Below, one piece after another: positions 1-64,000 of a stretch of 64,000 nucleotides of DNA. Each line of letters opens with the position of its first letter. Position 1 is the stretch's first letter. The stretch is from Mobula hypostoma (taxonomy: Eukaryota), in NCBI RefSeq assembly GCF_963921235.1, contig NC_086097.1, forward strand, positions 106,208,001-106,272,000. The letters run 5' to 3'. The notes beneath the pieces are model-generated. The model had not been told where the DNA came from. It made no database searches and saw only the letters and a list, made by a program, of their open reading frames with translations. The position numbers and the translations under genes are program-made.

Positions 1-335
1 TCCACTCTTCTTAGGCCTTTCAAAATTCAATAGTTTTCAATGAGATCCCCCCCCTTATTCTTTTAAACTCCAGTGAATACAGGCCCAGGAACATCAAACA
101 CTTCTCATACGTGACTCCTTTCATTCCTGAAAACATTCTTGTAAACTCCAATGTTAGCATATTTTTTCATAGATAAGGGGCGCAAAACTGCTCACAATAC
201 TCTAAGGGCTTAGAAAACCTCAGCATTACATCCTTGTTTTTATATTCTAGTCCTCTCGAAATGAATGCTAACATTGCATTTGCCTTCTATACCATCGACT
301 CAACTTGCAAGAAAATCCTTCAGGAATCCTATACA
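1..335 (-). mobile_element. CR1-clade LINE fragment (ORF2 C-terminal region), degenerate
   Basis: Colinear with the CR1 copy at ~11540-11910 (gaatgctaacattgcatt, aaaactgctcacaatactc; encodes an LEYC.QF-like motif on the minus strand). Confidence 0.75.
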
Positions 336-804
336 AGGACTCTCTGACTACGACAACCCAGTTGATTGTGCACCTGTCCATAATCTGTCCACATATTTGT
401 AGCTCTTAGTGGCTATTTGGAGGCCTACAGAGCAATTGCACCTATCCCATTTCCGAGGTCCAACCAAATTGTGCCTGTGAATGAGCCCTTCAGTATGTTT
501 TCTCTTAGTAGTGCTGTGACATTCACCTTTATCAGAAGTGAAACCCTTTCTCCTCTTTTATCCCCTCTCTTTCACATCTAAAGCGACAAAACCCGGAAAA
601 TGTCGAACAGCTTGACACAACCAGGTTTCTGGAGAGGCAATACCACATTTACATGTACTTACCAGGCTGTAAGTTCATCCTCCTTACTCCTGTTGTTGAA
701 ATAAACATTTCTTACCCTCAACCTTACCATTTATAGTCCTGCTGGTGTGGTTTCTACCCCCGCCACTGTTCCATGCTTTATCAAAGTCAGCTACAAAACA
801 GATA

Positions 805-940
805 GCAACACAAAGAGATTCTGCAGCTGCTGGAACCTTGAGCAACACACACACAGAATTCTGGAGGAACTCAGGAATTCAGTCAGCATCTCTGGAGGGG
901 AATAAACAGCTTTAGTTTCAGGCTGTGACCCTTATTCTGA
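805..940 (-). mobile_element. Penelope-like element (PLE) terminal fragment with eroded hammerhead motif
   Basis: ctggaggaactcagg...cagcatc...gtttcaggctgtgaccctt matches the terminus of the PLE at 8525-8620. Confidence 0.6.
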
Positions 941-2462
941 TGCATTTTCCATGTATTACAAAACAGGCCATAATTGTTGCTTACTTCTGTGGCTGGCCAC
1001 ACACTACAGATTGCGCTCAGGTTCTGACAGACACATCTGCTGGGCCTCTCAGTTTACTAGACACAAACGTTAACAAAAGATCCCTTGGTTACAAATTCTG
1101 GTAAGCATATCATCTTTGCCATGGTCAATGCCGGTGAGGATGAGAGATTAGCAAGGTCACTTTCCCAATAATACATTCCCATTGCACTCATGTGGCTATT
1201 ACTGCACCTGCAGTCAATCCATTTCAGCTCTGGAAAGGACCCCATTCTATTCATGTGCAGGAAGAGGAGTCTCCAAGTACTTGCAAGCTGAAAATCTCAC
1301 TCAGAACCTCAGTGTTGATGCCAAAGTTCAGGAGTGCTGCACTCATTTCTGTATCTCCACACTGATTTATTAAACTACATGCTACCGGAAAGCGAAAGAG
1401 TGATTCTCAAGTCACAATTTCCAGAGTGTCAATAACTGTGCTGGTCTGCTGCAATGGGCATTCCACATTCTAGAGGATAGTGAAATTTATACACAGATAC
1501 ATTTGAGATTTCATTGTTGAGGTGGGGAGCACCAGGAAGTAAAGGAAGCATTTAATGCAGTAAGCGCCTTGCTCATCAGAGCAGAGGACGTCAACGTTCC
1601 GATGTTTGGTGAGAGATTCAGTTAGTCCACAGTAACTGAGAACTGAATGGAAATCTCAGTGCCTCTCACTCACAATTTCCAACAAAAAATGGTTCACAAC
1701 TATTGATAAACAAGTGCATTTGCTTGCAATAAGCCCCTGACCTTCCTAAGCACACCTTACAGTGACTTTTTTGTCTGTCAGAAAATATGTGAAATCAATT
1801 ATTTTTGCACAGAGGCATGTAACATTGATCCAACACTTCAGCATTCTGTTAAACAGCATGTACATCTGCATGTGTCACTACAAATCTTTATCCGACCTAT
1901 TCCTGACATTCCTCAATGGGCCAATCCCTGTAACTTCAGCAGAGATAGAAGAAAGATGTCTGATCAATGTTTTGAAAGCTAGGACACTCTTAACTGCCAT
2001 ATTCTGGATCTGGATCCCACGAGAAACTTCAACCGCAGAATGTTCTCCCCTGCCCAGAACGGGCCTTTGATACTGGAGATCACACTTACTTGAGATTGCA
2101 GGAGTAAAGTATTTTAAGTCAGTGCTTCCAACTTCTGTGACACCCCTCAGCATCATCCCTCATGTGACAGCACTGATCTGATGAAAACTTCTCTTCAATA
2201 TCAGTAGACTAGGAGACTAGTACTCTATTAAAGGGGCCTTTGAAAGTTTGCAATGTCTTGGTGAGGGGATGTATTCTATCATTAGATGCCACCTTTGAAA
2301 TTTCATGGTGATGGTTATCATTCCCATGGACAAAGACAATATCAACAAGGTTTGTGACATAACGCCTCTCTACGAAAGTGCACACTGAAGCAAACAAACA
2401 CCTTTACATTCCTTGGTGTTACCATATTAGAGGTGTTAAGAATGGTTATTGTGATGCATATA

Positions 2463-3109
2463 CAGTCGTCCTTCAGTATCCGCGGGGGATTGGTTCCAGG
2501 ACCCTGTGGATACCAAAATCCATGGATGCTCAAGTCCCTTATGTAAAATGGCATAGTATTTGCATATAACCTACGCACATCCTCCCATATACTTTAAATC
2601 ATCTCTAGATTACTTATAATACCTAATACAATGTAAATGCTATGTAAATAGTTGTTATACTGTATTGTTTAGGGAATAATGACAAGAAAAAAAAGTCTGT
2701 ACATGTTCAGTACAGACGCAACCATCATAACTCTTCTGGGAACGTGCCGATTCTCCTGTGATCTTTAAGTTATTGTGGCTGTAGCGCTTTACATAGCTTG
2801 CCAGCCATCCCTTACTAGCCTTAAACTCCTCTCTTTCGCTCACAACACATGTAGCGAATGAACGAGATGCGAGGCCAACAATACTCAAACAACGAGTGCT
2901 GGGGAGAGACTGAGGATTTGTGAAATGGCGGGAGGCTACAGCAGGGTATGCCTACACATCACTTCATTCGCGTGGATTCAGCGTAGTGCTCGGTGCAAGG
3001 CAAATTTGTTTTGCTTTTTGGAACTTTCTGGAATTTTTTTTCGAATATTTTCGATTGGCGGTTGGTTGAATCTGCAGATGCGGAACCCGCGGATACGGAG
3101 GGCTGACTG
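2463..3109 (-). mobile_element. Tigger/pogo non-autonomous DNA transposon (MER2/MER2B-like) with a transposase remnant
   Basis: TA TSD (2461-2462, 3110-3111); ~24-bp TIRs CAGTCGTCCTTCAGTATCCGCGGG / CAGTCAGCCCTCCGTATCCGCGGG; minus-strand EFKASKGWLASYVKRY...KITGESA is a CENP-B-type HTH motif of pogo/Tigger transposases. Confidence 0.9.
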
Positions 3110-3564
3110 TAGTGTGGGGTAGTATAGTGGGTAGTGCTTATTGCTCTCACTTTCAGCTTTCACTGTTGGCTAGCAGTCTTGTGAAAAGGAGAGCTGAAGG
3201 CATAAGTCTCTCCCTACCAGTACATAGCCTCTCCAAAAGCAAGCCTCATGTAATGCTTCTTTGCTGGTGACACATGGAAACTGAACTCCTTTCAAACTCA
3301 GGGTGAACTACAGAGGACAGGGAGGAGGTCTGCCCCCTGCACATGTAGCACGCAGGTCCACCTGGTACTCGTGAACCAGATCCCCAGCTATAGGTAAATA
3401 GCCCCACTGCCTTGTGGGCAGTCTCAGGCGAGATGAAGACCCAGACAGCAAATCAGGATTGGAGCTGGACTACACTGGTGAGGCTGAGAGGGGGATCTTG
3501 ACGACTGGGCATCTCAGGATCTCCATACCTTCCGCCTAATCATCCATTGTCCCTCGAGACAGAC

Positions 3565-4210
3565 GGATGTCAACCACCATATTAGAGTATCTGTCCTGGG
3601 ACCAGCACATTAATGTCATCACAGAGAAGGCAAACAGCACCTCTAGAAGTTTGCATAGATTCGGCATGTCATCTAAAACTTTGTCAAACTTCTATATGTG
3701 CACAGTGGAGAGTATCCTGACTGGATGCATCATGGCCTGGTATGAAAACATCAAAGCCCCTCAAGAATGGAAAAGTCAACAAAAAGTGGTGGATACAGCC
3801 TAGTCTTTCACAGGCAAAACCCTCCCCATCACTGAGCACATTGACAAGGAGCATTGCCATAAGAAATCAACCCCCATCATCCAGGCCATGCTTTCTTTTC
3901 CTTACTACCATCAGGCAGGAGGTATAGGAGCCTTACGTCAAACACCACCAGGTACAGAAACAGTTATTACCCACAGCCATCAAGTTCCTGAGCCAGCAAC
4001 TACACTCACCCTCAATACTTTCAACAACTCTGCAGGTCATATTTCCAGTTTTACTTATTTATTTTTTTTATTATTTCCACAATTTGTCTTCTTTTGTTCG
4101 TCTGTTACGTATAGTTTTTCATAAATTCTATTGTGTTTCTTTATTTCCCTTAAATGGCTGCACAGAAATAAATCCCAAGGCAGTAAATGGACATATACTT
4201 ACTTTGGTAA
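3565..4210 (+). mobile_element. Rex1/Babar-type LINE 3' fragment
   Basis: LSWDQHIN...LHRFGMSSKTLSNFY.CTVESILTGCIMAWY is a Rex1-type RT C-terminal motif; 3' UTR ends in aataaa. Confidence 0.75.
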
Positions 4211-5232
4211 TAAATTTGTTCAGAACTTTGAACACCTCATATCTGTTTGGCTGCTATGTCACTGTTACGTTTTCTGAGGTACAGTATCTGTATCTAGCCA
4301 GACAGAGGCTAGAAAGGCCTCTATTTCAGGCAGCATCCTTGTTAATTTATTTTGCACACTCTCCCGCTTGACAATGTCTTTCCTAGTTATTTTATCCCTT
4401 TATACACCTTCCCCATCCTTTCCACCCACTGTGTTCCATCTGCGCATCATGTCATCACTATCTGGTTTCACCTATCACCAAGCAGTCTCTATCCACCCAT
4501 CCAAGGTTAAAAAGCAGAATATGAAAAACAGTACATTCAACTAATCTGATGGGAGAGGTACATTTAAACATATTTTCTCCATGTGTTAGAATGATCAAAA
4601 ATCCAATACATTAATTAATTATAATTAACTTTATTGCACATTAAACTAGAATTCTAAAATTTATTCTAGTTTTGACAAAATCTGTGTGATATCATGGCAT
4701 ATTATCACCTGAATTGCTGGAATCAGGAAATTGCCAAAATTAAGGATTATCAAAAATAAAGAGATTGTAGCATTATTTAAGAACAAAGGGTCTCTTATTT
4801 TTGAATATGAAGATGGCAAAATCTGTTTCAAAAACATTTCTCTAAATTGCATTTTCTACGTTTTTTATTTATCCGGTGCTTCGTATTCGTTGCCAGATCA
4901 CTGGTTTGAGGTGACAATGTTAAAACATCTTAATCGAGAGGCTTCTGGAATTTTTAATTATTTCTGGAGGATTGTTTTCTGCTCATTAGTAAGACTTCTA
5001 ATATATGATGACTGTATAATAATTTATTTTACTTCTCAAGATTCACGGAATTTTACTGATTTTTCTGAAAGATGGTCTTATTTGTATTCCAAAAAGGCTT
5101 GTGAAACTTCAGGTATTCATCATTGTTCCATTAGTAATAATTTGTTGTGATTTATTCCCTTATTATTAACTATTGGAACCAGTCAAGTATAAACGTAATA
5201 TAGAGATTGTACAAATAACATTTCCAAGTATG

Positions 5233-5746
5233 TTCATTCATTTGTTTGTTATGTGCCATGTAGTATGATGTGGACGATCATAGTATTTCCATAATCATGA
5301 TTGTCCTTGGCAAATATTGCTATAGAATTGGTTTGCTATTGCTTTACAGGTATATGGAGGAATTTAAGGTGGGGGGGTTTATATGGGAGGCAGGGTTTGA
5401 GGGTCGGCACAACAATGTGGACCAAAGGGCCTGTACTGTGCTGTACTATCCTATGTTCTATGTTCTTCTGGGCAGTGTCTTTACAAAGCAGGTAACCCCA
5501 GCCATTATCAATATTCTTCAGAGATTGTCTGCCTGGTGTCATTGGTTGCATAACCAGGACTTGTGATATGCACCGGCCACTTGTACAACCATCCACCTCT
5601 TTCTTCTGTGGCTTCACATGACCTGGACTGGTGGTGGGGTGGGGTGGGGGGCTAAGCAGGTACTACATCTTGCCCAAGGGTGACCTGCAGAGGGTAGGAG
5701 CCCCTTACACCTCCTTTGGTAGAGACACATCTCTACCCTACCACCC
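5233..5746 (-). mobile_element. RTE-derived non-autonomous element (copy 1), interrupted by a CR1 3' end
   Basis: Homologous to 18032-18305, 41629-42010 and 48067-48445; flanked by direct repeat (CC)AAGTATG at 5224-5232 and 5745-5753. Confidence 0.7.
5346..5465 (+). mobile_element. CR1 3' terminal fragment nested in the RTE-derived element
   Basis: Reverse complement of the CR1 3' end at 44220-44335, with a (TTCTATG)n tail. Confidence 0.8.
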
Positions 5747-8009
5747 AAGTATGAGAAGTGCCATATTTCTGGTAGTCTACATGCAAAGGCTTTAAGGATA
5801 TGGATGAAATAATTAAAAAAAAACAATAATGTGACTTTAGATTATGAGACAATGGATATGAATGTTAGCTCAGCATTTTTAGACCAAATCTTGATGCATT
5901 CTCAATCATTTCAGTATGCTATACCCAAGGCTGATGAAAAAATGTCATTTAGTCTTCACGAGTAGTGCCCAAGGAGATGAATCTCAGGGTTGTATAATGT
6001 CAACATACTTTGATGATAAATATACATCAAACTTTGAACTAAGGGGGTAGGTGGCATTGCTTACTGTATCAGAGAGGAGTTCTCTCTTTAGTTTACATTA
6101 GGAATTGGTGGTTTAGAATATACACTGCAGTGCCAACTAAGGTTGTTGTGTAAGGTGGTTGTACTGAAGGCAACAGGTCTGATTTAATCACTGTTATAAA
6201 ATTACTGCATTTTTGTTTTTAATTGTTTGCCTGTTTATCTCTTAACGTTGTCTACATTTTGAAGAATTGTCAAGCAAAGCATATTTTCATTGCCTGGCTA
6301 TACAAGTTGATTATTAATAACTTGGACAGTGATTGTGGACAAATGTAATGCCTGAGATGCTGAGGCTGAGGCATTCCAGTCACCCACAATCACATTCATG
6401 CTTAGATGCATGCATACACCTGTCCTGAATGAAATTAACTCACCTTACAAAAGATTCAGAGCTTAAATTTGTACTTTATTTAATAATAAATTGTCATACA
6501 TTTATTTACATGCCAAAGGAACAGCACGTAACATGAGGTCCAGTACATGACTCCAACTGAACTGAAACTTTAACACAGCTTGATATAATTCTGCGCCAAA
6601 TTTCTCCTTACTGCATCATTTTTATTATCCACATCATTCAGAGAAAAGGTGAACATAAAAAATTTCTAGTAAGTTCAAGATTCTAGTACACTATCAAAGA
6701 GAGTATAAGTTATACAGCCTTGAGATTTGTTTGCTCAAATGACCACAAAGCAAGAAACCTGAAAGAATCCAATTGAAGAAAAAAAATCCAACACCCAATA
6801 CACAAGAGAAAGGGAAAAACCACAAATCATGCAATCATTTGAAGTGAACAATTGTTATGAAACAAAACTGAGTCCTCAGATCCAAACCCTGGAGCACCCT
6901 GGAGCAGCCCGGAGTAGGCCCAAATCAGTTCATCATATTAGCAGGCACAGAGAACAGTAGCCAGGGGAGTCAGCGCTGTGGAGAGAGGAGTGACCATCAT
7001 GGAGAACGAGCAAAATCAGCTTTTGCCCCAGATCCCAATTAATATTGGTCAATAATTGCCAAAATTCTGATAGCTGAGCTTCAAAAATTCAATTAAAATA
7101 AGCAGGTGAACTAGCCGATGATTAATGATATAACAGAGCACAAAGGTTATCTACTGGGTTTGTACACTTCACCAGTTTCAACAACATTCATTCTAAAGTT
7201 TTGGCATCCAACTATTATCTATGCTAATTAATTGTCTCTTAAAAAAACGCAGAGGAGCTCCAAATTAGCCCAATCAACAGTCTGTGATATTTGTCCTGTC
7301 AGCATCCATTCTGTTATCCACCCCCACCCCTCCACCAGGATTTTCACAGAAAAGTCTGCTGCTTTAAAGCTTTTGATTTTTTTTTTGCTTAAGTACCTGC
7401 AAGGTTTTGGAAGCTATGTACTGGTGTTTTTGATAGCACTATTCTATCTAATTTTAAAATTGTATAAAATTAAATATCTTTCCAATTATTTGAAATAGTA
7501 ATCTAACATTTTTCTTATATAGCTTTGAATACATTTCTGAAGACATCTCTTCTGAAGTCCATTTGGTTCCCTGTTCCAGCAATTTATTTGCACATGAAAA
7601 TGTAATAGGAAAAAATTATAAATGTATATCACACTTGCTTAAGGCTCTGATCTCGAATTAGCTTGGTCTGCTCGATCCCAGATGATTTCCGGTAAGGAAG
7701 GTTTGTGAAAGCACCTCAGGGTAGTACCGCACAAGACAACTGTGTGTGTTCAAAGGAGCAAAATATGCGGTCTGAATCCCAAATTGAAGATTCCAAGTAA
7801 CCGATCAATGACCTTATGGGCTTCACTTCCTCAATCTAATATACTTTAATTAAATAATAATGCATTTGCTATTACTTTGAATGTACATTGTTGGTGCTAC
7901 TTTCTGCATCTTACTGCCTGATATTAACCACTGTAGTAACTGTTCCATATACAACTGGAATTTATTTTTAGAGTTAAATAAACCTAAGGAGTAAAGTTGG
8001 AAAAGAGAT

Positions 8010-8400
8010 ACTGTCAAAAGAAAACTGCATCCATCAAGGTCCCCACCATCTAGGCTATGCGATCTTCTCACTGCTGCTACTGAGAAAGAGGTACAGGAGC
8101 CTTCGGTCCCAGACCACCAGGTTCACAGAATTATTACCCGTCATAACATCAGGCTCCTAAACAAGCATGGATAACTTCACTCAGCTCAACTGATTCCACT
8201 TTCAAGGACTCTACAACTCATGTCCTCAGTATTATTTATTTATTTGCACAGTTTGTCTTCTTTTGCATATTGGTTGTCTGTGTAATATTCCATTGATTCT
8301 ATTCAATTTCTTTGTTCTACTGTAAATGCCTGCAAGAAAATAAATCTCAAGGTAGTTTGAGGTGACATATATGTATTTTGATAATAAATTTACTTTGAAC
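8010..8400 (+). mobile_element. Rex1/Babar-type LINE 3' end, degenerate
   Basis: Homologous to 3850-4210; ends aataaatttactttgaac. Confidence 0.65.
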
Positions 8401-8582
8401 ATTATGTGGTAGGAACTTGTGAAAATCAAATGATCAGTTATGATAAGCATGTTTCATCTTGTGGGATACACAAGTTTTGTTTTTCAGTTGGTTATCACAT
8501 TAGAACTGCAGAACATTCTAGAATCACACATCAAAGTTGCTGGTGAATGCAGCAGGCCAAGCAGCATCTGTAGGAAGAGGTG

Positions 8583-8620
8583 CAGTCGACGTTTCAGGCC
8601 GAGACCCTTCGTCAGGACTA
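8583..8620 (-). ncRNA. Minimal type I hammerhead ribozyme in the PLE terminus
   Basis: Minus strand UAGUC-CUGACGA-A-GGGU(CUCG)GCCU-GAAA-CG-UC^-GACUG: conserved CUGANGA and GAAA core, stems I and II, palindromic ACGU in place of stem III. Confidence 0.75.
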
Positions 8621-8911
8621 ACTGAAGGAAGACTGAGTAAGGGATTTGAAAGTTGGAGGGGGAGGGGGAGATCCAAAATGATAGGAGAAGACAGGAGGGG
8701 GAGGGATGGAGCCAAGAGCTGGACAGGTGATAGGCAAAAGGGGATACGAGAGGATCATGGGACAGGAGGTCCGGGAAGAAAGACGGGGGGGGGTGACCCA
8801 GAGGATGGGCAAGAGGTATATTCAGAGGGACAGAGGGAGAAAAAGGAGAGTGAGAGAAAGAATGTGTGCATAAAAATGAATAACAGATGGGGTACGAGGG
8901 GGAGGTGGGGC

Positions 8912-10637
8912 CTAGCGGAAGTTAGAGAAGTCAATGTTCATGCCATCAGGTTGGAGGCTACCCAGACGGAATATAAGGTGTTGTTCCTCCAACCTGAGTG
9001 TGGCTTCATCTTTACAGTAGAGGAGGCCGTGGATAGACATGTCAGAATGGGAATGGGATGTGGAATTAAAATGTGTGGCCACTGGGAGATCCTGCTTTCT
9101 CTGGCAGACAGAGCGTAGACGTTCAGCAAAGTGGTCTCCCAGTCTGCGTCGGGTCTCGCCAATATATAAAAGGCCACATCGGGAGCACCGGACGCAGTAT
9201 ATCACCCCAGTCGACTCACAGGTGAATTGCCTCACCTGGAAGGACTGTTTGGGGCCCTGAATGGTGGTAAGGGAGGAAGTGTAAGGGCATGTGTAGCACT
9301 TGTTCCGCTTACACGGATAAGTGCCAGGAGGGAGATCAGTGGGGAGGGATAGGGGGGACGAATGGACAAGGGAGTTGTGTAGGGAGCGATCTCTGCGGAA
9401 TGCAGAGAGAAGGGGGGGAGGGAAAGATATGCTTAGTGGTGGGATCCCGTTGGAGGTGGCGGAAGTTACGGAGAATAATATGTTGGACCCGGAGGCTGGT
9501 GGGGTGGTAGGTGAGGACCAGGGGAACCCTATTCCTAGAGGGGTGGCGGGAGGATGGAGTGAGAGCAGATGTACGTGAAATGGGTGAGATGCGTTTAAGA
9601 GCAGAGTTGATAGTGAAGGAAGGGAAGCCCCTTTCTTTAAAAAAGGAAGACATCTCCCTCGTCCTAGAATGAAAAGCCTCATCCTGAGAGCAGATGCGGC
9701 GGAGACGGAGGAATTGCGAGAAGGGGATGGCGTTTTTGCAAGAGACAGGGTGAGAAGAGGAACAGTCCAGATAGCTGTGAGAGTCAGTAGGCTTATAGTA
9801 GACATCAGTGGATAAGCTGTCTCCAGAGACAAAGACAGAAAGATCTAGAAAGGGGAGGGAGGTGTCGGAAATGGACCAGGTAAACTTGAGGGCAGGGTGA
9901 AAGTTGGAGGCAAAGTTAATAAAGTCAACGAGTTCTGCATGCGTGCAGGAAGCAGCGCCAATGCAGTCGTCGATGTAGCGAAGGAAAAGTGGGGGACAGA
10001 TACCAGAATAGGCACGGAACATAGATTGGTCCACAAACCCGACAAAAAGGCAGGCATAGCTAGGACCCATACGGGTGCCCATAGCTACACCTTTAGTTTG
10101 GCAGAAGTGGGAGGAGCCAAAGGAGAAATTATTAAGAGTAAGGACTAATTCCGCTGGACGGAGCAGAGTGGTGGTAGAGGGGAACTGATTAGGTCTGGAA
10201 TCCAAAAAGAAGCATAGAGCTTTGAGAACTTCCTGATGGGGGATGGAAGTATATAAGGACTGGACATTCATGGTGAAAATAAAGCGGTGGGGGCCAGGGA
10301 ACTTAAAATCATCGAAAAGTTTAAGAGCATGAGAAGTGTCACGAACATAGGTCGGAAGGGATTGAACAAGGGGTGATAAAACAGTGTCGAGGTATGCAGA
10401 AATGAGTTCGGTGGGGCAGGAGCAAGCTGAGACAATAGGTCGGCCAGGACAGGCAGGTTTGTGGATCTTGGATAGGAGGTAGAAACGGGAAGTGCGGGGT
10501 GTGGGAACTATAAGGTTGGTAGCAGTGGATGGGAGATCCCCTGAGCGGATAAAGTCGGTGATGGTGTGGGAGACAATGGCCTGGTGCTCCTTAGTGGGGT
10601 CACGATCGAGGGGTAAATAAGAGGAGGTATCCGCGAT
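8912..10637 (-). pseudogene. PLE reverse transcriptase + GIY-YIG endonuclease ORF, frameshifted
   Basis: FYLLSKIHKPACPGRPIVS, VQSLYTSIP, QTKGVAMGTRMGPSYA, YIDD, FLDL, YYKPTD (ORF 9336-10271); Cys linker CKRNKCYTC; GVIYCVRCSRCGLLYIGET (ORF 8912-9832). Confidence 0.93.
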
Positions 10638-10871
10638 TTAGCATATTAGCGTATTAGCAGCTTTGATTCTTTCACCTTCCCAATTATCACCACACTGATC
10701 CCTTCATGCACTTGATGCAAGTGTTTGCAAGTTCCTTCCAAATATATGTACCTTGCTCTGTGATCATCCTGGTTTTAGCTCAGTTCAGCTGGATACAGAT
10801 TCAGATTAGTTTATTGTCATACTCACTAGGATGCAATGAAATTCCTTGCTTGCATGAGGCTCAAAGACAGG

Positions 10872-11068
10872 CAGCTTGAGTAGTGGCATCCGCACTGGAC
10901 TTCAAGGTAAGTGGTCCAGGGTTGGAATCTGGCTGGCTCCTTGCACACTTTCCATTTGTGCTGAGTTGAGTGTCAAGCTACCAACTCGCCCTCATTTAAA
11001 AAAAGATAAAAATGCTAAAGAATGGTTGCAGCCTGGTGCACCATGGAAGGCACAGAAAGGAACAACAA
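10872..11068 (+). mobile_element. tRNA-headed SINE, degenerate
   Basis: Head gtagtggcatccgcactggacttcaag is shared with the SINE at 26824; B-box-like gggttggaatct; short (AAC)n tail. Confidence 0.5.
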
Positions 11069-11214
11069 GGAGGCTCATAATAATAACTAACACAATAAAT
11101 TTACTGACGTACAAAAGAGCAGAATGGTGCAAAGATTGCAGTGCAGTCTGAAGTAGTATAAAAAGATAATACTAAAGTTAGTGACACAGTAACAGAAAAT
11201 TGAGAGAGGTGTTA

Positions 11215-12308
11215 AGACCATAAGATATCGGAGCAGAAGTAGGCCATTCAGCCCATCGAGTCTGCTCCACCATTCAATCATGGGCTGATCCAATTCTTCC
11301 AGTCATTCCCCACTCCCCATACCCCTTGATGTCCTGGCTAATCAAGAGCCTATCTATCTCTGCCTTAAATACACCCAATGACTTGGCCTCCACAGCCACT
11401 TGTGGCAACAAATTCCACCGATTTATCACCCTCTGACTAAAGTAATTTCTCTGCAGCTCAGTTCTAAATGGACGTCCTTCAATCCTGAAGTCATGTTCTC
11501 CTGTCTTAGACTCCCGTACCATGGGAAATAACTTTGCCGTATCTAATTTGTTCAGGCCTTTTAACATTTGGAATGTTTCTATGAGATACCCCCTCGTTCT
11601 CCTGAACTCCAGGGAATACAGCCCAAGAGCTGCCAGAAGTTCCTCATTCGGTAACCCTTTCATTCCTGGAATCATTCTTGTGAATCTTCTCTGAACCCTC
11701 TCCAATGTCAGTATATCCTTTTTAAAATAAGGAGCCCAAAACTGAACACAATACTCCAAGTGTGGTCTCACCAGTACCTTATTGAGCCTCACATCACATC
11801 CCTGCACTTATATTCTATACCTCTTGAAATGAATGCCAACATTGCATTCACCTTCTTTGCCACCGACTCAACCTGGAGGTTAACCTTTAGGGTATCCTGC
11901 ACAAGGACTCCCAAGTTCCTTTGCATCTCCACATTTTGAATTCTCTCCCCATCTAAATAATAGTCTGCCCATTTATTTCTTCCACCGAAGTACATGACCA
12001 TACACTTTCCAACATTGTATTTCATTTGCCATTTCTTTGCCCATTCCCCTAATCTATCCAAGTCTCTTTGCAAGCTCACTGTTTCCTCAACACTACCCAC
12101 TCCTCCACCTATTTTTGTATTATTGGCAAAGTTAGCCACAAATCCATTAATCCCATAGTCCAAATCATTGACATACAGCGTAAAAAGCAGCAGTCCCAAC
12201 ACCAACTCCTGTGGAACTCCACTGGTAACTGGCAGCCAGCCAGAGTAGGATCCCTTTATTCCCACTCTCTGTTTTCTGCCGACCATCCAATGCTCCACCC
12301 ATGCTAGT
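11215..12308 (-). mobile_element. CR1 LINE, 5'-truncated (RT C-terminal half + 3' UTR)
   Basis: SGVPQ.LVLG..LFTLYVNDL, FANNTK (decayed FADDTK), LVRPHLEYCVQFW, ERVQRRFTRMIPG. Confidence 0.95.
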
Positions 12309-12319
12309 AAGAGTCCAAG

Positions 12320-12560
12320 AATGTTGCCATACTGCCTAGAAGGGTCTGTGAAAGGGGTGATTCGTTCAGAAGTCTGTTAGTAGTGGGGAAGAAGCTGTTT
12401 TTAAGTCAGGTTGTCCAGGCTTTCAAGGTCCTGTATCTTCTCCCTTAACGTAGAAGTGTTAAAAGAGGAAGGCCAGGGTGGCAGGCTCCTTGATGAGACT
12501 ATTAGCTATCCTGAAGCAACGCACCATGAAGGTATATTCAGTTACACTTATAGCTACCAC
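12320..12560 (-). mobile_element. Rex1-type LINE 3' fragment, degenerate
   Basis: ggggaagaagctgtt...tttcaaggtcctgtatctt is homologous to 15800-15860. Confidence 0.5.
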
Positions 12561-13214
12561 AAAGCACATGATGATGTCAGTGTGTCCTCCCCTTTCTACG
12601 TTTAAAGCATCCCAGTCAGAAGTCACCCAGATCATTGGAGAAAATATTGGTTCTCCCCCACCCCCCCCACCAAAATGATTTGAATAGAAAGAAATAATAG
12701 AAAGTAATAATAGAAACTAATAGGAAGAAATATAGATATTACAGCATCAGAAACTGGATGGTTAAGTGTTCAGATTTCATGACATTTTGATTCTGCTTTC
12801 CTGGCACAGAGCTTTATTCACATCTTTAAAAATATTCAGGATATTGATAACAAAAAGTAGGTAGATTGAGGTGAGGTATTGAAGAGGAACGAAGGATAAT
12901 CCATTTAAACTGAAAACATAGGGAATGAGATTATATGTACAGAAATTTTTCACGGAAGATAACCGATTTGTAAAATAGTAATGTGAAAGTCCTTGTGAAG
13001 ACTGATTCCTTGCAGTCTCTTAAGAAAACATCAGGCATTTGTGTAAAATTACAATCCAACAGCGGAAAAACAGTGGCCTCTTGGTCAAACATGATAAACT
13101 TCATCAAGGATGAAGAGGAATGTGATAATGGAGACTCACTCCATTCTAATCAGAATCAGGTTTAATATCACCAGCATGTGTCATGAAATTTGTTTATATT
13201 TATATATATAAAAC

Positions 13215-15706
13215 TATATAACAATTACAGCACGGAAACAGGCCATCTCGCCCCTTCTAGTCCATACCGACTCTTAATCTCACCTAGTCCCACTGACCTG
13301 CACTCAGCCCATAACCCTCCATTCCTTTCCTGTCCATATATCTATCCAATTTAACTTTAAATGACAACATCGAACCTGCCTCAACCACTTCTGCTGGAAG
13401 CTCGTTCCACACAGCTACCACTCTCTGAGTAAAGAACTTCCCCCTCATGTTACCCCTAATCTTTTGCCCTTTAACTCTCAACTCAAGTCCTCTTGTTTGA
13501 ATCTCCCCCACTCTCAATGGGAAAAAGCCTATCCATGTCAACTCTATCAATCCCCCTCATAATTTTAAACACCTCTATCATGTCCCCCCTCAATCTTCTA
13601 CACTCTAAAGAATAAACTTGTTCAACCTTTCTCGTGAACTCAGGAGATGAAACCCAGGCAACAATTTAGCAAACCTCCTCTGTACTCTCTCAATTTTATT
13701 GACATCTTTCCTATAATTCGGTGACCAGAACTGTACACAATACTCCAAATTTGGCCTTACCAATGCCTTATACAATTTCAACATTACATCCCAACTCCTA
13801 TACTCAATGCTCTGATTTATAAAGGCCAGCATACCAAAAGCTTTCTTCACCATCCTATCCACATGAGATTCCACCTCAGGGAACTATGCACCATTATTCC
13901 TAGATCCCTCTGTTCTACAGCATTCTTCAATGCCCTACCATTTACCATGTCCTATTTTTATTCGTCCTACCAAAATGTAGCACCTCAGATTTTTCAGCAT
14001 TAAACTCCATCTGCCATCTTTCAGCCCACTCTTCTAACTGGCCTAAATCTCTCTGCAAGCTTTGAAAACCTACTTCATTATCCACAACGCCACCTATCTT
14101 AGTATCATCTGCATACTGACTAATCCAATTTACCACCCCATCATCCAGATCATTAATATACATGACAAACAACATTGGACCCAGTACAGATCCCTGAGGC
14201 ACACCGCTACACACCGTCCTCCAATCTGACTCACAGTTATCCACCACTACTCTCTGTCGTCTCCCATCTAGCCACTGCTGAATCCATTTTACTACTTCGA
14301 TTTTAATGCCTAACGATTGAATCTTCTTAACTAACCTTCCGTGTGGAACCTTGTCAAAGGCCTTACTGAAGTCCACATAGACAACATCCACTGCTTTACC
14401 CTCGTCAACTTTGTTAGTAACCTCATCAAAAAATTCAATAAGATTTGTCAAACATGACCTTCCACGCACAAATCCATGTTGACTGTTCCTAATCAGACCC
14501 TGTCTATCCAGATAATTATATATACCATCTCTAAGAATACTTTCCATCAATTTACCCACCACTGATGTCAAACTCACAGGCCGATAATTGCCAGGTTTAC
14601 TCTTAGAACCCTTTTTAAACAATGGAACAACATGAGCAATACGCCAATCCTCCGGTACCATCCCCGTATCTAATGACATTTGAAATATTTCTGTCAGAGC
14701 CCCTGCTATTTCCACACTAACTTCCCTCAAGGTCATAAGGAATATCTTGTCCGGACCCGGAGACTTATCCACTTTTATATTCCTTAAAACGCCTGTACTT
14801 CCTCTTCTTTAATTGACATACTTTCCATAACTACCCTTCTTGTTTCCTTTACCTTACACAATTCAATATCCTTCTCCTTAGTGAATACCAAAGAAAAGAA
14901 ATTGTTCAAAATCCCCCCCCCATCTCTTTTGGCTTCGCACATAGCCGTCCACTCTGATTCGCTAAGGGACCAATTTTACCCCCCACTATCCTTTTGCTAT
15001 TAACATAACTGTAGAAACCCTTTGGATTTATTTTCACCTTACTTGCCAAAGCAGGCTCGTATCTTCTTTTTAGCTTTTCTAATTTCTTTCTTAAGATTCT
15101 TTTTACATTCTTTATATTCCTCGAGCACCTTACTAACTCCAAGCTGCCTATATTTATTGAATATTTTTTCCAATATCCCTTGAAAACCATGGCTCTCTCA
15201 AACTTTCAACCTTTCCTGTCAACCTAACAGGAACATAAAGATCCTGTACCCTCAAAGTTTCTCCCTTAAATGACCTCCATTTCTCTATTACATCCTTCCC
15301 ATAAAACAAATTGTTCCAATCCACTCCTTCTAAATCCTTTTGCATCTCCTCAAAGTTAGCCTTTCTCCAATCAAAAACCTCAATCCTTGGTCCAGTCCTA
15401 TCCTTCTCCATAATTATATTGAAACTAATGGTATTGTGATCACTGGATCCGAAGTGCTCTCCAATACATACCTTCGTCACCTGCCCTATCTCATTCCCTA
15501 ACAGGAGATCCAACACTGTCCCTTCTCTGGTTGGTACCTCTATGTATTGCTGCAAAAAACTATCTTGCACACATTTGACAAACTCCAAACCATCCAGCCC
15601 TTTTACAGAATGGGCTGCCCAGTCTATGTGTGGAAAATTAAAATCTTCCACAATCACAGCCTTGTGCTTACTGCAAATATCTGCTATCTCCTTACAAGTT
15701 TGCTCA
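13215..15706 (-). mobile_element. CR1 LINE (endonuclease end to 3' UTR) with frameshifted ORF2, nested in a Rex1 fragment
   Basis: [80 protein letters not shown]. Confidence 0.96.
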
Positions 15707-15724
15707 CATACATACATATATATA

Positions 15725-16215
15725 TTTATAGTGCAAAAATAGAAATAAAATAGTAGTGAGGTAGTGTCATGGATTCAATGTCCATTCAGAAATTGGATGG
15801 CAGAGGGGAAGAACCTGTTCCTGAATCCTTGAATGTCTGCATTCAGGCTCCTGTATCTACTTCCTGATGATAGCAATGAGAACAAGACATGACCCTGGTG
15901 ATGGGGGTTCTTAATGATGGACACCACATTTTTGAAACATCACTCTTTGCAGATGAGATATCCTGGATATAATGTAGGTTAGTGGCCATGATGGAGCTGA
16001 CTAAGTTTACAACTCTCTAGCTTATTTTGATCCTGTGTAGTAGCTTCTTCCCCATCCTCCACCCTAGCACACGGTGATACAGCCAGTTAGAATGCTCTCC
16101 ACAGTACATTGGTAGAAATTTGTGAGGGTCTTTGGTGGCCTACCAAATCTCCTGAAATCCCTAATGAAATATAGCTGCTGTCGTGCCTTCTTTGTAGCTG
16201 CACTAATATGTTGCG
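15725..16215 (-). mobile_element. Rex1/Babar LINE 3' fragment; its (GATTCT)n tail lies at ~13147-13160, on the other side of the CR1
   Basis: Reverse-complement homology to 3600-3990. Confidence 0.7.
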
Positions 16216-17251
16216 ATCATAAGAAAGTGGAAATAGAGTTACAAGGATGAATCCAAAAATATGAAGTAAATACAGACCAGGTTGCTTTTAAATCATCCTA
16301 GGAACATAATATAACCAAACATATTGGAAATTTATGTAAAACAATATTCTGTTCTGATTTGAAGGTTCCTTGATCTTACTGAATTGATGAAAGAAAATGA
16401 AACCAAGAATAAAAGATGATGCTTGCTAATCCCAAATTTTAATACTCCCATCATGGAAATTTTTAGTGCCAGCAGTGTTCATTCACATCATTCACCCACA
16501 GGAAGATGGAACAAACTAGATTACAAGCTCTTGTCAGAAAACCAGGAGTCTAAAGTGAGAAATCATATACTCATAAAGATGAAATAAGGACAGCTGCTCG
16601 GAGTTCAATGTGTTAATATGCAATTCCTCCAGACCTGAAAACATCCATTAAAGTAACAATATGTAACGAGCCATCATATACTTTGTTTGAGAGCTTGTCA
16701 TTGTGCATGAAGCATGTGGATGCGTGGTGGTTTGGTTGCAGAAGGGTCTTTAATCCACTTCTAGATGAGAGGAGTCATGGTTGTGTGTGTGGTCCTGGGT
16801 AGGATAGATGAATGCTGGGCCATCAGTGAAAGTGGCATTAGGATCCTGGTATAAAGATTATGACAGGGTGCAATTGGCTGCTGAGGATGTCACGTGGTCC
16901 TGATTGGTTGAGGAGGTTGTGATCAAGCTGAAATATGCTTGTGGTAAGCCTGAGGGTGTTCCATAATGACCAGGTGTAACGGCTAGTGGTGAGAGGTCAC
17001 TGCAAAAAACAACTACAGCTCAGACTCAATGGGCTGAATGGCCTACTTCTGCTCCTATATCTTGTGGTCTTTGGAAGCATTGAATGTTGATAGCTGATAA
17101 TGGGAGCAGTGGTTGACAATTTTTGAAAAATGAGAGAACTTAAAAATATGAGGTTGGAATAGGAGGAGGGAGGGAGTGTTGCTTTAAATCAGAACAAAAG
17201 ATTTAACTGAGTGACTGGGAGGAACAGTGCTCATCCTATAGGCCTACAAAC

Positions 17252-17958
17252 TATTATGTTTTGTAACCTAAAACTAATCAAAAGAAGAACACTGGAGTCT
17301 GGGGATACTCTTTGTTTTGTTTTACTTCTTTAGTGAGGACATAGAACATAGAAATTTACAGCACATTACAGGCCCTTCAGCCACAATGTTATGCCAACCA
17401 TGTAACCTACTATCGAAACTGCTCAGAATTCCCCTACTGCATAGCCCTCTATTTTTCTAAGCTCCATGTACCTATCTAAGAGTCTCTTAAAAGACCCTAT
17501 TGTATCCACTTTCACCACCGCCACTGGCAGTGCATTCCACGCACCCACCACTCTGTGTGGAAAAACTTACCCCTGACATACCCTCAGTATCTATTTCCAA
17601 CTTCCTTAAAACTATGTTCTCTCGTGTCAGCCATTTCAGTTCTGAGAAAAAGCCTCTGATTATCCACACGATCAATACCTCTCATCATCTTATACACTTT
17701 TATCAGGTCACCTCTCATCCTCCATCGGTCTAAAGAGAAAAGGCCAAGTTCACTCAGCCTATTCACATAAAGTACACTCTCTATAGTATCCACATCCTTC
17801 CTGTAGTGAGGTGACCAGAGCTGAGGTGCATACTTATGATGTGATGGCGTATGCCATTCACGTACTTTTACACATGACCTGTACAACAAAGAATGCTTAA
17901 TCAAACAATATATATATACAATAGTGCTCAAATAATACTTAAATATTAAATAAACAAC
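17252..17958 (-). repeat. Gypsy 3' LTR, split by a CR1 insertion
   Basis: 17885-17958 matches 22088-22159; 17252-17338 matches the reverse complement of 59700-59790. Confidence 0.7.
17339..17821 (-). mobile_element. CR1 3' fragment nested in the Gypsy LTR
   Basis: QLWSPHYRKDV...LGLFSL.RWRMRGDLIKVYKMMRGIDRV; (TTCTATG) tail; TGAGG repeated at both junctions. Confidence 0.88.
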
Positions 17959-18031
17959 ACATCCCTGCTTGGCTATCAACTCCAGCTCAATATAGAATGC
18001 ATCTCAACTTATGTACAGAATACTATATAAT

Positions 18032-18305
18032 TGGCAGGGTGGAGATAGGTCTCTACCAAAGGAGGTGTAACGTGCTTCTTCCTGGGCAAGGTGTAACACA
18101 TGCTTAGCCCCTGATCGTGGTCACAGGAAGCCATGCAAGCAGGTAGTGGATTGTTGTTTGAACAGCTGGTGCATATCTCAAGTCCTGGCACTGACACCAG
18201 GCGGACAATCTCTGAAGAGTATTGATAATGGCTGGGCTCATCTGTCTTGTAAGGGCACTGCACTGATGAAGGCAATGGCAAATCACTTCCGTAGAAAAAT
18301 ATCTC
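18032..18305 (+). mobile_element. RTE-derived non-autonomous element (copy 2, partial)
   Basis: tctctaccaaaggaggtgtaa...ctctgaagagtattgataatggctgg...gaaggcaatggcaaatcacttccgtagaaaa. Confidence 0.7.
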
Positions 18306-18899
18306 CATTGTTGGTAGGGCAGTGCCAGAGTCAGGAGTAGAGGTCATGATGCAAACCTATAGAGGTGGGGTGTAGAGGTTTTGGTGACTGCTTGCTATGC
18401 AGAACTTACTCTCTCCTTGGCGTTACGGGGCTGCAAAGAAAAGAACCATCAGGACCGTCACAGAAGCTACTGAACGTGCCTCCAGATGGCCATGGATCAA
18501 GAGGTGACCCATGGACCAATGGTACTGAAACACAAGCCAGGACCTGATCAACCCTGGCTGGGTCACCTGGGCAAGAGTGTCTGATGTTGAAAGACAAGAA
18601 ACACCCAATTACCACAGGTTATATCACTGATGATATGTCCCAGCACATTCTAGGATGTATCTCAGCATCATTGTCAAAGACCATATTCGGCCATGTCTTA
18701 CGACACGGCACATAATGATGATGACTATATAATACAACACTCTGATTGGAAGGTGAGATTTGCGGCTGTGAAACACTCTCAGGTTCTAGGTTCTGTGTTC
18801 TGTGTTGGTTGTAGGAGTTGACTCTGGGACTGCAGGAAGTGGTTCTGGAATCTCTGGACACCTTTCTTCTCTAACAATTGACTCTGCTCTCCTCAACTA

Positions 18900-21800
18900 A
18901 TCCATGTGTTCTCTCTAGTTGATATCAGACGCAATCTCCACTGTGTAGGAGAGCCATCTAGCTTTGTCCTTAACCTTTCCAATTACCCACTTTTGATCAT
19001 TTTCGTAGTTACTCATCAGAACTGCTTGTCCGGAGGAGAGGCATCGAACCTCTTTGTTTGAGGGGAGCTCAATTTGTCTCAGCTGTTTATCCTGCACACT
19101 CCTTCTGAGACTGGGCTTGAGGAGATCTAAGTGTGAGCACAAGGGATGACCCAGGAACAGCATATCTGTGAGTTATTGGTTGTGGAGTGTGCTGCAATGC
19201 AATATGCAAGGAGGATATTGACAAGCTTCTGATTCAGTGTCAGTGTAGTGTGTTTTGCTGACATTGCTCACAGTACGTTCTTTAGACTCTGAACAAACCT
19301 TCTTGCCAAGCTGCTTGTAGCTGGTTGGCACGGTGCAGATCTAACATGTCTTATTCCATTCAATTTCAGGAATGACTGAAACTGTTCCACACCAAACTGT
19401 CATTCATTGTCACAAGTGTTCTGCAATACCAGTCCTTGAGAAGAGGCTTCTCAACACATCAGCAGTGTGCGAGACTGTAGTGAAGGCCATTGGGAACAGT
19501 TCTGGCCACTTTGTGGCTGCATCCGCTACTACCAAGAAATTTGTGCCAATGAGTGCCTGGCAAAATCCACAGGAATCATTTGCCAGGGCATTGCAAGCCA
19601 TTTTCAGGGATGAAGAGACTGCTCTTGGCATCTTCTGGATATATTGGCATCCCAAACAGTACATGGCAGCCTGCTCGATCTGCTGATCTATCCCAGGCCA
19701 TCAGACCAAACTTCGCGCCAACACTTTCATTTTGACCATGCCTAGATGACCAGCATGTAGCTCCTCCAACACTTCAGTTCTTAGCTTGGATGTCACAACA
19801 ACTCCCAATCCCCACATAAGGGAAACCCTGTCAAGGGCAAGTTTATTTTGGCACTGGTAAAAATGGGGCAACTGGAACTTCTGCTGTACATTGCAGCCAT
19901 TTGGGTTGCCATTGTAGACCTGAGAGAGTGTGGGTTTCCCTTTGGATCATCTCTGCTGTAATAGACTTCTGATTTGCATTAGGGAGAATACGTCAAGCAG
20001 AATGTTTTCACTTGTAAATTTTTCAGCTATTTTCTTTTCCAAGGGTAAATGGAACAATCTTATCAATATTTCAATGACTAGTCATTTTCTTGAATTCAAT
20101 CTTGTAATTGTGTCCTACAAGAAACAGAGTTCATCTCTGCATTCATGCTGCTGCTTTTAGTGGAACACCCTTCTGTGGATTGACAATGGACATTAGTGAT
20201 TGATGATCAGTAATGAGGGTAACCTCTCTCCCATACAAGCACTGGTTGAAACATTTTACACCCAAACTCTCTGTGTGTCATTTTTGCTTGCAGTGGTATG
20301 AGAACATGATGCAAAGACCATGGGGCATTCCCTTCTACTCATAACGTGTGACATGACGAACTATATCATAAGATGACGTGTCACAGGCAAGCTTCACTGG
20401 ATGAGGTGGATCATAATGTGTGAGTACAGTGTCTGATATCACCATTTCCCTTGACTTTTGGAAAGCCACCTCACAATGCTTTGTCCATTCCCGATATGTA
20501 GTAACGTGTTCAAGAGATGCAGCACAATAGCCAGATTTGGCAGGAACCTGTTATAGTAATTGACAAATCCTAGAAAGAACCATAACTGCGACATGTCCTC
20601 TGGTCTTGGAATTTTCTCAGCATATGGGTCAATCTTGTGCATCAATGATGTGACCACAGTAAGTGATGCTTGGTTTAAAGAATTCACATTGATTGCATCA
20701 TGTTCTGAGCCCATAATCTGTTGATCTTTATAACACTGTCTTGAGGTTTTGGAAGTGTTCCTTGTCATTCTCACTGGTACCAAAGATGACATCCTGGTAA
20801 CACTGAGGGCCTGGACAGCCTTGTAGCACCTGGCCCACAGCTTTATGCCCGAATGCAGATGTAGATGTGACTTCAACAATAAGGCTATTATAGCGATAAA
20901 GCCCTTTGTGAGAAATACTCTGGACTCTTCTTCCATTTCCAGCTGTAGGTAGGCCTCAGCTTAGTCCACTTTGCTGAAGTGTTTTCCTCCAGAAAGTTTT
21001 GCAAAGATATCCTCTATCCTGTGCACAGAGTACTGATCTACTTTCAGTACTGGGTTGATGATGACTTTAAAATTACCACTAGATCCTGATAGACCCATTC
21101 TTCTTGGCTTCTGGGATCACTGGTGCTGCCACTCAACCTTATAAAGAATTCCTTCAGCCTTCATGTGATCTAGCTCACTAGCTAGTTTATCACAGATGGT
21201 ATAAGGAATCTTATGGGCTTTGCAAAACTAGGATGTGACATTTTCATTTTACACTATTTTTCTCTTGATATGTTTGAGTTTTCCACTGCCATCCTTGAAC
21301 ACAGCTGTGGCATTATCCAGTCCTTTTAAAAAATTTGCTTTATGTTGACTCTATTGCAGGTGACTTGGCATGCAGATGGTGGATGGATCTCCAAACAAGT
21401 TGTAGTTGTCTCAGCCAAACACATCTCCGGAACGCTGGTCCTCCTGTTTTATTCCATACAAGTCTAATGTGGCTTGTTGTTATGAATGTCATTCTCATAA
21501 GAATGATCTTTTCCCCAGTACAAGTTCTTAGTTGGATATTGTATCTGCCGGTTTCAGTTCTGCATCTTTGAAATGACGTTCAGACTAATTTTGTGGAATG
21601 ACTGAAATAGCTAAGTCAGTGACCAATTCCATTTTAATTAATTTGCTGTTCACTTCTGGTGTAAGCCTGTTTATTTTCAGTTTTCACATGTAAATTGCAA
21701 GGCTACCTAGTACCGTGTCGCCCTCATCATTATCAGATTTTTCATCAACAGCATGCAGGTTCATGCTCTTTCTGAAACTGCAGATTGACTTCTTCTCTTT

Positions 21801-22085
21801 TTCTCTTCCAAGTTATTTTTGTCTGCCTGATATGCTCTTTGTATGCCTCCTACTTTGTTGCATTATCTACAAGTTTTGCATTTAAGCCTACATTGTTCTG
21901 GTGTACGTGAGCCCCTGCCACAATGGTAAATCAATTTATTCAGCCAGTCAGGTTTCTTTTTATACATTGCAATTCTGTTAGTGCTCACATTGATTCCTGA
22001 CTGCAACTCAATTGTTTCCTTCTCTGCTGTTTCCATTGACACAGCGATTTCAACTGCTCTTTTAAAAGTAAGTTGTGCTTTAGTT
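18900..22085 (-). pseudogene. pol: Gypsy gag-pol remnant
   Basis: Gag Zn-knuckle remnant YHCGRGSRTPEQC (~21890-21930); RT RIEDIFAKLSGGKHFSKVD.AEAYLQ (~20940-21020) and FLGFVNYYNRFLPNLA; RNase H TLITDHQSL; integrase HAGHLGMVKMK and FLVVADAATKWPE...LRSLFSRTGI. Confidence 0.88.
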
Positions 22086-22087
22086 AA

Positions 22088-22159
22088 ACAACAAATAATG
22101 CCTAATCAAATATATTTGCGATACTGCTCAAATATTACTGAAATATTAAATATATATCA
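22088..22159 (-). repeat. Gypsy 5' LTR remnant (inner part, PBS and gag start deleted)
   Basis: Direct-repeat homology to 17885-17958; abuts gag sequence directly. Confidence 0.65.
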
Positions 22160-22194
22160 CAAACAGCATTACTGTTAACAATTTCAGATAGCCA

Positions 22195-23600
22195 GAGAAT
22201 CACAGAAAAGTTACAAGCACAGGAGGCCATTTGACCAAACTTGTTTTGAGCAGATCTCCACCATAACACCTCTCCAGTTCCGCCAAATGGCCCCTTCTCC
22301 ACAGCTTTGCAACTTTTTCTCAACCACATTTTATTTAATTTCCATATGAAGACCACAATGGAACCTGTCTCCACCACATCTATGGCAGAACCACACACAG
22401 CACATAAAGAGTTTTACTCATTTCACTTTTAACCTTTTTGTGCTTTATCTTGAACCTCTAGTCCTTAACTCCTTCACTAAAGGGAACAGCGAGTGTAGAC
22501 CCAGACAACTCTATCTCTCCTTATATGCCAAACCCTTCAGCTCCTGAATTAACCTGGTGAACCTCCTCTGCACCACCTCCAAAGTCAGTATATGTTTTAT
22601 CAGTAAGGAGCCCAAAACTGCATGCAGCATTTCAAGTCCGGCCTCAACAGTACCCTGCCTAGTTGCAGCATAACCTCTCTGCTCCTAAATTAAACTCTTC
22701 CAGGAATAAGGCCAATATTCCATTTGCTTTCTTGATAACCTGTTACACCTGAAAATTAACTTCTTGCAATTTACTCACAAACACTCCTAGATCCCGCTGC
22801 ACTCATTGTGCTGCAACCTTTCACCATTTAAGTAATAATCTGATCTTCTATTTTCCTTCCAAAATGGATGACCTCACATTTACCAGAATTGTACTCCATC
22901 TGCCAGACCCTTGCCCATGTAGGTAACCTATCTATATCTCTTTGCAAACTCTCCACATTCTCTGCCCAATTTGTTTTTTCACTCAATTTAATATTATCTG
23001 CAAACCTGTATGCACTTGGTTCCCTCTTCCAAATCATAAATGTATATTACAAACAACTGCAGGCTCAGCACAGATCCCTGTAGCACTCAGCTCACCATTG
23101 ATTGCCAAACAGTCAAACATCCATTTATCCCAACTCTCAGCCTTCTATTGATTAGCCAATACTTTATCCATGCTAATACATTAATCTCTACTTCATGCAT
23201 CCTTATCTTATGGATAAGTTTTTTTATATAGCATCTTACTGAACGCCTTCTGGAAATCCAAGGATACTACATCCACCTGTTCCCTTCTATCCATGGCGCT
23301 TATTATATTCCCAAGGAACTCCAGTATGTTTATCAAACAGGAGCTGACATTCCTGAATATATTGTGTGTCTGCCTGATGGGACCACTTCTATCAAATGTC
23401 TATTTCCTTCTTTATCATTTCTTAATAATAGCTTCAAACATTTTCTCAACACAAGATGTTAAGCTAAGTGGCTTATAGTTTGCTTACCTCCTTTTTAAAC
23501 AGTGGTGCAACACTTACTTTCTTCCAATTTGCTGCAACCTGCCAAGAGCCCAGAGAATTTCGGTGAGTTATCAAAGGCTTCCACCGTTACTTTCAGTATC
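22195..23600 (-). mobile_element. Old CR1 LINE fragment(s)
   Basis: FADNIKL...LQRDIDRL..WARVWQMEYNSGKCEVIHFGRK; DFQKAF-like motif near 23250. Confidence 0.85.
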
Positions 23601-23649
23601 CTGGGACCTTTACACTCACTAGTTTGCTCAGTTGGTTCATATGGCAGGT

Positions 23650-24320
23650 GTTCTTCTCTTCACTCTTCTAATTGTTTTTTGTCAAGCCACTCCTCCAGCT
23701 TGTGGCCGCATCAATGGACCCCAGCAAAGCCATCTCAGATCTTGGTGAGGGGGCACATTTGGGCCAGGTGGAGGTCGTCCTGGGTTGGGGCACCACAGGA
23801 GCAAGCTGTTTGCAGTGTAGCGTTTGTGCCGTTCTGGCGTGTTGATCTCGGAGTCTATTTACATCTGTCCAGTTTTTCTCCGGAAGCTGTAGTAAAGCCT
23901 GGGAGTGCTGAGGTGGGGTCATTGATCAGATAATCGCCGGGGGCAGAGTGGTGGGGCCTGTTGGTGTGCCAGTACTGGAGTATTCATAGGTTTTTCAAGT
24001 TGTAGAATTTTTGGGATTTGATTCGGGAAGTTGGAGGAGCATTTTCGATGAGTTACAAATTAGAATGTGGTTGGGCATGTTTTGGATACGCTTGGTATAA
24101 TTTTTGCTGAAGCTGCCCTTCTATAGATCTCCGGGGGTGGGGCAGGGGTGCTGTTGTTGGCAGCCTTTTGGCAGGTATTATAGACTTTAGAGCTCCTGAG
24201 ATTATTCTCATTGAAGTATGGAGCTGTGGAAGGATGATGTTTGTGTGAGCACATCTTCATAGATGTTCATAGGACTGACTGGTTAGCACTCCATTTTGTT
24301 CCTGCTATCTCCTTGATCAT
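23650..24320 (-). mobile_element. Non-LTR retrotransposon 3' fragment, probably Vingi/Ingi-like
   Basis: Frameshifted IENAPPTSRIKSQKF...DPTSALPGF...WTDVNRLRDQHART...ACSCGAPTQDDLHLAQMCP (C-terminal CCHC finger). Confidence 0.55.
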
Positions 24321-24774
24321 GGCTGTTATGGATTTTAGATTATTTACAACATTTTGAAGTTTGCTCAGTACTACTTCTTCAGTGATAGTGACTGTAGAGG
24401 CGAGGTCATCGCCTCCCATCACATCCTGTGGAGAATATGCAAACTTCAAAATGACAATACCGGAGGTCAGTCATATTCAACACAAGCTGCTGCAGCTGTG
24501 AGGAGGCAGCTTCACTAGCTGTGCCACTTTGCCACAGGAACAGGGTGGATGAACTTTATTGTTGGATCGTGTATTCTGACATCACTTAGTCAGTGGAAGA
24601 TCTTTGAATGTGCAAGGATAAGCTGTAAAAAGTTGAAAAGGGACATAGGATCTTAGATCTTGATAATGAAGATATTAATTGCAAAAGAAGGCAAGATGAA
24701 CTTCAAGAAAATAGTGGGTCGTCCACACATGTTTAGTTCTGGGAATTGTACTATTGTACAAGAAAATGAACAAA

Positions 24775-24960
24775 AATAACCTGCAGTTGCCCGAAATCTA
24801 AAGCAAAAAGCAGAAAAAGCCAGAAATATTCAGCAGGTCAGGTTGCATCTGGGGAGAAATGTTAAAGAGCATTTGTTGGAACTGGGAAGGACAGAAAAGA
24901 AGGTCATTAGGCTGCAAGAAGGGTGAGGATGACGAGACTTTTGTCAGGTCAGAAGAGTTT
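24775..24960 (-). mobile_element. PLE terminal fragment, degenerate
   Basis: ctgcagttgcccgaaatc...cagcaggtcaggttgcatctgg is similar to other PLE termini in the window. Confidence 0.5.
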
Positions 24961-25322
24961 GTCACTACTTTATACACTAGAGGCATTCAGGTTATCTTGT
25001 AAGTACAGGTTCCATCCATTCCCAGGAGTTTGAGGCCTCATGTTTGGGGTCCTGGTCAATGAAGAATCTGGACTTTGAGACCTTGTGTTTGGGGTCCCGG
25101 ACAATGGAGAGTCTAGTGTTCAGAGTCCTCATTCTACCTAGGCTGATACTGAAGATCAAAATCTGATAACCAATTATAAGCCTTCAAGCCAAGGCCTGGG
25201 TCTATGAGTCTGCTGGGGAAGTCAAAGGCCTGGAGACGGTCAGTCCTGGGGTTGGAACACTGTCTGTATGGGTTGGGAGGAGGAATGGGACTTGCTTTGC
25301 TGTTGTTGCTTTGTTGCTTTGC

Positions 25323-25566
25323 TAATGTAATGGTCTTTCTGTAGCAGCATTGATAATGTAATGGCCTTTCTGTAGCAGCACTGTTAATGTAATGGTCTTT
25401 CTGTAGCAGCATTGATAATGTAATGGCCTTTCTGTAGCAGCGCTGCTAATGTAATGGTCTTTCTGTACAGGCACTGTTAATATAATGGTCTTCTGTACAA
25501 GCGCTATTACTGTAATGGTCTTTCTGTAGAAGGACTGTTAATGTAATGGTTTTTTTTGTAGCAGCA
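25323..25566. repeat. Minisatellite, 31-bp unit, ~8 copies
   Basis: Head-to-tail TAATGTAATGGTCTTTCTGTAGCAGCATTGA variants with no spacers. Confidence 0.95.
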
Positions 25567-25759
25567 GTGATGCTGTTTTTATTGCTTGAGTTCTCTTGAA
25601 CTTGGCGGGCATACTATCCTGGCATCGGAGTGTATGGTTACACTTGCAGGCTGCCCCAGCACATCCTTAGGAATTTTTGTCATATGGTGACTTACAGAAC
25701 ACAATAGAAGGGAGAGCCAAATTGGCTAGTACTTGGAGAACTGTTTTCACTTTTGGTCA

Positions 25760-26190
25760 CTGTGCTGCTGGAAAGAATGTAGAAAAGAACCACAAGGGTT
25801 TTACCAGGACTTGTGGGACTGGATTATAGGAGAGGTTGGGTAGGCCCAGGCTTTGTGCCTTGGAGCATAGAAGACCAAGAGACTATCTTATACAGGTGTA
25901 GAAAATCATGATGAATGCACAGTTTTTTTCACTAGGGTTAGGAATCAAGAACTGTGGAGAAAGGTTTAAAGTGACAGGGGAAAGATTAAATAGGATCCCA
26001 AGGAGCAACATTTTCACACTGTCAGAGTAAGTGGTTGGGGCAAGTATATTAGCAACGTTTAAGAAAACATTTGATCAAGTAATTGGATGGAAGGGCACTG
26101 AGAATATGGACCAACTGGGACTAACTTAGATGGTTCCTGGTCAGCATGACTGAGTTGGGCTTAAGGGCCTGCTTTCATGTTCTATGACTT
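25760..26190 (+). mobile_element. CR1 3' fragment, degenerate
   Basis: Colinear with 29900-30430; ends gggcctgctttcatgttctatgact. Confidence 0.75.
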
Positions 26191-26411
26191 TCTGCACAGG
26201 TATCTCTGAAAAGTCTACTTTCTTTGTGAACAGTGGCTTTCCCTTTACCACTGATAAGAAAGCCCTTGTCTGCATCTCATCAATTTCCTTTGTCTCTGCT
26301 CTTTCTCTTTCTCTTTCAAATCACAATAAGGACAGAATTCTCGTGATCCTCACCTTCCACACCAGTGTTGATTGTCAACTAGGAGGAGATATTATTTCCG
26401 ATCTGCACTAG

Positions 26412-27640
26412 CTATGGTCACTGGTGAGGAAGTCAAGGATCCAGTTGCAGAGGGAGGTAGAGACGCCCAGGTTTTGGTGCTTGTTGTCAATGATCCAAGG
26501 CAGAGTGAAAAGCCAGTGTGTCTGATCTACAGTGTATCACTGTAGCCCTACCGTGGTGACAGGCAAATTGCAGTGTATCATTTTTCCTGCTTAGACAGGA
26601 GTTGATTCTGGCCACAGCCAACCTCTCAAAGCACTTTGTCACAATAGAAGTGAGTGTCACTGGGTGATGGTCTTCGAGGCAGCTCACTCTGCTCTTCTTG
26701 GACACTGTGATGATTATCGCCCTGGTGGGAGCCTCTGACTGCAGCTGTGAGAGATTGAAGATATTGCTGAACATTCCTGCCAGCTGGTTGGCATGTGTTT
26801 TCAGTGCCCTATGTGGTATACCAGACCGGCTGGTGGTGTAGTGGCATCAGCACTGGATTTCAAGACAGACGGTCCCGAGCTCAAACCCGGCCGGGACCCA
26901 ACCTGGGCAGCAGCAGTATCTGCGCGGAAGAAAGGCCTGGCAATCTACTTCCATATCTTGCCACGAAAACACTGTGGACCCTATGGTCCATGAGGTCACG
27001 AAGAGTCGGACACGACTTAACAACTGAACAACAACAACATGGTATACCAACAGGGCCTGACACATTGCAAGGGTTCACCCTCATGAAAGATGTTCTGACA
27101 TCGGCCTGGGAGACAAAGATTATAGGGTCACCAGATGCAGCAGTAGTTTCATTCTCACTTTCAAAGCGTGCATAAAAGATGTTGAGCTCATTTGGGATTG
27201 AGACATCACAGCCATTCATTTCACCTTGTAGGAGATAATTGTCTGCAAACTCTGCCAGAGCTGATGTACATCCACTTCCATCTCTGACTTCAATCAGAAT
27301 TGCTTTTTTCACTCTTAAAATAGCCTTCCGTAGGTTGTACCAGCTCATCTTGTATAGTTCTGAATCACCGATCTTGAATGTCACAGTCCAGCCCTCATCA
27401 GATTGTAAATCTCCCGGTTCATCCACAGCTTTTGGTTTGGGTACGTCCGGTATGATCTGGAAGGCACTCATCCACACAGATCTTGGTGAAGTCGGTGACA
27501 ACTGTAGCACATTCATTTGGATTTGAAGGTGAATCCCTGAATATTGTCCAGTCCACTGACTCAAAGCAGTCCTGTAAGCACTCCTTTTACCTCCACCCTT
27601 CCCACAACTTTGAGATCCAAGCAGTGCTTCACTTGTACTT
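26412..27640 (-). mobile_element. Rex1/Babar LINE internal fragment, interrupted by a SINE
   Basis: NELNIFYARFE, VSGP.GIP, FSNIFNLS, PVTLTSIVTKCFERL, LQFA. Confidence 0.88.
26824..27039 (+). mobile_element. tRNA-derived SINE with RTE/BovB-like 3' tail
   Basis: 10-bp TSD TGGTATACCA (26814-26823, 27040-27049); A box TGGTGTAGTGG; B-box-like GAGCTCAAACCC; tail GTCCATGAGGTCACGAAGAGTCGGACACGACTTAAC...(CAA)n. Confidence 0.9.
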
Positions 27641-27789
27641 CTTCCAGTACGGTATACTGCATTCAGATTCACAAGTGAAAGACACCAAAGGCAGATTGGA
27701 TATTCACTTCGCATCCTGCCAGCAGTAGTTTGTATCAGTCATTCATCTATGACTATCTCAGCTTGTTTGTTTTTTTTTGCACAAACAAA

Positions 27790-27935
27790 AGAAAATCTGC
27801 AGATCCATGCTGGAAATCCAAGCGACACACACAAATTGCTGGAGGAACTCAGCAGGCCAGGCAGCATCTATGGAGAAGAATACTGTCGGCCTGATGAAGG
27901 GTCTCGGCCCCAAATGTCAACTGTATTCTTTTTCT
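27790..27935. mobile_element. Inverted pair of PLE termini with a mutated hammerhead
   Basis: Minus-oriented terminus followed by plus-strand CTGATGA-AGGGTCTCGGCCC-CAAA-TGTC-AACTG (27891-27923; GAAA changed to CAAA). Confidence 0.75.
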
Positions 27936-27956
27936 CCTCCCCTTTTTTCTCTAGTA

Positions 27957-29537
27957 CAGGTTTCCTCCGCCATCCGAAGGTAGAGTGTTCCTATGAAACG
28001 GTTCATAAGCCGGAATGTTGTAAAGCGAAGAAGCAATTACCATTTATTTATATGGGAAAATTTTGTGAGCATTTGCAGACCCAAAAATAACCTACCAAAT
28101 CATGCCAAATTACACATAAACCTAAAATAACAGTAACATATAGTAAAAGCGGGAATGATATGATAAATACACAGCCTATATAAATTAGAAATACTTCTCT
28201 ACAACGATTGCCTGCACTGTTCTCCGTAGCTAAAATCTCACGCAAGCGCTGTTGGCAGAAACACGCGCAAGCGCTCTCCAGTAACCTTTAAGCTATAAAG
28301 CTGCCAAATCATACCAAATAACACATAAAAATACACAGCCAATATAAAGTAGAAATAATGTATGTACAGTGTAGTATCACTTACGGGAATCTGGAAGACA
28401 GCGCCGAGCACACTGATGATGGTGTGTTACGCTGAGTCGTCGGAGGTTGGGGTGGTGCAGTGGCCCCCACCCTCCGGGCCGCCGACCGATACCAATCCGC
28501 GAAGCATGCAGGGGTACCGTACGGGGTAGCCGGGACGCACCCAGCACATCTTTAAGAAAAAAGCTGAAATAAACAAGCTAATTAATTAGGTGCCACCCGG
28601 CACGTAAATGTCAGCCCAGATCAGAAGCGACGCAATTGGAATCGCCTCTGATCTGGGCCAACAATTACGTGCCGGGTGGCACCTAATTAATTAGCACGTT
28701 TATTTTGGTTTTTTTCTTAAAGACGTGCAGGATGCCTCCCAGCTACCGCTGCTTTCTCCACAAATCGGTATCTGTCTGTGGCCCGGGGGTTGGGACCACT
28801 GGGGTGGTGGGTCACTGGGGTGTCATCTCATCGTCGATCAGGGCAGGCAGGTCATCTTCTTCTATGTCTACCTGCCTCGATGTCGAAGGTCGAGGTTTGT
28901 CATCAGCTGTGGCTGATGTGGAAGGCTTGACTGCTAGCCTCGCACATTTTCTATCATACAGTTCTTTGTAAACCATCCTGTAAATATGCCCTAAACCGAC
29001 GTACCCTTTCAAAATTAAAGTCGTACTTTATCATTGCAGTGAAAATCTCATGCAGTTGCTTCACGTTCTGTTCCTGGACGACTTCACTTTCGCTACTGCA
29101 TTCTGTTTCGATTGTTATCCTTTCCTCTTCCAATTGCATCAGCTCTTCATCTGTCAGTTCTTGGTCATGGATGCCAAAACCTCTTCAACATCATCTTCGT
29201 CAAGTTCCACAAGCCAAACTCACTTTGTCCTTACTTCGTTCAGCATGATCGAAACACTTAATTATGTCTAGTTTTACGCTAAGTGTAACACCCTTACGAG
29301 CTCTTTTAGGCTTTTCCAATACCTTAGAACTCATCTTGCAAACGGCTGCTCACAGGCATGTGCTTAAGCAATGCCGGCGGGTATGCCGTTCCTGGGGAGA
29401 GCGGCTGCTCTCTTTTATTGCGCGCTGCTTTTTTTGTAACAGTGAAAACACCTTCTGTTAGCGAAAACAGGGAACTAATGTGGGTCTTTCACAGTGAGGT
29501 TTCATAAAGCGAACATTCGAAAAGCGGGGGACACCTG
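27957..29537 (-). mobile_element. Tigger-family DNA transposon, internally deleted (MER82-like ends)
   Basis: TA TSD (27955-27956, 29538-29539); imperfect TIRs CAGGTTTCCTCCGCCATCCGAAGGT / CAGGTGTCCCCCGCTTTTCGAATGT; transposase N-terminus MSSKVLEKPKRARKGVTLSVKLDII joined to the acidic C-terminus ELTDEELMQLEEER...YKELYDRK; DDE core missing. Confidence 0.9.
28525..28747. repeat. Long inverted repeat (~105-bp arms, 11-nt loop) inside the Tigger element
   Basis: Perfect 31-bp arm segment GCTAATTAATTAGGTGCCACCCGGCACGTAA (28577-28607) pairs with 28665-28695; loop at 28631-28641. Confidence 0.95.
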
Positions 29538-29769
29538 TAGTGGAGGACTTGCCTAGCCTGATCTGTTGATATTCTTCCTACATTCTTTTACTTTCTACAA
29601 CCTCCAACAGTTGCCATCCATTGACCAGATAACATTGTTTATATCTTATCCCTCTTTCACCCCTATTTTACTCTATCAGTGATACCTTCCCTGCTCTGCC
29701 CCTCCCAACCCCCTGCACCAGTTCTTCTCTTTCCTTTCTAGTTCTGTGCAAAAAGACTTGGACCTTTGG

Positions 29770-30430
29770 CATTGCGGGTAGATTAGGGTTGTAAATGAAG
29801 CTTTTGGCACATTGGCCTTCATAAAATAAATTATTGTGCAGGAGATTGGATATTATGTTGAAGTTGTATAAGACATTGGTGAGGCCCAATTTGGAGTTTG
29901 TGTGCAGTTTTGGTCACTACTGCAAGAAAGATGTAAATAAGGTTGAAAGAGTTCAAAGAAAATTTACAAGAACATTGCCGGGTCTGGAGGACCCGAGTTA
30001 TAAGGAAAGACTGAATAGGTTAAGACTTTATTCCTTAGAATGTAGAAGATTGAGAGGAGATTTGATAAAGATATACACAATTATGAGGGGTATAGATAGG
30101 GTAAATACAAGCAGGCTTTTCCACTGAGGTTAGGTGGGACTACAACCAGAGGTCATGGGTTAAGGGTAAAATGTGAAAAGTTTAAGGTTAACAAGAGGGG
30201 AAACTTATTCACTCAAAAGGTCATGAGAGAGTGGAACCAGCTGGCAGCACAAGTGGTGCATGCAAGCTCAAGTTCATCATTTTAGAGAAGTTTGGATAGA
30301 TACATGGATGTAAGGGGTATAGAAGGCTATAGTTCCAGTGCAGGTCAATGGGAGTAGGCAGCTGAAATGGTTTGGCATGGACTACATGGGGCAAATGGCC
30401 TCTGTGCTGTACTTTCCTACGACTCTGTAA
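29770..30430 (+). mobile_element. CR1 3' fragment
   Basis: MLKLYKTLVRPNLE...ERVQRKFTRTLPGL...RRLRGDLIKIY. Confidence 0.9.
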
Positions 30431-33079
30431 AATGTTAATTCTATTTCTCTTCCCATGGATGTGGCCTGGCCTGCTGAGTACTTCCAGCATTTTCTGTTTT
30501 TATTTTTCAGTAGGAAACTGGCATGGGCTCATTGGAGTGACACCCTTCTCTGCCAGAATGAGTCTTGAATTCTATGAACTGTGATACATCAGATTGTGAA
30601 ATACAGCAACAGCACTTTTGGAATTACATACTTTTGGAATTACATACCAGTAAATGATTTCTTAAGAGACTGAATTTTTATTGCCCCGGAATAGTTCAAA
30701 TATCATTTAGCACTGATTTTTATTTTATAAACAGTTAAGTTTTCAAAAGCATTGTGTTAGCAATACATTCTGGAGAAAGAGGGATTTATAATTTCATTCA
30801 ATATTCTTGCAGTCATATTAGTATACAATATTTGCTAAACTGAATTGAGATTTTGGAGAATGGTCATTATATTAATAAAAAAGAAACGATGGTCAGGTAT
30901 ACCATTGACAAAAATATTAACAAATATCCATTTGAAATCATAGATTCCAAAAAGCATATGTAAGTATCTAATCCAATTTAAACAGCAGTGAAAATCTTGG
31001 CAGACCACTTTCTAACAATTGCCTTCAAGGGCAGCCTGGTTTATCCCAGTCCATTTGTACAGCAACTACATAAACAGTCTTCAGCCAAACACAAAATGGC
31101 TCGTCAACATGACGTGACTGAGCAGACAGCTACCAAATGGCACAGCTGCACACTTATTCGTATTCAACAACATCTGTTCCATAATTTACTTTCACATAGA
31201 CATATATCTTCTTTCTCTTTTTATACATACGTGATCACCTGAATTCACACTTCCTACACTACATTCACACACTAACATTTTCCTGTACACAGTCTGGTAT
31301 TGACGATGCTTCCAATGTTTCACACTTGCTGTTACCTGCCTTCAGCCAAGCCATTATTCTTGCATGAGCTCTCAGATTTGTCCATTTTTAGCTGTGGTCC
31401 ACCATAAGTCCCCTCCTGTCCACCATAACCCAGTTTAAATAAGGCATAAAATTCAACGCCTGCACTAAGATTGTGGTAACTCACTGCTTAACTCTCATCA
31501 AATCTATAATTTGTATTATTCAGCTTCATGGGCTCCCTGGAGGCTATTTTCGAGAAATCATGAACAGTTGGTCTTCTGACCAGAGGCTGATTTATTGACC
31601 AATTTTTGTTTTTGTATATACTTGATTTAAAGAACTTTAAAAGCCAGATAACGGCCAAAATAATGTTATTGTTTGCAATTTATGAGGGGAAGGGGCTAGG
31701 ATAGTAATCTGTAATTTCATGTGGGTTTGTTTCAGTGGTTTATACATTTCACTTTGCTCTATTACAATAAAACCAAAATTAACATATATTTAAAAAAAAA
31801 GAGCAACAAATTCAGATCTCAAAATTCCAGACTTTTTAACCTTCACTTCAAAATAGAGGAACAGAAAAAGATTCCAAGATCACAATATGCATTTAATAAA
31901 CTTGGTACAATATTACAGATATGCGGTGAACTGAAATGTAGATCTATAAAAGATTAGTCTTTTGAATGACAACTATATTTCCCATCAAAAGGCTGATATT
32001 ATGTATATTATTTTGCTTCAAAATTAAATTCAATAAAAGCCTGGAGCAGGAAAAATCCAGTCACTGCACAACTCAAATGTAAAATGTGAGCGATATCATT
32101 AAAAAGCAAGCTATTTAACTGAAATGGAACATCTTGTTTCTCAAACATGCAATTGTTCTTTTCACACCAATTGTTTAGGAAAAATACAAAAATAAGCTTA
32201 ACTATGAATATTTGACCATAAATTGTCTTATTTACTTTGCTGCCAATCCTTATTTAAGTTGTATCATTTGCCACAATAATGCATAATTGATTTTTTTGTC
32301 ATATTTTATTAAATTGCAGAGCAAAGCTGAACAATGCTGTCCTTTCTGCTGTCATTTCATTTCTTCATAAGGTCTAATTTGTCCTAGGTATCACAGTATG
32401 CCCATCTGGCACTGGCATCTGTCTCTCCATTGATCATAAGGGCTTAGTTAGTTGATCAACCAGATCAGTACAGGAAATTGCCCTTTGTGAGCAAGTAAAC
32501 AAATTGTTTTGAAAAGGAACAAGGAAAGCAATTGTATTCTGGTGTTCTCATAAAGGATTAAAATTGCAAATATTGTACTGAAGCAGATTTTGTAAACTTT
32601 TTCTTTAAATTATCATTTAAGTGAGATAACTTAGCTCGCCAAATTACTACATCAATGATTTTAGGCCATTTAAGATCAAGCCCAATAATTTTTTAAAATT
32701 CCATTCACTTTAAAGAATGCATCCATTTTTGGTTCAAGACTTTCATTTCCTCTTCTACTTGCTGTCCCCATTAGTGGAAGTGCATATAGTAGAACACAGC
32801 CACAAAAGTGCCAGCAATTTCTTGTACCTTCCTCAAATGCTGCTATGCGATGAACTCGTTTGACAGGTTGAATGACATTTTCTTGACTTGCACTTTTTGT
32901 TATTCATACACAATGCAGAAGATAGGACACATTTGTGCTGCAGTCTACCATTGACTCACAAGGCTACATAGGAATATTTGTTTCCTTTGTTGGTAAAAAT
33001 ACTCGTATAATTATAAAGTGAAACAATGCATATGATATTGCTGGCTGTAAAAAGGCCAGCAATATGAACGATCACAACT

Positions 33080-33486
33080 AATCTGCTCATGGACTGTTTG
33101 TCCCAGTCCCATCAGGAAAAGGCTATGTAGCACCCACTTCAGGACCACCAGACTCAAAAAAACAATTACTTTCCCAAGCAGTAAGGCTGATCAACACCTC
33201 TATCCACTAACCCACCCTTCCACAACCCCTACCACCACTACTTTATCATTTTCTGTCAGAGTCACCTTATGTACAGACACTCCTGTGCCTAGAGTCACTT
33301 TATGGACACACAATCAATCTGTGTATGCAAGTTATCTGATGTATTTATATTTTCTTTGTTTTTATTATTGTATTCTTTATCTCGGTGTGTTTTTTATATG
33401 CTGCATCAGATCTGAAGTAACAATTATTTTATTCTCCTTTACATTTATGTACTGGAAATGACATTAATCAATCTTGAATCTTGAAT
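33080..33486 (+). mobile_element. Rex1-type LINE 3' end
   Basis: ccatcaggaaaaggcta...caggaccaccagactcaaaa; T-rich 3' UTR; (CTTGAAT)n tail. Confidence 0.65.
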
Positions 33487-33732
33487 ATATACTTGCACTG
33501 AGTTTTTCATCTAAATCTGTGAACATTTTAAAATAACAGCTCTAGAGTTATCAGACCAAAAGAGGGAATTATATCAAATGATTTAAGCTATTTATCTAAT
33601 TAATTATATTACGTGTCAACTTCATGGTTTATTTTGTATTTGGTCTTAAAATGTTAGCAACTTGAATGTTTTGTTCCGGTTGACTTTCTGCTTAAGTGTA
33701 AACGGGGCCATAGCATTAATGAAAGATATATA

Positions 33733-35777
33733 CACTGCCTATAAAAAGTATTTACCCACTCCCTTGGAAGTTCTCATGTTTTACAACATTGAATCACAGT
33801 GGATTTAATTTGGCTTTTTTGACACTGATCAACAGAAAAGATTCTTTTGTGTCAAGTGAAAAGAAATTTCTACAAATTGGTCTAAAGCCATTACAATTAT
33901 TAAACACAAAATAATTGACTGCATAATTACTCACCACCTTCAAGTCAGTATGTAGTAGATGCATCTCTATCAGCTTTGTACATCTGGACACTGCAATTTT
34001 TCACCCGTTTCTTTACAAAACTGCAGAAGCTCTGCCAGATTGAATGGGGATTGTGAATGAACAGCTCTTTTCAGGTTCAGCCACAAATTCTCAATTGAGG
34101 TCTGGACTTTGACTTGGCCATTCCAGGACATTAACTTTGTTGTTTTTAAGCCATTCCTGTGTAGCTTTGGCTTTATGTTTGGGGTCATTGTCTTGCTGGA
34201 AAACAAATCTTCCCTCCAGGATTTCCCTGTATTTTGCTGCATTCATTTTGCACTCTACCCTCACACGCCTTCCAGGGCCTGCTGCAATGAGGAATCCCCA
34301 CAGCATGATGCAGCCACCACCAAGCTTCATGCTAGGGATGGCGTGTTTTTGATGATATGTGGTGTTTGGCTTACGCCAAACATAGCATTAAGTTTAATGG
34401 CCAAAGAGCTCAATTTCGGTTTCATCGGACTTCTTCCAGCTGAATTCAGAACTTCTTACATGCCTTCTGGCAAACTCTAGCAAAGATTTCATGTGAGATT
34501 TTTTCAACAGTGGCTTTCTCTTTGCCACTATCCCATAAAGCTGTGACTGATGAAACACTTGGGCAGCAGTTGTTGTACGCACAGTCTCCTATCTCAGCCA
34601 CTTAAGCCTGTAACTCCTCCAGAGTTGTCATAGGTCTCCCTGACTTGTCCCCTTCTTGCACAGTCACTCAGCTTTTGAGGACAGCCTGCTCTAGGCAGAT
34701 TTACAGCTGTACCGTATTCTTTTCATTTCTTGATTGACTTAACTGTACTCTAAGTGACTTGGAAATCTTGGTATCTCTCTCCTGACTTATGCTTTTCAAT
34801 AACCTTTTCAGAGTTGCTTGGAGTGTTCTTTTGCCTCCATGGTGTAGTTTTTACCAGGATACTGACTCACCTGAAATTGGATCACCTTCTAACCTTTAAT
34901 GGCAGTTGGCAGTCCAACTTAAAAGTGCATTACTGCCACCAGCTGGACTGGAGTGTGGTGTAGAAAATTGGGAAGTAAAATCTCCTACTAGTTCTTTATC
35001 AAATGAAAACTAAATTACCCCAAAAAGACCTATAAATTTTAAATAATGTAAGACAATATTGTGAATTAAATAAAAGTCACTTTCATAACTTAATGTTTTT
35101 AAATGAAAGCTATCAACCCCCAAAAATAGTAGTGCAGCCTGCAATTGCTTTCTTTCAACCTTATATGTTTCAGATTGTAAAAGAATGTGTTGAACTGCTT
35201 AATAATGATAACAAAACCTACACAACCCAGAGTGATGTTTCCAACAAGATGGAAGGAATAATTAAGCATAGTACGTCTAATTCTAAGTCGAGACAATATA
35301 ATTCTTTCCCTTCTTGTTTTATCCCCTTCTCCCATCAATTCAACAGTTTTATGTATTCTGTTCATGTATCTCCCCTTAAACCCATTATTCTACAAGTCTT
35401 ACCAGAAATATTAATTCTTAAAAGTTGGACCTTCCAGATACAGGGGTATTTTTTAATACAATCAATTGAAACACCTTGACTGTACACAGGTGATCTCCAT
35501 TTCACTAATTATGTGACTTCTGAAACCAAATGGGTGCACCAGTGATGACTTGGTTTGTCATATTAAAGGGGGCGCATTCTTATGCAATTAATTATTTTGT
35601 GTTTTATATTTGTAATTAATTGAGATCACTTTGTAGAGATCTGTTTTCACTTTGACATGAAAGAGTATTCTGTTGATCAGTGTCACTAAAGCTAAATTAA
35701 ATCCATTGTGATACAATGTTATAAAACAATAAAACAGGAGAACTTCTGAGTGGGGTGAATACTTTTTAGAGGCACGG
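33733..35777 (-). mobile_element. Tc1-family DNA transposon with ~200-bp TIRs, degenerate
   Basis: TA TSD; TIRs at ~33733-33930 and ~35580-35777; transposase motifs [42 protein letters not shown]. Confidence 0.95.
34882..35421 (-). mobile_element. I/Nimb-clade LINE 3' fragment nested in Tc1
   Basis: RRERIILSRLRI followed by a frameshifted Cys/His finger; 3' end CCACACTCCAGTCCAGCTGGTGGCAGTAATGCAC; imperfect TSD AAATTGGA/AAGTTGGA. Confidence 0.7.
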
Positions 35778-35826
35778 TAATGATTCACCACTTAGAAAGC
35801 TATAGCAACGATGCATAGCACTTCTG

Positions 35827-38094
35827 TCAATAGACAATAGACAATAGGTGCAGGAGTAGGCCATTCGGCCCTTCGAGCCAGCACCACCATTCACTGTGAT
35901 CATGGCTGATCATCCACCATCAGTATCCAGTTCCTGCCTTATCCCCATAACCTTTGATTCCACTATCTTTAAGAGCTCCATCCATCTCTTTTTTGAAAGC
36001 ATCCAGAGACTTGGCCTCCACAGCCTTCTGGGGCAGAGCATTCCATATATCTACGACTCTCTGGGTGAAAAAGTTTTTCCTCAACTCCGTTCTAAATGGC
36101 CTACCCCTTATTCTTAAACTGTGGCCTCTGATTCTGGACTCACCCATCAGCGGGAACATGCTTCCTGCCTGCAGCGTGTCCAATCCCTTAATAATCTTAT
36201 ATGTTTCAATAAGATCCCCTCTCAGCCCTCTAAATTCAAGAGTATACAAGCCCAGTTGCTCCAATCTTTCGATATATGACAGTCCCGCCATCCCGGGAAT
36301 TAACCTTCTGAACCTACGCTGCACTCCCTCAATAGCAAGAATGTCCTTGCTCAAATTTGGAGACCAAAACTGCACACAGTACTCCAGGTGTGGTCTCACC
36401 AGGGCCCTGTACAGCTGTAGAAGGACCTCTTTGCTCTTATACTCAATTCCCCTTGTTATGAAGGCCAGCATGCCATTAGCTTTTTTCACTGCCTGCTGTA
36501 CTTGCATGCTTGCTTTCAGTGACTGATGTACAAGAACACCTAGATCTCGTTGTGCTTCCCCTTTTCCTAACTTGACTCCATTTAGATAATAATCTGCCTT
36601 CCCGTTCTTACCACCAAAGTGTATAACCTCACATTTATCCACATTAAACTGCATCTGCCTCGCATCTGCATTCTCATAACATCCTCCTCACATTTCACAC
36701 TGCCTCCCAGCTTTGTGTCATCGGCAAATTTGCTAATGTTACTTTTAATTCCCTCATCTAAATCATTAATATATATTGTAAACAGCTGCGGTCCCAGCAC
36801 TGAACCCTGCGGTACCCCACTGGTCGCCGCCTGCCGTTCCAAAAGGGAGCCATTAATCGCTACTCTTTGTTTTCTGTCAGCCAGCCAATTTTCAGTCTAT
36901 GTCAGTACTCTGCCCCCAATACCATGTGCCCTAATTTTGCCCACTAATCTCCTATGTGGGACTTTATCAAAGGCCTCCTGAAAGTCCAGGTACACTGGCT
37001 CTCCCTTGTCCATTTTCATAGTTACATCCTCAAAAAATTCCAGAAGATTAGTCAAGCACGATTTCCCCTTCGTAAATCTATGCTGACTCAGACCAATCCT
37101 GTTACTACTATCCAGATGTGTCGTAATTTCATCTTTTATAATTGACTCCAGCATCTTTCCCACCACCGACGTCAGGCTAACCAGTCTATAATTCCCTGTT
37201 TTCTCTCTTTCTCCCTTCTTGAAGAGAGGGACAACATTAGCCACCCTCCAATCCACAGGAACTGATCCTGAATCTATAGAGCAGTGGAAAATGATTACCA
37301 ATGCGTCCACGATTTCTAAAGACACCTCCTTAAGTACCCTGGGATGCAGACCATCAGGTCCTGGGGACTTATCAGCCTTCAGACCCAACAGCCTATCCAA
37401 CACCATTTCCTGCCTAATATAAATTTCCTTCAATTCATCCATTACCCTAGGTCTTTTGGCCACTATTACATCTGGGAGATTGTTTGTGTCTTCCCTAGTG
37501 AGGACAGATACAAAGTACCTGTTCAACCCGTCTGCCATTTCCTTGTTCCCCATAATAAATTCACCCGCTTCTGTCTTCAAGGGCCCAATTTTGGTCTTAA
37601 CTATTTTTTTCCTTTTCACATACCTAAAGAAGCTTTTATTATCCTCCTTTATATTCTTGGCTAGTTTACCTTCGTACCTCATTTTTTCTCCGCGTATTGC
37701 CTTTTAAGTTACCTTCTGTTGCTCTTTAAAAGTTTCCCAATCCTCCGGCTTCCCACTCGTCTTTGCTATGTTATACTTCTTCTCTTTTATTTTTATACTG
37801 TCCATTACTTCCCTTGTCAGCCACGGCCTCCCCTTACTCCCCTTAGGATCTTTCTTCCTCTTTGGAACGAACTGATCCTGCACCTTCCGCATTATTCCCA
37901 GAAACACTTGCCATTGCTGTTCCACTGTCATCCCTGCTAGAGTACTGTTCCATTGAACTTTGGTCAGCTCCTCCCTCATAGCACCATAGTTCCCTTTGTT
38001 CAACTGTAATACTGACACTTCCGAGTTTCCCTTCTCCCTCTCAAATTGTAGATTAAAACTTATCATATTATGGTCACTACCTCCTAATGGCTCC
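35827..38094 (-). mobile_element. CR1 LINE, 5'-truncated, relatively young
   Basis: [57 protein letters not shown]; (TCTATTG)n tail. Confidence 0.96.
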
Positions 38095-38204
38095 TGTATC
38101 TCACAGGTATCTATTTGAATTTCTAATTGTTCTTAGAATGTGCATGTAATGATGGTTGTCTTTCCTGAAGAACACAGGTTAAACATTTGATGAAGGTCAA
38201 AACA

Positions 38205-38400
38205 AACTGCAGATGTTGGAAATTTGAAACAAGAACAGAAGGTGCTGAAAACACTAAACAGGTCAGGCAGCATTTGTGGAAAGAAAAACAGATTTAACAT
38301 TTCAGGTCAAATACTCTTTCTCTGAACTGGCTTCCAACAAAGGATCTTTGACCTGAAAGGTGAACTTTCGTGTTTCTTGCCTGACCTGCTAAGTTTTCTG
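38205..38400. mobile_element. Inverted pair of degenerate PLE termini
   Basis: caggtcaggcagcatt ... tttcaggtcaaa versus tttgacctgaaa ... gcctgacctgct. Confidence 0.6.
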
Positions 38401-39350
38401 TTTTAATTATACATTTAGATTTTCTTATCAATGCAGCTGTTTCAATTGCAAATACACCTGCCACAGCACAATTTGAATTTATAACCACTGGGTTGCGAAA
38501 GTAGTTAATTAATATTCCCTAAACAATTCTCATTATAAATATGGCTAATCAAGTCCTAATTATTGTCAGTAGGAAGAGATTGCCCTCTACTTGCTGTGTC
38601 AATGGCAGGTAAATGTATTATTGAGATAGTTAAGTAATAGAAAGGGAGACTAAATATTAGAAACTTTCCTCAACATTTCCCACAGTGCGTATAAAGAATA
38701 AACATTTTTAATATTCAATTTTAATATTCATTTTTTAAATATTAATTTTTTACTGCACACTGCACTCTTGTTTCACTGAGATAAAATGATTGGTTTTCTT
38801 GCATTGTTACACTCCTTGGAGTGATTTTTGCCTTCATAATTATGTTAGGGAATTCTAAGATTTTGACTCAATGGTAATGAAGGACTGGATACCAAGTGGA
38901 TAATGTTTGAATTTGAGTTACTTTGGAGGTGATAATGTTTCCAAGACATCATTGCTTCTTTTGCCTTGGTGTCGGAGTACAGGAGCTTAGTGTTGGTCTT
39001 TGAGAAAACTTACTGAATTGTTGGACTATACATAATATAGCTGCAGTGCACTAGTCAGAGGATATAGCTAATGCTGAAACAGTTTTTTTCTGAGCTAAAA
39101 TAAAAGCTAGTTAAGCAGCCACTAGCAATGTTCAGATCAAAATATGGTTAGGGTAAGTGAGCTGTGGGCATGCCATGATGGCGCCAGATGCGTGGTGACA
39201 CTTGCAGGCTTGATTTGACGCAAATAACACATTTCATTTTATGTTTCATTGTACATATGGCAAATAAAGTTGATCTTTCTTTAGGGCAGGTGCTTATTGG
39301 GTGTAAACAATGGACAATGGCTTCCCTACCCTGAAAATGGGGCAGCTTTC

Positions 39351-39528
39351 CAACAGTTACACCACAACCAGGCAGGAACTCCATTAAGCACAATAGTTAT
39401 GCCACAACCGGGCAGGAATGCCATGAAGCACAACATTTACATTACAACCAGGCAGTGACACCACAACCAGGTAGGAACGCCATTAAGCACAACAGTTACA
39501 CCACAACCAGGCAGAAACTCCATTAAGC
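39351..39528. repeat. Minisatellite, 40-bp unit, ~4.5 copies
   Basis: ACCACAACCAGGCAGGAACTCCATTAAGCACAACAGTTAC variants in tandem. Confidence 0.92.
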
Positions 39529-40002
39529 CTACCTAGTGAATCAGCTCAATGAAGAGGTTTCTTACACAGATAATACATTGCATGATAATTTCACTTCAAT
39601 GTAATTGTGACTTTTCCTTTGTCCCGTATGAAGAGACTTTTAAATGAATATTGTCAATGAACATAATATATTCAGGGTGAATAAAGATTTCATTTGAAAT
39701 TCAAGGGTTTGGCCTTTGGACTATTGAGTAGAAATAGTCCTAGTAAATGCAACTTAGATTTATGATAATACAAAGCAGAAAGACTTATTACATGGAGCAA
39801 GAAGACAGCTCACAGAAACACTAATGTTTCAATAATTTGAGTCCATTGTAATGGGAGGGGAGGTAGTGACTGTACATTAAGTGGGTGGCAACTTGACCAT
39901 GAATATTGTTGGGACAGACACTGTTATTGCTTGTTGCATAGAAGTCCAGAAAGTTACCTTCCCCCTGTGTCACAACCACAGATTCAGCAGCGCAGTAGAC
40001 AC

Positions 40003-41171
40003 TGTCATAAGGGCGGTGGCTGGAAACGGACCCAAGTGCAAGACACAGACACTGAAGTACTAGGGACAGGACTAGGATACAGGGCGATGGCAAGGACATG
40101 GACAGGAAAACCAGGAACCTGGAACAGGACTGGACAAAAGAGCTAGGAGCCTGGGCTTGGACTCTGAGCCAGAGACTGGACAAGGACCCAGTACCTGGGT
40201 CTTGCCTCTTGCTCGGACCCCAGAACTCGGCAAGGATGAGGCTCGGCAGGCAGGCAGGACGAGGCAGAAATCTACAGGCTTGAAGCTCGAGGCGAGGCTG
40301 GAGGCTGGAGGCAGGGGGCTCCAGGCGAGGCTGGAGGCTGGAGGCAGGGGGCTCGAGGAGAGGCTGGAGGCTGGAGGCAGGGGGCTCGAGGCAGGGGGCT
40401 CGAGGAGAGGCTGGAGGCTGGAGGCAGGGGGCTCGAGGCAGGGGGCTCGAGGAGAGGCTGGAGGCTGGAGGCAGGGGGCTCGAGGAGAGGCTGGAGGCTG
40501 GAGGCAGGGGGCTCCAGGCGAGGCTGGAGGCTGGAGGCAGGGGGCTCCAGGCGAGGCTGGAGGCTGGAGGCTGGAGGCAGGGGGCTCCAGGCGAGGCTGG
40601 AGGCTGAGGCAGGGGGCTCCAGGCGAGGCTGGAGGCTGAGGCTGGGGGTTCGAGGCGAGGCGAGGCTGAGGGCTGGAGACTTGAGGCGAGGTGAGGCAGG
40701 CTCCTCCTGGGCAGGCCGCGGATCACCACCCGACAGAGGCAAGGGACAGGAAGGGACAGAACCAACCCCAGGTAATGGCAAGACGGCCTGGCTTACCTGG
40801 GCGGAGGCAAGGGACAGGGAAGGAGCTAGGTACAGGGTGGCTCCAGGACTGGACAGCAAGACAAGGCAAGGTTACTGGCAAAGCAAGGCAAGACGAGAAC
40901 TTCAGGTGAGGCGAGAGTTACCGGCAAGACAAGGCAAGGCTTCAGGCGAGGAAACAGAAGGCAGGGGAAGGGATACAGGGAGTAAGAACAAGAACAATCC
41001 AGCAACCACAGCCTGGTCTCCAGAGGTATTTATGCAGCCCGCCCCAACTAGCATCAGCTGCCTCAATTAGCTCAACAAGGACAGAAACAGGGTAGATGGG
41101 AAAACCTGGAGCAAGGGTCGATGGACCGGATCATGAACCAGAATACGGACTTCACGGACCGGACTATGACA
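40003..41171 (-). mobile_element. Solo LTR (inner; Gypsy-like) with an expanded minisatellite
   Basis: Perfect 7-bp terminal IR TGTCATA...TATGACA; near-TSD GACAC/GATAC; TATA-like CATAAATA on the minus strand near 41030. Confidence 0.78.
40287..40680. repeat. GC-rich minisatellite (~33-bp unit built from GGAGGCT/GGGGGCTC subunits)
   Basis: GGGGGCTCGAGGAGAGGCTGGAGGCTGGAGGCA tandem variants. Confidence 0.95.
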
Positions 41172-41628
41172 GATACGGCAATTGCACTTGTGAATTTGCA
41201 CGTGTCAGATAATTATTATTTAATTGTGATAGTATTTAACTCCATACTTGTCGTCGTAGTGCTTGTTGAGACTTGGACAGAGAACAGCAATGCTTCATTG
41301 CCTGTTTGCTTTCAGCCTTCCCTGAGAAATTGAACTTTAGAGTCAACTGACTCTGAACACTAAAAGTATGCGTTTAATGTTCAGATTTTCTTTTCAGCCG
41401 CAGTGTAGGCTTCATTTCCCATTTGAGAGTTTTAGTTAACGGCCCAATTTGGCCTAGCGTTTATTGTTTATTTTCCACTTAACACTGTTTTCATTAAAGT
41501 TCGTGAACTATCAACCTGCTTCAGTGTCTCTCACTCCATATTTGGGCCATATCCGAACCAGGTAACATCCTGTTCCTCACAGATCCTACAGTTAGGAATA
41601 GTTGCTCAAAGTTGGAAATAACTATTTA

Positions 41629-42010
41629 GGGTGGTGGGATGGAGTTACGCCTCTACCAAAGGAAGTGTAAGGCACTCCTTCCTTCCACTAGCCTTCAGGT
41701 GCAGCACCTGCTTTGCCTCTCCCCACCCCCACTGTCTGATCAGGGTCATGTGAAGCCATGGAAGCAGGTGTTGGATGGTTGTATGAGCAGCTGGTACATA
41801 TCCCGGGTCCTAGTTATGTAACTGCTGACGCCAGGCAGACAACCTCTGAAGAGTATTGATAAAGGCTAGGGTCACCCGTCTTGTAAAGACACCGTCCAGA
41901 AGAAGGCAATGGGAAACCACTTCTGTAGAAAAATTTGCCAAGAACAATCGTGGTCATGGAAAGACCATGAATTGCCCACATCATACAACATAGTGCATAA
42001 CGAATGAACA
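41629..42010 (+). mobile_element. RTE-derived non-autonomous element (copy 3, near complete)
   Basis: Starts GGGTGGTGGG; contains GAAGAAGGCAATGGGAAACCACTTCTGTAG; GAAT/GAAC-type tail. Confidence 0.75.
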
Positions 42011-42109
42011 AACTAAAGCAAGAATATTTTGAATTAGACCTGAACGTATCATTCTATAATGCAATAATACAAGCAAACCCATCTCTAAACTCCTAGATTC
42101 CTAGACAAC

Positions 42110-43330
42110 TGAATCCTTGACTTCCTGATGAATAGACTACAATCTGATATGATAGGCAGCAATACCCCCACCACAATTATTCTTAACACTGCTGCTCTGC
42201 AAGACTGCATCCTCAGCCCCCTGAACACTCATGACTGCATGGCTAGACTCTGCAGGTTTGCAGATGATCAAGTCAAGTCAAGTCAAGTCACTTTTTATCG
42301 TCATTTTGACCATAACTGCTGGTACAGTACACAGTAAAAATGAGACAATGTTTTTCAGGACCATGGTGCTACACGAAACAATACAAAAGCTACACTGAAC
42401 TACGTAAAAACAACACAAAAACTACACTAGACTACAGACCTACCCAGGACTGCATAAAGTGCACAAAACAGAGCAGGCATTACAATAAATAACAAACAAG
42501 ACAATAGGTACAGTAGAGGGCAGTAGGTTACCACCGTGCTGGGCCAAATCTCAAATAATAATGAGTCAGAGTACAGACAGAGAGCTTCATGAAATGGTAT
42601 CATGACAATATTTCCCTCAGTGTCAGTAAAAGACAAGGAGCAGTGCCCACACTCCTGGTTATATCAACAGTACAAAAGTAGATAGGATTGAAAACTTCAA
42701 GTTCCTAGGAATGAAAATCAACATAATGTCTAGGGTCCTAAGATATAGACACTACAGCTAAGAAAACTCACTGTACCTCTACTTCCTTAGATAGTACAGA
42801 AATTTGGCAGACCCCCTATGGCCTTCACCAATTTTTGTCAATGCACCAATCAAGATGCACTGCAACTGGGTACGCAACTGTGCTGCCCATAACTGCAAGA
42901 AACTACAGAGAGCTGTGAACATAGCTCAGCCTATCGCAGAAACCCCTGTCCCTCAATGGCATCTGTACACACCTTTCAATAAAGCAGCCAACATAATCAA
43001 GGCTCTCACACACCATAGACATTTTCTCTTGCTCTGCCTCCCATTAAGCAGATACAAAAGCATGCAGGCTAAAGGACAGCTTCTATCCCACTATAAGTGA
43101 TCCCCCAGTATGATAAAATGGGCTCTTGATCTCACAATTGGCTTCGTTATGGCTTTGCACTTTATTGTCGCCCTGAACTACACTCTCTGTAACACTTTAT
43201 TCTTCATTATTTTATTGTTTTCTCTTGTACTATCTCAATGTACTGTCAAATAAAATGATCTGTATAGGTGAAATGGAAAACAGATATTCACTGTACCTTG
43301 CTACATATGATAATAATAAACCAATTTATC
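42110..43330 (+). mobile_element. Old Rex1/Babar LINE, interrupted at its FADD motif
   Basis: LNTAALQDCILSPL...HDCMA...FADD, then TTVLGQI after the insert; C-terminal KKLQRAVNIAQ. Confidence 0.78.
42268..42528 (-). mobile_element. LINE 3' UTR fragment with (CTTGA)n tail, nested in Rex1
   Basis: (CAAGT)4 microsatellite followed by an A-rich antisense 3' UTR; host RT motif resumes after it. Confidence 0.65.
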
Positions 43331-43358
43331 AATTTACCAATTTACAATCATTCATAGA

Positions 43359-43915
43359 TGTTAGAGTGAGTTTTTTTGGTAGATAATTCGTTTACACTTA
43401 AATGACTTTGGCCACCAGACTTCTATTTGACAAAGTACTGTGGATTGAGTCCACAACAATGCATTTCCTAAAAGCTGTGGCATCGGGATACCAGCCAGAC
43501 ACTGTGGATGGAAGTGTGAAGTTTACAGGTAGTTTCAAAGACAGTATTATCTATACTTTATAATATTAATTGTCCTTTATGTTAGCACGTAAAATGCCAA
43601 ATAAATGTATTGTGGATTTAACCAAAGGCTGTGGATACCAACCCAGACGTGTTGGCGTCAGAAGGAAAGGATGAAGTCCAAAGGTGTGATGTTTGTATGT
43701 AGCTTCAAAAGGAAGCATTGTCTATGCATTGTCTATAACTTTTTAAGTAGCGATTGCCTTTGTGTTTAGCATATAAACACTGAGCTAGCAGACCCTTCTA
43801 CCGAAAGCGTCTCCGTCCGTAGGATGCCTGCTGTACCTTGTTGTGTCCAATAAAGAAGCTGCTTTGTATTTACCAGTGATTGTATCTCTCCAGTGACTTC
43901 ATCCATGCTACAACA
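43359..43915 (+). promoter_or_regulatory. 5' LTR (557 bp)
   Basis: TG...CA ends; TATAAA at 43772-43777; AATAAA at 43849-43854; 43743-43915 is repeated at 47867-48050. Confidence 0.85.
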
Positions 43916-43917
43916 TT

Positions 43918-43935
43918 TGGTGTCAGAAGTGGGAT
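43918..43935 (+). promoter_or_regulatory. Primer-binding site complementary to the tRNA-Leu 3' end
   Basis: TGGTGTCAGAAGTGGGAT is the reverse complement of ATCCCACTTCTGACACCA; starts 2 nt after the LTR end. Confidence 0.9.
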
Positions 43936-44217
43936 ACTTCGTGATCTGTCATGTGACCAGCGTTCCTAGCAGTCTAAGTTGGTGAGTATTTTTCTAAAAT
44001 AACACTCACACTTGGATCTGTTCGGTCGGTGGTACACAGGAACACGAAGTATCACGAACATGGAGATCTGAACTGGTACATATAAAAGTAGTGTGTGCGT
44101 GTGCATGTGTGTTTATGTACGTGAGGAATCTTTGCATGTTAACCTGGTTAACTTGGTGAGACTTGGACCACCAGTTGCGAAAGGTGGTAACCAACGGTAG
44201 GGTACAAGATGCCAGAG

Positions 44218-47200
44218 TACATAGAACATAGAATAGTACAGCACAGTACAGGCCCTTCAGCCCACAATGTTGTGCCAACCCGCAAACCCTGCCTCCCATA
44301 TAAGCCCCCACCTTAGATTCCTCCATATACCTGTCTAGTAGTCTCTTAAACTTCACTAGTGTATCTGCCTCCACCACTGACTCAGGCAGTGCATTCCACG
44401 CACCAACCACTCCCTGAGTAAAAAACCTTCCTCTAATATCCCCCTTGAACTTCCCACCCTTTACCTTAAAGCCACCTCCTCTTGTATTGAGCAGTGGTGC
44501 CCTGGGGAAGAGGTGCTGGCTATCCACTCGATCTATTCCTCTTATTATCTTGTATGCCTCTATCATGTCTCCTCTCATCCTTCTTCTCTCCAAAGAGTAA
44601 AGCCCGAGCTCCCTTAATCTCTGATCATAATGCATACTTTCTAAACCAGGCAGCATCCCGGTAAATCTCCTCTGTACCCTTTCCAATGCTTCCACATCCT
44701 TCCTATAGTGAGGTGACCAGAACTGGACACAGTACTCCAAGTGTGGCCTAACCAGAGTTTTATAGAGCTGCATCATTACATCGCGACTCTTAAACTCTAT
44801 CCCTCGACTTATGAAAGCTAACACCCCATAAGCTTTCTTAACTACCCTATCCACCTGTGAGGCAACTTTCAGAGATCTGTGGACATGTCCCCCGAGATCC
44901 CTCTGCTCCTCCACACTACCAAGTATCCTGCCATTTACTTTGTACTCTGCCTTGGAGTTTGTCCTTCCAAAGTGTACCACTTCACACTTCTCCAGGTTGA
45001 ACTCCATCTGCTACTTCTCAGCCCACTTCTGCATCCTATCAATATCTCTCTGCAATCTTTGACAATCCTCTACACTATCTACAACACCACCAACCTTTGT
45101 GTCATCTGCAAACTTGCCAACCCACCTTTCTACCCCCACATCCAGGTCGTTAATAAAAATCATGAAAAGTAGAGGTCCCAGAACAGATCCTTGAGGGACA
45201 TCACTAGTCACAATCCTCCAATCTGAATTTACTCCCTCCACCACCACCCTCTGCCTTCTGCAGGCAAGCCAATTCTGAATCCACCTGGCCAAACTTCCCT
45301 GGATCCCATGCCTTCTAACTTTCTAAATAAGCCTACCGTGTGGAACCTTGTCAAATGCCTTACTAAAATCCATATAGATCACATCCACTGCACTATCCTC
45401 ATCTATATGCCTGGTTACTTCCTCAAAGAACTCTATCAGGCTTGTTAGACATGATCTGCCCTTCACAAAGCCATGCTGACTGTCCCTGATCAGACCATGA
45501 TCCTCTAAATGCCTATAGATCCTATCTCTAAGAATCTTTTCCAACAGCTTTCCCACCACAGACGTAAGGCTCACTGGTCTATAATTACCTGGACTATCCC
45601 TACTACCTTTTTTGAACAAGGGAACAACATTCGCCTCCCTCCAGTCCTCCGGTACCATTCCCGTGGATAACGAGGACATAAAGATCCTAGCCAGAGGCTC
45701 AGCAATCTCTTCCCTCGCCTCATGGAGCAGCCTGGGGAATATTCCATCAGACCCCAGGGACTTATCTGTCCTAATGTATTTTAACAACTCCAACACCTCC
45801 TCTCCCTTAATATCAACATGCTCCAGAACATCAACCTCACTCATATTGTCCTCACCATCATCAAGTTCCCTCTCATTGGTGAATACGGAAGAGAAGTATT
45901 CATTGAGGACCTCGCTCACTTCCACAGCCTCCAGGCACATCTTCCCACCTTCATCTCTAATCGGTCCTACCTTCACTCCTGTCATCCTTTTTTTCTTCAC
46001 ATAATTGAAGAATGCCTTGGGGTTTTCCTTTACCCTACTCGCCAAGGCCTTCTCATGCCCCCTTCTTGCTCTTCTCAGCCCCTTCTTAAGCTCCTTTCTT
46101 GCTTCCCTATATTTCTCAATAGACCCATCTGATCCTTGCTTCCTAAACCTCATGTATAGAAACATAGAAACATAGAAAATAGGTGCAGGAGTAGGCCATT
46201 CGGCCCTCTGAGCCTGCACCGCCATTTATTATGATCATGGCTGATCATCCAACTCAGAACCCCGCCCCAGCCTTCCCTCCATACCCCCTGACCCCTGTAG
46301 CCACAAGGGCCATATCTAACTCCCTCTTAAACATAGCCAATGAACTGGCCTCAACAGTTTGCTGTGGCAGAGAATTCCACAGAATTCCACAGCACACATT
46401 GTATGCTGCCTTCTTCCACCTGACTAGATTTTCCACCTCACTTGTCACCCATGGTTCCTTCACCCTTCCAATCTTTATTTTCCTCACAGGGACAAATTTA
46501 TCCCTTACATTCCGCAAGAGATCTCTAAACATCGACCACATGTCCATAGTACCTTTCCCTGCAAAAACATCATCCCAATTCACACCCGCAAGTTCTAGCC
46601 TTATAACCTCATAATTTGCCTTTCCCCAATTAAAAATTTTCCTGTCCTCTTTGACTCTATCCTTTTCCATGATAATTATAAAGGCCAGGGAGCGGTGGTC
46701 ACTGTCCCCCAGATGCTCACCCACTGAGAGATCTGTGACCTGACCCGGTTCATTACCTAGTACTAGATCTAGTATGGCATTCCCCCTGGTCGGCCTGTCC
46801 ACATACTGTGACAGGAATCCAGGATGGACACACTTCACAAACTCTGCCCCATCTGAACCCTTGGAACTAATCAGGTGCCAATCAATATTAGGGAAGATAA
46901 AGTCACCCATGATAACAACCCTGTTATTTTTGCACTTTTCCAAAATCTGTCTCCCAATCTGCTCCTCTGTATCTCTGCTGCTACCAGGGGGCCTATAGAA
47001 TACCCCCAGTAGAGTAACTGCTCCCTTCCTGTCCTGACTTCCACCCATATTGACTCAAAAGAGGATCCTGCTACATTACCCACCCTTTCTGTAGCTGTAA
47101 TAGTATCCTTGTGCAGTAATGCCACCCCTCCTCCCCTTTTTCTGCCCTCTCTATGCCTTTTAAAGCACTGAAATCCAGGAATATTGAGAATCCATTCCTG

Positions 47201-47462
47201 CCCTGGTGCCAGCCAAGTCTCTGTAATGGCCACTACATCATAATTCCATGTATGTATCGAAGCTCTCAGTTCATCACCTTTGTTCCTGATGCTTTTTTGC
47301 ATTGAGGTACACACATTTCAGCCCTTCTACCTTACTGTCTTTACACCGTTTATTCTGCTTCTCTTTCCTCAAAGCCTCTCTGTATGTTAGATCTGGCTTT
47401 ACTCCACACACTTCTTTCACTGCTGTATCACTCTGGGTCCCATCCCCCTCGCAAATTAGTTT
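44218..47462 (-). mobile_element. CR1 LINE with nearly complete ORF2 (APE endonuclease + RT), disrupted, nested in the ERV
   Basis: DVVAITETW, GGGVALL, FYRPP, MGDF, SDH; NYRPVSLTS, DFSKAFDKVPH, FADDTK, LVRPHLEYCVQFWSP; (TTCTATG)n tail. Confidence 0.97.
46158..46399 (-). mobile_element. CR1 3' end of a different subfamily, nested in CR1
   Basis: TSD TGTAT (46153-46157, 46400-46404); (TTTCTATG)n tail; similar to 35840-36050. Confidence 0.88.
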
Positions 47463-47654
47463 ATGGGGCATGTATACTCGTTCGGGGAGCTGCATTTTAG
47501 TGTATGTGTTTGCAAGTGTGATGCAAAGGAATACAACGGGCATCATGAGTTCAGGTGCTCAAAAGTGGCAGATTGCGGTTTTATATTTTGCATAGTGTGG
47601 GAATTAGTGTGGGGATATCTCAGGGAGAGGTTTTACCCAGCTAGATCTACCAGA

Positions 47655-47870
47655 ATGGCACCTATTGAGGTCAGGCAACGTCAGGTTGAGAACCCTGATG
47701 ATACGAGCCTTGATTACGACTATTCATAAGCCCTTCACTCCCAGGGAGAAACAGAGCATCTTGTCTGAGTTGCCCTCACTTAAAGTTGCCTGTGGGAATT
47801 CAGAATTCTGGCGCAAGCTCGAGGAAATGGTTGAAATTCACCAGTTGCACCCTAAAGATATACATGTTAA
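47655..47870 (+). pseudogene. gag: Retroviral gag (capsid N-terminal-like) remnant, one frameshift, truncated by deletion
   Basis: MAPIEVRQRQVENPDDTS / ITTIHKPFTPREKQSILSELPSLKVACGNSEFWRKLEEMVEIHQLHPKDIHV; lies after the PBS; spacing resembles retroviral capsid N-termini. Confidence 0.55.
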
Positions 47871-48050
47871 GTAGTGATTGCCTTTGTGTTTAGCATGTAA
47901 ATATCGAGCCCACACTGAGCTAGCAGACCTTTCTACCAAAAGCATCTCCGTCCGTACGATGCCTGCTGTACCTTGTTGTGTCAAATGAAGAAGCTGCTTT
48001 GTATCTACCAGTGACTCTGTCTCTCCGGTGATTTCATCCACGCTACAACA
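47867..48050 (+). repeat. 3' LTR (3' part only)
   Basis: Aligns to 43743-43915 with about 15 substitutions and one 11-bp indel (counted by eye). Confidence 0.9.
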
Positions 48051-48066
48051 ATAGATTATAAAAGTT

Positions 48067-48445
48067 CATCATCATCATGTGCTGTATCTATGACGTGGGC
48101 AATCACAGTATTTCTATGACTATGATTGTTCTTGGCAAATGTTTCTACAGAAGTGGTTGACCATTGCTTTCTTCTGGGCAGTGTCTTTACAAGACGGGTG
48201 ACCCCAGCCATTATCAATACTCTTCAGAAATTGTCTGCCTGGCATCAGTGGTTTCATATTCAGGACTGTTATGTGTACCAGCTGCTCATACGACCATCCA
48301 CCATGCTCCCATGGCTTCACGTGACCCTGACTGGGCGGGGGGGGCGAGGGGGTGCTAAGCGGGTACTACACCTTGCTCAAAGATGACCTGCAGGCTAGCG
48401 GAGGGAAGGAGCACCTTACACATCCTCTGGCAAAGATGTATCTCT
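48067..48445 (-). mobile_element. RTE-derived non-autonomous element (copy 4)
   Basis: Reverse complement of 41640-42000; (GAT)n tail. Confidence 0.75.
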
Positions 48446-48734
48446 GTTAACATCATATTGTTCAATAGCCTCTTTGTATAGCCCATTACCCTGCATGATT
48501 GTTGCTGAGATCTAGCAACCATATTAAGTGGTCCATGATTTACTACAATAAATTCACTCTTGAAGGTGTGCTGTTATCATTATGCTTTTCTGCTCAAAGA
48601 AACATCAGGATCGGTGCTCTATGACTGTCAGTAGTGAACACATAGAGTCATACTGCATGAAAATGCATCGTATTTAGATACACTACTATAAGCATAGCAG
48701 TCATTTCTTTTTCCATATAACTGTCTTAGCATAA

Positions 48735-48762
<28 letters not shown>
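48735..48762. repeat. (GT)14 microsatellite
   Basis: Read directly from the sequence. Confidence 0.95.
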
Positions 48763-48765
<3 letters not shown>

Positions 48766-48878
48766 CATATGCACACTCCTAAAGTAAAGGGAACACCTTG
48801 AGCTAGTCAGATCATTGAGAGTATTGCCCCAGCAGAGAGGCAGAGAATGCAGAAAGAAAGCATTTCCACAAGATACAT

Positions 48879-50257
48879 AGAATCAGAATCAGAATCAGAA
48901 TCCTTTATTATCGCCAAGTATGTGGACACATACAGGGAATTTGATGCCGGTTTCCCTGAGCTCTCGCTGTACAGAATCAAAAAGCAAACAAAACAATAGT
49001 GCAAATAATCGTGAACTATATACAATGAGGTATACCTGTGTATGTACAGGTGAACTTGGTTTATAATAGACTAAAATTCAAGTGTTCATAAGACTGATGG
49101 CATACGGAAAGAAACTGTTCTTGTACCTATTTGTCCTGGCATACAGTGATCTAAAGCGCCTACCAGAAGGAAGGAGTTGGAACAGGTGATGTCCAGGGTG
49201 TGATGGGTCTACAATGATGCTGCTTGCTCGCTTCCTGACTCTAGATGCATATAAGTCCCGGATCGAGGGCAGCTTCACACCAATAATCCTTTCCGTAGCC
49301 CTGACGGTTCTTTGGAGTCTATTCTTGTCTTGTTTGGTAGCTGATCCAAACCAGACAGTGATGGACAAACAGAGAACAGACTGGATTATTCCTGAGTAGA
49401 ATTGAATCAGCAGCTCCTGAGGCAGGCTGTACTTCCTGAGTTGACGTAGGAAATACAACCTCTGCTGAGCCTTTTTGATAAGAGTGTCCGCGTTGGGTGT
49501 CCACTTCAGGTCCTGGAAGATCGTGACACCCAGAAACCTGAAGGTCTCCACAGCAGACACAATCCTGTTAAGTATAGTGAGTGGGGGGAGTATTGGGGGG
49601 CTCCTCCTGAAGTCCACTGTCATCTCCACAGTCCTGAGGGTATTTAGCTCCAGATTGTTCTGACCACACCAGAGGGCCAGTCATTCCACCATCCGTCTGT
49701 ATGCAGACTCATCACCGTCTCGGATAAGACCAATGACAGTTGTGTCGTCTGCAAACTTCAGGAGTTTAACAGATGGATCCTATGAGGTGCAGTCATTAGT
49801 GTAAAGGGAGAAGAGCAGTGGGGAGAGCACACATCCCTGGGGGGCACCGGTACTGATTGTCCAGGTGCTAGAAATGATGCTCCCCAGCCTCACCTGCTGC
49901 ACCCTGTCAGTCAGGAAGCTTGTGATCCACTGACAGATGGCGGGGGAGACTGTGAGCTGGGTGAGTTTGGAGTAGAGAATTTCTGGGATGATGGTGTTGA
50001 ATGCCGAGCTGAACTCAACAAACAGGACCCTCGTAGAAGTTCCTGGGTTGTCGAGGTGTTGTAGTATGTAATGCAGTCCCATGTTGACTGCATCATCCAC
50101 TGACCTATTTGCCTGATAAGCAAACTGCAGGGGGTCCAGCAGGCGGCCTGTAATGTCCTTCAGGTGAACCAACACTAGTCTCTCAAAGGACTTCAGGACC
50201 ACAGATGTCAAGGCAACAGGCCTGTAGACATTTAGTCCCTTGAGAGGCAGTCTTCTT
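48879..50257 (-). mobile_element. Rex1/Babar LINE, 5'-truncated, well preserved
   Basis: YRPVALTSVVLKSFERL, LDPLQFAY, FSSAFNTI, GAPQGCVLSPLLFSLYTNDC, KFADDTT, KKAQQRLYFLRQL; (GATTCT)n tail. Confidence 0.95.
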
Positions 50258-51234
50258 GGCTTTGTCATCTAGGGTTGAGGCTACTGAGCTCATGCTGAAA
50301 TGATACAGTTCACTGCCTCTAATTATAGAAGTGTTCGAGAGAAACCTCCAAGTCCATCTGCAAAGCTTGCTGCTTTCCACTGTCATTCAGCAATGACTTT
50401 CCGCACTGTATGTAGGATGTGAAAGAGAGTACAAAACCTGCTCCAAGCAGGAAGGGGTTGCTGAGGTTAACCTTCCCCTTTAACCTCTTCTGTGGCAAGG
50501 ATTATTCCCCCCTCAGGACATTGAGTTTATGCGATAAGCTGTGGGCCATCACAAAACTAAGACATGCTGCATGGCTCCTCCAGTGTGGTCCAAGAAATGG
50601 AGATGTTTTCAGCACCAATCTGTCTTACTGATCATCAAGTTTTACTGATTGCAAGCATGGTTTTCATTGAATGTTATATTATATCCCTTCCATTGCTGGT
50701 GAACAGCTCCTGTTGCTCTAAGTCCATTTGCAGAGTCCTTTACTTTCTCACTATGACACATTCAAAAGGACTGACATGTTTGAGACCCAAGTGTCAAAAG
50801 TTTTGAAGCTAGCAGTTTCTTTGCACTTGCTTTCTTACCCTTGTAGATTTTGAAAAAAATTAGCGCAAAACACTTACAAAATGGTAGCAAAATGCAAGAG
50901 AACTAGCCACTGACCGGTGCTTAGTGAATGTTTTCTTAAGCAGTACTGGTGAGGACTTCCTGATTCTGTACAGTTGCACAAGGTTAAGTAAGAACATCGC
51001 CTGGAGTTTTGAAATGGCAACTTTAGTGTCAAACTAGTGTTGTATACTCTGTCTGCTCAACCCAGCTCTGGTGGAAGTGTCCTATATTCAAAACCTTAAC
51101 ATCTCTGTGAAACGAAATTGCTCATTTATAATGATTACCCGAGAATGCTTTGCTTCAGAGAAAAAGACAAGAGAGCTAATTGAATTCTCATTTCAAGGGT
51201 GACACTAGCTTAAATATTTATTACAAAAATTATC

Positions 51235-51787
51235 ATAAAGTCACCCATGATAACAACCCTGTTATTTTTGCACTTTTCCAAAATCTGTCTCCCAATCTGC
51301 TCCTCTGTATCTCTGCTGCTACCAGGGGGCCTATAGAATACCCCCAGTAGAGTAACTGCTCCCTTCCTGTCGTGACTTCCACCCATATTGACTCAAAAGA
51401 GGATCCTGCTACATTACCCACCCTTTCTGTAGCTGTAATAGTATCCTTGACCAGTAATGCCACCCCTCCTCCCCTTTTTCTGCCCTCTCTATCCCTTTTA
51501 AAGCACTGAAATCCAGGAATATTGAGAATCCATTCCTGCCCTGGTGCCAGCCAAGTCTCTGTAATGGCCACTACATCATAATTCCATGTATGTATCCAAG
51601 CTCTCAGTTCATCACCTTTGTTCCTGATGCTTCTTGGATTGAGGTACACACATTTCAGCCCTTCTCCCTTACTGTCTTTACACCGTTTATTCTGCTTCTC
51701 TTTCCTCAAAGCCTCTCTGTATGTTAGATCTGGCTTTACTTCATGCACTTCTTTCACTGCTCTATCGCTCTGGGTCCCATCCCCCTC
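51235..51787 (-). mobile_element. CR1 endonuclease-region fragment, near-identical to 46897-47450
   Basis: Colinear copy carrying the same frameshift after IWVEV. Confidence 0.92.
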
Positions 51788-51789
51788 CA

Positions 51790-52105
51790 TCCTGGCGCTT
51801 ATACCTCATCACTCATATAATTTCACATCTGCCCTTACAACTCATCACTCATCACAGGGTCCCAAACAGTCCTTCCAGGTGAGAGTCTGTCAGGGCTATC
51901 TATCGGATCCAGTGCTCCAGGGCACAGCCTCCTCTACATTCGTGAGAACCAGCACAGATTGGAGGTGTGGGGGCACATTGTTGAGCATCTTCACCTTGTC
52001 CACCGCAAAAGGCAGCATCTCCCAGTGGCTCCTCATTTTATAATGGACATTCACTGTCCCGGGCTTGGAGGCCTTTCTTCTTTTTATGTCAAGCTCAGGT
52101 TTCTA
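51790..52105 (+). mobile_element. Degenerate PLE GIY-YIG fragment
   Basis: cagggtcccaaacagtccttccaggtgag and atctcccagtggc match 63327-63520. Confidence 0.75.
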
Positions 52106-53084
52106 ACATAGCTGCTAAAACTTCCAGAGCTCAAAGGACTGTTTTCGAATAAGATAAAGTTCCAACCAATATTCTTTGATTAGCTTCTTGTCATAAACAA
52201 GAGCCAGTCTTCACTTCTTAATGTAGATGGGAAATAATCAGTTTGAAGTTACAGCTTGGCAAACACATTGTCTATAGAACACAGGTTGCTGGTTAACAGC
52301 ACCTGGGTTGACACATCAAGGGCTCAACTGTAAGACAATGTGGCTATCTAATTGGGCTCATTTCAAACCAGACAATGTGGCTAAGTTATTTAATTGAAGG
52401 AAACTTGCAGACCAGACCACTTGGCACATTAATAGCTGATCTGTTAATAGATGGAAGGTTTGTGTGCTCAGAGTCAGCTTCACAGCGTTTATTGCAGGTA
52501 CCTGGGAACTCTGTCTCCAGAAGCTCTTGGACTGTTTGTGTAAAAAATTATCTAAAAAATTCATGTATCACCCAAGTAGCAGAGAAACAGTAGAATGTAG
52601 AGAGGAGTCAGGTTTATTAGGAATGGTCAAGGAACATCAAGAGGAATGACAGTAACATGGGATGAACGTGTTCATTCCTCTGCCTTCAATTTCTGTGACA
52701 GATAATTTGTTCCTCTGCAACTTATCAGTATGTCTTTTTAGCATATAGGGATAGTATCTGTACTTTGGAAGTCCTTTATGTTTTAGAAATGGTTTGTAAT
52801 TTGGAAAACTTTATTAAGATAGAAAACCTCTGTGAGTTTTATGTGTCTTCAGAATTTTGTTTGAATATAAACATGTATCACTGATATTGAATGAACTGCG
52901 TTTAAGCTACTTTGTTAGCTGGAAGTATCTCCTCCTTGGCAGGAAATGGGAGAAGCCACTGCTCAAATAGTCAGTACTGGCATCTAAACTCACCATGGGG
53001 AATAAACAGGGAAGTGAACTAGTTTTTAAAGAGTAAGTAGTCACAGTATAACCACCCTTTAGTAAGGGTATCCTTAGCTGTCTA

Positions 53085-53630
53085 TATCAGAGAGGACTTA
53101 AGGAGGAGCAACTCATATTCTGTCTGGCTAGCCTGACGGCATGTACATGAATTTCTTTAACTTTTGGTAATTTCTTCCTCCTCCCCCCAACCCCCGCTCT
53201 ATTTCCTTCCCTCATTCTGGTTACCCTCTCACTCCATCTCTTCTCTTCCCCTGCCCATTATTTCTCTCTAGTTCAACTATTCCTATTCCTTCTCTTTATT
53301 CCATGGTCCACTGTCTGCTCATATTAGATTCTTTCATCTTCAGCCTGTCACTCTTTCCTCCCACCCCCCCATCCACTTCATCTTTTACTTCATCCACCTC
53401 CCCACCCCCAGCTTCCCCCTCACTTGGTTTCACCTATCATCTGTCAGCTTGTACTTCTTTCCATTCCCACCTTCTTATCTGGCTTCTGTCCCCTTCCTTT
53501 TCAGTCCCAATGAAGGATCTTGAACCAAAATGTCAACTGTTTATTCCCCTCCTCAGAGCTGTCTGATTTGCTGAGTTCCTCCAATGTTTTGTGCACGTTG
53601 TTCAAGGTTTCTAGCATCTGCAGAATCTCT
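53085..53630 (+). mobile_element. PLE 3' region, degenerate
   Basis: ggaggagcaa...tctggctagcctgacggcatg, then a pyrimidine tract, an eroded hammerhead (~53502-53540) and gctgagttcctcc. Confidence 0.75.
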
Positions 53631-53938
53631 TCTGATCAAATCTATTTGTTCAAGCTGAGTAAAATATGGTGCTTGTACCACTGACATTTCATCAGTTATG
53701 CCCTTAGGCCTATTGTGCACATTGAAATAGTCAGTTTATACAATGGGTTAAAATGAACCTCAAATGGAGTCAAATAATAGGTTTCTCATAGCTGAATATT
53801 TGCTTGAAATGTTAGCTCTCTATCTATTTTACAAATTGGCTTGGTGTTAGGAAGTAAAACAGGGTTGTTTTCAGACTGGAAGCCTGTACCAGTGGTGTGC
53901 TGTAAGGTCAGCGATGGGTCTCAGCTGTTTGTCATATA

Positions 53939-54879
53939 CAGGGGATCCTGGTTAGTTGGGCCAACAGTTAATCAAGGCAGCAACTTATTTGGGAAATTCT
54001 TAAAGAATTAAGACTAATCAAGAAAATAGTCGGGATTCCCTTAGTTTATTTGGAAAACTGTGTCACTTAATTGGGACGGGAGACTGTTGCCGAGCTGTTA
54101 CTAACTAGCAACAGTCACATGCTGGTGTGTGGCTGTTAGACATTACACTGTGCTTAGGGCGAATAGTTTTTAAATAGTGTCAGTTGCATGTGTTTGTCCC
54201 AAAAAAGCAGTGACTTTTGTCACTGGTGATGGGCGAGAAAAAAGCAGAATGACATTTCGGAACAGAGTCCTGATGAAGGATCTCCACCCGAACGTCGACC
54301 GTACTTTTTTTATAGAAGCTGGCAAGCCTGCTGAGTTCCTCCAGCATTTTGTGTCTGTTGTTCAGAACTGCATTGCTCACTGCAGTTTCAAGCATTCGTG
54401 CTTGGAGATATGAGGGACGGTTGGGTGTGAAAATGAAACAATTTCACTACTTCAACAAGTTAGGAACTACAAAAAATTTGAAGGTATCCACAATTATCTT
54501 GTATGTTACAATGAAAATGAAGATTTGGAGGATACAATTGTCAAATGCATTGTTTGAAGCCAGTCCATTATCTGCACTAGGTGTTTGTATTGATTTTGTT
54601 CATTTACAGTCAATCAAATGAATAGAGCACAGGATGAATTGTGCCATTGTTAACTATTAGGAACTAATACATAGTTTTATAGTACTGTAATAGTATTGAT
54701 AATGTTCTAATTTGTTCCGTATTTCATTTAAATACATAATTTGTTACTCAGTTAAATGGCAGTTTGCTTTTTTTATACCTTTTTATCTGTCTTCATGAAA
54801 CTTCGGCTAACTGGGGTGGCCGTTGAATTGGGCCAGAATATAATGGTCCCGATGCATCCCAATTAAGCAGAATGCACTG
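53939..54879. mobile_element. Tc1/mariner-superfamily (Tigger-like) MITE
   Basis: TA TSD; TIRs CAGGGGATCCTGGTTAGTTGGG / CAGTGCATTCTGCTTAATTGGG. Confidence 0.8.
54265..54362 (+). mobile_element. PLE terminus with a near-intact hammerhead motif, nested in the MITE
   Basis: GAGTC-CTGATGA-AGGATCTCCACCC-GAAC-GTC-GAC (one A lost from GAAA), followed by cctgctgagttcctccagcattttgtg. Confidence 0.75.
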
Positions 54880-55204
54880 TATATAAATGATGTATCGATG
54901 AGAATTATTAGTAAGTTTGCAGATCAAAATTGAAGTTGATGACACAAAATTGGTGTATGGTGGACAGTGAAAAAGGTTATCTTAGGTTACAACAGGACAT
55001 TGATCATCTGGGAAATGGACACATGGAATGACATTGGAAGTTAATGACAAGTGTGAAGTGATGCATTTTGGGATGGTACACCAGATGGGCATTTTGGGAT
55101 GGACGTACACAGTTAATGGCATTCCCCTGGAAAATTTTGTAGAACAGGGAGACCTAAGGGCACATCAGAGATAGAAGAGACTCGAGTCTATCAGAGATAG
55201 AAGA

Positions 55205-55340
55205 GACTCAGGATGCTGGAATATAAAGCAACAAACAATCTGTTGGAGGAGCCCGGTCCTGATGCAGGGTTTCAACATGAAATTTCAACGATTTGTTTCC
55301 TCTCACAGATGATGCTCAGCCTGCTGAATTCCTCCAGCGA
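55205..55340. mobile_element. Inverted pair of PLE termini
   Basis: gatgctggaat...ctgttggagga, then gtcctgatgcagggttt...cctgctgaattcctccagc. Confidence 0.65.
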
Positions 55341-57741
55341 GCTATTCATTGGCACAAGTTTATTATTTCCTGAAATTGCCAACACAGGTAGATAGGATGA
55401 TGAAGAAAGCACATGGAATGCCTGCCTTCATTGGCTGTGGCACGATACAAGAGTTGTGGTGTCATGTTGTGCTTGCAGAGAAGATTGGTTAGACTGCACC
55501 TGAAGCACTGTGTGCAGTTTTCGTCACCACGCCTTAGCAAGGATGTGATTAAGCCAGACAGAGTGCAGAAAAGGTTCACAGGAATGTTGCCTGGACTGGA
55601 GGACTTGAGTTATTCGAAGAGATTAGATAGACTGGGACTGTTTTCTCTGGATGAAGGAGGCTGGAGGGTAAGCTCATGAGGGGCTCAGAAGGGCAGGTAG
55701 TCACTGCCTTTTTCCCATGGTAGGAGAGTCTAAAGCTCAAGGGCTTAGGTTTAAGATGAGATGGGAAAGGTTTAAAGGGAACCTGAAGGCAAAATTTTTT
55801 ATACAGAGGAACGGACTGCCAGAGGAAATTGTAAAGATAGTAACATTTACAGTTGAAAGACCTTTGGAAAGGCACAGGGATAGGAAGGGTGTAGAGGGAT
55901 GTGGGCTAAACACAAACAGACAGGATTAGCTTGGTCAGCATAGATGTGTTGGACCAAGGAGGCGGTTTCTCTGCTGTATAAACTTTATAAATCTATGAAT
56001 CTAAATTTTGAATGTTAACATTATCATTATGCTGTGATGTGCATTATCTCAGTGAAATGGCTACAATATTAGCCCACCATTGTTGTAACTAATTAAAACT
56101 GAGCCACATGGAAGCTGTAACTGAGAAATATTAAAGTCCTTATTTTCACAGCAAACCTCCAGGACAGAGAGTGCAGGGAACCTCACTCTCCTGGCACGAT
56201 ATTTTATACTTTTCCAACACAAAGATGACAATAAACCATTAACTACAGTTTGAATTGCTATAATTACCTATTTAACTTTTACATTTGGAACATAGTCAGG
56301 TAAATTTACACAAATTACATATTTACAATGGCAACACATCCCAACTAGCAAAACCCCTTTGAATATCCAATACTGTTCCAAAAGACAGACACCCAATATA
56401 TATCCCTTTTGTTACAGCTCCATGAATATACAATTATCCAGAAGGTTAAATGACAAAATAAAATCTCTCCTGAACTGTGCATTAACTGCCAGGGATACAC
56501 CCCTAACAATACACAAGTAGCAGGAACATTAATCTATTACCCCTCCCTATGTAGTTTCAGGGAGACAGAAGTATCAGTGGGTTGTTAAATTGTGTACAAG
56601 TTTTATTTCCTGAAGATTGGTTGTTATTTTTGCCATAATTATGCTATCTATAATTTCAAAACCCCACAGTGATCCCAAATAACCATATCAATGTTAAACA
56701 ACAGCCAAAAGGTTCCAAGATCTTAACCAATATTTCAATCTGCAATGAGCAACTGATCTCAAAAAAATGCCTTTTTTGTGGTGAGGTCATAGCTGCTTAA
56801 GCATGCCTGTATTTATGATATTAAAGCAGTTTACTTGTTTGGGCAGATGTAAGGCATTCATATCCTGGAGATAGCAGCAGTCAAAGGAATTGCTGGTCCA
56901 ATTTCATACCTGTGATAATTTCATCTAGGAATGATTTTCAGCACAAGTAGGGTAAAATTGTTCTACATGTTGTCTAATAAACAGGCACATGATCCAATTT
57001 CTGGCCTTACTCTTTCTAACATGTTCGTGGAGATATGTTGGGTTCTGTTTCACCATCACAACATTCCATTGGAACAGTCTGATACTCTACACCTTTCTCA
57101 GACATATTCTAAACTTGATTTTTATTAATAAAGGAAAAGTTTTCATTTTCCTCTTACACTGTGGCACCACCAGTTGTTCCTAAACAGTGTTTGACACATG
57201 TTGACTTGTTTCTTTGTAATACTGGAGCACGGAGAAATTCCCAGAAACTTGCCTAGCTATCAGATTTTACATCTGGGTTAAAACAGTGAGTGTGGGCAGG
57301 CTGCTTGACTACAACAGCAGTCATAATTTGAAACGAGTCATGTCTTTGATCATAGTCATCAATGGTCAGTATGTGGAAAAGAAATTCTGGGCAATTTTCA
57401 CATTTTTGATTGCCTGTGCTGAGACCAAATACACCTACTCCTGGCTCCTACAGCTATGTGATAGCTCTTCAACTCAGTTTTACTTTACTCAGCCTGTCTA
57501 ACAAACAACCCACTGTGGTTTTAAGCCATATTCACTTTCAGTTTTATACCTGAGGTCTTAGTTTTCCCTATTTACTAAAGAGGAAACTTCAGGAATGGGA
57601 AACTCTCACGGGCATATTTTTTTAAAATACTCTCTCTCTATATATATATATATAGTAATATTATTTTTAATTATAACTTTTTCCTGTAGTAATAATCAGT
57701 AATACTGTTTTAAACTGATTCTAGCAATATAAATGAATAAA

Positions 57742-58112
57742 ACTGCAGATAATGAGCAACACACACTACACGCTGGAGGGACTCAGCAGGTCAGGCAGCA
57801 TCTATGGAAGAGAGTAAACAGTTGACGTTTTAGGCTGAGACTCTTCTTCAGAGCTGAGAAGGAAGGGGGAAGACCCTAGAGTAAAAAGGTGGGGGAGGGA
57901 AAGGAGACTAGCTGGAAGGTGAAGCCAGGTGGGTGGGAAAGGTCAAGGGCTGGAGAAGAAGGAATCTGATAGGGGAGGAAAGTGGACCATAGGAGAAAGG
58001 GAAGGAAGAGTGGACCCGGGGGAAGTGATAGGCAGGTCAGAAGAGGTAAAAGGCCAGAGTGGGGAATAGAAGCAGAGGGGAGGGAAAGGGAATTTTTTTT
58101 TTAACCGGATGA
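57742..58112 (-). mobile_element. PLE 3' region with an eroded hammerhead
   Basis: Homologous to 8530-8920; minus strand CTGAAGA-AGAGTCTCAGCCT-AAAACGTC-AACTG. Confidence 0.8.
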
Positions 58113-59629
58113 AAATTGCCATAATATTTTAATGTTTTTACAGCACCTACAGTATTTCCATTGAAATATATTTTTATGTCTGACATTCAAAAGGTCTTGA
58201 ATCTCAGAACTCTATCTCTTCTAGCTTAGAAGTTTGCCATAGTAGATTTAGAAGCTGCCGTTACATGATTATTATTCAACAGATCGTTTAAAACCGAGAT
58301 TAAAATTTATAGATCTCAACTTCAAAAAAATACAATCCACAAGAAATGCATTTTGACCAGATGATACATTAAACTTTCTGCTTTGACTTAAATTTGCAAA
58401 ATTCAAATGCAGTTGTGGTGCTTTATGAATCTTCAATATAATAGTAATTAATCATCCCAGCCCTTTCAGTTCTATATTTCATCATCTAGTTTCTGATATT
58501 CTCCCCCCAAGAGTATTCATTGCAAGATTTTAATTAACCTAGATTGCTTTGGGAAGATTTAGATCCATGTATCTTTAGAAGGGGAACAAGTAGAAAAAAA
58601 CACTCATATGACCTTTGCCATTTATAAATTAATAAATCTGACACAAAATTTACTTGCATTTAAAATCTGAGATAACCTAGTTAATCTAGTAATCAGTGGA
58701 AAAGAATGATAAATGCAGTCCTCCTTCAGTTCTGACCAGCTATACTTGATTCTTTTCTTTTTAACCCTTGGAAAGATTAAGAGGTCTCACCTATGTCCCT
58801 TAATATTACCAATATTCCCTGGGGTTGATAAATCACCAGAATTTTTCTTTAGAAATTAAATATTTACAAATAATTTCAAAATCAAATTCACTGATATATT
58901 TGAAAAATTGTTTGGGATCTGGAAAATGCATATTTTTTAATCTTCAAAAAACAGAAATATATTTTTGCCTATTGGCAAATGGTTACAGTGAATGACAAGT
59001 GGCTGTCTAGTCTGGAATAACAGAAATATAAAGAAAAGTGTTATTAACAGAAACTCACTAACGAGATAATAAACCACCTGAATAATGAGTGAGAAGTGGT
59101 ACAGAGTAAATCCAAATGAAGGGAATGCTGTCTGAACTGTTTTTAATCTTCCCAAGTTAATAGATGTAACAGAATTCTTTAAGCCACAAATTGCTGGGAC
59201 ACAATTGCAATTCATGTGGGTACTTTGACACAGATAAAGTAGGGGATCTGTTACAAAGTGCCATTGTGAGAAAGATGTCACTCATTTACATTATTCTTTA
59301 TATTCAAAGGTATAATGTCTCTAAATTCTAATTAAAATGCACTACGATTGAGTAGCTATGCTAGATTTCACAGCAAGATCAGGGGTTGAGAGACAGTAAT
59401 CAGGATACTGTTAGGAAATATTTGAGAACTATATCAAAGGTGAAAGTCATAGGGGCTACAGATCAATTAGTCATACAGATACATCTGAAAATCAAGATTA
59501 GAGGGATGTGGTGGTGTTTCTTTTGGTGTGGGAAGAGCTCAAAAATGATTCAAAATACTTCACTTACATTGTAAATATTCCAATTTGGCACTGGAGTTGC
59601 TATTATAATAATACCTATTTCAAAAACAA

Positions 59630-59794
59630 TGTTATATATATATATATAAAACTATGTGAATTACATACGTTATCATGCTACCACGTGATATGTGCACGCC
59701 TCACTTAATGTAAACCCATAGTTAGACTCACATTTCAGACTCCCATGCTTTCACTTGAATTAGTTTAATGTTTTGAAGTAACCCACAGGACACA
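59630..59794 (+). mobile_element. Solo LTR related to the Gypsy element at 17252-22159
   Basis: gtgcacgcctcacttaatgtaaa...cagactcc...attagttt...gtaac matches the reverse complement of 17252-17338; TG start. Confidence 0.55.
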
Positions 59795-61636
59795 TGTAAT
59801 CCAAGTTCCCCTTCAGTCTAGTGCTTTAGAAGATGCAGGTGAATCCCCAATACCCAAAATCACGCCGGGCTTGCAAGGGTCACTCATAATATCAGCAACC
59901 TTGTCATTGTTATTACTGTGTTTTACTTCATAAAGTACTGATTTTCAACTACATAATGCTAGAGAGACACTGTTATGCAACTGAATTTCCTGGCTGAGGT
60001 TTCCTAGAATGATATTCCTCTTTGAATTTTGCTTCCTCTCGTTTGTAGTAATTTCTTTTCATAGATTATTGCACATGAAGATAGATGGAGGGTATTGTAA
60101 TGTATGATGCAATGAGTTATGACTTTATCTGCATTTAAAAAAAAACTATAGCCCAAGGAGGAACAAGTTTAAAGTATAAAAATATAACCACAGGATGGGA
60201 TAAAACTATCAGCCAGTGTGTTTTCCTGTTTGGTTTTAATCTACATTTAATTAAATTCTTATCTTTAGTGTGCTCGTGGCAGCATTTCAATGGAAAGATT
60301 GAATTTATTGGGAATGGTGCAACTAAAGCCTTGAGTGTGCAGCCTTTTAGAAACATACAGGACTAAAAGAAACAATCTTTACTGCACACAAACACTGAAG
60401 TCTGCTTTTCTTAAAATATAAAAATGTAAATAATATGAACAGGTTGATAGTAATGGTCAGCTCTAAATTTAAGTTGATTCAATATTCAGCTGGAATTGTG
60501 ATTAGGTCCCTGGATTCATTAGCCCAATCTAGTTCAATCTTTTAAACCCCCTCACCTCCAAACCCGTGGGTGGTTTATCATCAAGATGGTGTTGCATTTC
60601 TCATTAATATGCTTTGTGCTTTAATATTCTTCTGGAGAAAGATTTTATTGAAGGTGCCTTTTCCTCCAGAATTCACAGATTACATTTGGAAAGGGGAAAA
60701 AGAACTAAGTTACTACAACCATTCAATGATGTCTGGAGTGACATGTACCTGAATATTTTATCTGCATGAGTATATTTGCTGACATGGTTTCCATTTGCAC
60801 CATGGATTCTGGATGCGGAGTAAGGTTTGTATTAGGTTTCAAAGTATCAACCTGGAAATTCTTCTGTTTATTTAACATGTCACTCACTGAACAGGAATCT
60901 ATGGTAGATTCGCAGGACACTTGAGGGGAGTGTTATTTTTTCATGCAAGGTGCATTATAAATCCTCCACATTATAGTCCTGTTTTCTTACATGTAAAAGC
61001 ACAGAGAAATTGAATATTAGTTCCAAAATATCACAACATGGACATTTGCTGTGCTATCTATCAGCATGGGAGTTAGTAATTGGAATTTACATTCCGAGGT
61101 GCACCACAATATTGCTCTGTGTTGTGCATATGCTGAATCACGTCCCATTAAATATATTGGGGAAATTGGTTCCAAACTAGTGAATAAAACCAATACCCGA
61201 GTGGCTTCCCCTTCACAAGCTTCATCAATTACTACCTGCTGGGTTTCAACATGCACAGCGTGAATTTTATTTAGTTGGTGGCAGTCTGCTGTGCAGTAAC
61301 CATAATAGGGCAAGGACATTAGCTTTACACATTAAAGCTACCATGCAGCAGATGGGGGTCTAGGGAAAAGGAAGCAGCTCAATTCTCAAAAATGAGTTGT
61401 ATGCCTGGAGGCAGGTTGTGTGTGTGGAAGTTGGTGGGGAGTTGTCAGGAGCCTTGCCAGTGCTATGAAAAGAAGAGTCCAGCAGTAGAGGCTTGGAGTG
61501 ACACTGTTTCTTTTCAGTCACAAAGCCAGAGGAAAGGGGCAATAATAAAGAAAAAAATTACAGTAAGTTTATTTATTTATTGAGATGCAGCGCAGAATAG
61601 GTCCTTCCGATCTTTCAAGCCACACTGCCCAGCAAC

Positions 61637-64000
61637 TCCGAGCTTACTTCCTCGGCGTGGACTCTCCTACCCCCACCGATGACCCCTTCTCCCGTCTTCA
61701 ACCCTCCTCCTCTTCATGGACACCCTACTCTGGTCTTCTGTTTGCTCTGGATCTTTTTATTGCTAACTGCTGACAGGACATCAACCATCTCGACTTCACC
61801 ACACCTTGTTCCAATCCCAACCTCACTCCTCCCGAGCGCTCTGCTGTCTACTCCCTCTGCACCAATCCTAACCTTACTATAAAACCCGTTGATAAGGAGA
61901 GTGCTGTTGTAGTCTGGCGTACTGACCTCTACCTTGCCGAGGCACAGTGACAACTTGCTGAATCCTCCTCTTATTTACCCCTTGAACATGATCCCACTAA
62001 GGAGCACCAGGCCATTGTCTCCCACACCATCATCGACCTTATCAGCTCTGGGGATCTTCCATCCACTGCCACCAACCTCATAGTTCCCACACCCTGCACT
62101 TCTCATTTCTACGCCCTACCCAAGATCCACAAACCTGCCTGTCCAGGTAGACCCATTGTTTCAGCTTGCTCCTGACCTACCAAACTCATTTCTACATATC
62201 TTGACACTGTTTTATCCACCCGCCCCCCTTCCCACCTATGTTAGTTATAATTCTCATGCTCTGGATTTTTTTCAATGATTTGAAGTTCCCTGGCCCCCAT
62301 CGTCTTATTTTCACCATGGATGTGCAGTCCGTACATACCTCCATCCCCCACCAGGAAGGTCTCAAAGCTCTCTGTTTCTTTTTGGATTCCAGACCCAACC
62401 AGTTCCCCTCTACCACCACTCTCCTCCACCTAGCAGAATTGGTCCTTACTCTTAATAATTTCTCCTTTGGCTTCTCCCACTTCCTTCAAACTAAAGGTGT
62501 AGCCATGGGCACCTGTATGGGTCCCAGCTATGCCTGCCTTTTTGTTGGCTATGTGGAACAGTCCATGTTCCAAACCTATACTGGTATCCGTCCCCCACTT
62601 TTCCTTCGCTACATTGACGACTGCATTGGCACTGCTTCCTGCACGCATGCTGAGCTCGTTGACTTCATTAACTTTGCCTCCAACTTCCACCCTGCCCTCA
62701 AAGTTACCTGGTCCATTTCTGACACCTCCCCCCCCTTCCTTGATCTCTCTGTCTCTATCTCTGGAGACAGCTTATTGACTGATGTCTACTATAAGCCCAT
62801 GGACTCTCACAGCTACCTGGACTATTCCTCTTCCCACCCTGTTACTTGTAAAAATGCCATCCCGTTCTCTCAATTCCTCCGTCTCCACCGCATCTGCTCT
62901 CAGAATGAGGCTTTTCATTCCAGGACGAAGGAGATGTCTTCTTTTTTTAAAGAAAGGGGCCTCCCTTCCTCCACCATCAACTCTGCCCTCAAAAGCATCT
63001 CTCCCATTTCACGCACATCTGCTCTTACCCCATCCTCTTGCCACCCCACTAGGGATAGGGTTCCTCTTGTCCTCACCTACCACCCCACCAGCCTCTGTGT
63101 CCAACATATAATTCTCCGTAACTTCCGCCATCTCCAACAGGATCCCACCACCAAGCACATCTTTCCCTCCCCTTCACTTTCTGCTTTCCACAGGAAAGTC
63201 CCTACGTGACTCCGTTGTCCATTCGTTTCCCCCCCAACCCTTCCCACCGATCTCCCACCTGGTATTAATCCTTGTAAGCGGAACAAGTGCTACACCTGCC
63301 CTTACACTTCCTCCCTCACCACCATTCAGGGTCCCAGACAGTCCTTCCAGGTGAGGCAACACTTCACTTGTGAGTCTGCTGATGTGATATACTGTGTCCG
63401 GTGTTCCTGGAGTGGCCTTCTTTATATTGGTGAGACCCGACGCAGATTGGGAGACCGCTTCACTGAACACCTACGCTCTGTCCGCCAGAGGAACCAGGAT
63501 CTCCCAGTGGCCACGCATTTTAATTCCACATCCCATTCCCATTCTGATATGTCAATCCATAGCCTCCTCTGTTGTCGAGATGAGGCCACACTCAGGTTGG
63601 AGGAGCAACACCTTATATTCCGTCTGGGCAGCCTCCAACCTGATGGCATGAACATTGATTTCTCTAACTTCCGTTGATGCCCCTCCTCCCCTTCTTACCC
63701 TATCTCTATCTATCTATCTATCTATCTATCTGTCTATTTATTTATTTATTTATTTATTTTCTTTCTTTCTCTCTCACAATAACCCCTTGCCTGTTCTCCA
63801 TCTTCCTCTGGTGCTCCCCTCCCCCTTTCTTTCTTCCAATGGCTTTCGTCCCATGGTACTCCCCCTTCTCCAGCCTTGTATCCCTTTTACCAACTTCCCA
63901 GCTCTTTGCTTCATCACTCCCCCTCCTGTCTTCTCCTATCATTTCGGGTCTTGCCCTCCCCCTCCCACTATCAAATCTCTTACTATCTCTTTTTTCTGTT
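61637..64000 (+). mobile_element. Penelope-like retroelement (Neptune-type), running off the window end
   Basis: FYALPKIHKPACPGRPIVS, DVQSVHTSIP, YIDD (ORF 62238-63209); GIY-YIG DVIYCVRCSWSGLLYIGETRRRLGDRF (ORF 63351-63677); stops and frameshifts present. Confidence 0.96.
63705..63758. repeat. (CTAT)n(TTAT)n compound microsatellite in the PLE 3' region
   Basis: Read directly from the sequence. Confidence 0.9.

Follow-up and report, generated by a model that had tools for sequence, protein, structure and literature searches.

A dead provirus in the ray Mobula hypostoma and its env-less, probably SnRV-like endogenous retroviral family

Described systems closest to the family

The change from a virus to an intracellular retrotransposon is known experimentally from a few mouse class II elements. 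For IAP, the loss of env plus the gain of an ER-targeting signal is described in PMC4643047, where the order of events in such a change is called poorly understood. Like the ray family described here, mouse IAP lost env and reached a high copy number (PMC4643047, PMC6466679), and its non-autonomous subtype IAP 1Δ1 carries an in-frame internal deletion and outnumbers the full copies (PMC6466679). The deletion of IAP 1Δ1 joins gag to pol, whereas that of the ray family joins protease to integrase. IAP is an unrelated mammalian betaretroviral (class II) lineage, and the likeness is thus one of convergence, not of membership.

SnRV is an infectious virus that has env and accessory genes and uses an Arg primer, and the PBS of the elephant-shark CmiERV lineage I (CmiERV-I) is of the Ser type, which differs from the Leu PBS of the ray family. 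CmiERV-I (Han 2015, PMC4422223) resembles the family in its TGTTAGA..AACA ends and a PPT that ends in GAC ahead of the LTR (by eye, from the supplement) and in a CCHC-type gag (by eye). It is about 9.6 kb long with env, whereas the family is about 7 kb long, has hundreds of copies and no env was seen in it. By eye, its Gag has a long coiled-coil N-terminus and a single zinc knuckle, and its gag appears to be separated from pro by a stop; in contrast, the ray Gag has two CCHC knuckles, and no stop separates gag from pro in 10 of 12 same-frame copies. SnRV, of clade Huo, and class III ERVs (PMC6001957, PMC4977317) have RT motifs like those of the family, and 5-bp TSDs with TGT..ACA ends are described for ERV-L and class III elements (PMC8278194). 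ERV-L and XtERV-S have a dUTPase, whereas none was seen in the family with Pfam.

The copy in the window

The window is the whole 64,000-nt stretch analysed (NC_086097.1, positions 106,208,001 to 106,272,000), and its host is a cartilaginous fish, as the earlier note had supposed; the nearest named protein match, with 89% identity, carries an annotation from Mobula hypostoma. The features of the copy, in window positions, are as follows.

43354..43358, no strand: left 5-bp TSD (ATAGA), read directly
43359..43915, plus strand: 5' LTR, 557 bp, TGTT..AACA, with TATAAA at 43772 and AATAAA at 43849
43918..43935, plus strand: PBS for tRNA-Leu(CAG), after a TT spacer
43936..44219, plus strand: leader with predicted splice donor G|GTGAGT at 43981-43987, from sequence reading
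44220..47463, minus strand: later insertion of a CR1-type LINE, foreign to the ERV and without a clear TSD (Pfam Exo_endo_phos_2, RVT_1)
47521..47654, plus strand: hydrophobic N-terminal Gag leader remnant, frameshifted, with ATGs at 47521 and 47545
47655..47866, plus strand: N-terminal ~70 codons of CA (capsid), frameshifted, from tblastn and fold evidence
47867..48050, plus strand: 3' part of the 3' LTR, fused to gag at a private deletion junction
48051..48055, no strand: right 5-bp TSD (ATAGA), read directly

The TSD and the LTR with its signals and termini were read directly and agreed with the earlier note; the TATA and poly(A) signals are also present in other copies of the family. The claim of an 18-nt tRNA-Leu PBS was borne out, as it is exactly complementary to the 3' end of a host tRNA-Leu(CAG) gene plus CCA (ARAGORN). 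The tRNA pattern had 19 genomic matches, and among five loci scanned, three were called as tRNA-Leu(cag) and two yielded no gene call. Across the family, the PBS occurs in two variants (A or G at position 10), matching two host tRNA-Leu 3' ends. The predicted donor was located in the leader as claimed, and among the six most frequent contexts shown, GGTGAGT accounted for 24 copies.

The approximate breakpoints of the CR1 insert were set by comparison with uninterrupted family copies, and its removal leaves 861 + 587 = 1,448 bp, in agreement with the 3.2-kb insert and the element of about 1.45 kb read before. The sequence TTAAGTAG was found both at 43743 in the 5' LTR and at 47867, the start of the 3' LTR piece. 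This piece carries an 11-nt stretch absent from the 5' LTR of the same copy, and the two differ at 15 of the 173 sites that align (K2P 0.094), which confirms the divergence first estimated; this value would correspond to about 20 or about 200 My by two rates given in PMC4422223, and no date is claimed. Across the family, LTR-LTR K2P was 0.022-0.142 (median 0.072, n=27), and the 5-bp TSD was perfect in 12 of the 27 two-LTR copies and matched at four or more of five positions in 17.

The CA peptide matched an unbroken gag ORF of the family (P0002) with 89% identity over residues 99-142 (tblastn); its reading as a capsid N-terminus held, with weak fold matches; the copy's own peptides had no Pfam match. 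The deletion between gag and the LTR removed the remaining gag, pro, pol, the 3' UTR and the PPT. The pattern of its junction, with up to two mismatches allowed, had a single match in the genome; the fusion of capsid to LTR was correctly seen and is private to this copy, and the 1.45-kb size is not a form of the family. The window copy is a dead, internally deleted, CR1-interrupted ordinary fossil.

Copy number, pol and classification of the family

Matches to the LTR-PBS junction put the family at 256 proviral copies or more, and the reversed control had 0, so the family is not a product of chance; a first look had yielded 3,497 candidates with LTR and leader, of which 40 were scored. The genome-wide search for fuller copies proposed earlier recovered pol, but env was not found in the copies examined. 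Full copies are about 7 kb long, with one gag-pro-pol frame and pol in the order PR-RT-tether-RNase H-IN (dual RNase H), followed by about 650 nt with a PPT and then the LTR. Those bearing RT carry the same LTR, leader and gag as the family of the window copy. The RT has a YVDD motif, and tether (PF17919/PF17917) and RNase_H (PF00075) lie within one natural ORF; this combination marks the family as retroviral and not Gypsy, in line with the retroviral lineage first proposed.

In most copies, RT and RNase H were shown to be missing because of deletions shared between copies; the main deletion fuses protease to integrase, usually in frame. Its junction had 196 matches in the genome, and an intact RT start had 66. 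The same breakpoints were found in 23 of 40 fetched copies, the junction being in frame in 13 of the 23 by pattern and in 15 by eye; among 40 fetched copies with an intact RT start, only three retained at least 80% of RT-RNase H. In the deleted copies, pN/pS over shared variants was 0.19 for capsid and 0.18 for protease against 0.50 for a non-coding control, whereas integrase (0.85 and 0.27) was under no clear constraint. The RT Pfam matches in copies L045, L067 and L070 were rejected as CR1 inserts.

The natural RT ORF scored 198 bits to foamy virus RT and 169 to MLV against 96 to Ty3, the integrase scored 105 to PFV against 44 to Ty3, and the best PDB matches were foamy RT and integrase. In the RT tree, which used 33 of 68 rows with group labels assigned from Pfam domains (a quick earlier tree of 68 rows had dropped 5 for short or split matches), the Gypsy rows separated at 100/100, a shark-ray clade was recovered at 99/97, and class I (gamma/epsilon) formed a clade at 100/99 without the family; class III-like rows were paraphyletic at the base. 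An ordinary Ty3/Gypsy retrotransposon with a Leu PBS is therefore refuted by the RT scores, the tether with a second RNase H and the RT tree, and its remaining probability is negligible. Fish Gypsy elements also use a Leu PBS, no env was seen, and the VIA search placed Copia, Arc and PEG10 capsids level with those of retroviruses; however, only orthoretroviral capsids aligned from residue 1 across a predicted beta-hairpin. The earlier note had named relatives with a Ty3/Gypsy RT and no env as a sign of such an element: env was indeed missing from the relatives examined, but their RT is retroviral.

The family has TG..CA LTRs, a tRNA PBS, a PPT, a TSD and a Gag with capsid and nucleocapsid, as is typical of Retroviridae, and its 5-bp TSD and TGT..ACA termini are of class III type, as already suggested. 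Membership of the spumaviruses was rejected, as the family Gag has two CCHC boxes; spumavirus Gag is described as having no Cys-His boxes (PMC8278194). In hand tallies over 131 RT columns, identity was 72 with CmiERV-I, 64 with SnRV, 53 with equine foamy virus and 51 with Loki-Str. Judged from these tallies, the closest published RTs are likely those of CmiERV-I and SnRV; the tree itself was built without named SnRV, ERV-L, foamy or loki rows.

Matches in eel, frog and coelacanth had prompted a reading as a Loki/Odin lineage member in which env was never present, that is, a predicted vertebrate Odin-like retrotransposon. The dual RNase H of lokiretroviruses and Odin and the lack of env in Odin, as described in PMC7947760 and PMC9040795, are shared by the family; its best PDB matches were to foamy proteins, and Table S2 of the loki paper leaves four chondrichthyan genomes unmarked for loki. 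By eye, however, the family RT has the canonical motif LPQ.F.NSP.IFH and not the loki-type CPFG..NSP.EFNIF, its hand identity is greater with CmiERV-I and SnRV than with Loki-Str, and the Gag of its shark sister (P0060) shares the pre-capsid motif VDWG.L.EEAV.Y with the env-bearing CmiERV-I. Lokiretroviruses carry a mononegavirus-type fusion env, and no such env was found in the family. Two peptides, from P0010 and P0068, had no match in the supplement of the loki paper. The reading was dropped on the published RT rows, and we regard it as highly improbable.

The mixed class features of the earlier note would imply a chimera in which a gag of class I (gamma/epsilon) was combined with an LTR and PBS of class III. 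In the Atlas, the capsid of the shark homolog resembles Gag_p30 and p24 clusters (0.86-0.88, TM 0.52), which fits this reading, but Gag and RT share the same nearest relatives, shark ERVs (P0060, P0009 cluster), the family had no Gag_p30 Pfam match, and its RT does not fall inside the class I clade. An orthoretroviral capsid fold is also expected outside class I. We consider the chimera very unlikely.

No env was found in any of about 90 family copies examined, although an ancestor that still carries env could have gone unnoticed elsewhere in the genome. The gap from integrase to LTR was 587-711 nt in 31 of 37 measurable copies; the long gap of L047 contains CR1-like pieces, and that of L065 (5.3 kb) had no match to env queries. 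These queries matched nothing except integrase, where the 'env11' rows fall because the query slice included integrase, and 15 short 3' ORFs from six copies had no Pfam match. A TLV_coat search gave 78 matches, and env-bearing ERVs therefore exist in this genome; two of the matches belong to a separate class I-like family (L097, L098). Scans of viral contigs and metagenome contigs found no relative. Env-less ERVs are already known (PMC6466679), and the missing env counts against an infectious virus, not against an ERV. Considering all the above results, the family is probably an env-less SnRV-like (clade Huo, class III) retroviral family multiplied by intracellular retrotransposition, of which the window holds a dead copy.

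The Gag leader and the proposed route

The start of the gag ORF at MAPIE in the earlier note did not hold for the family, as the frame is open for 50-129 codons further upstream in relatives. A hydrophobic in-frame leader of about 55-60 residues (53-61 codons) precedes the capsid proline, and the family Gag has no MG start and no myristoylated matrix domain. In contrast, the horn-shark (Heterodontus) relative P0060 begins with MG and has a matrix-like stretch over its first 125 residues (Atlas 0.90-0.91 to Gag_p17/Gag_MA). The maximum KD19 of the leader is 1.0-2.0 against 0.56 for the shark N-terminus; the hydrophobicity of the leader is borderline for a membrane span.

The capsid model was poor (pLDDT 48, built from 7 sequences). 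The structure search proposed earlier did match retroviral capsids, but the matches were weak (E 0.03; Z 5.0-5.6) and tied with Copia and Arc.

The leader could also be dispensable. The same SnRV-like env-less ERV would then have a working Gag that starts at MAP, lacks a membrane anchor and is assembled in the cytoplasm in a MusD-like manner, the upstream frame being an optional glyco-Gag-like isoform or a decayed matrix-capsid spacer. Of the ATGs, that at MAP lies in the strongest Kozak context (A at -3, G at +4) and is retained in 41 of 49 copies, so Gag could start directly at the capsid, but the upstream ATGs at -61 and -53 are kept equally well (42/49 and 41/49). Leader pN/pS (-80 to -1, shared variants) was 0.33-0.78, not clearly below the non-coding control of 0.47-0.50, and the end of the leader could be aligned, though weakly, to the spacer before the capsid in shark Gag (blastp E 0.008-0.1). 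Against this reading, the gag frame of the leader had 16 stops in 2,783 codons, compared with 197 and 107 in the two alternative frames, and it is stop-poor in both young and old subfamilies; in the older subfamilies, 16 of 29 were open for at least 50 codons. Leader length changes were multiples of 3 in 18 of 27 cases but in only 2 of 22 further 5', and the bias was absent from -300 to -186 nt (4/19); these shared, frame-preserving indels represent about three inherited events, not 18, and the CA rows of the length table were disregarded, as the reference copy is frameshifted there. Cleavage after MA|P would moreover be needed to free the capsid proline, as would suit a Gag with a further domain upstream. 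We consider a Gag starting at MAP possible but on the doubtful side.

Returning to the hydrophobic leader as a working part of Gag, it may have tethered Gag to an internal membrane, for example that of the ER, with particles assembled inside germ cells, a proposal from analogy that we hold at just short of even. ER budding is demonstrated for IAP, whereas for the family it is a possibility raised by the hydrophobic in-frame leader. In the model that we propose, an SnRV-like ERV would have lost env and become an intracellular retrotransposon, in parallel to IAP and IAP 1Δ1; membrane-anchored Gag would have led to assembly within germ cells in place of outward budding, and the RT-deleted copies would have supplied Gag and protease themselves while taking RT from the less common full copies, in the manner of IAP 1Δ1. 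We put forward tentatively that the whole IAP route was repeated independently, with env lost, the matrix replaced by an ER-anchoring leader, and RT-less subfamilies with in-frame protease-integrase junctions later overrunning the rest.

The family also shows that chondrichthyans can harbour abundant ERVs, in contrast to the 100-700 insertions that PMC4977317 gives for elephant shark, coelacanth and lamprey. A published description of this family was not found among literature titles and abstract openings. The interest lies in the family, the single window copy being ordinary: a high-copy, class III-like ray family with no env and with a hydrophobic leader in place of matrix, together with a shark relative that keeps the matrix, offers an independent comparison for the change from virus to transposon. 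If the proposal is true, a rodent betaretrovirus and a class III lineage of rays would have arrived at the IAP-type route by convergence.

The window copy and its family

Direct reading of the window sequence bore out all coordinate-level claims of the earlier note, which had described a hidden ERV-like provirus. The 5-bp target-site duplication ATAGA, the 557-bp LTR with TATA and poly(A) signals, the 18-nt primer-binding site (PBS) and a donor-like site are present, the gag fragment is joined at TTAAGTAG to the final 184 nt of the 3' LTR, and 15 of 173 sites distinguish the two LTR parts. The PBS is complementary to a host tRNA-Leu(CAG) gene. A CR1-type LINE on the minus strand makes up the insert at 44220-47463. 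Within this insert, at window ~46150-46400, a second CR1-like 3' end with repeated ATAGAAAC units was read, breaking the frame. The genome holds a single instance of the gag-LTR fusion, and therefore the deletion is private to this copy. The flank-LTR junction (window 43313-43413) is spanned by contigs from runs under two organism labels, for X1 without a difference and for X5 with 2 differences and 1 gap, which suggests that the insertion likely predates the split of the two labelled organisms. In itself, the window copy is an unremarkable fossil.

Many genome copies match its LTR and leader, with 256 matches to the LTR-PBS junction vs 0 for the control. Forty copies were taken by similarity to the window and 14 via a pol search, plus 3 belonging to another ERV family; 10 more pol matches and 40 copies with the RT-start motif were then added. 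The proposed check for fuller relatives recovered gag-pro-pol copies of ~7.0-7.2 kb, ordered LTR, leader, gag, pro, pol, ~650 nt, PPT and LTR, with a 5-bp TSD that is perfect in 12 of 27. Twelve copies carried both the gag and the protease motif in one frame, and 10 of them read through without a stop; of 102 copies, 81 were missing a motif and another 7 were frameshifted. None of the family copies examined is intact. One fetched copy (L060:3245-3769) carries a GDSL/SGNH esterase-like ORF, probably ORF1 of a nested LINE.

Pol relationships and the absence of env

The natural RT frame of the copy L087 has YVDD and scores higher against foamy virus (198 bits) than against MLV (169) or Ty3 (96), and pol of the copy L083 runs from a tether through a true RNase H to integrase, a dual layout also known from retroviruses, loki and Odin (PMC7947760; PMC9040795). 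The nearest database proteins are from sharks (a Mustelus cluster and Heterodontus), followed by eel, frogs and coelacanth. In an RT tree of 33 of 68 rows, in which groups were labelled by their Pfam domains and SnRV, foamy viruses, ERV-L and loki were not represented by named sequences, the family fell inside a shark-ray clade (99/97) and outside the class I clade (100/99). The earlier note had considered an ordinary Gypsy element without env; no env was found in the copies examined, but the RT is retroviral and Gypsy split off at 100/100.

L087 was also compared by hand with published rows over 131 RT columns, giving identities of 72 to elephant-shark CmiERV lineage I (DNA read by eye from the PMC4422223 supplement), and of 64 to SnRV, 53 to equine foamy virus and 51 to Loki-Str (rows from the PMC7947760 supplement). 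CmiERV lineage I groups with SnRV (PMC4422223), and these tallies and that clustering point to a family that is most likely SnRV-like, a probable label drawn from hand counts and not from the tree. SnRV is placed in clade Huo, which also takes in class III ERVs (PMC6001957). Five more divergent, heavily decayed pol relatives (L108, L110, L114, L115 and L116; 37-43% to the protein P0009) had no env Pfam match in the ORFs lying downstream.

Among 37 copies that allowed measurement, 31 have 587-711 nt between integrase and the LTR (2 have less and 4 more), and the extra 1.7 kb in L047 is CR1-like. Env queries from another ERV family of this genome and two named pol-env proteins returned integrase matches only, and short 3' ORFs of family copies had no Pfam match. 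The same 3' UTR directly adjoins the LTR in older subfamilies, which argues that env loss predates all sampled subfamilies; a strongly diverged remnant of env may yet lie within the ~650-nt gap. Distinct from this family is a younger one of class I (epsilon-like) type, represented by L097 (G000:C45:46169000-46178999), L098 (C12:46958500-46968499) and L099 (C21:20572500-20582499), with long open pol frames of 989-1173 aa and a TLV_coat env; TLV_coat has 78 matches across the genome.

The capsid and the N-terminus of Gag

The window peptide, noted earlier as capsid-like, is a capsid, and its fold as modelled assigns no class. The AlphaFold model from 7 sequences was poor (pLDDT 48), with a beta-hairpin at the N-terminus followed by helices. 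Every match listed by Foldseek was an orthoretroviral capsid (E 0.03-0.24), and VIA placed Copia, Arc, PEG10, HTLV-1, HML2, PFV and MLV capsids in a tie (Z 5.0-5.6), with alignment from residue 1 only for orthoretroviral capsids. Atlas look-alikes of the shark homolog were Gag_p30 and p24 clusters.

MAPIE, the first residues of the ORF in the earlier note, is not the start of the gag frame, which is open 50-129 codons further upstream in about half of the copies. The horn-shark (Heterodontus) relative starts with MG, and an Atlas feature search likens residues 1-125 to a retroviral matrix (0.90-0.91), a structure search giving no support. In the ray family, upstream ATGs are kept at codons -61 (42/49) and -53 (41/49), the gag frame contains 16 stops and the two alternative frames 197 and 107, and shared indels preserve the frame from -61 to MAP. 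This leader is hydrophobic with basic residues at its end and recurs in older subfamilies; its pN/pS is not clearly lower than that of the non-coding control, its indels represent few events, its hydrophobicity is borderline, and the best Kozak context is that of the MAP ATG. We tentatively suggest, by analogy with mouse IAP, that the leader might anchor Gag to an internal membrane in place of matrix, a reading we hold at a little less than even confidence. In SnRV the env signal peptide lies upstream of gag, and a signal peptide of this type could be a candidate source of the leader.

RT-less copies and likeness to IAP

One pair of breakpoints is common to 23 of the 40 first-sampled copies, and the deletion takes out the tether, RNase H and all of RT beyond its initial motif. 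Genome matches to the deletion junction number 196 and those to the intact RT start 66; of 40 copies fetched with that start, just 3 retain 80% or more of RT-RNase H. The junction is in frame in 13 of 23 copies by pattern and 15 by eye, with 5 frameshifted and 3 unreadable. Among shared variants of deleted copies, pN/pS was 0.19 in capsid and 0.18 in protease vs 0.50 in the non-coding control, values that may be partly inherited from full-length parents; integrase (0.85 and 0.27) had no clear constraint. For the deleted copies, Gag and protease would have been provided in cis and RT taken from the rarer full copies, in the manner of mouse IAP 1Δ1 (PMC6466679).

At the junction, ~32 nt (L031, L036, L050, L067 and others) match neither side of the full-length L083 and preserve the reading frame. 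An older subfamily (L117-L156; LTR ~70-76% to the window) has at least two further shared internal pol deletions, across one of which an open frame of 670 aa runs in L120; RT-less forms arose more than once.

The family is likened to mouse IAP by its lack of env in the copies examined and its RT-less deletion forms; the ER signal is a trait of IAP, and the ray leader may have had a similar role. According to PMC4643047, which cites Ribet et al., env loss and ER signal gain turned the infectious IAP virus into a retrotransposon. Taken singly, ERVs of the SnRV-like type in chondrichthyans, superspreaders lacking env, and deletion subtypes that are non-autonomous are known already; a literature search at the level of titles and abstracts turned up no case in which they are combined and matrix is exchanged for a leader. 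A relative may be among the ~450 ERV consensus sequences of the PMC6001957 supplement, and the family itself may be listed in the supplements of bioRxiv 2021.11.23.469661. The family is apparently an undescribed env-less ERV of rays, probably SnRV-like, whose anatomy, by this analogy, is IAP-like and would have been reached independently.
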